A DNA stretch of 64,000 nt from Zygnema circumcarinatum SAG 698-1b (GCA_037447605.1 CM074809.1:1602689-1666688); one strand, 5' to 3'; positions 1 through 64,000 are shown, counted from the first letter of the stretch. Made by a program: numbers and translations. The notes: generated by a model not told the origin, from the sequence alone.

Positions 1-1031
1 GAGTGGGGGAGCGGGAGCGAAGGAGTGACAGAGAGACATGCCCAAGCGTCAAACCCGCGTTTCTAAGAGCTCGATTTTGTTCTAAGGCTGTTGTTTTGAC
101 AGGGGACACACGCACTGTCTGCAGCGTGTGAGGGTGTGTAGAGAATGTGTGCATGCTTGTCATTGCATACCAATGTCCAAGTCTGACGGAGCAATGCGCC
201 TTTTCTCCTCTGCCGTGACAGAGGCTTCTTGGCATTCAAATGGCGGTGTTCCGACTGATGCTAATTGCGAGATGGACGCCAGCTGAATATGAAGTGCTGT
301 CGAGCGGATTTGAGAGTGCCGAACTGCCGGGCGGGGGGGGGAATGGGGAGGGGGAGGAGGGCGATGCTGAAGACAGCGAGGAGGAATAGCATTCCGCTTG
401 TCCACCCCGAAGACACGCTCCTTATGTGAATTGAAAAATAAATGAAGCACAGCAATTTGTCATCTTGCTCTGCCAATTTTGGAAGCTACTTCTTGCAGGA
501 AATTGCAAGAAGTAGCTGCTTGTTTTTCATGAGCTCGAGCTTCTCTGCCGCCTCTTGTGGGCCATGCTCCGCCTCATTATGTTTGAAAAAGGCAGTATGT
601 GGAACTGGAACTTTGACTGGAAATTTGAAAGTCCAGTCCCTTGCTCTCAAAGCCGGCCTTTCAGCCGCGCGACCCCTTCACAATTCTATGGCGTACTTTT
701 TAACAAGATTGCTGGGCATGTTTTCAGTCTGGCGAGGACGCATCCTGGAGCAATAGCCCGTCTTGAGCGCCTCCTCCAGCCGTCCAAGTGCTTGACAGAC
801 GATTTATGCTCAATGACCATAACACTAGATAGTTTGTTAGAGTATTGGAGAAGCGAATCAGGACAACACGACTTTCTGAACTCAGCATTTCTGTCGATCT
901 AGTTTTCTACTGTCCCCACGTTCAACGATTCTGGGGCTTACCGCCATTTTGAACCTGATTCACATAATGACTAATTGCTAAAAAACGAGCAAGTAGCAAA
1001 AATGGGTAATGAGTAACCAAGGCTTAGTAGC

Positions 1032-2885
1032 CTATGCTGCCTCAAAAATGGCCGCCCACTGCTTCGTGTCCTTCCCGGGCCCCTCCCCCTCCACAGAGTT
1101 GACGCAGTACGCCTGTCCCTCCGTCTCCTTCAGCCCCAGCGCCTGCACGCAGGCCTCCGCCACAAGGACGCGGCTCGCCTCCCCTGTCAAAGCGTCCCCC
1201 TTTGCAACAACGGCCGCCCGCCTCGTTCCTGCTGTCGCCTTTAGCAGAGTGTTCAAGTCATAGGAGGTATAAGGGCCATCCGTGAGCCTTCCCGGACGGA
1301 TTATGGTGTAAGGAATGCCGCAGGCTTCGACCATCTCTTCTGCGAGTTTCTTGCATCGGAGAACCCCAAAGAGGTTGAGAATGCTGTAGGGAAGCTGGTC
1401 ATACCGTGTCACACCCACTGAGGAGACGTAGACAATCCGTTTTACAGAGGACGGGAGCGCCGCCAGGAGGTTTCTGGTCCCATCGACATCTGTGGGTTCC
1501 GGCCCGTTCCCACCTGCCCAGCGGCTGGACGGAAAGGCGGTAGTGCCTGTGCAAATGACGACGCTGGCTACACCTTCTAAAATGTCTCGCAGCCCTTCTT
1601 CTTTTCGGAGGTCTGCTGCCACCAGGTCCAATTGTCCGCCATGGTCGCCGGTGAACAGAGCTCGACCCTTGTCCAAGTTACGGAGAAGAGCTTTCACCGC
1701 ACAGTTGCGTTCCAAGAGGGCTGCCACCACCAACTGGCCGACGCCACCTCCGGCACCCGCTACAAGCACAGGCTGAGGAATGTCAAGTTTTATGGTTTCT
1801 GCTGCTCCAGTTGATGCTTTTATGGCTGTCTGTGACGTTGGTATAGATCTTAATGTCGGAATTAGGATCTCACGGCTTCCATGTATGTGTTTTCGTAGCT
1901 TGTGCGGTTGAGATGGTTTAGGTTGTTGATTGAACAGTTCAGAATGGAACGTCTTCGCCAAAGTTGTGACTTGTCGGGTCCGTGGAACGTTTCCCCTCTG
2001 GACGGCAATAAACTGGCATGCGGCGAAAAACACGATGAAGTTAGAACCAACGATCGATATACAATAGGAGACTGTGTGTCATTAGATGCGCTCGATTATT
2101 TTCTGGTTGCAGCTTCCACAAAGAGCATGTAGTAGGTTTCTTGCATTTCTGATCAAGCTGTTCAACTATGATGCCTAAACCTTTCAAGCATGCGGATTCA
2201 AGCAGATCACAAGTGATCTGTAGTGTCCCGGCACCCAGCAAAACTGCTGCAGTGTTATCAGGTGATGGCTTGCAAGTCAGAACTCAATCAATATTTCGGC
2301 CAGACTTGAGAACAGTAGCTGAGATAAAGCACGTTGAAGGCCATACTTCTATACGCTTGAAATCATGCATATGAATAAGGAGAGTATAAGCAGGTCAATT
2401 GGCAATAAAGACAATGCTTATTTATCACTTGTTGCCACGAACAGTAATGACAGATTTCAAATTTGTAGTAGTCTATCAATGGAGGCTTTAAGGCAGGGGA
2501 TTTTTTTTTAAATACACAAGCTAAGAATGACGTAGGATGGATGAAACAGATAACATCCCCTCTACACAGAAACAGGTCACGTTCTATCTTTCGTACTCCA
2601 AACGCAGATTTCAATAACGTTTATTGGAAAAACATTACTTGTACGATGGAATTGAATTCTCTCAAGCAGCTTCAGCCAATTAATTTAACCAGAACAGAAA
2701 ATAACACATAGTTTAGCATAAACATTAACCTGAACGTCAGTTTGCTGGAAATGTCTGAGTCCGCGTGTCCACTGCTGAGAGCTTCCGTGAGCTGTTGCGT
2801 TAGAGGACTGCAGACGCGCGAGAGGAAAGAGATCAGCCATGGCCACCCCTGTGGAGATCATCTGCTGGGCGAGGATGGGCCCCAT
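1032..2885 (-). CDS. NAD(P)-binding Rossmann-fold protein (atypical SDR, At4g31530-like), probably plastid-targeted
   Basis: ORF 1032-2033 has VLVAGAGGGVGQLVV, CTGTTAFPSSRW, SSVGVTR and IIRPGRLTDGPYTSYDLNTLLKATAG, as in the plant/cyanobacterial family. The ORF-track start at 2033 is GTG, so I infer an upstream exon 2885-2730 (ATG...CAG|GTTAAT) spliced in phase to CAG|TTT at 2012. The first exon is tentative. Confidence 0.85.
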
Positions 2886-3898
2886 GGCCGACCGGCAAGC
2901 AGCAAGCTCGAGGGAGTGAGGCAGGAGGCAGCCATGGCGGCCCTCAGGGCCCGCGCCACGTGGCCTCCATATCCGCACGGCAGCTGCCACGCTGGCGTGA
3001 AACCTGTACCGTATTGAGATATACGATATTTAGATAATATCGACTTCCTGAGTCTCGACATTGCTAGGGTCCGTGATGGAGGCGCACCAAAAACTTCCCG
3101 CGGCACTCCTCACATCTGACTCAGCCACTCACAGGACGCCACGTGGTTTCCTCCGACGTGGCCAGCCCCACAATGGACCTTACAATTTCGTATTGTCTGG
3201 CTGAAACGGCGGCAGAATTTGTCACAGAGGACGGACGAGGACGGTTCGGCGAAACCCCAATTGTACCCGACGGCCTAATTTTAAGGCTAATTTTGAAAAT
3301 TCGTACATCAACGCAGGAGCTCCAAGCTCATTTCAAAATGTTCATTGCTATTTTCACAAAAGGCCCATGAAGGGCGAGTGAACGGATAGTTCGATGCTAT
3401 TTAAGAAACAAAAAATAAGAACATTTTGTTGGCATCCCAATTCATTCATAGGATGGATCCACATCACAATCTTGGTCACCATGCGCCGTGTTAGTCGACC
3501 ATTTTATGAATGTTGTTGACCAAGTCGCAAAGTAAACTTGAAATTTGTGCACCTTTCACGTTCATTTGACAGACATAAGTCATAAGCCATAATGTCAGAA
3601 ATAAACTCTACGTATGAGAACCCCTGCACCGCAAGTCTAATTTGAAGTTGACGTTGTCACCCAACCAGATCATGCCAGATATCTTTTTTTTTTTTTTTGA
3701 AATTAAAGTTGAAGTAATGAATCTGGTGGAGAACCATCCAGAAAACAATGTACACTTCTCCCGCGCCCTTAAACCAAATGAAAATTTACAGAACCAAAAC
3801 CTTATAGCCCGCTCCTACGTACTATGTACAAAGCAAAAGAGAGGACAATCAAGAATCGTAACCGACCAAGCCGCCCTGCAAGCCCGTGGCCCTGCCCC

Positions 3899-5441
3899 TT
3901 ACGCCATGGTTTTGAATACGACGCACTGCCGCGCAGGCTCGAAGAGCTGCTCTTCATCCGGCGGCACATTGTATGCGCCGCCGGCTCCATATGGGATTCT
4001 TAACGCCGCAATGGGCAGCATGACGCAGCGGCCGAGGAAGAAGGGCAGACCAGGCGCGGCTTGGAATGTGCGCGCGTGCAGAACCGCATCTTCACCGTTA
4101 AGGAAGAACTGCTCCCCCGCACCCGCGCTCGGCGCAGGACACTCTCTGAAGAGGGCTGATCCCGAGCTGTCTACCTCTACCGCGAGCTCTGACCCCGTCT
4201 TATTTGTGCGGAGACCGGGGCTCAGGCGGCTCTGGTTGGGAGTTGAAAGGCTGAAAGTAGGTACTTCCGTGGCATAGCCTTCAAAGTAGAAGTCGCAAAG
4301 CTCGAGCGGAGTGGTTGGGCACGAGGTCATGCAGGGGGGAGGAGGGGGTGGAGGGGAAGGTGGAGGAGGGGGAGAGGGAGGTGGGAAAGGAGGAGGAGAG
4401 GGAGGGGGTGACGGAGGAGGAGAAGGAGGGGGGGAGGGAGGGGGCGAGGGAGGAGGTGAGGGAGGGGGTGAGGGAGGGGGCGAGGGAGGAGGCGAGGGAG
4501 GAGGTGAAGGAGGTGGCGAGGGAGGAGGTGAAGGAGGGGGCGAGGGAGGGGGAGAGTGTGGCGGAGGAGGTGAGGGAGGCGGCGATGGATCTGTCAAGTT
4601 GCAGGCGGCACCAGTCACTCCTTGAGGGCCGGTAGTGAACACGAGGCAGCGACGAGAGTCAGGGTACTGTTGCTGATTGTTGTCCCCCCAATTGAGGTTG
4701 ATGGGAGCGCCGTCGACTGTGACTCGTAAAGCCGTAAGGGGGATCACCATGCACGCATTCTCAAAGTGGACCTTTGATGGCTGCATGTGCCAATAACGAG
4801 GTCATGTATCATGTCATAATCTTCACCAAATCAACGTTTCTTCCCTCTTAGAAAGCCCAACGTATTAAAATACAATACCACTAGCATGAAGTCAGCAATA
4901 TTGCAGGGTGGCGCTTCATTCTCACCGTGTTGAAAGTGCGGAATTTGAGGTGCGCCTGCTCTTCGTTGACATAAAACTGGTTCCCCGCACTCGTCCCTAC
5001 CCTCCCCATGCAGAGGAAGGCGGCGTTGCCGGAACTGTCCACCTCAATGCTCTCTCCGTTTGTGGAATCCATCACGGGGGGGCCAACCGCCGTGTCAGGT
5101 TGCCCCTCCAGGCTGAATGGAACAGCTCATACGCATCATCAGGATGACGAATGTAAACCATACAAGAATGATACTTTTCTTTTGAGCTTGATTGGATTAT
5201 GTCTACCTCGCTGCTTTCCGCAGCATGGCCTGGACACCTACCTGATAACAGGAATCGACGTCTCGTAACCATCGAAGAAGAAATCGCAGTACTCCACGGG
5301 GCTGCTCGGACACTCTGTGAAGGCAGGCGTGAAGGAAGCTAAGAGGTTCCTCAATTGGCGGCCATCCGCTACGTGGACAGCAGCAAGGGAAAAGGCTACC
5401 ACGAGAACATTGACTAAGAAGTTCTCCCTAGAGATCCCCAT
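3899..5441 (-). CDS. Secreted dumbbell proline-rich glycoprotein: signal peptide, Cys-rich domain A, (PPPS)n rod, homologous domain B (~422 aa)
   Basis: Exons 5441-5242, 5112-4926 and 4780-3899, all GT-AG and in phase. Hydrophobic N-terminus MGISRENFLVNVLVVAFSLAAVHVADG. A ~75-aa SPPP repeat is encoded at ~4325-4590. TATA-like TATATAAA on the minus strand at ~5527-5534. Confidence 0.85.
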
Positions 5442-6749
5442 CGCCTCTGTGTTGCTGCTTGAAGAGGCGAGCCGTGCAGGAGGAGGCGGAGGTGGGCGCG
5501 CTGCCTGTCCACAGCAGCACAGACCCTTTATATACGGTAAGAAACGATACTCCCCGCCGGGCCGCGTGCCACCGCCGCCGCCTTCCGTTATGCCGCGTTG
5601 GGGCGTCAACCGTCGTTGACCGCGTTGACTGGCGGCGCCGTACGGCGGCGAGTGGCGACGGGGCGGAAGCCGCGGCGAAGGGGGGCGGTCCGATTGGATC
5701 GTACGGCCGCATGTCCTTGCATGGTCAATCTTGTTGCGTACTGGAATCTGAGGCCGCGTTAGGAAGGGGTCGCTCAAATGGCCATAGGTCGAGGGGGACC
5801 GGCGCGACGTGGTCCTACATTTTGTCATTGTCCGTACATGGCCCCGTTCATTGTGCGATGCCAATGCCAAGTCTTCCTTTTCTCGTCTCTTCTTGCGTCG
5901 TCTCAATCTCTCCTCTTCGGCCTTGAAAAAACTTGAAAAGAGAAATAGGGAAATGTGAGGAAGTGTGTTCTGAGAGCAGTACTTGGTGGCTTGAACAGTG
6001 CTGTAGGACCTGTCGCGGTCAGCTTCCGCGGCCGAGGGTGTCAGCGTCAGCGACCGGCTAGCGGTGATACGGCACCGAGGTTATTAAAAAGACGAGTCAA
6101 TTGCTAAAATGGCCTTGTTAGACCCTTAAAAACGAGTCAATTGCTAAAATGGCCTTGTTAGACCCTTAAAAAACTTAAAATCGACGACTCTCCTTATTGA
6201 TTGCTCTCTCTTTCTCTCACATTATTTTCATTCTCCATCTCTCTCTTTTTCTCGCTCGCTTGCTCTCCCTCTCTCACATTATCTACCTTCGTCATTCTCT
6301 TCTTGGTTGCCCGCCTTATGAAATTGAATAAGCTCGCATGTGAGAGTTGCAAGAGGAGGCGAAGCGACGGGATAGGGAAATGGACGCAAGGAGCTGAAGG
6401 TCGATAGCGGCCGCACGGCGGTGACGATAATGAAAACTAAAATTTTAGGGTTTTGATGTTTTCAGGGTCTAGCAGGTTAGGGGTTTCGGGGAGTATGGGT
6501 AGCGGAGGGCTTAGACTCGTTAGAGTTTAAGGTTTCGGGGATTTAGTGTTTTAGGGATTTGGGGGCTCAAATTAGAAGTTTATGGTTGCAGGGGTTACAG
6601 GTTTGAGGGGTTTATGTGGGTTCAAGCTTTAGGGGTTTTGGGTATTCATGATTCAAGGCGTTAGGGTTTTTGAGTTTAGCCATTACAAAGTTCACGGTTG
6701 AGGAGGGGTTCAGGGCCTCAGGGCTAGCGATTGCACGGAATGAGCGCAC

Positions 6750-7284
6750 GGTCGGTCCCCGCAGCCAACGGGCTCGCCACGTCAGCAGGCTGCCCGGGCA
6801 GCCACTTGGGCGGAGAGTGCTCCGGTTGGGCAAATTGCCACGTGGCGGCTCGTGGGAGATCCACCTCATAAGTGAGCGAGCCACGTCATACATGAGCCAC
6901 GTGTGGCCACGCCCAGCTGCGGGCGGCCAAAATTCCGGCGCGCACGCGTCTGTGCCGTCGGATGAGCCGTGGGCGGAAATGGGACGCTCTCCACCGTCGG
7001 ATGCGCCGCTGGGGCCCAAGGGAGGAACTCCGCCCGCCCTCGCCGCGGAAGTCAAGGGCGAGGCGCTCCGCCTTTAACGGGCCGTCAGCCCGTGGAAAGC
7101 CGCCACGTGCTTCCTAAAAAAGTGGAGCAACAGTCCGATAGGGACGGAGGGGGCCGTTCGCCGCTTGAACGCTCCGCCGCCTCGCCTGCGGGCTGCCTGC
7201 CTGCGCCCAGAAGGGGCAGGCCATGGCGGGAAGGGAGGGAGAGTGGCCACGGCTGCTGTTGCGACACTCGGAATGCCCCCCACC
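6750..7284 (+). promoter_or_regulatory. ACGT/G-box (ABRE-like)-rich promoter, homologous to 20285-20765 upstream of the second GDSL copy
   Basis: GCCACGTCAG, CCACGTGGC, CCACGTGTGGC and CCACGTG occur in a GC-rich block that aligns collinearly with the region upstream of copy 2. Confidence 0.6.
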
Positions 7285-10200
7285 ATGGCGAGGTCTCTGC
7301 TCCTCCTGCTGGGTGTCGCCATGGCGCTGCTGCACGCGCTCCCTGCAGGCGCTGTCCGCAGGAGCTTTGCGCTGCGGGGGAGGCGTCTCGCCGAAGTGGC
7401 CGCGACGTGCCCGCAGGCCGCGCTGGACTTGTGCAGCTTCTACTTCGAATGCCACGAGGAGGCGCCTCCCGTGATCGATCTGGACGGCGCGCCGGACCAA
7501 GCGGTGGGGCCCGCCTTGATGGCGAAGGACGCGAGCACGGGGAAGGGCGTGCCGGCGGTGGTGGCCAGCACGGGCGAGGCGACGTCTCTATGCGGCAGCG
7601 CAGTCAGCCTCGGCGACCAGTTCTACATAACGGGACAGCCCTCACACGTGCACGTCCGCGCCTTCAACAAGGTAACTCCTCCTCGTCCACTTCCTCCTTC
7701 CCTTCTTTCTCCTCCTCCTCCGCCGCCTTCTCAGTTCTTCCATTCTTCACACCTCCTAGTTCCTGAGACCCCTCCTCTATTTCACTGAATATTTGTTTCC
7801 ATGGCGGACGGCTTGCGAAGTGCAGCCCCCGAAGTCTGCCTTCGAGAGCAAGTGCGTGCTCCTTCCCCTCAGAGGAGTGCGCGCAGGCGGGCTCAACCTG
7901 AACCCTGGCGACGCCAACCAGGCGGCCTTCCCCGAGGCGCGCCGCTGCGTCGTCTTCTCCACCGGTCCCTCGCCCGCCTGCGGACAGCTCTCGCCCTCCG
8001 CACCTTCCCCTCTCCTTTCCCCTCCCGCTCCTCTCCCTCCTCCTCCGCAGCCTCGCCTTGCCCCCTCTCCCACCTCGTTTCCCGTTCCCACACCCTCCAT
8101 CCCTCGCACAAACCTCCCCACTCCCGCTCGTGCGCCCTGCGACACTCCCTCGTCGAGCCCGTTCTCCGCGATGTTTGCATTTGGGGACAGTACGCTTGAC
8201 ATAGGAAACAACAACGATATAGTCGGCAGTCCGTTAAAAGCGAACTTCCTGCCATACGGCATTGACTACATTCCCGCCAGCGGCCGCGTCACCAACGGAA
8301 AGGGCTTCGTAGACCTGCTTGGTGCGCGCAACAAATGATTTTTTATGTTCTATTGGCTTTCGTGCTTGATTGCTTTACTTTTGTTGTTCTTTGCCTGACT
8401 CTCTGTTGTGCGTGCCTGCCTTTGCGGCTGCCCCTGCTCCACTTTTGGAGTTGCTGAAAACTCGCCTTGTTTCCTTGCTCTGTGGCGTCTTTATAACAGT
8501 GGAGCTCTTAGGACTCCCTCCCGTGCCCAAATACGAAGATGCGAATGCGAATTCTTCATCGGACTACTTTTCTGCCGGGATCAATTTTGCCTCAGTGGGG
8601 TCAGGGGTACTCTCCACGACAAACTGCATGGCGGTAAGCTGGGGTCCATCCCCCCATTTCCGCCACACCCCCCTTTTGTTCTGATTGGCTGTCACACATG
8701 CAATAGTTAAGTATATTGTTTGGGTGGTTGATTCTATTTGGATAGCCGTCTTTCCGCGTGCAGGATACAATTTGCTTTTCACTCAGTTTCCAAGTTATCC
8801 AGTTTCTGGCTGCGAGTATGAGCTATACTGCAGAGGTGAGTATCTGTTGCAGTCCCATGTCAGAGCATAGGTCATTCATACTTCACTCTTACCACCTTTT
8901 AAACTGCATTGGCATTCTCTTCATGACTCGTCCCTGGCATGACTCCCTTGTTAATCGAGATGTATAATGCCGCACGGCATAAGAAAGTCATTATCATCTG
9001 GAATTCGCTCTCATCCAATGCAACGCCTTTGGGTGCACGGTTTGGGAGAGTTCAGGAGAAGGCTTCGAGTCTGTTCATCCTTTCAACGGGAGGAAACGAC
9101 TACTTTCCCTATTTCAGAAATTCGTCAGCATACAACATTACGGAATACGTTGGGAGTGTGATTAATGGGTTTGCTGAGACATTCCAGGTTAGTTTAAGCA
9201 TAGTGTGGCACATGAAGACTCAGGAAATGAGATATGGCCGGCCAATGGTATTCTGTGTCTGTCCTCTGACTCAATAATTCTTCGGATAGAGAGGAGTAAA
9301 CGTTGCCGTTCGGCATTTAGAGCACGACCTTAGTGATGCTTCGATCATGCAAAGGGTTCTTTCACCATGAAATCTGCAATCTCAGCCCTAAATGAACCAT
9401 CTCATGCAATCTTTGGAGCGAACCAAACCAGACCAGTCATCAGACCGTTTGATGAACTGCATAAGGCACATAACTCTCTCGTATTTAAGTCTCCACAGTT
9501 CTGTTGTATCAGCAGAGTGCTGGCAACTTACTATCATTCGAGTAGAGCCTCCTCCGCATCCACGTGACGCAGACAGTGTTCAACATTTGACATTTTCTAC
9601 AACGAATCTTTTGCTTCTGCTTGCTTTCCTCTCCGTTTTTACAGACCCTGTATGCCGCGGGTGCCCGAAAGTTCATTGTCTTTGAGCTGCCCGACCTCGG
9701 ATGCACGCCTGCTTTGCTCGCCACTGCCAATGCGTCGGAGTCGAACCCTCACTGCCTCACCTTCACCACTCCCCTCGTCACAGCACACAATGCAGCCCTG
9801 GAAAGCCTCCTCATCGGACTCCGACAACTGCTTCCCGGAGCATACTTCACACGATTCCGTGCCCAAGAATACATCCACAACATTACCTCAAATCCAGGCA
9901 GCTTCGGTAAGTGCCACGAATCATGCATGTGGAATGTGAAATTATTCAATTTTTTTCTTAATTTGGCTTCTCGTCCCTCTCCAATTCAGGTCTTCGAGCA
10001 GGCCCCCCCTGCCATCACAAAGCCATAGAGATCCCTAATCTGCCCCCTTGAATCCGCCACGTACAGATAAATAGTCACGATGTGTTGCCTGCCTGGTGGT
10101 GCCTCCCATTGCCTGCATGCATGCAGGCCTCTCCAACGGATTTGATGCGTGCTGTGGAGGCGGACTCTTTGGCGGCGAGATTAACTGCGGCCTCCCTTCA

Positions 10201-10350
10201 GCGAGTGTGTGCGCGGACCGCGCCGAGTACGTGTGGTGGGACTCTCTGCACTTGACGCAGGTCGTCATAGAGGACATCGCAAGGCGGGCGGTGGAGGGCG
10301 ATGGCGAATACGTGCAGCCCTATAGCCTCACCACCTTGGCGCTTCTTTAG
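7285..10350 (+). CDS. Secreted GDSL/SGNH esterase-lipase with an N-terminal unassigned Cys-rich domain and proline-rich linker (~568 aa)
   Basis: Exons 7285-7671, 7826-8321, 8500-8633, 8764-8835, ~9056-9187, 9645-9906 and 10127-10350. Signal peptide MARSLLLLLGVAMALLHALPAGA. GDSL blocks FAFGDSTLDIGNN, PYGID, GRVTNGK, GINFASVGSG, GGNDY, LYAAGARKF and WWDSLHLT (catalytic S and DxxH intact). Confidence 0.92.
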
Positions 10351-13098
10351 GGTTTTCTTTCTAAAAATTTTCCTTTCGAGCTTTCTCCGTGTTCAGTGTG
10401 GCCATGGTTGGTTGTTGCGGCTGTAAAGGCTGAGAGAGTGGCAGCCAGTAATCAGGCAGGAGCGCGTGAGGGTTAATTATGGCGGTTGTTTGATTTGGTC
10501 TGGTGAAGTTGTGTGGGTTTTAAGGACGAGAGGTCGCAGGTTTGTTTCGTGTAGATCGCACGTAGATTGCGGCTGAAGTACGTACATCTTCCTTGTGTTA
10601 TTCAATTATTTTTTAGAGGAATTGTATATTTTTTTTTGTGTTCGCAGTTGTTTAGGGCCAGAAGTGGAAGAAAGAAACAGTTTGCCTGCTTTGCTATCTC
10701 GGTGCAGTGCCCGCTCGCGCCGCTCGCCTTGCGAGCCCTGCTCCCTCCAAAAGTGTCTCAGTGCCATATTCGGTGTTGCGGTTGTAGAATTGGGCCGTAT
10801 TTCTCTCTCAGTATCTTCTATCTCATGCTTAGAAGCCTTTCCTTTCCTAAACATATTCAAGAGTCTCAATCATACAAGGAACAACACATATATCCACAAA
10901 AACTTTATTCCAGAATTGAACGAGAGCTTAAGCATCCTATGCTTCTCTCAACGCTCCGGTTGACAAAGTTACAGAAAACAGTAATCTTATACATGTCCTT
11001 CCTAAAACCTCGCCGCCAAAAGCATAACATGATGAACAACATGAACCATTCGATCAGAGGGTCTTGGGATTCACACCACTTGCTAACACTCGACACGTGT
11101 GACTACGTTCGTACACTCCCGTACATAAATTTTGTACAAGATTTCCGTATGATTCTATGTCCGATTTACGGATCTCAACAGCGGTACCCACTGGATTTCT
11201 GCTATGTGAAACTGCGACAGTTGCTCCAAACGCACGACGGCTTAACTTGGTGTCCGCACTACCTTTAACTAAAGTTCAGCCTCGACAGACATCGGAACAT
11301 CTCCCTGAGGGAGTGGAAAAGCCGCTGGGACGGTCCACAACGAAAGTGGCTCGCAAAAGTCCCAACATGTTTGCAAATAGTACACAGGTCGGACCCATGG
11401 ATGGCAATGGTTGGACGTCTAATGGTTCGGAATCATTCGAACGGTTGCCAACCATTCGAATGGTTGTTTTGGCCCGGCGCCAATGGTTGGATCAACCATT
11501 GGAATGGTTGATCTGATGGCCCGACCTATGAAATAGTGTACAGGTCGGACACAGGCAAATGGTGTGCTATACTCTTTAGTTCGGGGAACCAACACGGCAG
11601 GGCGCCCTACTGCAGTCGTTCCTTTTATATAATATGTCATTTGGCATGTTTAATTCTGCTGATAGAGATTGCTAGAAGCAGGCTGAAGAGTCTCACAACC
11701 TCTCAAGGCTGACTCCGTTCCCGTCAGTTTGTGGAGCTGACCATTTCAAGAACGTGCGTTAAATGCCGAAGCTAACCACAAGCACAAGAATAAAAAATAA
11801 CTGCCCGAGCATAATACGCATGTCTAAGGTACACGCTTCCGCAAAATAGGAAGGTCCAAAATTGAGTATCAAGCCATCAAATGGTGTAATGGCTCCCGAG
11901 GACTGTGCAGCACATGCAACTTGCATTACAACTACAAAAGTTGCATTTGAAGGGCAACAAGGGCAAATGGAAGATGGCACAAGGAATGAAAAAAGACACA
12001 TAGTGGGTATTGCACACTTGTTGCTACATAGTTAGTTCGTAGTGGGTGGTTTTCTAGTGCTAGTGCAACACTGGGTACTAAGAAAGCAGAGAGTGCTTGA
12101 GGGACTTCATAGTGCGACAAGTTCTGGGGCGTGCGACAGGTTCCCGTACGGGCGTACGGACGGACCGTACGGGCGTTTGGATTGTCCTTTTACCTTGTGG
12201 AACATTCTGGTGGGTGTACGAGCTTTAGTCCGCGGTGCTTTCTCTTACTCCTTGGCTGTGAGATTCTCCATTGGTGTTCGTCTAATTCTAGCTATATTTC
12301 ATTGGAGTTTGATTTTGTGCTTCCGCAGGTGTGGACATTGCCTCTCTGGCTAGTAGAGATATCTTCCACTTCCACTAGTGCAGGGGGTGGGTCCACATCA
12401 ACACATTTTGTGTGGTGCTTGTTGTATAGGAGTGCAAGCGGGACAAAGGAAAAGAATGTTCCCGATTGGCTATTTGATGCAACGCCCGCATGCTCCATTG
12501 CATTGTGTAAGCGTCCCCATAAAATACTGAATACTTTTTGTTGTTGAACTCCGTCTTTTCCGGTGCGTTTCTTCGCGATGCGATGCTGTGTTACATTCAC
12601 ATGATTCTGGAATTGCCTTTTGCTGCATCATTCCCAGTTTATATTTTCATTTTCTCGTAGTACAAATATGAGGCATAGGCAGGGGAGACGCATGCGGAAT
12701 AACCCCTTCAATCCTGAAAGCCGTATGGGGCTGCTTTGACGGACGAGACATTCAGTGTTCCTTTGTACTGGAAACTTCCCGTTGCTGTCAAGGCAATGGG
12801 TACTTATTGGGAGGAATGACTGAATATGAAATTACATAGTGTACATTTGGTGCCTATCTGTGCTAGTTTAATAAACTTGAACTTCCAAACTAGTCTGGAA
12901 ATGTCACTGTGCACAAGTTTACTGTCATTGTCATTGAACCCGAGACACCTTTTAGCTTACATCCCTTAAATACCCAAAAAGCAAATGATCTGATAAACAA
13001 ACGCAAAAAAATGCTCCTGTCCTGTCCGTACTGCTCCCCAATAAATATATGAAAGAATGGCACAACCTCAATTGTATGCACAGAAACAAAAAGTGTCG

Positions 13099-19447
<6,349 letters not shown>

Positions 19448-20873
19448 GGCGGCCTCGAGAGGCGGCGCGCCGCCCAGGATAGGAACAGGAAAGGAACAGG
19501 AAGGGAAGGGAAGGGAAGGGAAAGGGAAGGGAAGAGAAGGGAAAGGGAAGGGGAGGTGCAGGTTGGATGGGTCGGGATCGAACTCGCAGAGGTGCCACGT
19601 GGCAAGCGTAGCGTACACTTCACGGCGTTCCGTCCAGCTGGCAGCCGCGCCGCCCCGGTGGGGTTGACACGTGGCCTCTGGCAAGTTGCGTGCCTCGGAA
19701 GGCGGGACGCGTGCCCTCGCCGTGCCCCGCCACGTGGCTACGCCCCTCCACGAATCCGCGAACATAGGCGAACATTTGCGCAGGTCGCACCACTGGACCA
19801 ACCATTGTATCGCGGACCCAGCCAACCATTGTCAATGGGCGGAACCATTGGATGGATGTCGGCGCCGGACCAAAACAACCATTGCCAATGGTCGCAATCA
19901 TTCCAATGTTTCGGAACCATTGGCGCCGGACATGCTTGGTTGGACAAGAAGAAAGGCTGGTTTTTCCTAGCCGCCAAAATCATTTTCTGAAAGAAAGCTT
20001 TGAATGGGAAGTGCATTCAACACACTTTTGCATTGAACTCAAAGAAAGTATTTGGAGACGGGGAAAGTTGAATGAATTTCTCGAAATTCGGGACTCCCAT
20101 TCGGCGTTCGGACCCGAATAGAAAATTGGGGTAAACTAACGCGATCCGATCTACGAACTAAACGCCGCCACGTGGCACTCCGCGACCCTCGTCATCCAGT
20201 CTCTACGCTGTCCAAGCTAAGCTTGAGCTTTTGTGGATACAGTAGTCGGAAGCGCGGTTCGACTAGGCAGCGGGCAGGCCATGTCAGCAGGCCACGTCAG
20301 CAGGTTGCCGGTACAGGCTACCGGGGGGACCTCTGAACGGCCATGTGGCAGCTCATGGGTGATCCACGTCATGAACGAGATAGCCACGCCATACATGAGC
20401 CACGTATGGCCACGCCCAGCCGCGGGCGGCCATAAATTCCGGCGCGCACGCTTCCGTGCCGTCGGATACGCTACGTGCGCGAATGGGACGCTCTCCGCCG
20501 TCAGATGTGGCGCGGGGCCCTCGCCATGAAAGTCAAGGGCGAGGCGCTCCGCCTTTAACGGGCCGCCAGCCCGTGGGAAGCCGCCACGTGTTCCCTAAAA
20601 AAGTGGAGCGACGATCCGATAGGGACGCAGGGGGCCGTTCGCCGCTCGAACGCTCCGCCGCCTCCCTGGCGGGCTGTCTGCGTGCGCCCATAAAGGGCAG
20701 TCCATGGCGGGGAGGGAGGGAGGGAGGCTGTAGCTGCTGCTGCGACACTCAGACTGCACCCCGCCATGGCGAGGTCTCTGCTCCTCCTGCTGGGTGTCGC
20801 CATGGCGCTGCTGCACGCGCTCCCTGCAGGCGCTGTCCGCAGGAGCTCTGCGCTGCGGGAGAGGCGTCTCGCC

Positions 20874-22422
20874 TGTTGGAAACTAGAGCCTGGTCTCTCT
20901 CACTTGCTGCACTCTCAGACATCCTTGCACTTCAGCGAACACACCCTCCCCAATGCACACACCGGAAAGAGAGAATGAAGACTGAAGAAGAAAAGACACC
21001 GAGAAGTGAAGTAAGAGGAGAAAGCCCCACCGGCTCAAAACTCCTTAAAATAGATAAGAAGGGTTACACACAGAAACTCAGCCCTCAAGCGATTCCTACT
21101 GCTCTGCCCTACACACCTATCTACTGCTGCCCATACAGCAGGCCTCTACACTCAGCACCACAAGCCGAGATGCAAGGTTCTAAGGGTTACTAGCACTATG
21201 CACTAAGCAAACTAAATACTAGCCGCTGAAGCACCTCCACGTTCCACCGCGTGCCACCGCGTTCCACCTCCATGTCGTCGAGGTCGCTCCGCGCCTTCTA
21301 GAGTTCGTTTCGCGCCGCGCGAGAGCTCAGCTCGGGAGGCCGCCATGGGGAGGGGAGTGTCCGTACCGAAACTCCCTTCCAAAAGCTCCTCCGTCGCTCC
21401 GAACCTTCCGCGCTCCTTCGCGCCTCCAATAATCCGTACTAAGCTAACTCATAGCCGCGCGACCTATCGTCGCGCACCACGTGTCCACACAACACTTATA
21501 AAACTAAGCGGACTCCACTGGTGGTGCGGCCTATTGCCGCCCGCCACGTGTCTAATTCAAACCTGAAAGTCTTCCGACTCAGAACAGCGCTCTAGCGCAC
21601 TGTTCAGACTGTGACTGTATCTACCAAGGACCGCCGTCTCGGCTAAGGACCGTAAAGTGTACTACATTGTACTATACCCCTATTGTACACTACAAGAGTG
21701 AGGGAAGAGAGAGAGAGGAAGAGAGAGAGAGGGAAAGAGAGGGAGACAGAGAGTGAGAGACGGTTAGAGTGAGAGGAGCGGTAGAGAGTGTTCATGCTAT
21801 TCATTTCTTTTTAGCACCTTACAATATAGTCATATTTGCAGAGATTATTAGTCATCGTTAGTGATCTGCAGTGGTGTGATCTGCGAGGGAATCAACAGCT
21901 GCGANNNNNNNNNNACTAGCACTATGCACTAAGCAAACTAAATACTAGCCGCTGAAGCACCTCCACGTTCCACCGCGTACCACCGCGTTCCACCTCCATG
22001 TCGTCGAGGTCGCTCCGCGCCTTCAGGAGTTCGCTCCGCGCCGCGCGGGAGCTCAGCTCGGGAGGCCGCCATGGGGAGGGGAGCGTCCGTACCGAAACTC
22101 CCCTCCGAAAAGCTCCTCCGTCGCTCCGAACCTTCCGCGCGCCTTCGCGCCTCCAATTATCCGTACTAAGCTAACTCATAGCCGCGCGACCTATCGTCGC
22201 GTGCCACGTGTCCACACAACACTTATAAACCTAAGCGGACTCCACTGGTGGCGCGGCCTATCGCCGCCTGCCACGTGTCCTATTCAAACCCGAACGTCTA
22301 CTGACTCAGAACAGCGCTATAGCGCACTGTTCAGACTGTGACCGTATCTACCAAGGACCGCCGACATCGGCTAAGGACCGTAAAGTGTACTACGTTGTAC
22401 TATACCCCTTTTGTACACTACA
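20874..22422. mobile_element. LTR retrotransposon-type insertion (two related LTRs, internal region mostly in an assembly gap)
   Basis: TG at 20874 and CA at 22422, flanked by a 5-bp TSD TCGCC (20869-20873, 22423-22427); the uninterrupted site is at ~7388 in the paralog. LTR1 is 20874-21694. LTR2 (21915-22422, left end in the gap 21905-21914) matches LTR1 from 21189 onward. Confidence 0.88.
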
Positions 22423-24166
22423 TCGCCGAAGTGGCCGCGACGTGCCCGCAGGCCGCGCTGGACCTGTGCAGCTTCTACTTCGAATGCCACGAGGAGGCGC
22501 CTCCCGTGATCGATCTGGACGGCGCGCCGGACCAAGCGGTGGGGCCCGCCTTGATGGCGAAGGACGCGAGCACGGGGAAGGGCGTGCCGGCGGTGGTGGC
22601 CAGCACGGGCGAGGCGACGTCTCTATGTGGCAGCGCAGTCAGCCTCGGCGACCAGTTCTACATAACGGGACAGCCCTCACACATGCACGTCCGCGCCTTC
22701 AACAAGGTAACTTCGTCTGGCCCTTTCCGCATAGCGTTCTCTTCCATACCTGCTGGCTGATGTGTACAATAGGGGTATAGCCCCGAATAGTACACCGTAC
22801 GGTCCTTAGCCGTTGTCGTAGGTCCTTAGGAGATTCGGTCCGGGCGTGGACCAACCGACAGTCTTTGTCCCCTAGTGGGAACACTTAGAACTAGTCCTTT
22901 GGCCACGTGGCGAGCAGCTATAGGCCGCGTCGACACTGGAGATATTTAGAGTCGTTAAGGATGTTATGACACGTGGCGCGCAGCGATAGGCTGCGCGTAC
23001 GACCTAGGTTTGCTTATTGTTTCTTTGGGTCGACCGTACATTAGTCCGGTGCGTACGGACGAACGCTGGAGTGGCGCGCGCGTTGTCGAGGAAGCTTCTC
23101 GAAGGAAGGCAAGTCGGAGGAGGAGCTTTCTGTACGGACACTCCCCCTCCTGGCCATGGCGACCTAAGGAGGAATTACCGCGAGGAGAGAGGCGAGCGCC
23201 TGGAGACGTGGAGCGTCGCCAGCGACATGGAGGTGCGCGGTGGAACGCGGTGGCGTGCGGTGCAGCGCGGTGGCGAGACATGGCATGCATTAGAACGTGG
23301 AGTAGTGCAGCGCTTAGTACTTAAGTAGGGTTAGACTTAGGTGATTGTAATCTTAATACAGTTACAGCTTAGCTCGTGTTGCTAAGTGTAGTTGCCTGGC
23401 TGTATGGGCAGCAGGGGGTCGGGAGTTAGTCAGAGCTGAAGTAGAAGCCTGAGGGCTGAAACTTGTGCTTGTAACTTCCTTTACTTTATTAAGGAGTTTT
23501 GAGGCCGGGTGCTTTCTCCTTACATTTCCTTACGGTGTTCTTTGCTCATTTGATTTCAGTTATCTTTCAGTGTGTGCACTTGAGAGCTTTCCTTGATTCA
23601 GATTGCAAACATGGCAGTGAGTGAAGTGAGTGAGACGGACCGGGCCTTAATTTACAACAGGCCGGCCTATCGCCGCCTGCCACGTGTCCTATTCAAACCC
23701 GAACGTCTACTGACTCAGAACAGCGCTATAGCGCACTGTTCAGACTGTGACCGTATCTACCAAGGACCGCCGACATCGGCTAAGGACCGTAAAGTGTACT
23801 ACGTTGTACTATACCCCTTTTGTACACTACATCGCCGAAGTGGCCGCGACGTGCCCGCAGGCCGCGCTGGACCTGTGCAGCTTCTAGTTCGAATGCCACG
23901 AGGAGGCGCCTCCCGTGATCGATCTGGACGGCGCGCCGGACCAAGCGGTGGGGCCCGCCTTGATGGCGAAGGACGCGAGCACGGGGAAGGGCGTGCCGGC
24001 GGTGGTGGCCAGCACGGGCGAGGCGACGTCTCTATGTGGCAGCGCAGTCAGCCTCGGCGACCAGTTCTACATAACGGGACAGCCCTCACACGTGCACGTC
24101 CGCGCCTTCAACAAGGTAACTTCGTCTGGCCCTTTCCGCATAGCGTTCTCTTCCATACCTGCCGGC
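22254..24166 (+). repeat. ~504-bp direct duplication (22254-22757 and 23663-24166) flanking the inverted solo LTR
   Basis: Constant offset of 1409 nt. Three substitutions seen between the copies: TAC/TAG, ATG/GTG and CTGGC/CCGGC. Confidence 0.9.
22758..23659 (-). mobile_element. Solo LTR of the same family in inverted orientation
   Basis: Begins TGATGTGTACAATAGGGGTATAG, the reverse complement of the LTR1 end CTATACCCCTATTGTACACTACA. Ends ...TTTACAACA, resembling the reverse complement of TGTTGGAAAC. ~900 bp, TG...CA, no clean TSD. Confidence 0.8.
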
Positions 24167-27100
24167 GTGCTGCGATGTATTTCAAATTAAGTGGCGGCAT
24201 TTATGGCTTGCAGGCTCCGCGCGCGGCCTTTGAGAGCGAGTGCGTGGGGCTGCCCCTCACGGCCGTGCGCGTGGGCGACCTCAACCTCCGGCCTGGCGAC
24301 GCCCACCAAACCGCGTTCCCTGACGCGCGCCGCTGCGTGCTCTTCGCAACCGGCCCCTTGCCCGCCTGCGCACGCAATCATCCTCCCACGCCTTCACCGC
24401 CTCCGCCTTCGTCGCCCCTCCCCCACATTCCCAAATCATACTTTTCCCCCTTTTTGCCGGGGCCATTCGCCGCGCTGTTTGCATTTGGAGACAGTACTAT
24501 TGACATAGGAAACAACAACGATATAGCCGCAAGCCCATTCAAGGCGAATTTCCTTCCGTACGGCATCGACTACATACCCGCCAATGGCCGCTTCACGAAC
24601 GGAAAGTCCCCCATGGACTACGTAGGTGCGCGCAACAATTCTTGTTGATGCTTTACTGCTTTCGTGCTTCATTGCTATTTTTTTCTATGCTTTGGTTGCT
24701 TTTCAGCTATCGCTTGCGCACCCTTGCCTGCCTCTTCGGCTGATCCTGCTTCACTTTCGTAGATGCTGAGCACTTACCGCTTTTTCTTCCTCCGCGACGT
24801 CTTGTAACAGCGGAGTTCTTAGGACAACCTCCGGTGCCCAAATACGACGATTCAAATGCGACTACTTCAGCAGATCACTTTTCTGCAGGGATCAATTTTG
24901 CCTCAGCGTGGTCAGGGGTCCTCACAGAAACAAACTGCATGGCGGTAAGCGGAGGTCCCACCCCCCCATACCCCCTTACTTTTCTGGGTTGCCTATTCGA
25001 CATGTGTGTAGTAAATATTACTGACATTTGGTTCTGTTTGGGTACTCGTTTTTCAACGTGCAGGGAACACTTTGCCTTTCACTCAGTTTCCAAGTTAGCC
25101 AGTTCCTGGCTATGTGTTCGAACTACACTGCAGAGGTGAGTATCCCGTGCATCCTAATTTCAGAGCATTGGCCATACTTAACACTCATTTCAAAAGAAAG
25201 TGCATTGACATTCTCTTCATGACTCGTGCCTGCATGGCTTATGAACCGAGTTGTAGTATCGCACGGCATAAGGAGGTCACTATCAGCTGAATACTGCTCT
25301 GATAAATTGCAATGCCTTTGCGTGCATGAATTGGGAGAGACCAGGAGAAAGCGACGAGTCTATTCATCATCTCATCGGGAGGAAGTGACTACTATTCATA
25401 TTTTGCGAATCCGACAGCAATCAATGCAACAGAATTTGTAGGCAGAGTGATTGATGGACTCGCTGAGACATTGCAGGTGAGAGTAAGTACAGCATGACAG
25501 TTAGTAGGTAGTAGTAGTGTGGATTCAGGAAATGGCTAGTCAGTTCTTCGCTGTCTGTCAGCTGTTGCAAAAATGAATCTGATGGAGGAGAGCGAATTTT
25601 GCCACACGTTCGATCATGATTCTATCATGCAAACGGTTGTTTTCATCTTTCAGTCTGCAAATCTCAAATCTTAACAAGCCATCTCAGCAACTTTGGGACA
25701 AAAAGCTGATCAATTGAAAAGTAATTCACAACTAGAGAATGGAATCATGAATCGGTCACAATTTCTTCTAGGTCTCCTCCGTTCCGTTTTATTCGCAGAG
25801 TGTTGGCACCTCACTACCAGCCGAGTATACCCTCCTCGCCTCCTTGTGAAGCAGACAATCTTGAACACTAACTCGCTGCTACATGATTAATCGGTTAATG
25901 TTTTGTTCCCCTTCCTTTGACAGACTCTGTATGCCGCTGGCGCTCGCAAGTTCCTTGTCACTGAGCAGTATGACATCGGTTGCTCGCCTTTCTTCCTCGC
26001 CTCTTCGAATGTGTCGGAGTCGAACTCTCAGTGCCTCACCCTCGCCACTCCCCTTGTCACAGCACACAATGCAGCCCTAGGACGCCTTCTGGTCGAACTG
26101 CAAGCACGGCTCGTAGGAGCATACTTCACACGTTTCCGTACCCAAGAATACATCTATCACATCACCTCAAATCCAGGCAGCATCGGTAAGTGCCATGCCT
26201 ACTACTCACGCAATCATGAATGTTCGCGAAAACTCCCCGTTGTCACTCTGCAAACATCATTGAATTTTCACTTTTTCATCTCTCTGTCCAATTCATGTTG
26301 CCGAGCTGCTCCCCCATGAACAAGGGGGTTTCCTAATATGTCCTTTGAATCCGTGAAGAACAGATACGATTCTCACAGTGGTGCCCACTGCAGGCCTGTC
26401 CAACGGGTTTGAGGCGTGCTGTGGCGGCGGCCGCTTTGGCGCCGAGATCGAGTGCCGCCTTCCCTCGGCGACGGTGTGCGCGGACCGCGACCAGTTCGTG
26501 TGGTGGGACGGCGGCCACTTGACGCAGGCCGTCTATCGCGACATCGCAAAGCGCCTCGTGGAGGGCGACAGCGGCTTGGTGGCGCCCTACAGCCTCGACG
26601 CCATGGCGCTCCTTTAGGGCCTCTCTTCGAGCCCTTCTCGTCGCTGCGGTTCTGGCTCTTAAAACCCTACGAGCGAGGGCCGGCCTTCTGGCAGGTGCGC
26701 AAGGGAGGTTCAGGAATGGCCATGCGTTGTTGGGCCGGCTGGGGTTTCTGGTGATTGCTTTAGGTTTGTGAAGGAAGGTACTGCTGTAGACTCCTTCCGT
26801 GTGGAGCGAGAAGAGATCGTGGTCAAGCGGAAACGCATCTTGTCGCTGTAGTTGTGCCACTTTTGACGGAATGTATTAAGGGGTTCCTTTTGTGTGAATG
26901 CTTTTGAACGAGAGTGGAAGTGAGGCGAAGTAGAAGTGTACCCCCTTGGTGGTTTGATGCAATACCCCGCGTGCTCCAATCTAAATAACCCTAAAAGCCC
27001 TAAAATACCCTAAAAAACGCTAAAATCCCTAATAACCTTAAATATCTTGAAAACCTTGTCGAACTGTCCGCATACAATACGAATTGTTTGTGTTGTTAGC

Positions 27101-27897
27101 CTTGACCCAATCGCTTCGACCCAAATGCTTTATAATCGAACCGGACTGCAGCACTCAGTGGCTGCCGTCACACTTTGGGCGAAAAATGTGGCGTATCACT
27201 ATTGCCATGCATTCATTCCCGGCTCTGTGTCGCACGGACGTGGCTTGGCGTGGCAATGGTTGAATGCATTGGCAATCAATGGTTGGGTACTAGTCCAACG
27301 GTTGATCCAATAGTCCGCCGTACAGGACCTACTTTGTACCGTACGGTCGCGCTGGTTCACCCGGAGGCGCGCCAGCCAATCACAAGCCGCAACCCGATTC
27401 GGCCCCCACGTGGCAGCGAGCAGGTGGTCCGTACGCTGTTCGTACCGGCCAGCCGGGCGGCCACGCCCGTCGTTTAGACGGGTGCGAATTGTCCCCCTCT
27501 GGCGCTAATTACGGGAAATTTGTTGACTGAGCGGCGGACTTTTCCGACGGAAACGTTTTGGCAATTTCTTCGGAGTGGCCGGCCGGCTACCGGTGATTTC
27601 CGCCGGCCGCCCTCCTGTCGGCGCCGGCCGTCTCCTTCGCAGTCAATAGCCAGTCCTGCTTGTCGGCTAGCGCGCAGACGACGTACGGCCCAACGGTTTT
27701 TTGACACGTCCGAGGGGATCTGGTCGCGTCCTGTGATTGGCCGACACGAGATTTGGAAGTGTGGAGTGTTGGTGATCGTGTTGTACTTCCGCCGCTCCCT
27801 CCTCGCGACGTGCCTCACATCGGTGACCTTCGCGGCTGCTTCTAGGGGCCGCGTTGTTGTGCCGAGGCGTAGTTTTCCGCTCCTAGCTTCGTTTTAT

Positions 27898-28373
27898 TGT
27901 GTTTCGGTCCTTTGTGAGCAGTCCTTCGTGGGTCCACATTTTGCCTTTGTCCATGTACATTTGATGGCCTCGCCATCGCGAGTTCAATGAATGAATGAAT
28001 GTTTTTGTTCTGATTTGGAAGGCATGCCTCGAGAGTCAAGAGTGTGCGCATAACGGGAGCCCGTCGTATTTAGTCCTCGCAATACGATACGACATTGGAG
28101 AGTTTAGTACGCCGATATATCTCGGGACGAGAGCGGAAAGCAACAGCGCATTTCCGATAGAAGGTGATAGAAGGTGTGGCCTTGAGATGTTGCATTGGCG
28201 CCTAAGCCTCCTGCGCGCGCAGTTTGGTAGGCAACACGGAATTTCACGAATCGAGGGCGAGACATGGGCGAATCGGCATTGGACTCACGGTGGTGATGCC
28301 ATCGAACGGACATGGACAAAAACAACATGGGGAACCACGAGAAACCGGTCGTAAAGGACCTTAGGACAAAACA
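27898..28373. mobile_element. MITE-like element with ~90-bp imperfect inverted arms; member of a dispersed family
   Basis: 27898-27988 and the reverse complement of 28277-28373 share GGTCCTTT...CGTGG(G/T)TCC...TTTGTCCATGT...GATGGC...GAGT(T/C)CAATG. Related copies at 31546-31630, 56352-56431, ~43795-43870 and ~44760-44790. Confidence 0.6.
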
Positions 28374-29027
28374 CGAGGCGGATTATCTCCAAACTACGAG
28401 CTGAAGTCTGCTTCTATGCTCAACAACAAAATGTTCCATTGGCTGGTGCTGCTCTGCCCCTGCTCCATGCGCTCGTCTGCGGCGGCGGCGCCATCAGCCA
28501 GCCGTAATGAGGGCCTCGGCACAGCATCGGATGATGCACGTCACGTCACGTCACGTCACGTCACGTCCTGCACACGGACGGATGCATGCATGCATGGACG
28601 TGCACGTCGCTCCAACATTCGCTGCAAAAAAAAAAGCGTTTCCGTGCGCCGGCTTGCTCGAGCTGCTCCGTAAATTTCCAGCTTTCTGCTTGCAACTGGA
28701 ACTGGAAGGAACTGGACTCGCCCTGGACTGCGTGTTTCCATGGCTACCGGCCGGCAGGCCCGCAGCCGTGACGGCGACATGGAACGGCTCCAAGCGGTCG
28801 CGGCGGCCGCTCGGAACCCTCGCTCGCTCGCGTGCGAACCTTGAGGCGGAGCTGAGGGAGGGAGGGGGAGGGCTTTAGGGCCGGGAGGCGGGGGCTTGGG
28901 AGAATCTGAAGGTCTAGCGCCTTGCGCAGGCCACGGGTTTATCGCAGGTATCTAGGCAGGCTGAGTATTCATAACACATACATACATATAGGTTGGAGTA
29001 TCCTGCTTACTATTAGCTTGCTTTGAA

Positions 29028-30567
29028 ATGGCGGAGACAGATAAGCCTCAGGGCGCAGATGCGCCAGACGATGGCAACCAGGTCAGCCACGAAGAAGAGC
29101 TTGCCGCTGAAAGTGAGGGAAAGAAGGCGGAGGGTATTCCTGCAGCTGTGAAGTCACATCCACTAGAGCGTGCGTGGACACTGTGGTTTGATAATCCAAG
29201 TGCTCGCCAGAAGGGAAACTGGGGGACGTCTTTGCGTAAAGTCTACACGTTTTCGACAGTGGAAGACTTTTGGTGGTGCGTTCCACATGCAAACCCTAAT
29301 TGTTCCTGAGATCGAGTGAACGGTTGTAGTGCGTGGGACATCACGCGAAGTTCCTTTTCTAGAACACCACGTGGCTATAGGTCGGCTGATTCATCCCTGA
29401 TTACTTTTCAATACAACCAGCATGTTAGCAGGCAATGAGGGTTAGGTCTGAGGGTGTCTGTGTGCCAGCTTGCAGCAAAATAGACCATCAACAGGGAGTG
29501 CAGAATTTAGGTTTGCTGTACCTATGGTCCCAGCAGTGTGGGGGCGCCTTTGGTTGCAGTCTTTATAACAATATTGCAACTCCGAGTCGGCTTGTGTCGG
29601 GAGCGGACTTTCATTGCTTCAGAGCGGGAATTGAGCCGAAGTGGGAAGACCCGAAGTGTCTTGGTGGAGGGAAGTGGACAGTCAGTGTTCGCAAAGATAG
29701 AATTGATACCACCTGGCTACACACGGTGAAAACCTCAACTTAATTCTCCTATGCTGACTTCATGCGGGTGAGCCATTCAATGAAACTGTACTGGACAATA
29801 CTTTAACAATTGTTTTTGGTCGTTATCGTCTTGGCAACAGCTCCTTGCTTTGATTGGAGAACACTTTGACGAAGGCGATGATATCTGTGGAGCTGTCGCT
29901 TCCGTTCGTGGAAAGCAAGACAGGGTCGCCATATGGACAAGGGTTGCCAGTAATGAAGACCTTCAGGTTTGTACAAGGAGGAGTCGCTGATTCTGCCCTT
30001 CATTATTCTAATTCTCTCGGGTTGACACATGTATGTCCATATCGGGTGTCTCAACTGAAATATGGCAGTTGTCTTTAATGCTAATTGAGTAAGGAATGTT
30101 CCCGAACCATATGAAGATTGAAAGAATCAATTTATTCCTTAACCTGTAACTGGGTATAGTGTTGATTGCATGCATGTAGAAGGGCCCATTGCAGCATATT
30201 AGGGCGATATGTCTAACTGTGGATGAGTTTTGGCAGCTATCACTCGCAAAACAGTGGAAGAAAGCGCTTGATCTCTCAGACAGGATCGGTTACATGGCCC
30301 ATGTAAGTTGTCGTTTATGTTGGCCTCTGGCACAACTCTACTCATGGGGCTGAATGTTCTTTGCTTAATATTTTTCTATGATTGCTGCTTTAACGATTTC
30401 TTTGGTGACAGTTATTGCGGCTCATCTCTGCTTTCTGTGAGAACCATGGGATTCGCTCGTTGTCAGCTTCAGAATTGCAAGATTTAGCAATTTCGTTGCA
30501 TTTAATGTTGCAGGAAGACGCCAAGAGAGACGATAAGAGAGCCAAGGAACGGTACTGGTCTGAGTGA
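29028..30567 (+). CDS. eIF4E: Eukaryotic translation initiation factor 4E (class I cap-binding protein, 219 aa)
   Basis: Exons 29028-29275, 29560-29725, 29841-29966, 30237-30302 and 30514-30567. Motifs [27 protein letters not shown] and [19 protein letters not shown]. Confidence 0.96.
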
Positions 30568-31972
30568 TATCCTCCCAGCGTGGCGACGATCTTTCTTGGC
30601 TGCCCAAGTTGGCGTTACTTCTTCCCTTGAGTTCACGCGCCTGTGGCTGCGAGCAATTCTTCTTGTGCCAAAACCGGGATACCCTGATAAAAAAAACCGG
30701 GAGTTTTTAATCAGGGGTCGTGAATTGACCAATGATGTACTAATGCGGCCGTTGAGATGCATGGGGAGATCATCGGCCGCTTGGCTGTAATGATTTGCAG
30801 GACTAGTGCAAAACTAACCTGTAAATCGTACGCAACAGCTTTGGCTGCAGCAGGATGGCTATTTTTGATCCTTTCTTTTTGCGCCAGAAATGACGGAGGT
30901 AATTAATTCTAACTGCTTAAGAAGCTGCTTGGACAGAAAAATAGCTCTGAGCTTGTCGTAGATTTGCGCGTTATGCGATATGCTCACAGCATATTGCAGG
31001 ATTCAATTGTATTCAACCGTTGGATTCGCTTGCAGAATGCCTTTTCCGGGGGGGCTATTCGTGATGTATTATTTTGAGTGTTACAGGACTCTGTGAGCAG
31101 TAGAAACAGTACATCTGTGCAGTTTTTTGGAATGAGATGTGATATATGGTGTTCTCATGGGAACAGCTTCGGAATACGAGAGCACTACCAAAAAGAAAGT
31201 AAGTCAACAGCAAGACAGAAAGATTATCACCCCAGCTGTGGATGTTGCAGTTTTCATGTATGAGTAGCAATTCTTGGACTACCCAGAACGGGCAGTTTTC
31301 TGCCCTCACATTTCCCTAAGTCTGAAGCACAGTCCAAAGGTTGGACTGTGTGAACATTGTGAAGTCTGAATCGAGTACCACAATTCAAAAGTTGGATTGT
31401 GTGAACATTGTGCTAAGCTCCACCATGAAATCTTATACGTGAAGTTCACGAAACTCTTTATACCGCATTGCACAAATGAATATTTTGTGAAATACGCAAT
31501 TGGCATACAGTAGTAGTTTTAACTGTACAAAGGACCTTTGCGGCCAGTTCCTCGTGGTTCCCCATGATGCTGATTTTGTCCATGTACATCTGATGGCATC
31601 ATCGCCATCCTGAGATCAATGCCACATCTTACTTTTCGGCAGAAAGGGCATTAGAAATGCGAACTCCCCAGTGCGATCAGCATCGTCCTCCCCTCCCTCT
31701 CCTCAAGTCCCCATTTCAAGCCACAATAGGAAATCCAATGGGAACTCGCCACGTACACAAGTTTACATACGTGGCGCATTCTCATTGGAGCTCCGTTGTG
31801 GTCCGACAATGGAAGAAGAGGATGATTTACGCTCGCCTCACGCCAACGCCGTGGAGCCCTCCCTGAGCTCGCTCCCTCCATCTATCGGCACTGGAACGAC
31901 CGCAGCAGCCCACTGCATATAGGAAGGAGGGTATTTAGGGTTTCGGGGAAGACGTAGAAGGAAGCATCCGCC

Positions 31973-33525
31973 ATGGCAGCTCGATGCGCTGCTTGCGCTG
32001 TCACTTCAATTTACGCTGTTGCGGCAGCGAGAAGCAGCCGCGAGCTTCGGCAAGGAACTGCAAGGTCGCTTTCACGACTTTCTACAGCGCCTTCGTTGCT
32101 ACCGCAAAGCTTTAACATAAGGAGGCAAACTGGGAAATTAGGAGGAGATGTAGGTTCTAGGATGCTGATTGTGAGGGCCTTGGAAATTTCGGGACCCGGA
32201 GCGATTGATTCGCCCTTAATGATATCAATGCGAGAAAAGGTACTGCTAGAAATCTGTGGATAATCCGTATTAACACATTCTGTATGCCCCCGTTTACGCA
32301 TGTGGTGTTCAAGAAAAACTTTAGAAGTGCATTAAGTTGCTTGTTTTTCTAGCTTTCGTTGCCGTCTGACAGCGTTGCTTTGGAAGAGCTGGTTCAGCGT
32401 GATCACTCCGCCTAGGTTGTGAAGATTGGCGTGGTTTGACTCGGACATGCACGCTTGCAGATTATGACGGCACTGGAAACCGAGCAGGTGTCGGTTACGG
32501 ACGTTCAAGGAGATGGGCGGCATGTAAGGTGAGGATCACGACTGTTGTAGGCATGAGTGCTGATGCACCATATACATTTCCTGTAGTACGTGTACGATTG
32601 AACTGAGAAACTGCCACTCAATCTTTGCGCCCGTAACAGCAGCTCTTTCTTCGAAACTGGCTGACTGCTGCAAGGTCTTTTTCTAGGGGGAGATAATATT
32701 TCACTTAGTTCTGCTTACTGGTGTCATGCTCTAATGCACTCTGAATCTTTGGAGGCTGCATTGTGGCATGAGGTGGGCCTTCCTCCTGTCTGTGGAAGTC
32801 AATTTTCACGGAGTGAAGAAAACTAGCAGTTAACTTTGGAGAATGTTAAATTCTGAATGCCTATTTTCTTTTTAGTGCTTGCTTTTGAAACTTTGTTGAA
32901 TGCATTTATATTGAGCATTGTTCAGCAGGGACCTATTGGCTTGAATTTGAAGCAATCGTGCATGGACTCATTTCACATATGCCGTCCGAATTCTAGTGAT
33001 GAAAGATAAGGTGTTTTCCTGAATGAAGACATTTTTGTATTCTTAATCAGTGGGTGAAGTGACCCGTACATTTTCACTTAGTGCTGCTTACTGATGTCTC
33101 ATCTTCTATGGCACTCTGAAACTTTGGAGGCTGCAATGTGTCGTGCGGTGGGTCATACGGACGATACGGACGAAAAGATAATGTCTGTGAAAGTCAAGCG
33201 TCTATCTCAACGGTCACGCAGTCAAGAAAACTAGCAGAAACTGCGGTCTGTCTAGCAACTTATCTGTACCAAGCGAAAACATTTATGTCCGATTAAGTTT
33301 TCATGGTAAATGTCTTTTTACATTGTGCTGTTGACAGAGTCACGGTGACTAAAATGTAAAATATGTGTTGGCACGTGCAGTATTGAGGTTGTATCTTCGC
33401 TTTTCGAAGGGAAAAGGAGTGTTGACCGGCAACGAATGGTGTATAAGGCCATATGGGAAGAACTCCAGGAGGTTGTGCACGCCGTTGATTCGTTAACTAC
33501 CAAGGCGCCTTCAGAGATCTCTTGA
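31973..33525 (+). CDS. BOLA4: BolA4-like protein with organellar transit peptide (159 aa)
   Basis: Exons 31973-32239, 32461-32528 and 33381-33525. Motifs [13 protein letters not shown] and [36 protein letters not shown]. Confidence 0.93.
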
Positions 33526-35185
33526 ATGTCTCCATCTCTTGGTTGCCGTAGTGTTTGCGGCAGGGTAGTAGAAGGTTTGTTATCATTGTAAAAGATTTAG
33601 CGATTCTTTCAGTATTTTCTTCATATCATGTTCGGTTCATTCCTTCTTTGCTCTTTGATTTGCATCCTTTCGCTATTTTGGGGGTATTGAACATCCTGGG
33701 TGTGTGTCTTAACACCATATCCTGCAGCAAGACCAAATCGAGGTGTTCTTTTGCTTGGTTTTTCATGCCGTTTGCATCGTGGTTGGCTCTGATAGGCAAT
33801 TTGTAGACACTATGGTCGATCACTGCACTGCTATACAAACCCACCTGATCATTTGAGAGCTTGCTTACAATGAAAGAAACGAATGAGAATTGGTATTGAT
33901 CTCCCGCTGTCCACACCATCAAACGTACATGTACACTGGCAATATGTAGAACCACTGTGAACCGGCCACACATGACCTATTAACGAAAGAAAGGCTCGAA
34001 ACGAGGCCATACAACGCGGCTCTTAAAGCAGCCGTGGAAACGAGCGGCGCGGCTGGCGAGCACGAGAGAGGTTGCCGAAGACTCAGAGCTTCCTTCGACT
34101 TTGAGGCGGCCAAAGCACAAAGTTCACCGCGCGGCCTCTCGACAGACCGGCGCGATGACGTCACGACCGGGAAAAAATCTGCTTAACACTTAGACAGGCC
34201 CTGCGGTTAGGGCTACCGCCGGTCACCTCCGGTCACCGCCGTTCCGATTGTATCCTCTCTAAAAGTTGGCCGTCCGTTGCGCCTGCGAAGAGGCGGCAAG
34301 CAAACGGCCAATCGCCTTGCGCCGTTGCACGTGCAAGAATTTTCTGACCATTCCGTGGACGAAACGTGGCAACCAAGGCGATAGGAACACAGCGCTGACT
34401 ATGAATCCGAACTGGCCCGCCACTCTGACATGGAAGAGCTCCGGTCCGTACCGTACGGTGAAAGCAGTGAGCTCGTGCTGACGTCAGACCTGGACCTGCG
34501 CTGAAGCCTGTCCGTACAGACGCTGTACGGCGTCCGCAGAGATACAACGGCAGATTCCCCGCCACAAGATTCCCACGGGTCCTGTTTCGCACGCTGCGAA
34601 ACGTGCATGACGTCGCTAAGCGTCATCCGTCACTGGTCCGTCCCCTCCACACGTACGCAGCTGCAAACCGGTGACGCGAAGTTGCAAACCGGCCACCGCG
34701 CCTGCGCCGCGCGGCAGATTTTTAGCTCGGCTGCTTTCTTGGACCGCCTGCGCCCTCGGCCTGGCCTGGCTTTCTCCTCCCTCCCTCCGTCCTCTCCGCC
34801 CGCTCGGAGGAGGAGGTGGGTGCAGGGCGGGTCGCCTGGCTCGCCTCCGGGAAGCGCTGATGCAGCATCAGTGCAGAGGCCATGACCTGCGATGCCACGG
34901 TGACAGTTGAAATTCATAGCTTTGAGAATCGCGGGCGGGAGCGAGAGGCGAGGGGCCGAGCGGTGGGGAGCATTCCGAGTATTTGTTTGGTTGCATTTTG
35001 GTGATTGTTAAGGGTTTGCAAAGGCTTCAGGGACATCAGTGAGGGAGAGCTGCTCCAGGGTGCGATTCGGCTAGAATTGGTGCTTGACGGAGTGGCAAGA
35101 AAAAATTAGGGTTAGACCCTCTGGGAAGAGGAGAATTGAAGGACGGTCCTGGCGCCATGCAATGCTAGAAGAATAGAGTGGAATT

Positions 35186-38100
35186 ATGTCGACATGCACG
35201 ATAGTGTGGTTTCGTAGAGACCTGCGGCTTGAGGATAATCCTGCACTCATTGCTGCGGCCCGGGCAGGGAGTGTGGTCCCTGTTTTCGTGTGGTGTCCGG
35301 AGGAGGAGGGGCAGTTTTATCCAGGCCGTGTATCACGATGGTGGTTGAAGCAAAGTTTAATTCAATTAGATGCATCCTTGCGAGCTCTAGGCACGCCCCT
35401 AATTATGCGTTCAGCACGCAGTACTCTCTCCGTGCTAACGGAAATAATTCGGGTCACGGGTGCTACGCAATTGTTTTACAACCATCTTTATGGTATGCTT
35501 GTCAGCCTTACCTGCGAGTTGTTGTACTACTATAATCGAAAAACAGAAAGTAAGCAGATTGGATTAGCTCTTATTCGTTATGAGCGGCTGTTTGGAAGTC
35601 GTTTTTCTTGTTGAACTCCAATGTGGTGTTAGCTCGACGACTTATTAGGCGAACTCTCAACCTGCAGTTACGCTTTGCAGCAGCTGTGGTTGAATGCAAA
35701 GCTTATCATGTTTGTCTCCATTTATTTTTTACTTTTTGTTTTGAACGAATACGTAAGTTAACCTAATTCTTTTGCTGCTCGATGGTGAATGACAGACCCA
35801 GTATCGCTTGTCCGCGATCACAAAGTGAAGCAGAGCCTAGCCCAGCTGGGTGGCATCACTGTCCACACTTTTAATGCGGATGTCCTTTACGAACCTTGGG
35901 AAGTTTATGATGGTCACGGCCAGGCTTTCACCACTTTTGACGCATTTTGGAATAAGTGCCTCAATATGGCATTTGAGCCTGATACATCCCTGGCTGCTCC
36001 CACGAAACTCACTGGCCCACAAGGTATGCGCCTGAACTTTGCCAATGCCTGTCCGCTACAATGTTTCAGCCTCTGAACCTCACTGCACAGTCTTTGAGTT
36101 AGAGTGCCCCTCTCTATTCCTCTTCACACCATTTCAGGAGTTAGCGTATGTCCTTGGTAACTGACCTACTGCATGAGGCCGAATCGATGCAGTTGCCGAA
36201 TGGAGCTTCTCTGCGGAGGAGTTGGGTTTGGAGAACCAACAAGAGAAGCCAAGCAATGCCCTATTGTCAAGGGCATGGGTGCCTGGATGGTCCAACGCTG
36301 ACCGAGCCTTGGAAGCTTTCTTGCGGGGTTCGTTGATGGAGTACTCTGTGAACAGTTCGAAGACAGATAGTGCCACCACGTCGCTGCTTTCTCCTCACAT
36401 GCACTTTGGTGAAATCAGTGTCCGAAAGATTTATCATGAAGCGCGCAGGATGCAGGCTTTATGGAAAACAGAAGGGGTCCAAGCTGGTGTTGAGAGTGTG
36501 GATATGTTCTTGCGTGCCTTAGGATACAGAGAGTATTCCCGTTACTTGAGCTTCAACTTCCCCTTCACGCATGAACGTTCTCTGCTCGCTAATCTCAAGT
36601 CTTTTCCTTGGCGAGTGGATGAAGCATCCTTCAAAGTGTGGCGGCAGGGCCGTACAGGCTATCCCCTCGTTGACGCGGGAATGCGTGAGCTATGGGCCAC
36701 GGGGTGGCTGCACAACCGTGTTCGGGTGGTTGTGTCCAGTTTCTGTGTGAAGTTTTTGCAGCTTCCATGGCGCTGGGGGATGAAATACTTCTGGGACACT
36801 CTCATGGATGCCGATTTGGAATGTGACGTACTTGGATGGCAGTATATATCAGGTTCTTTACCGGACGGTCATGAGTTGGACAGGATGGAAAATCCCGAGG
36901 TGTGTTTTACTGTTTCCTTTCCCTTTCTCGGAAGACTTTTCGTACGTGGAATGTAGTGTTCACAGCGCTGCGATTTTGCTGATTCAGTCGACAACTGACA
37001 AATGTCGACAATCTTGCGTGCATTGCTGACTGCGGCTTTACTTCTCAAGCTTTTCCATTGTTTTCGTTTGGACAGTATGATGACGGAGCTGTTGGATTGG
37101 TCGTGATTAGGGTATAATCAGATTCATCGATTATTTCAGTGCTCCTAAGTCCAGCCTTTTCAGAATAGATTGATACCTACTTTCACTTTTTACTTTTACA
37201 AACTTTGAGCAAGGTTAACTTCCTTGCAAGCATAGCATCTCCGCCTATACCTTCTCCCTCTTGCCCTGTAACCTTAAGCTCCACAATGGTTAATTGGCAG
37301 TCCGCAATCATCTGTTTTTCTGAAGAAGGCATGAAAGTGGCCGTAACTGCCGTATCCCTCTGTGACTTCTTTTCACTTGTCATTCAGTGAGTAATAATGA
37401 CAAGCTTGCAGTAGAGGTCCTTTCCAGTATTATTTAGATTGAAGCTTTATTTCCTAAGCAAATGGGCAGGTTTACTGAAAATATCCCATGGTGTGCGTTT
37501 TGCAGGTGGAAGGTTATAGATACGACCCGAACGGAGAATATGTGCGTAGGTGGCTTCCCGAGCTTTGTCGTGTTCCCACAGAGTGGATACATCATCCGTG
37601 GGATGCCCCTTCTCATGTGCTCCGAGCGGCAGGGGTGGAGTTGGGAGTCAATTATCCTCGGCCTATTGTTGAACTTGCAACTGCAAGGGAGCGTCTACAG
37701 GAAGCATTGACAGAAATGTGGGAGAGAGAGGCTGCGTTAAAGGCAGCATTAGCTAATGGAGTGGAGGAGGGTCTTGGGGAGACTCTGGAAGTAGTTGGAA
37801 CTGGTGGTCCGGGCCATGAAGCCATGGAAGTGCACACTGCAGTGGTGCAGCCCTGTATAGAACATTCTCTCAGCTCGCGGAGAGACCAATTGGTGCCCTC
37901 GCTGCCGAGCATGAAGGCAGCTCATGCTGCTGAGTCCATCTTAAGACGAGCAGATCGGACTTACCATTCACCCAGAACAGTTGCTTCCGCGCTTGCAGAA
38001 GGTGTGCAACCCCCATCTCCTTTGCACTCTCCTCAAGAGGAAGGCATGCCGCTACCTGCACAGCTCGGGGAAAATGCTGATGGGGGGCAGCAGGGAGGAG

Positions 38101-38504
38101 AGCAAAGCAAGTCAGCATCAGGTGGGCAGGACGAAGTGGCAGCAAACCTACAGGGAGCATTGCCACAGTATGCAGCGTATGGACAACGCCCATTGCTGCT
38201 AGGAAGTCATTCCAAAGAGCTGGACCTCGATTCCACTGCTGAATCGTCTATTCCCCATCCACACATGCTTGGAGCAGAAGCATGCAGCAGCCATGCAAAC
38301 ACTGCAGCAGTGCCCGTATGGTCGCAGTCGGAAAGTACGGAAGTCACACCTACAGGATGTGGGGCTGTTCCTGCTGAGCCCATAGGTGTGGTCCCATCCG
38401 TTCCAGATGGAAGGAGGGGCAGCAGGAGGCATTATCACTCCATGCAAATGAGCGAATTGGGGGCTATGGCTGCTGCTGCAAGTGCCAAGGTCTTCCCTCT
38501 CTAA
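35186..38504 (+). CDS. CRY: Plant-type cryptochrome (PHR domain plus C-terminal DAS extension, ~750 aa)
   Basis: Exons 35186-35492, 35796-36023, ~36193(or 36178)-36899 and 37506-38504. Motifs IVWFRRDLRLEDNPAL, GRTGYPLVDAGMRELWATGWLHNRVR, DPNGEYVRRWLPEL, and DAS motifs DQLVP, STAESS and AVPVW. Confidence 0.97.
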
Positions 38505-41500
38505 CCCCAGACTGGATAAGCATAGTGAAATGTTCTTTCTCCTCTTTTCCTCTTTTCTCTCTCTTTTTTTGCATGCTTGAAGAGGCCGGCCAACTGCCGC
38601 CTTTTTCCAGTTCGTCCTGTTTCTGGTGGCAAGTGCTTGGATTTGAGACACCTGCGATTGCGTGCTGAAGAGATTGAGATTGAGCATGCAGTAGCTAATT
38701 GCGAGGTTATGCAATGGGCGCTTTAGTGCCAGGGGGCAGTTTGCGCAGTCATGCGGTGGAAGCAGGGGTAGGGGCAGGGGCACCAAAACAAAACAAAAAA
38801 ACTAAAACCCTAAAACAATGCTGGGAGCATCGTCTCATTGTATTGCTTGTACCTTTGTTGGGTGGGGATGGGAGGGGGGGCGTATGGGGTGGGGGGAGGG
38901 GGACCATTTCCAGACAGGAGGAGCATCAACAGGAGATGAAGCGTCTACGGAATCAGCGTTCAGAAAGCCCCCGGGAGGGGCGCTACTTGCTATAAGTTGT
39001 AGCCATTAGCACTCTGGTATAAGGATACGACATATGAAGTTCTTTAATTTTCCGCGCGTTGTGTAAGATCGCCAGCTGCAGCCATCAGGAGTAGGGCAAG
39101 GTGACATGGGAGCCATTGCGGATGGTTGATAATGATTGCTCCCCTTCTGACGAAGGAGCTGCGGGATGAGAAGCGTGCGACTTTTGTGCTACGTTCTAAG
39201 GCTGCCTACTATATGCGGCCGGATAGTCCTTGCTTCAGACACAGGGAAAGGGGCGTAATGCCCCGCCCTGCATGAGCTCAAGTTCCTAATTTCCCCTACC
39301 GTGTGGCCCATTTACATGGACTTGCTGGAAGGTGGTTTCCAAGGGTCCCTGTGGGCAGCAAGGTCGAGACAGATTCAAAGTCAGTTTGTAAGGCGTATGC
39401 TTAGCAGCAAGCTTGCGAGGCTAGGGCCAAACGCTCGCCATTTTGTTTCTTGCCTGGTTTGAAACAAGCCTGTCCGCAGCACCCATGTAGCTCTAATCTA
39501 CTCATGAAGGGGGCGAACCACATGTGACCCCCTCCAGAGCTCCTTTCCTGCGCTGGAGAAGTTGTTGGGAGGAGGTCCTGTCTTTTAGTTTCGTATTCAG
39601 CGCATGGGAGTCTTTGGAAGGACAGTCATGTATGTATTAAGTGGGACTCTGTCCCCCTCCAATGCAGAGATTTTTGTCTGTGTGTCTATATATTCGGGTC
39701 TTGCGGAGTCTGTGTGGCTGCTGTGATTACTTGGTGAGCTCATGAGTTATCTATCACTTATCAGTCATAGGTCAGACGTATAGGAAACAGAGGATATTGG
39801 GATGGAGTGTGCATTGGAGAAATTCACTCTGAAGAGCCGGCCAGCCATTACGATGCAAGCGATGGACTTCAAAGTCAAAACTGGAGACCGGAGAGCTATT
39901 GCATTGTCTGAACGATAGTCAGCAATTGCAGTGCGTTTTGAAGGGAGAAGGGGTGTGAAGACTAAGAACAACAATTTCGTTAGGTGTAGAAAGTCTCCCT
40001 TTTTTATCTCACATCATCCCGAACTTAACCTGTAACTTCAAACGAGCCTGCATGTTCAAAAAAAAAAAAACCCCAAGGGAGACGTGTATAACAGCCTCAG
40101 AATGCAGAAAAAACACTGCAGGTGATCCTTCCTCCTGCTCAGAGGTGACTGAATAGGTGCTCAAAAGCCAGTAACGCTTCGAGCCCAAGGACACGACTGG
40201 TTTTACAAAATAATATTAGAACGTGCAAGGTTCTTTTTGTTAAGTGGGGCCAACAAGTTAAACGCGGAACAGTATGCAAGTCTTCATGAAAAGCTTAACC
40301 TCATTATCTGTCTTCGTTGCTTACTGAGAATTTTAGTTTTAAGGAAACTTACATCCATAGAGGACAATCACACCCGCAGCAAACAGAACTCGAGGAAAGG
40401 TGGGCAGAAGAGTACACAGTGAGTGAAAGTTACCCTCTGCAATGACCGCTTTGCAGCGTGTCCTGGCCTTCGTGAAAATGCGAGGTCTGCTTGGATTAGA
40501 AGCATTTGCTTTGAAGAGCGACTCTTTTACCATTCATAGAGAAGTGAAAGCCACAAACAAATACCACTGACATTTTTCTCGAGTCTCAACTGTGAGCAGA
40601 CAAAGATACAAAGCGACATAACGGGATACAAAGAGAGAGTGGACAACAAAGTATTTTCTAGTGCGACATCACGGACAGGTCCACACAGCAAGACCGGTGT
40701 TTGCTTGCTTTCTCTGGCGGAGGAGCAGCAGCAGGAGTAGCGCAGGCTCTGCAGGGCACAAAACATATCAAAGGCCATTCGTGTTCATTGGAATCTGCGA
40801 ACACGAACGTGGCCTTCAGTTGAAAACAGGTTGTATCCCTCGCGAATGACGGGCAACAAATTCTTTCAAGTTGAAGAACAGATGCAGCGCTGACACTGAG
40901 GTCGTGACTCGAGAGCTGCTCGCACTTTCCAGAATCTGCAGTGTCCGCGGTAGCGTTTGGAACCCTGCCAGACGCGGTGTGGCGTACCTCGAGATCAACG
41001 TTATCTCATTCACAGGCGCCCTTTCCATCTGCTCTTTGTCCATTTCTCACAGCTCTTCCCGGAAAAGCGATTTTTGTAATGACGGTTCTTCATCTCTACA
41101 GAAAGTATAAACGCTGGAATCCTGTACATCTGACTGCGGGAGCGTTTTGGGGGTAAGTATCCGAGCGTACGCATCGTCCATGCATCGACGCAGCCTATCA
41201 GCCTCACAGCACTTGCATGCGTGTTGCTGTTCGACCGTCCCGTCCATGTAGCCACCATTCCTTCACATTTTCTGCCACTCCACTGCATGTCGCCTGTTCT
41301 TTGCAGGTTCGGGGTGGGTCTTGGATGCGGAGTAGGATGCGGTCCAGGGTTCGGGCCTCCGGTGGTTGGCTATGTGGGCAGTGGCTGTGGCGTTGGACTA
41401 TGGTATGGCACGTGACGCAGCAGACCTTGCTCTTGCTTGCCAATCTATGAAACCATTACTTTTTTCGAAATTCAATCGCTTTTATAAACCTGAAAACTAA

Positions 41501-43890
41501 TTCAAACCGTGCCACCACTGGCCATGTAAGTAGCTGTAGGGCCCTTTGTTGGCTGGGACTGCAGTGTTGGAGTAAACTTTATCGGAGTTGGTATTGGACT
41601 CCCAGCCGGTCGTATTGCCTGCGCTCCTTGTGATGGTAAGTCTCATTGCAATGACAGGTACCAGGTTCTCCAGAGATTTTTTTTTTTTTTTTTTTTTTTT
41701 TTGTATTAAACGATATATGAAATCGCCTTCGCTAGGGTTTCTTGCATCTTGCCGTTGAAGAATTTTTTTCGGTAAACATTTACAACATGGAAACAGGCAG
41801 CCGTTTGGGCTTAAATTTCACGCAAAAAAAAAAAAAATTGCTACTTCTCATGATTTCCTTCGTTCAGCCTTAGCTTTTGATAGCTCCTCTATTCAAGAGT
41901 GAAAAAAAGATCTGTAAAGCTTTCTCTTTCTCAAGTTTTTTTGTGACTTGCCTTTAGCGAAGAAGCCCGCGAGGAATAACATGTTTTTACGAACTCAGAG
42001 CTTAATGAGAATGCTTCGTTCACTTTGATGTGGAGTAACCACTAACTGCTTAACCACTAACTGTTTTCGATTTCGATGGCATTAAGGTCTTCAAGTTCAC
42101 CAACACGGAATTGGAAAGTCATGTGCAGGTGTCACCTATGCAAGTAGAAAAGCTGCTCAATTCGCAACAAAACGAGCTATTCCTGCTTTGACAAGAAGCT
42201 TATCTGAAGCAACTTTCCATGGTAAAGCATTTCTCGCTCCAGCTCTGCGAATACAGGAGCTTCGTGCACTAGTGGACAGGCTGCCTTGGCACAATGATGT
42301 AAATTTAGTCAACCTCCCTTCAGTCCCATTATCAAAATCGTCCACGCTTCCGTCTAAAGACAGCTGCGATAAAGGATCGACATAGTTGTCGCAGGACCGT
42401 GGCAGTCCTTGACGAGATTTTACTGTACATATATATCACCTATGGAGCTCCCAAGGTCCGCTGTATCATTTGGGCCATCTATTATAGCTGCTGTTGTTCC
42501 CCTGTTGTGGAAGAACTCTATTTTCTATGACTTTGTGGAGAATCCTGCAGCTTCTGAAGAACGGGGAGACTTTCTCACAGTGGGATAACCTGCTCTACAC
42601 GTTTAGCCTCTCTGAAGAATACACCTCCAGACTGTCCAGGACACTGGCCGGGCCTCGCCGAAGTGGCGAGAAGACCCACTCCTTGAGGTAATTCCGTGAA
42701 ATCCCACTATGGATGGGGACAGCAAGCCTGTAGATTGAGCTCAAAATCGTATTCCTGTAAGCAGACGATGACTGCACGACACACAGTGCTTGCTGCTTGT
42801 GTTAGTCGTATTGCGACGCAAGCACCATGCAGCTCCCGCGGGCCTTGAGGATGGCGAGTGGGAAGGGTGGCATCATCTATGGCAGATGGAGGGATTCCCA
42901 TCCTCCCAGAGAGCGAGGAGTCTGTGGACTAATCTGCCACACATTACCGTTTAAACTGCCAAATTAGCGGCTCTTAGAGCCAAATTTGAATTGCATTGTG
43001 TCGCTGCAATACCTGCCTTTTGATTGTCTTCTGTTTTTGACCCTTGCAGTCAATGAAGGTCTTTCGATTGGATGCTCACACTGTACATTTTGCTGTGTTC
43101 TTACCAGTATGGGCCAGCAAAGTTTTGGAATTCTCAAGGCCACCGTGTGACCAATTGCAAGTATTGGCTTTCCTGCATTCCTCGATTGAGTTCTTTAGTC
43201 TACCTGGTGGAAGGATTAGGATCTCCAGCCATTCCTTCTTTTCGGTTAGATTGGTTAACTTTGCACCTGCCTAGGGTTTACGAGAGCCACTTCAAGCGGT
43301 CTTTATCTGAACCAAGGCTCCTAGTATTTTTTTGGAAAAGGAATACCACCTCCTGTACTGTTTACTAACATTTCTAGTATCCGTTTATGTTTTTCTAAAG
43401 ATCTTTTCGTAGTCACATGCGATCTAAGATTCATGCAAATAATTCTTCCTGATGTGATATTGCACAGTGAGTGAACAACTCGGTGTTTTCATTCCCGTTT
43501 GTCTTGCACAGTACTCCACAAGTACTGGTTGGTGTAATGGTTGCCAACGATTGGCAATGCTTGGTTGGGTTGCCAACCAATGCTTCACAAAAATCACGAG
43601 CATTCGATGTTTGATTCAATAGCCCGCCGTGTGGCACTCCAATATATATTTTTTGCGATTGGCCTTTTCTGTCTTTCGAACAAAACGTCCTCCATTTGGA
43701 CCTTCTATCCATAGCGCATTCCCGTCGTCTTTCAGCGTTGCTTCTAGAGTCGTGTTGTTGGGTTCCGCTCACAGCTTTTCCTTCTGCTCGTGTCATTTGT
43801 GACTGGTTCACCGTGGTTCTACATTTAGTCTTTGTCGATGTACATTTGACGGCCTCCCCGTTGTTAGAATTCAAATTCATTATTTTTTTG

Positions 43891-44550
43891 GGTAAATGAT
43901 AATTCGCCCCCGCCCCTTTGGGTTATCCCGCCCCATTTTTTTTTACATCCCGCCCTCCCATTTTGGCTACCCNNNNNNNNNNCCCCCCCCCCCCCCCCGC
44001 TCCACCCATTTTGGATATGTCGGGAGGAGATAACCCTCCTCTACTCTCTCTCTCGCTCTCTTTCTCCCTCCCCTGCTCTCTCTCTCTGCTGCTCTCTCGT
44101 CTCTAGTCTCTCTCTCCTCTGCTCTCTCTCTCTGCTGCTCTCTCTCCTCTAGTCTCTCTCTCCTCTGCTCTCGCTCCTCTAGTCTGTCTCTCTCTCCTCT
44201 GCTCTCTCTCTCCTCTGCTCTCTTTCCTCTGCTCTCTCTCTCACTCCTCTGCTCTCTTTCCTCAGCTCTCTCTTCTGCTCTCTCCTCTGCTCTCTCTCCA
44301 CTAGTCTCTCCTCTGCTCTCTCTCCTCTGCGCTCTCTCTACTAGTCTCTCCTCTGCTCTGCTCTCTCTCTGCGAATGTGTCTTTACGGACGTTGCGCTGA
44401 TGTGTGAGAAGGAGAAAACAGGGGGGTGAATATCCAAAATGGGGAAGGGCGGGATATCCAAAACAGAGGGCAGAATAGGCAAAACGGGAGGGCGGGATTA
44501 CAAAAAAAAATGGGGCGGAATAACCCAAGGGGGGGGGAGTATCATTTTCC
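43891..44550. mobile_element. Mutator-like MITE with ~80-bp TIRs around a CT/GA microsatellite core
   Basis: Left arm GGTAAATGAT...GGGTTATCCCGCCCCATTTTT...ATCCCGCCCTCCC matches the reverse complement of 44452-44550. Flanks ATTTTTTTG and ATTTTTTAT (7/9) are a candidate 9-bp TSD. The core 44040-44370 is (CT)n/CTCTG repeats, with an N gap at 43973-43982. Confidence 0.7.
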
Positions 44551-44813
44551 ATTTTTTATTTTCATTTGAAACTTTAACTCGTATCCTTCCGTAGAGTACT
44601 CGGTACTGTACTGATGGCCTCAGTTTGAAGGGGGCACTTTGAATCTTGCTCCACTTTAGGGCTCCAACTCGTCGTCGTGTCTCCGTAGGTTTTGGCCACA
44701 CCAAGTCGGCGTATGTATGGGTCGGTGAAAATTTCATTGCCCATCAGACAAAACGGTTTACGGATGGCCTCGCCATCGTGAGTTCAATGCGATTCCCCCC
44801 GTCTGCGCTGTCA

Positions 44814-47800
44814 TCAATATGCGTCACGACCACCATTGGAAACGACGGCTGCCTCCAGTGAGTGTGGTTGCACCGCTGGATGGAGACCTGGTCTCGATCG
44901 CGTTGTGACCGTTGGATGCTCGCCTCTTGGCGCTGACGCGTCCGCTCCACTGGATGACGGCAGTCGTGTCGAGGAGGGCTGTGGGCTCGCGGATGGCACG
45001 AATGTGATTTGAAAGTTGAAGCGACTCACAGCCGCGGCATCATCCTGCTGCGTTTGGAACTTTGGATGGCGCATGAATGTGCGACTAACAGTGGCTTTCA
45101 AATTCAATGCGTGCATGGTGCTGTCGCCTAACATTCAGCTGATGTCCAATTTGAACGCCAAATAGCCAATCCTTAGTACAATCTATAATGGAGGTTATTT
45201 CACTGACTGCTTATCCTCGTCAGCTCTGGCTGGGTAAAATGAATGTACAGAGGGTAGTTCCACGCATACAATTCTGACAATCGTTCCAAACTCTGGACAA
45301 AAATCGCTGGGCGCAATCAACGCTTGGACAACGGCAACCTCTAAGCGGGACAAAAAGCACTAAAATATAATTACAAATTGCAAATGCAATGACACACCGA
45401 ATCTCAGCAGTGGCAGAGGAAGCCTGTGTCTTCAGGCCCTGCCCTCACTACTGGCTGCACTCCCTCACTTACCCGACTATGACAAACAACGCTACGCTAT
45501 GCAGCAGCAGAATGCCCATCTCGCTTTTAGAGATGCGCCAACTGCTCCATCTACCAATCAAATTCCACGCCTGCAGCATGCTGGGCTACTTCCAACAGTG
45601 CTGACATCAATTTGCGGTCCTCACGATGTTACTTTGAAGCAGCCCACTAAGAGAACTCCATGGGGAGTGACTTCAAGCTGCGAAATCGTGTTGCCAGGGC
45701 CCAAATCAAACTCCCGAGGAACAAGGCCTCCCCCTCCCCCTCCCCACCCAAAAGGGCCCCGCAAAGAGCCTCCTGTGACTGGCTTTAAGGAGAGCCAGCG
45801 GCCATCTGTGCTAAGTGCAAATCCGAGAGATACAGGAAGGAAGCTGGGATGGGAGGATGGGCCAGTAGGAACGACATCAATCACGCCATCGTGGAGAATG
45901 ACCTTGATGGGCGGGAGTGGTTGATAGCGAGGCAAAGCAAAGAGGTCTCGAAGAGCAGATTTTACAAGGGGACTGGAGAGGCTGCAATCACCAAAAATAG
46001 CAAACCCCTCATGGTTAGCTCTCACGGAAAATACGTCTGACAACCCACAGAAAAGAGCTTCTAGGCGAAATCACCAATTCAAGACAGCACCCTTGCCAAA
46101 AAACGGCGATCGTTGCTTCTGCGCGTACTCTTGTTGCATTTTATCGAGAAAAATCTACTAAGCTTATACCGTGTCTTATGCCGCCCCAATATAGAGCCCC
46201 AAGATAGTCATTGCGTCTACCATGCTGTTGCCTCTAGTCAGGGAAATGGCTTTGGCCAGGTATCCCCGTACTTTCAGAAATAACTAAGGGCAGTCATTAA
46301 CAAAAAGGGTCACACACGACACGCGGGAAGTCGTTTCTTCGGGTAAACCCATGAGATCAACTCATCCATAGATCGAATCCAGACAAGAAGGAGCATTTTC
46401 TTCCTACTAGCTGACGAGTATAGACAACAGTGGCCGAAACAAAAAGCTGCGGTTGACCATATGTTAGTTCTAGACAAGAGGGTATTTAACCTGAGGGGCC
46501 AAAATGCCATCATCTGAAAGGCGTTCAACTTCCGAGCTCTAGAGAGAAATAATACTTTGCATCACATGAGATACACTGGCATGCCTTGCTTTCGCACAAT
46601 TCAGACAGAAACATTACAGAATTGGCTGCACAACAGTTTCTTAGGAACCACCATCCCTATTCACTCCTTCCGGCCATATAAACGTGTTCCACGTGCTAAG
46701 GCGACACCTGGGCATATATATGTCTATCAGTAACCCGTTTTCAACAAGACTATGATTTTCTAGCTGTCTAAGGCTCCAAACGGGAGGGTGGAGGTGCAAA
46801 CCTGGCATTCAAGTCCTTTTCGTTGACAGATATGCAAACGCGGGCTGGAAATGCTTGTTGGAGGAACCTGGACGAAAAACCCAACAGTCCATTGGATCAT
46901 GATACTTCACCTCTGCTGACCCAGTGTCATCCGTTTTGCTACACCGATGGCAAAATTCTTCGACATCTACCGAGCTTTATGCGTCCCACAATAATAGCTT
47001 CTTGAGCGTTGGCCTGCTTTTTACCTGCAGGCCTAACTGACGATAATGTGGAATCAACAACTGTCTTTGGTCTACCAGTTCAAAGAAATGACTGAACCGC
47101 GACAACCAGGACACAGATGCGGTAATTCACACTGGAAACAATGAGTGCGATGCTGTCTATTCCAGGAGTGAGAGCGTTCTTATAAGTCAATTACCATACT
47201 ACGCCAGGTCTCATTGGCTTATCCAACTCCAGGCCAGAACGAAATCCAACCTCTACAACGACTTCCATTGGTAACAAAAAATAACCTGCAACAAAAATCT
47301 CAATGCCCAAGTCTGGCATATGCCCCGAATGCTCTCAAAGGGCGGATGTCTAGCCCTTTCACCGACCTTTTGGAGTGTTGCTGGTTGAAGCTAAGTTGGA
47401 TGGACGATGCTGATAAGTTAAAGCTGGTCACCGTTAAGCCCTGCAGCATTTCATTTCCAAACGCTATTTGTCTCCCGTAAGCCAATTCCACTTCCAAATT
47501 TCTAAAATAAGGCGCACTTCTGAGCCGTTTAGGATAGGTTATGAGAGATTTGCAGTACGTGCAAGTTCATTTTCTCTGAAGATTACTGAAGTTAACATAT
47601 GCATAGAGCCATGTGACACACTCGACAATCTTCAGGACAGACCACCTGAGGTCTAAAACACGTCCAACAAGCTCACACCCGTACCTTGTAACAGGCACTT
47701 TGCGCACTGACTGTCACACGCTGTAGAAAGCCACTCAAAAGCTCTCGATTACGCCCGCCGACACAAATACTCAGCTTCTCAAAACCGTCCAGCTGTCAAT

Positions 47801-48594
47801 GTGAATGGACCAAGCCCCTCCCTCATCTATAATCACCAAGGCGGATCCACAACATTTTCAATGCAAGGTTATGAACATAAATTTCTATGGAATTCACACT
47901 GAGAAGCGAGCAGTCTAGGAGAGTACTTTATACCTGAGATGCCATCTGCATGCTAGCACCAGCCAAACCAGGTCCTGCGTACATTATGAAGGTCGAAAAG
48001 AAGCAGAAAATGAAAAAAACATACTATGCAGAAGTCATGGGCTATGTTCAGACCTGGACGAACACAAGTCATGTCAGCTAACCAAACCTGTGACTTGAGA
48101 AATGCCGTCACTGCTTGCGAGAGCATGCGACCCGTCAAGCTGCTGTTGGCTCGCAGCCCCTCTCTTTCCTCCGTAACAAACCTCTCGTGAGCCCTCTCGA
48201 TCTGCCACCTGTCCTTACTCGACTGAATCCTCCATGGTGACGTCGTCACCTTCTGCCCGGCCCACAGCACACGTGCCAAAAGATGCGTCTGCTCTCCTCC
48301 GCCATGCCTTACCGCTTCCTTGTCCCTTGGCTGCTTCCTGCGGGGTCGAGAGCTCGAACTTGACGGGCTCCGTGCTCTTGGAGAAGAAGGAGGACTCTTA
48401 CTTCTCCAATCCCACAGCTCTAACAAAGGAATTCTCCACCTTCCATCGTTTTCACTGCTCTTCCGCACTTTCGACCTCCGCTTGATGGGCACCAGTTTCC
48501 CCTCTCCTTCTTTACCAGGTTTTGGCACAAGTGTCGCGCCGAGAAAGCCATTCATTATCTGCGCTGCGGCGATACTAGAAGTCTCTTCCAACAT
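44814..48594 (-). CDS. Uncharacterised multi-exon protein-coding gene (model incomplete)
   Basis: First exon 48594-48088 is 169 codons and ends CAG|GTTTGG. Further protein-like minus-strand segments with plausible splice sites: NLEVELAYGRQIAFGNEMLQGLT (~47430-47500), YFLLPMEVVVEVGFRSGLELDKPMRP (~47200-47285), DVFSVRANHEGFAIFGDC...LSLKP (~45780-46037) and DSTMHALNLKATVSRTF...FQITFVPS (~44814-45125). I could not phase all exons. Confidence 0.55.
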
Positions 48595-49109
48595 GGCCTC
48601 CAGATGCAGCGGAGGCACATCGCCGGCGCCCTGCCCCTCAGCGCGCTTCAGTGAATGCCTTGCAGGAGGCAGCCATGGCTGCAACCTTGAAGGGTCGATC
48701 AGAGGTCGCCCCGCCAAACCCTACAAAAAGCGAGGCCTTGTGAAGCAGAAAGGCTCCGTTGATCCCGGAGCATATTTAACCTAACGAGAACTCAGGGTTG
48801 ACCATGTGTACGATCGCACCGGTCAATGCAGTTCAACTTCTGGCTCCTACTCAAACGAGTCAAACCAGCGCGAGGGCAGGTTGATCCGATTCCATCTTGA
48901 TTGTTGTTTTTGATCTTCCCCGACACTAACCAAGCGGAGTCAGCGGATCGCGTCGGTGTGACGGGCAAAGCGGGGAAGTAGACTCGCACGTGCGGAATCC
49001 CGTGCACTTTTCGAGTTTCCGGCCCATAAAGTGGGGAATCGCTCTCGGCCGGCGGGGCGCCACGTGGCGAGGGGCCGTGCGGCGCCGGCCGCAGTGCGGC
49101 GGGGAACGG

Positions 49110-49320
49110 GCCATGGATGGGGGATGGGGGCATGTGTGCACGCATGCATGGCCATGGATGGGGGATGGGGCATGTGTGCACACATGCATGGCCATGGATG
49201 GGGGTTGGGGCATGTGTGCACGCATGCATGGCCATGGATGGGGGATGGGTTTTGTTTGCACGCTTACATGGCCATAGATGGGGAATGGGGCATGTGTGCA
49301 CGCATGCATGGCCATGCCAT
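49110..49320. repeat. Five 40-bp tandem repeats containing RY (CATGCATG) motifs
   Basis: Unit GCCATGGATGGGGGATGGGGCATGTGTGCACGCATGCATG at 49110, 49151, 49191, 49231 (degenerate) and 49271. Confidence 0.92.
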
Positions 49321-50344
49321 GCGGAAAGGAGGCCGCTCCGCCACCGTCCGTCCGTCAGTCCGTCCGTCTATGGGGTACTGTACAGAAGTATACGGTAGTA
49401 CTTTTCAGTCTAGTAGTATCTCGTGAAGGCAGCCTATTTGACCCAACTTCTTGACCATAAACAAAAAAAAAAAGAGAAAAAAACCTTTCGATTATTAAGG
49501 TTGCCTCAATGCTTAAACCTATTCGAAACAGTTTCTCAATACTCAATTGAGTTTAAAACTAATGTAGTTTGATATTTTAAAGAAAATGGTCATTTTTACG
49601 TTCAATTGAACAGCACCTATATAACTTCGTATGTCTTAACCGATTGATCATTTGAATCAATGCCAAATTCCGGATGCTGGTATTTCATTGTTCGAATCTT
49701 GACCGCAATGAGTTGGAAACCGCAGTTGTGAGAGTAAACTTCTTCACACTTCGAAAGAAAGTTCGGAAAAACCGAAGTTCTCAACCGAAAAAAACTCCAA
49801 AACTTTGAATCTATGTTCAATCTAGTTGAATTCAATTGGACATAAAATAAACAATCTCAATCTCATGACATAATGTGCTTTCGGGCGTCCGTCCCGTCCT
49901 TGCACCGCAGTGCAATTCATCCGCTCGGCGATTCTTTAACTGTCAACAAGGTCGCGTTTCCTGCACACTGAAACGAATCAAGGTTTCCGAGGCATCGTCA
50001 GGAACCACAACCGCGGGCTCCTCCGCATAAGAGTCATTCCGATCAGCAAACCCTAAGACGGTTCATCCTGCACTGTTCGCCTCCGAAGAAGCCGCCAATT
50101 TGGCATTTCTAGTTTGCTATATGTTGTAGCTAGGCATAAAAGCTAATTCTTGCATACAAAAGAACAGAACGTTCCCATTCCGCAAATATCGCCAATACAT
50201 TGGTGGCAGGATGAACTGAAACAGTGAACCTCCGATGTTCCACGAGCCTCGNNNNNNNNNNCCCCCCCCCCCCCCCCCAACCCGCTATCAGCACCTGCTG
50301 CACTGCTGCAGAGGCTTACAAAGCAACCCTAAAATAAATCGCGC

Positions 50345-53300
50345 TCAGTGCTCAGAGGGGCCTCTTCTCGGCATGAAATGTGCGCGTGCCAGCTCATACT
50401 CGCGACCCCGAACAAAAACGGATGTAGGAGACCATTGGATCTCTTCCCATGAAATGCCGTCCTCCAGGACCTGCCCAATCTCCCACTGCCACCTGTCAGG
50501 TCTCAGGTTGAAGGACCCCCCCCCCCTACGGCTGCCCGTACATGGAGGATGGATAGGAGCGCACCTCTACAGAGTCCGCCGGAAGGGGACATCCCTTTGC
50601 TCGCATGGCTGCAAGCGACAAAATGGATCCGCAGCGAGCCCACTTGTACAGTTCCGTGGTTTCCCCACGGCCATGGCTGCCCTCTTTGGAGGCTCCATGA
50701 TTCTGGCCATGACCATGACCATGCGCATGAGTCAAGGCTTTCTCGTGATGATGATGATGATGATGGTGATTGCCTCCACTTTTTTCTGCACCATGTCGTT
50801 CCGTCTCTTTGTCCCGACTATGACTGTTCTGTTCCTTCTTCTCCTTCCCACCTTCCGTTCCCTTTTCCCCTTCCTTGTCCCTTCCCTCCCCAGTGTGTGC
50901 CTCTCCCTCCCCTTCTCGCTCTTGCTCCCTTCCTCCATTTTTGTCTCCCACTGCTTCAGACCCCCCCACCTTCCCTCTCTCCTCCTCCCTGCCGTGCGCA
51001 TCCTGCTCAGCCTTCTTCTCTGCCAACGCGCCATTTCCCACTCCTCCCTGAAACTTCCCGCTTCCATTGCCGGCAATCCGTGGAGGGCCCTCTCCCTGAT
51101 AAGAGAGCTCAAAACTGCCGACAGAAAAACACAAAGTGAGACAGTTAGGGAACAGTTGAGGAGGGGCAACACATAAGGGAGACAGTTATATTAACAACCA
51201 TTCGACTATGAAGTCGCCAAATGAGAGCAGCTCAATTCTGTGACAAACAACAGGGAGCATGCGTGACGGAAGAAGCGAGAGGCAGCTGCACCGTTGGGAA
51301 CGTGTCTCGAGGTACAAAACGTCGGCTCGTTTGAGTCTAGCAGATGTGAACTGGGACGGTCTCAAGCCTCTATCCGCAACAACACTCATGGAATACTTCA
51401 ACCTGGAAAGAGCCCCTCTCCCAAGAAAAATGGTATAATCCTCTGCAAATTCATCCTCTTGACATTTCAATTTAGACGATTCTCTCACAAACACAGCCCC
51501 ACGCCATCCCATCGCCTTCGTCATAACTCGAGTGGTCCTGCTTTTTCTTGGATGTGACCCATAAAAAAAAAATCAATGCAGAAGCAAAGTCCCGAATGAC
51601 AGCCTTGTTGAGGCTTCCCAGAGCTCCCCCTCTCCACAAACTCACCACGGCTCATTGCAGAGGTTGTAAAGCACTGTCACCTCCGGAACGAGTCGCTGTT
51701 GCCTTGCGGCATTCTGTTCAGGGCCAAAACAATGTCCAATGGATTAGCTGCACAGAGCTTGCTCACGAAGCTCAGCACACTGGATAAATATGAAACCCTG
51801 ATTTCCTCGAAAACAAGAACGACAAAAATGAATGTACTTCACAAATTGTCGTCCAGACCGCAAATAGAGTGAATGTGCAAACAGATAGGCAGTCACTTCC
51901 AAGGGCTCAGTGATCCCAAACATGAATAGTAACTGAACAATTTACAAGGGTATACAACACATAAGAAGACACTAAAGTACCTTTCAGACGGTTCCGTTGG
52001 TACTTTCAACACCGTTGGACATTTCTATAGCACGACATGCTGGCCAGTGCGAGAACAAAACTGCCAACGACCATGTGTGACTGTTTTTCAACCCCCTCCC
52101 CAATGCTTTCATGGGAATCGTGAAACTCATACGATTCATAACAATGTCCACCGTTCCGTTCTTCCCACCTGTGAGGCTGAGCGGGTTGTGACGGTCCGTT
52201 CAGGGCCGGGCGGTGCGAGAGTGGGCACAGCCTGCGCGCTATTGAGAGGGACGGCCTCCAACTCCAAACTGCCTCCTCCTGCCTGCTCGCCGCACACAGG
52301 GCAAGGGAACATGGGCGACCCGCAACAGACCACCACAGAAGAGAACAAATGTGCAGTTTCCCCAACTTATTAGGAGGTGGTGTCCAACTTATTAGGAGGT
52401 GGTATGACCGACTAGTGGCAGGTTCATATTCACATGACCCTCGTGCAGACTATAATGTTCAAGGATGAAGTAATGTCGCACATGATGAGCTCGAAGCCTA
52501 AACTGGCGATCAGCAATTACCTGAGTCACAAGGCCAAGCCTTCACAAATGCAGCTTGAGAAGCAATCGAGCAAAAACATTGCACTAAGGGCAAGCACGCA
52601 GGGAGGAGAGAGCAGAGAAGGCGGAAAGCAGGTCTGCGTACTTTGATGATTCGACAGCGTTCCACTGCATAGCTACAGTTGCCGCGTGCGGCACCCCATG
52701 CCCTCGACCGCATGTTATTTCGGAGGGAAGAAGAGTAGCCTGCAAGATCAGGTTGTGAAGAATCAGGGAATTGGCATGAAACTCTTCCACGGAGTGCGAA
52801 AAAAATGCGTTCCTCTTGGACTCAGAAATCATCAGTCTATCACGGAAGATATCCCTCACTGTAAGGAACCTCAACACACAATGCTCCCCCAGCACACAAC
52901 CATCTAAATGGCGGACATGAAACAGACGGATAGGGTATGGAAGAAGGGAGCTTACTTTCTTGGGGCTGCATCACCCGAACAGTCGCTCTGACTTCCGCCA
53001 CCGTTGGAGGTGGCTTCCCCTGGGAAGGTGTATAGAAACCTACATGCTGAAGAACTGAACAGACAGAGCACAGCAACAGTAATCTCAGGCATAAAGCAGC
53101 AGCAAATATTATGCCAAAACATTCAAATAAATAGGAAGTGCTGTGCCACAACTGCTCAAGCTCCCACTCTGTTCTTGAGCATAGACCGCGTCACAACACA
53201 CCTGCAACAATATCGGAGTCGTCCGTGTAGACATCCGTTCCCCACAGTTGCCGCCCACGGACCTGCAGAGGAGGGAAGGTAGCAGAATGAGGACACCCTG

Positions 53301-55549
53301 CTTGCCTGAAGATCGACTCTCAACCCGCCACAATTGCCCTAATCCCACGCCTTCCTGCCCTACTATAGGGCACTTTCACTAATCCTGGACGAACCAAAAA
53401 ACCTTGCACTTCTCCACGGCTAGTATCACCAGCCTTACACCCATATAACAAAAAGGATTTTAGGCCCACACCTGGCGATTCTTAGATGTGAGCGCCTCAG
53501 AAGGAATGTGAATCTCTGCCAAACGGCTTGGCTGAACATTCTCTCCTTCCTTGCCCGGTGGTCCATCAGTCTCTTTTAACAACTTACAGAGCTCAGGCAT
53601 GCCTTCTCCTTCACGGTATTGAAAGACAGGCGGTTCTGATCGGCCTACCACCACATTAGCAGTTCCCTCCATCAGGCATCTATGACTACAAACGGCAAAG
53701 GAGCTCTTTTCTAACATGGGTGCAGATAGTCCGTACAGTCTTATAATCTAAACAACCAATTCTTCTTTATCCTGAGCTCGTCGGTGAGAAGGTACTGCGG
53801 ATAGCGTTCCACGCAAGGACCCATTAAAACATGCGAATCCTCAACTTTCCCATTCGCTTCGAATGTGTGAATGCACATCAGGTTTGCTAGTGTGGGATGA
53901 AGAGGGCGAATATAATTCATCTCCTACACGAAGAGATGAATAAATGGCCCACATCTTCCCCACTCACCCTTCCATAGGTGCTCTTAGTGTGACCCAAGTC
54001 TCTACTCGTCCCGTCAGGTCTTCCAGCTGACTCAAACAACAGATGCAACTTTCCCACTGAATGAGGAGGACCATAAACAAAGGCCCATGCAAAGCCTATG
54101 TGCAAGTCTGTCTCAGGTACGAGCAACTTCCTGAAACAGGAGAGCAGGGCATCGTAAGGTTTAATGTTCTGCTCACCATGAGTCCTGCGGACAAAAACAA
54201 TACACAGAAAGGATTTAGGAAGGAGAAACCAACACCTTGGAGCACCCAGACAAAGGCAGTTAAATAAAAATAAGGGAGATTGGTCAATCGCCTGTTCTTC
54301 AAAGCTGCCTCAAAGAAGGGCACCTAAATGATTGAAGCCAGAGATCCAATGCAGCAATTACTGCTCCGCCTCATTCCAAGTGGCAGGCTTCCTTCTGGCC
54401 GGCCAACTGAAAAGAGGATCTGTGCTGCGCTAAATCAGCCTAAGGACAAAACTGGGTTTGCATTGAGTGCCATTTTCAATCAACGATTGTGAATAGTGCA
54501 AGGATGAAAAGGAGCAAGACGAACCCCTCATTATCTTTATGCCTGAACCTTGAACGAGCTTCCCGGGAACCAGGAACCTGGCGAGGTCGTAAAGCTCTTT
54601 TTGATCTTTCAGCACTTGGCACTCCTCCAATAGCCGCCACTTCTCTGTCACTTCCATCTTCAATGACTGAATTCCCTCCTACCTCCTTTTCCTTCAACCC
54701 CTCCCTTCCATTACGGTCATTCACTTGCTCCCTCCCTTCAGTCTCCTTGTCCTTCTCTTTCCCCTTTGCCGGCCTTTCCCACGACTCACGGATACCCTTT
54801 CCACCTTTGCCTTTTTCTGTCTCCTTTCCTACCTTCATCCTTTCAGAAATGCTCTCAACTGACCCCCCGGCCCTATCAGCATCCATGCTTGATTCTCTTT
54901 CCTTTTCCCGTTCTTTCTCCCTCTCTCTCTCCCTCTCTCTCTCTCTATCCCTTTCTTTCTCTTTGTTTTTGCTCTTCTCTTCCCGCTTATCCGTCTCCCG
55001 CACACTCTCTGCTTCGTGTCTGCCCAGCTGACTGCTGTTCTCCCGCAATCCCTCCCTCTCCCTCCCACCAACGTGAGATTCTCTAACTCTCTCGTCCACC
55101 TTCACGTCCGCTCCTCCCTCTCTTGCAGCATTACTTCCCTCATCAAGCCCAACATTGCCAGATGCGCACGTGGCAACAGGGGCTGTACGGGAGGCGTTAG
55201 AATTTAAGGGCTGGTTGACAGCAGGAGATGAACGAGAGTTTTGAGAAGGCTTGGGAGCAGAAAAGTGTGGCGAGCGAACAGAGGAGGGAGGGGCCATGAC
55301 TGCAGCAGGCGCCGCCGCTGCACCTCCCCCCCTTGCGTCACTCCTCCCTGCATCATTTCTACCCGCTTCATTACGCGCCTTCGAGGCCGAGAAACTCAAA
55401 TCCTTCTCCCGGGAATCAGTGGAGCTGTGAGCATTGCTATCCACTCTAAAAATTTTGGAAGGACGAGACTCGTCATTCTCACTGCCATGGTTAGACAGGG
55501 GGAGAGGCGACACCAGCGGGCCCTGCGCGTCATCCAGGTGGCGCTTCAT
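50345..55549 (-). CDS. HDC1: Histone deacetylase complex subunit HDC1 (Rxt3-like domain)
   Basis: About 10 exons. Charged N-terminal region to KRALRPR...KDNEG, then VRGRQLWGTDVYTDDSDIVAVLQHVG, LRNNMRSRAWG, EVTVLYNLCNEPWLKYSMSVVADRG, VLYLET and ISWEEIQWSPTSVFVRGREYELARAHF. Confidence 0.94.
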
Positions 55550-56994
55550 AGCTGCCTCCGTACTGCTCCCTTCCCCCCCTCCAACAAAACCTAAAACCGC
55601 TCTTTCACCTCCTTTCCTTCCTCCCTCTCCTCTCCCCCTCTCCCTCTCCCTCTCCCTCTCCCTCTCCCGCTCCCTCTCCTCCCCCTCACCGTATCCTCCC
55701 TCGTCCCGACTTCCGAGAGTCTCCCATCTGCCGTTCGCGCGCACGATCCAATCGGACGTTCAAACGCGCTCCATGTGGACCGTTCGGCTCCCTCAAAAAT
55801 CGAATCCGGGAATCACATTCGGCACATGGAACGCGGCGCCACATCAACGACACCCGTGTTGAACACGCTGACCGCGCGAGCACGTGTGAACAGGCTCAAA
55901 TTCAAATCGAACTGAAATTCGCGGACCGGTCAGATCAGACTCGGAATGCCAAAAGCCGTTTATGCGAAACAATTTTTATTGCTAGCGAAAATCATCCGAA
56001 CGCCCTTAGCCGTCAATTCGAGTCGTTTTTTTCTTTTCAACGGTGGATCTGGGCCGTCGGACGGAGGTGGTCAACTGCCCTAGCGAAGAAAAAAACGAAT
56101 CGGGCAAAGATAAATTTACAGGTAGGTAGAAGTCATGGTTCCATGCTCGCAAGTGCCTGTTACAGAGAACCGCCACGCCTAAACGCACATCATAGAAACG
56201 CACGGAGGATTTGCGAAATTAAGCCATCGAAGTGGGGCTGGTTTTGAGCCGCGAGAGTTCGAAAAATAATATGATCTCAGGCAAACCCTTTAGTCTGATT
56301 CTTTTTTTCCACTTCTAGCGTTTTCCTTTTGTGCTTAGGTCCTTGCGACAAGTTCCTCGTGGTTCCCCATGATGCTGATTTTGTCCATGTACATTTGGTG
56401 GCATCGCCATCATGACATCGATGCCACATCTCCCTTGGGTCACATCACGCCACATCATTCTCTTTGTTATGAGATAAAAACAGATCCATGTGTCTTTGAA
56501 GGCACTGTCATCATGAGATCAACGCCAATACCTTTATTCTTCTTTTGATATACAGTACTAACTGGTAGAGATCAAACATCAAACTCTGAAGACGCGACAG
56601 CCAGCTTTGGCTGCCATTCAGAAGCAGAAACGTGATTGACCAGTGAACGGTCCAGTGAATGGTCATGAAAGGGCGGACGTGACAGTTCGTGCTGATAACG
56701 TACCCATCCTAGTTTGGCATTAATAATGTATGAGTTCTCTTCCTCTTGAAGACGTCTTTTCATGAACTTGGCAGAGTCTCACTCTCGACTCCCACGGCGT
56801 TAGAAGAGGCTTTCCCATGGATGTGTCCTCAATATTAAGCAAAACTTGCGGTAACCGTCACTTACTGATATCATCAAAGGGTACACCTCTCATGCGAGTG
56901 GTCTCTTGGCTAATCCAGGAAGGTTGCCTTCAAGCTCCAACCTTCAAACTTTGACGGGCATTTTCTTGCACTAGTCTGAACTATCATAGAAGCC

Positions 56995-58703
56995 TTAAGC
57001 ACTAGAAGAGTCCTTCAGAAAGGAAGCTTCTAGTGCCTGCCCCTGATTTCCACCTATGGCCGCACCGTTCTCTGCTGTCCCGTTTGTCGATCCAGGTTGC
57101 ATCATTCCCGAAGAAACATTTCCTACAGAAGATAAGTCTCCTCCAGTGGGCATACCAGATGCCATGCGATCCGACCCTACAACCGTAGCACCGCCGTGGC
57201 TGTAATCCTGATAACCGCTTGCAGCTGTTAACGACACACCAGAGCCTCCATCACCCGTCATCATTGGCATTGCCCCGTCTGGTCCAATTCCTTGCACCAT
57301 GCCCTGAGGCTGCTGTGTCGGCTGCTGAGGTTGATGCTGATGCTGCATCTGCTGCTGATTCTGTGCTTGCTGCTGCTGTTGGGGTTGCTGCGGATGAGCC
57401 TGCTGTTGTTGAGGGGCCTGCATGTATGCGCCAGCAGGGCGCTGAGCCATTTGCTGAGGCTGCTGTGGTGGATAAGCCTGGCCCTGTGGAACGCCTTGCT
57501 GACTTGTCGCCTGCAGATCGCAATCAACACATCATGAGATGATGTTACGCAAACGCATTGGAAAAAACGAGCAGAATCAATGCCAAGTTTGGCATTAATG
57601 ACACTATCTATGTTGAAACTGATAAGCACGGTCTTCTGTACGTATTCACTGTTTTCTTCTCCGGCATCCTGACTAAGCAATTACAAATGCGCAACCAACT
57701 TGACTTGCTCCACAAATCAAATAGTGGGAAACCAAATACAAAGACTCAGCAATGTCCCTTGTTTTGGAAAAGAAAAATAACAATCTATTGACATTGGCGG
57801 AATCAGCCTGATGGTCACCAGAGCATTCCATCAAGTCCTGTCACGAGGTGTGACAGATTGAAGTGAAGTTGAAGCCCGACATAAGGTTGCAAGGTTAACA
57901 ACTACTCTGCCCTATGGGCGAACAATGTAAAAGGTTGTTTGCATTTTGGTTTGGTAAGACAAATTCTCTCTCTTGTTTGCTGCCCATTATGTATCCAGCG
58001 AAACAACCCCAATGGCATCCTCTTTAGGAATAGGGCAGCGATAGCGAGCCACTTGAGAATCCTTTACCTGCGGTTGAGGAGCCTGTGGCTGCGCGTCGGC
58101 AATGGCCGCAAGATACATCAAATTTTGCTGCAACCGGGCCTGATACCTGCAGCCACGCCCGTAACATCACTTTGATGAAGCTGCTTCGGAATAAACAGCG
58201 AATAGGCGCACCTGTCGCCACAAGTCTTCCAAACCATAAAGCTGAGAAATCTAAACAACAAAAAATGAAGGCAAGCACAGTCACAGACACCCAAATACAG
58301 CCGAATAACGTAGGAACTGAAATAAGTTATCCATGTTTTCGAATATCAGAGTGACATGCTTCTAAAATGACCACTCTCGTGGAATGGCACTGATGAAAAA
58401 CATTCAAAAGGGATGAGTAAGATCCTTACTGAGCACATTCGTTCAATTTCCCCAAATTTTGGTTGTCAAGAATGGCGAGAATAAGCTGCTTGTTCTCGTC
58501 CAAATACTGGAAGATCAACCCAACACCGTGTTGCTCAGTCATCCGTCACTGATTGAAAACTGCCTCTCCGGCCAAATTTCTCCAGCAATATGTGCCACAC
58601 GCTGAAACCTCTCATGCAGAACAAAGCTGCTTACCTGCTGAATCAACTCTGTGGTAATCGCGGTGCTGGTATAAACCGACTGTTGCTGCCCCTGTGGGTT
58701 CAT
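56995..58703 (-). CDS. GIF: GRF-interacting factor (GIF/AN3, SSXT domain) with Q-rich C-terminus (246 aa)
   Basis: Exons 58703-58635, 58506-58430, 58146-58068 and 57510-56995. Sequence ITTELIQQYLDENKQLILAILDNQNLGKLNECAQYQARLQQNLMYLAAIADAQP. Confidence 0.96.
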
Positions 58704-59733
58704 CTCTCCAGCAAACTCCTAGTTTTTCAAAATGTAGTCACGTTCGTCAGTTTGACATACGCTTATGTCGGACAGCAATGCGAACCGCCTCTGCTGCTGC
58801 ACGGACTCTGCACTGATACGCCCCCCCCCACCCCTCCTGCCGCGGTGCAGAGCCTGGAGCAGGGGAGAGCAGTTTCAAGCGCGCCTCCCTCCAAGAGTCA
58901 CTCCGATACCGCATCGGCACCACTGAAATATTGTCACACGGTACTTGCGATACGATACGACATGAAACCAATACTACCGGTATTCGGAATCTTTCCTAAC
59001 AACCACTGTACGTACGAACGCATGCATACGCATGGATGACGTCATCTACAGAATAGCGTACGGCATGCTGGCTGCGCGGCTTTGGCCCTACCGTACGCCG
59101 TTGTAGGCTTGTCCCTATGTCAGCAAGTGGGGGAATGACGTCATTAAATGTACATAACATGGGTCATGCCGCAGAGGGGGGAGCTGGACGAGGGAGGGAA
59201 GGCCCATGCCATGCCATGCAATGCCATGCCACACATGCCATGCGATGCGCCAGCCACAAACAGTCTGCGCGCCGCATGGCATGATGGGACACGATGGCCC
59301 GGTTCTGGCGGGTCGGTCGCATCCGTGGGCCGAGCGGATACACCGACATGCTCTGTAAGCAAAACGAGCTTGGGAAGAATTTCACAAAAGCAACCGTTTG
59401 TAGCTGGAGCTGACGTTTGTGCAGTGTTGGCCTGGAGACCTAGAGCCCATCTGGAGTAACATTGCGAGACAAAAATGACAGGAGAGGCGTATTACGCAAA
59501 GAAGACTAATTTCTTTAAATAAACGGGAAAAATGCCGATAATCCAGCGAAGTCAACAAAACTACCCCTTAAATTAAATCCACTGACACAAGCTTCGTTAA
59601 ACTGGGAGGGAAAAAAAAAAAAGGTACTTTGTTTACACAAGGCAGGACAAATTATCCAAGCTGGCACTATTTGAAACCAAAAGCAGGCAACTCCCTCTGT
59701 TGCATTTACAGAAAGCCTCCTCCTCAACCTAAA

Positions 59734-62155
59734 CTAGTTGTTCTCCGGCAGGCCACTTGGCCACGTCACGTTCTTCACCGGCTTCAAAATAACCTCCACC
59801 TCTGACAGCATCTGCTTGTCGACTCCGTCAGAGAATGCGCGCTGGACGGCCTCTACGTTCTCCCTAACCTGCGTGACGTGACGCCCCCACACATGGCTGA
59901 GTGAATAGCGTGCACAGAGTAGAGGTGGTCATCTCTCAGCTTCCACCATTGTAACTAAGGCCCCGCATTGGGTTTAGAATAGAAAAAGTGAAAAGAAAAA
60001 AAGTTGCAAGCAATTGCTCCGAAATCATGTAGTGGTCTGAGAAGCAGGAAGTTTAGATCGACTATACAGATAGATCTGCATTTGCGGGAACCCTCCATGA
60101 CAAGGCTCAATTCAGGATGCTCGCCCCACAAGCGCAGTTTTGCAATTGCTTCCTCCGTTTTGTATGATGCAGCAACAGACTTTCCAATCCATTTCGATGG
60201 GATCTTCGTACGCTATGCAGTAAAAAACAGGACTGAGGTGACGCCTTTCTTAGATTCGCTGACAGTACTTGTATGTGGTCTGGAGGACTCTGAAAGTTCA
60301 GAGGGCAGAGTCTGACCTGTTCCAAAGTGCACATGCCGACCAGCGTGGTGGCGATATCCGGGCAGCTCACTGCGTATTGCAGCGCAAGCTGGGGAAGGTT
60401 CACGCCTCGCTCTTTGCAGTGAGATGCGGCAGCTCGGCATGCCATCTGGCAGCACCACAGAGCACAGAGGACCAGAAAGAAGGAGGAACATCACTTCGCT
60501 ATAAGAAATAGAGCATATAGGGACCGGGTCAGACACTGGATGAAACAAAGGGCAAGCGCCGGTCTCTAGAAACTGCTGCTTATCATAGATGCAATAGCTA
60601 ATCCATGCGCCCAAAACAGAGATACCACCTCTCTTTCGCCCACCTGCGATACCAAGTTTGCTAGTATCGATAGTATACGGGACAAAACGTGATAGAAAAC
60701 TGCAAGCTGACTATGAGTGATGCCCTGCAGAAGGGCGGCACAATTGAACAGACAGACCGCCTCTCGCTCCCACAACAGTGATATCTGGATCATGCGTCTT
60801 CCCTCAGTTAAGTACACAGGCCAACCTTCAAATCTGCTGCAGCAGGATGCCATGGAGGGGGCCCTTGGTGTGTCAAAAGTCCCATAGAAAGTGGCGAGGC
60901 ACTGATGATGCCCACGCCTTTCTCCTTCAAATAAGGAACTAGATCAATCAGGGCTTGATCGTTCAAGCAATTGTGACAGTACGACAGAGCGACATCAACT
61001 GTTCCTGGAGGAACCTTGTCGAGGACGGCATTGAAAACCTTCAAAGGCAACCCTGTAATTCCAATAAAGCGCACTTTGCCACTCTCTTTAAGTTTTTGAA
61101 GTGCAGGCAAGGTCTCCGTTACAATCTGCATAAGCAAGCAGCAATGTGTTTTTGCAACGGTCAGCAGAAACCAAGAATTGCAGCAAACACAAACTAAGCC
61201 ATTCCTTTAAACAACAAAAGGAAGGCAAGGACCGAGTTACAAAGCGTGATAACTTCTGTATGAAAATATGGAAAGTAGATGGCTTGGGTTTCCCGTCTGA
61301 GGTGACTTCAAGAAGGGGTTTAATCCAACCTGGTCCAACGAGGTGAACTCAATATCATGGCACTGAATAATGTCAATATAGTCGACATTCAATCGTTTCA
61401 AACTTTCATCAACGCTTCGGGTCACTCGCTCAGCACTGAAGTCGAACAGTTCCGGTCCATACCGCCCCACTTTGGTGGAAAGCACGAACTTTTCTCTAGG
61501 GATATCTTTCAGGGCCTTTCCAAGCACCTGCTCTGCCAAAGTAATACCATAAAACCTACATACGAAAATAATAACAAAAAGAACAGTATTTAGGCGCCCT
61601 GCTGAAATGGGAAAGTTGGGAATAGTTGATGTTGGGAATAGTTGTTTTCATGTCTGTACGTCAAGTTTACAAAAGAAAAGTACTGGGAAGTGCATAATAT
61701 GACAGACCAAAAATGCCAGGCAGAGTAACAACACGGAATGATTTCATACTCATACGGGAAATGCAAGAGCCTAACGACGAGATATTTGGAAGAAAATGCA
61801 AATCAATGCTAGAAATATGAAAAAAATCACAATTTCGAGCATAAACGGCATATCCTCCACACTCATCAGCGAATGCCATCCCCTTGCCTCATGCGACCAG
61901 CTCCGGCTGCTCCCATACCGCCTAGAAAAGTAAGAAAATAAAGTAGGAAAAAACCCGGTGCTTGAAAAGAGGGCCTCAGCAGACATACGGAGAGACGTCT
62001 ATAAAATTGATCCCGAGCTCCACCGCCAAGTGCACGGACTGAATGCCCTCCTCCTCGTTGATGTCGCCGAACACACTCCCAAGAGGCGACGCGCCGAACC
62101 CTATAACGGACACATGGAGCCCCGTGCTGCCCAGAGCTCTTCGAGGAAGAGTCAT
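59734..62155 (-). CDS. GalDH: L-galactose dehydrogenase (aldo-keto reductase family, ascorbate biosynthesis, 318 aa)
   Basis: Exons 62155-61989, 61555-61330, 61125-60826, 60445-60317 and 59868-59734. Motifs GFGASPLGSVFG, GINFIDVSPFYG, QCHDIEF, GITGLPL, ISASPLSMGLLT, GPPPWHPA and VTWPSG. Confidence 0.93.
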
Positions 62156-62807
62156 GGCTCCTGCGCGGCCGCGTCAAGGAAGATGCCTCTTCCCTCTGCG
62201 AGGGAGCGAGAGAGAAAGAGAGAGAGAGTTAGGGAGAGTGAAAGAACGAGAGGGAGGGGTGGGAAGCGTAGGGGCCCCTTTGTTGACCTCTTCCAATAAA
62301 TTTCGTCACGTGTAGTCCGTAACTGGATTCCCCGTTCAACTGTGAACACCAAGCAGAAGTTGATATGCGCAGCGCACAGAACAGGACTTTAATTGTGAAA
62401 CGCTGCGTACATGTGAACCGATTAGGGCCCGTTCTATGATATAGGAACACATAGAATAAGCACCTGGGGCACGTTACTGCGGCTAGAACAGAACGGAACA
62501 GACGCACATGGAACCTCTCCGGCCAGGCGGTCCGGGGTTGAGGGCTCCCTGAGAAAGGTGAGAGGGGAGCAGAGGCGCTGTGGGAGAGCGCGGCAGCTCC
62601 GCGAGAGGGAGGCGTGGGAGGGAGGCGTGGGAGGGAGGCGCTAAGTAGGGAGAGGGAGAGGGAGAGGGAGAGGGAGAGGGAGACGTGAGAGGACGTGGAG
62701 GAGCTACAGGGAGGGGAAGGGTCGGAGAGGAGGTGGTGCGCAACAGGCAGGCAGGGAAAAGCTCTGAGCCGCCTTTTTAGGGCTTCCCAAATTTGTGCAG
62801 AGAAGCC
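62156..62807. promoter_or_regulatory. Short bidirectional promoter between GalDH and eIF3L with GA-rich tracts
   Basis: The divergent start codons are 652 nt apart; GA-rich repeats at ~62205-62250 and ~62650-62690. Confidence 0.55.
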
Positions 62808-64000
62808 ATGTCTTACGAAGACCGTGGTCGTGGTCGTGGAAGGGAGTACGATGACCATGACGAACGCTACAATGGGGCAAACCAAGACGTGCACAGCGAT
62901 CAGTATGAAGTGCCGGATGTTGTGAAGACGTTTGTTTCCTACTTCTACCGCCATATTCGGGAGCAGAATGTGTACGAGATTCATCAGATGTACGAGGGAA
63001 GCTTCAATAAGCTGACCGAGCGGATGTTCACAAATAGTCCGTGGCCGCCTGTGGAGGCCATCGCCGCCATTGTAGACAATGACCATGTGTTCTGCCTCCT
63101 TTACCGCGAAATGTACTTCCGCCACCTCTATGCCAAGCTGAACCCGACCCTCGAGCAGCGGATTGAGTCCTGGGACAACTACTGCCAGCTTTTCCAAGTA
63201 ATCTTGCACGGAAACGTCAACATGCAGCTGCCGAACTTGTGGCTGTGGGATATGATTGACGAATTCATCTACCAATTTCAGTCGTTTTGCCAGTTTAGAG
63301 CGAGGTTGAAAAGCAGGTCGGACGAGGAGCTTGCCCTGCTTAGGGAGAGTGATCAGGTATGCCGCCTCGCCTTTGCAACACCTCGCATTCTTGAACGACT
63401 TCAATAACCGCGCAATTACATGCTTTTAGTTTTGAATTTAGGTCTCCTGTTTCATTTACTCGAAACAAATTACTGGTTATTTAGTACATTCGATGGAGCA
63501 AGGATATTTTTCTCTTGCTGAATCAAGCCGGTTGTTCCAACTGGCTACAAAAATGCCGCAAATTAATCGCAGAGCAAGGTCCCGCGGATAAACTTATTTT
63601 TTAGGGTTTTTAAGCTGAGATATTTATTTGCTTACATTCCATTGTTGGCTCAGAATTGATTTTTTGCGGACATTCACATTCAAATTACGGCATTTAGTGG
63701 GCCAACCTTTGTTCCGTTATCCTTTCCAGCCCGTGGTGGAACGGCTGTTACTAGAATGCATAGGAGGAATTTCACCTCTGAATCATCGCATTCTGGAGGG
63801 AGGGCAGCTTGACTATCATGCTAAGAAGAAGGTGAATTGCTGAGTGCATGACTCACGTTTTCCGTTTATTTTCGGTCTGCCGTGTCTTACACAGTATTGG
63901 AACGTGTATGGAGTGTTGAACTATCTTCAAGCACTTATTGAGAAGTCCGAAATCATTCTGATTCTTGACGATGAAGCAGAAGGAAAGTCGAATTTCACTG
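62808..64000 (+). CDS. eIF3L: Eukaryotic translation initiation factor 3 subunit L (5' part, runs off the window)
   Basis: Exon 62808-63356 encodes VPDVVKTFVSYFYRHIREQNVYEI, FCLLYREMYFRHLYA and LPNLWLWDMIDEFIYQFQSF. The next exon from 63895 encodes YWNVYGVLNYLQAL. Confidence 0.96.

Follow-up and report, generated by a model that had tools for sequence, protein, structure and literature searches.

A 64-kb window of the Zygnema circumcarinatum genome (the whole 64,000-nucleotide stretch analysed here) raises the question of what a cysteine-rich segment of ∼140 residues contributes to proteins as different as a proline-rich glycoprotein and GDSL esterases, and whether it belongs to any described family. 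Gene 1 (3899–5441, minus strand) encodes a 422-residue protein consisting of a signal peptide, a first copy of the segment (domain A), an (SPPP)n rod and a second copy (domain B). Its coding sequence, join(5441..5242, 5112..4926, 4780..3899) with splice sites read directly, is open over 423 codons counting the stop, and the exon junctions are consistent with alignment to gene 2 and to transcript-derived homologues. Domain A (residues 40–181; 4625–5324, minus strand) is distributed over three exons (5324–5242, 5112–4926 and 4780–4625). Domain B (residues 279–422; 3902–4333, minus strand) is intronless and forms the extreme C-terminus, and the intervening proline-rich rod (residues 193–278; 4334–4591, minus strand), evident from the translation and from a 12-nt periodic repeat, is made up largely of SPPP repeats.

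Gene 2 (7285–10350, plus strand), the head-to-head neighbour of gene 1, encodes a signal peptide, a single copy (domain C), a Pro-rich linker and a GDSL esterase. Exon 1 spans 7285–7671, exon 2 begins at 7826 and the reading frame closes with a stop codon at 10348–10350; collinear exons could be traced to 10347 by tblastn with the homologues P0001 and P0003. Domain C (7396–7671 and 7826–7975, plus strand) is split by a phase-0 intron (7672–7825) after codon 129. Gene 1 likewise carries a phase-0 intron after codon 129, in addition to a phase-2 intron after codon 66, and the first-pass annotation was thus correct in proposing that domain A and the GDSL-fused domain share an intron position, 387 nt into both coding sequences. 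Translations of the gene 2 reading frames contain SGNH blocks I, II, III and V (FAFGDSTLDIGNNN, GRVTNGKG, TGGNDYF and WWDSLHLT), and the GDSxxDxGNNN, GGND and DxxH blocks are those also found in land-plant GDSL esterase/lipases (GELPs). Single exons of gene 2 gave no Pfam match because they are too short; P0001, which is collinear with the gene, matches Lipase_GDSL (PF00657) at E 4e-28. On this sequence evidence the partner domain in gene 2 and its paralogue, gene 3, is a GDSL/SGNH esterase. For the zygnematophyte Penium, the secretome and EPS include a GDSL esterase (PMC6027541).

The repeated segments share three motifs, all of which were recovered where they had originally been reported. 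The N-terminal C-P-x6-C-x-F-[YF]-F-[DE] motif lies at 5312–5271 and 4321–4280 on the minus strand and at 7408–7449 and 22443–22484 on the plus strand, G[NDE]QF[YF] at 4985–4971, 4117–4103, 7612–7626, 22647–22661 and 24056–24070, and C[VL][VL]FxT at 4648–4631, 3925–3908, 7946–7963 and 24334–24351. When the intact domains, A and B from gene 1 and C from gene 2, were compared in pairs by blastp, they gave 37% identity for A against B (E 4e-29), 42% for A against C (E 7e-41) and 35% for B against C (E 2e-19). This likeness is well above chance, and the formal comparison therefore establishes the three as homologous. All three match a profile of the wider family over positions 3–145 (hmmsearch E 2e-47, 9e-38 and 2e-40 for A, B and C, respectively), domain B deviating in the loop that is the most conserved of the family, where NLNPGD is replaced by NVPPDE. 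Searching the 64-kb window with tblastn revealed no additional domain copies.

An exhaustive profile search returned 109 representative relatives at E≤1e-3, 48 of them at E≤1e-10, and every relative with a named organism derives from a streptophyte alga (Closterium, Mesotaenium, Netrium or Chlorokybus). The exhaustive search was required to reveal the family because word-indexed searches were nearly blank: domain B found no matches in a word-indexed protein search, the family profile found eight and the relative P0080 retrieved only itself. In these relatives the domain occurs on its own, in tandem or joined to a GDSL esterase, a TAXi-type aspartic protease or thioredoxin. The partners were assigned through Pfam (Lipase_GDSL in P0001; TAXi_N, TAXi_C and Asp in P0008, P0037 and P0045; Thioredoxin in P0004 and P0027), and the domain region of these fusion proteins stays without a Pfam match. 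Proteins with the domain–rod–domain layout of gene 1 occur in other species too (P0005 and P0007).

Database entries for the family proteins read ‘hypothetical' or ‘unnamed'. Pfam-A searches gave no family at E≤10 for five pieces of the window and nothing above chance for 63 family members (two chance-level matches), the family profile matched no PDB sequence at E≤10, and our literature search found no description of the domain. The claim that these copies belong to no described family is upheld by these results, and the ∼140-residue, putatively extracellular domain is, by profile comparison, a genuine and previously unannotated family. The further proposal of a modular domain shuffled between a structural protein and an enzyme also gains support, both from the several fusion partners elsewhere and from the phylogenetic tree, in which domain A is nested within the clade of GDSL-fused domains (support 99/98), in agreement with shuffling between the head-to-head genes 1 and 2.

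The family signature comprises an N-terminal C-P-x6-C-D-F-x-F, a central QF[YF] and a C-terminal NLNPGD...P-x2-RRC-V-V-F-x-T. The second and fifth cysteines (C2 and C5) never vary (59/59 and 60/60), 51 of 71 domains contain either four or six cysteines, and the third cysteine pair obeys a co-occurrence rule. The hydrophobic N-termini of genes 1 and 2 are consistent with secretion of the domain proteins, and the predominance of four or six cysteines with disulfide bonding, as envisaged when the domain was first noted.

An AlphaFold model of domain B, computed with 63 homologues in the input, reached a pLDDT of 91.9 and a pTM of 0.87, compared with a pLDDT of 35.5 when only the copies in the window were supplied. 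The predicted fold is all-β, probably an Ig/cadherin-like β-sandwich. A ricin-type or β-trefoil lectin, suggested by an Atlas feature lead (score 0.83–0.86), was rejected, as the model is a sandwich with Ig- and cadherin-like neighbours and no trefoil appeared in any fold search. The closest known structures compared were cadherin EC domains, which are the top structural neighbours, and other Ig-like or E-set β-sandwiches (8tri and 5szq; the SusE-like BT4661, 4ak1). The domain does not show the combination of cadherin sequence motifs, Pfam Cadherin match and clear structural match that would place it among the cadherin EC domains. It is conceivable that a binding-module family already on record, whether of CAZy CBMs or of E-set/Ig modules, includes the domain as a highly divergent member beyond the reach of sequence models, the predicted fold class being the commonest for CBMs and E-set modules. 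Such an origin appears improbable, however, in view of the blank PDB search, the chance-level Pfam result across 63 members and Foldseek TM scores that do not exceed 0.38 against the PDB and 0.39 against Swiss-Prot models; moreover, even the best matches by fold are uncharacterised proteins.

These best matches are the AlphaFold DB clusters A0A835YRB6, R7Q9E1, A0A7S1XGZ4, D7FPM5 and A0A2V3IQ34, which cover nearly the whole domain at 16–21% identity with a probability of 1.00, Foldseek E values of 5e-4 to 4e-3 and TM scores of 0.57–0.62 in four of the five (0.44 for D7FPM5). We take their accessions to represent Chondrus, Gracilariopsis, Ectocarpus and Tribonema, that is, red, brown and yellow-green algae. 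A guess from equal length that P0080, P0078 and P0025 were the AlphaFold DB matches proved unsupported, P0080 being a EukProt transcript. The first-pass annotation had suggested a resemblance to secreted proteins of red algae; this survives as a fold-level lead, whereas the named sequence relatives are all from streptophyte algae, and nothing in the analysis supports the horizontal sharing of the family that was suggested alongside. We offer tentatively, as an idea that is more doubtful than not, that the domain is an ancient algal extracellular binding module, representing a new carbohydrate- or matrix-binding family. Streptophyte algae would have it in common with red, brown and yellow-green algae in fold and perhaps also in sequence, land plants would have lost or replaced it as they arose, and in their closest algal relatives it would fix esterases, proteases and redox proteins in the wall.

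With respect to function, we infer a binding or anchoring role, in which wall or glycan binding is the presumed activity, and consider it probable (roughly 0.58) that this disulfide-stabilised family is a wall- or matrix-binding, anchoring module. The domain, non-catalytic and portable, would bind some constituent of the wall or of the secreted matrix and, once bound, would hold the attached esterase, aspartic protease or thioredoxin at its site of action; in genes 2 and 3 it would tether the GDSL esterases. In gene 1 the two copies, spaced by the extensin-like rod, might form a two-headed protein that cross-links the matrix. The same dumbbell layout, in gene 1 as in P0005 and P0007, would also be expected of a protein–protein adhesion or self-assembly module. 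Its domains would bind one another or further matrix glycoproteins, perhaps using calcium in the manner of cadherins, to build an extracellular matrix comparable to that formed by pherophorin heads in Volvox, and the fused enzymes would be incorporated into this network. The cadherin-like neighbours point in this direction, as does the acidic/amide loop NLNPGDxN, which is conserved and connects the final two strands; we regard self-assembly as a rather unlikely explanation. Fusion to enzymes with widely differing substrates fits an anchoring, a protein–protein interaction or a regulatory module equally well, and the altered loop of domain B also counts against the favoured role.

The position of the domain within its host proteins bears on the regulatory option. 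Two placements are seen: the domain either directly follows the signal peptide and leads into a short Gly/Pro stretch ending in Cys (∼G-P-x2-5-C) and a Pro-rich linker, or it lies at the extreme C-terminus after a linker, and Pro-rich linkers adjoin the domain in the sequences of relatives. In the GDSL enzymes it is N-terminal, immediately after the signal peptide, as a pro-region would be, and could be an intramolecular pro-domain, chaperone or inhibitor that acts on the attached enzyme until removed or displaced. The aspartic proteases, however, carry it C-terminally, as do most members of the family (the domain ends ≤12 residues from the protein C-terminus in 58 of 76 complete instances), gene 1 has two domains in the absence of any enzyme, and the long linkers between domain and partner suit tethering rather than occlusion of an active site; intramolecular regulation is thus very unlikely.

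An anchoring role alone leaves the many small, stand-alone secreted members unexplained. A large number of relatives are 150–220 residues long and consist of a signal peptide and one domain, several being from Closterium (P0082 and P0105), an alga that employs secreted sex pheromones (PMC5736609). Such proteins might be expected if the domain were the fold of a secreted signalling ligand, for example in mating or stress communication in Closterium, with the enzyme fusions arising secondarily. As the copies in the window belong to a structural protein and to enzymes, and not to small ligands, we give this explanation very little weight.

The matrix-binding role favoured here has architectural parallels in known systems. 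The pherophorins of Volvox and Chlamydomonas, with a hydroxyproline-rich rod between two globular heads, display the same dumbbell as gene 1, whose signal peptide and first globular domain are followed by an (SPPP)n rod and a second globular domain, and the gene 1 protein is presumably likewise a component of the extracellular matrix. The pherophorin domain is, we believe, PF12499 in Pfam; the heads of gene 1 are unrelated to it, with no Pfam match at E≤10, and only the architecture is held in common. Pherophorins are, moreover, chlorophyte proteins, whereas gene 1 is from a streptophyte and its type of head is also mounted on enzymes. Enzymes built as CBM, linker and catalytic domain, a general plan among secreted glycoside hydrolases and esterases, similarly combine a small β-sandwich module, located at either end, with a Pro/Ser-rich linker and varied catalytic partners. 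The domain described here lies outside any CAZy or Pfam CBM family and pairs with an esterase, proteases and thioredoxin instead of glycosidases, and the analogy is one of architecture alone. To our knowledge the catalytic domain of land-plant GELPs begins directly after the signal peptide; an N-terminal module with a Pro-rich spacer is the algal peculiarity.

Streptophyte algae, zygnematophytes among them, serve as the reference for how the cell wall of land plants and its enzymes originated, and GDSL esterases, aspartic proteases of the apoplast and thioredoxins are prominent in the wall and cuticle biology of land plants. That an entire family of secreted modules on these three classes of protein was overlooked by annotation is significant in this context. 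If the domain is indeed a wall- or mucilage-binding anchor, it would constitute a new family of binding modules and provide a handle on algal wall polymers, and algal ancestors would have tethered such enzymes in a manner apparently absent from land plants. With a structure model of high confidence and a clear rule for the cysteines, the hypothesis lends itself directly to testing.

Of the four copies originally counted in the window, A, B and C are intact; the second GDSL-fused copy, in gene 3, is split and its N-half exon doubled. Gene 3 (20766–26617, plus strand), recognized as a paralogue of gene 2 by blastn against that gene, tblastn and junction sequences, has its first exon broken after 20873, as assembled, by a 1.55-kb insert (20874–22422) with TCGCC at both borders. 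The first copy of the exon encoding the N-terminal half of the domain (22425–22706, plus strand) is intact and its DNA is 98.9% identical to gene 2. The second (23834–24115, plus strand), which contains an in-frame TAG at 23885–23887, is included in a 99.4%-identical repeat (22254–22757 and 23663–24166) with a start-to-start spacing of 1409 nt. The C-terminal half (24217–24357, plus strand) is single and open, with dN 0.21 and dS 0.65 relative to gene 2 (dN/dS ∼0.33), and the downstream GDSL exons look intact. Neither of the assembly gaps, 15448–15457 and 21905–21914, overlaps any domain copy. The latter lies inside the gene 3 insert and is flanked by a 508-nt direct repeat, 94% identical, its right flank repeating 21189–21694; the former follows a microsatellite rich in C and T that separates two exons of an intervening GH1 gene.

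Gene models were assembled from a six-frame motif scan and splice sites read directly in the DNA of the window, which is eukaryotic (GC ∼50%) and carries spliced genes. Gene 1, on the minus strand (join(5441..5242, 5112..4926, 4780..3899) by splice-site reading), encodes a 422-residue protein. Behind its hydrophobic N-terminus come domain A (aa 40-181), encoded by three exons, and a rod of 86 residues, mostly SPPP (4591-4334); domain B occupies aa 279-422 (4333-3902), contains no intron and ends two residues past its last strand. Gene 2, on the plus strand, starts at 7285 and stops at 10348-10350; exon 1 (7285-7671) and exon 2 (from 7826, preceded by AG) encode domain C (7396-7671 and 7826-7975). 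The coding sequence then continues through a Pro-rich spacer into a GDSL esterase, whose exons are collinear with homologues up to the stop. Exon 1 of gene 2 is exactly 129 codons long. The phase-0 intron that the first-pass annotation placed 129 codons past the ATG of both genes is exact in the spliced models; gene 1 has an additional phase-2 intron after codon 66. Transcript-derived homologues that are continuous across the exon junctions (RTFNYPTK..., RAFNQPPK...) provide indirect support. The two genes are head-to-head, with ATGs 1843 nt apart (5441-7285), and have in common a layout of signal peptide, domain and intron after codon 129. This arrangement and the common exon plan suggest that the 5' module was duplicated locally in inverted orientation. 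Roughly half of the words sampled from 3850-9800 are present in runs X2-X7.

Domains A, B and C are mutually related over ∼140 residues in pairwise blastp comparisons, as first proposed by eye (A/B 37% identity, E 4e-29; A/C 42%, E 7e-41; B/C 35%, E 2e-19), and tblastn across the 64-kb window revealed no copies beyond those already known. These three are intact, but the fourth copy of the original count, in gene 3, is disrupted. Gene 3, a paralogue of gene 2 (20766..26617, plus strand), is broken in exon 1 after 20873, as assembled, by a 1.55-kb insert (20874-22422) with TCGCC at both borders, a possible target-site duplication. Past the insert is an intact exon encoding the N-terminal half of the domain (22425-22706); a second such exon (23834-24115) contains a TAG at 23885-23887, and between the two lies a partial copy of the insert, comprising its ends, in inverted orientation. 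A single C-terminal half (24217-24357) follows, and then the GDSL exons. Genes 2 and 3 are 98-99% identical in exon 1 and only ∼75-77% identical in later exons (dS 0.4-0.65), a pattern indicating that exon 1 alone was affected by recent gene conversion or by a mix-up in the assembly. The insert houses a gap (21905-21914) whose sides overlap rather than continue, since the right flank (21915-22422) is a 94% repeat of 21189-21694, which resembles either a contig overlap left unmerged or a tandem copy. Gene conversion combined with a transposon-mediated rearrangement could explain region 20766-24370, as could an assembly artefact around the gap.

The view that the domain belongs to no known family is upheld. 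Five pieces of the window gave no Pfam match at E<=10, 63 family members gave two chance-level Pfam matches and nothing else, neither a single domain nor the family profile matched a PDB sequence, and a word-indexed protein search was blank. An exhaustive HMMER search of 1.84 billion representatives, using a profile built from the window copies, identified 109 related proteins at E<=1e-3, 48 at E<=1e-10 and four at E<=1e-30, with identity to the window proteins of at most ∼50-55%. Cluster look-up covered 30 of the 109. Nineteen of these clusters hold transcriptome or metagenome entries without a name, and the 11 that carry organism names are all from streptophyte algae: Mesotaenium endlicherianum (homologues P0002, P0004 and P0037), Netrium digitus (P0011, P0024), Chlorokybus atmophyticus (P0027, P0099) and four strains of Closterium (P0045, P0082, P0085, P0105). 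NCBI labels family members 'unnamed protein product' or 'hypothetical protein'. Land-plant, chlorophyte and red-alga names are absent from the 11 named clusters (30/109 looked up).

The conserved core of the family comprises C2 (59/59), C5 (60/60), C1 (54/57), F14, R135, P24, a QF[YF] strand and the terminal NLNPGD...P..RRCVVF.T. With flanks counted, domains mostly contain four (22 instances) or six (29 instances) cysteines. C1, C2 and C5 are constant and the remainder obey a co-occurrence rule: four-Cys domains have either C3 or C4, and where C3 and C4 occur together one extra Cys brings the total to six (20 of 23 such cases). In C-terminal-type domains (B, for example) the extra Cys comes just before C1; in those of N-terminal type, among them A and C, it follows C5 by ∼8-12 residues. 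Judged from sequence, this retention of parity would be the pattern expected of a fully disulfide-bonded secreted domain.

AlphaFold gave a pLDDT of 35.5 with the window copies alone and 91.9 (pTM 0.87) with 63 homologues, the latter model containing about eleven strands and one short helix. Foldseek retrieved only antibody V-domains from the PDB (TM<=0.38), and fold searches returned only Ig V-set proteins from Swiss-Prot models (TM<=0.39) and matches at TM<=0.51 from the ESM Atlas; none of the three contained a solved or characterized specific fold relative. On the basis of the model and these searches, the predicted fold is a β-sandwich of the Ig/cadherin/E-set class without a specific characterized relative. 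A β-trefoil, suggested by language-model features, is not supported by the predicted fold. The top fold matches, from AlphaFold DB clusters, are all uncharacterized and cover nearly the whole domain (probability 1.00, 16-21% identity): A0A835YRB6 and R7Q9E1 (both TM 0.62), A0A7S1XGZ4 and A0A2V3IQ34 (both TM 0.57) and D7FPM5 (TM 0.44). From their accession series we take R7Q9E1 to be from Chondrus crispus, A0A2V3IQ34 from Gracilariopsis chorda, D7FPM5 from Ectocarpus and A0A835YRB6 from Tribonema. The resemblance to red-algal proteins mooted in the first-pass annotation thus survives only as a fold-level lead. The named sequence relatives include no red alga, and nothing in the analysis suggests the horizontal transfer raised with it.

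Several architectures occur within the family. The plan of genes 2 and 3 (signal peptide, domain, Pro-rich linker, GDSL esterase) recurs in P0001, P0003 and P0006, and that of gene 1 in the tandem or rod-separated pairs of P0002, P0005 and P0007. A TAXi-type aspartic protease precedes a Pro-rich linker and C-terminal domain in P0037 and P0045, and accompanies two domain copies in P0008; P0004 and P0027 combine thioredoxin with the domain. P0008, transcript-derived and 1379 aa long, is the most elaborate architecture seen: besides two domains and the protease at its C-terminus, it has a His/Pro/Gly repeat of the GHHPPG type and a long Pro-rich region. Many members (150-220 aa) consist of a signal peptide and one domain alone. 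Among such small secreted proteins are P0082 and P0105, from a Closterium species complex (C. peracerosum-strigosum-littorale) whose sex pheromones are secreted proteins (PMC5736609). In 58 of 76 complete instances the domain ends <=12 residues from the C-terminus. In a maximum-likelihood tree domain A falls within a 99/98-supported clade of GDSL-fused domains that includes gene 2, while domain B is unplaced among C-terminal-type domains. Given this clade, the common intron position and the head-to-head arrangement, gene 1 may derive from a duplicated GDSL-type 5' end joined to a rod and a C-terminal-type domain.

The domain has no conserved catalytic features and occurs at either terminus; flexible Pro-rich linkers connect it to further copies of itself and to enzymes whose chemistries are unrelated. 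These properties favour a role as a wall- or matrix-binding anchor, to which we assign a probability of roughly 0.6. The layout follows the grammar of targeting or binding modules, such as those of CBM-linker-enzyme proteins or pherophorin-like cross-linkers. The main rival to the anchor is a protein-protein adhesion module; a pro-domain and a signalling ligand are less likely readings. In the zygnematophyte Penium, the secretome and EPS include a GDSL esterase (PMC6027541).

A GH1 β-glucosidase gene (∼14700-19700, minus strand) separates the two GDSL genes. Its exons 14732-15055 and 16100-16345 match Pfam PF00232, and a signal-peptide exon is likely near 19400. Two of its exons flank a second gap (15448-15457), which comes after a C/T-rich microsatellite; neither gap needs to be crossed to read any domain copy. 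The GH1 region also contains a long array (16382-16689) with 6- and 12-nt periodicity, in which a 110-nt unit is present in 16 copies that overlap one another.
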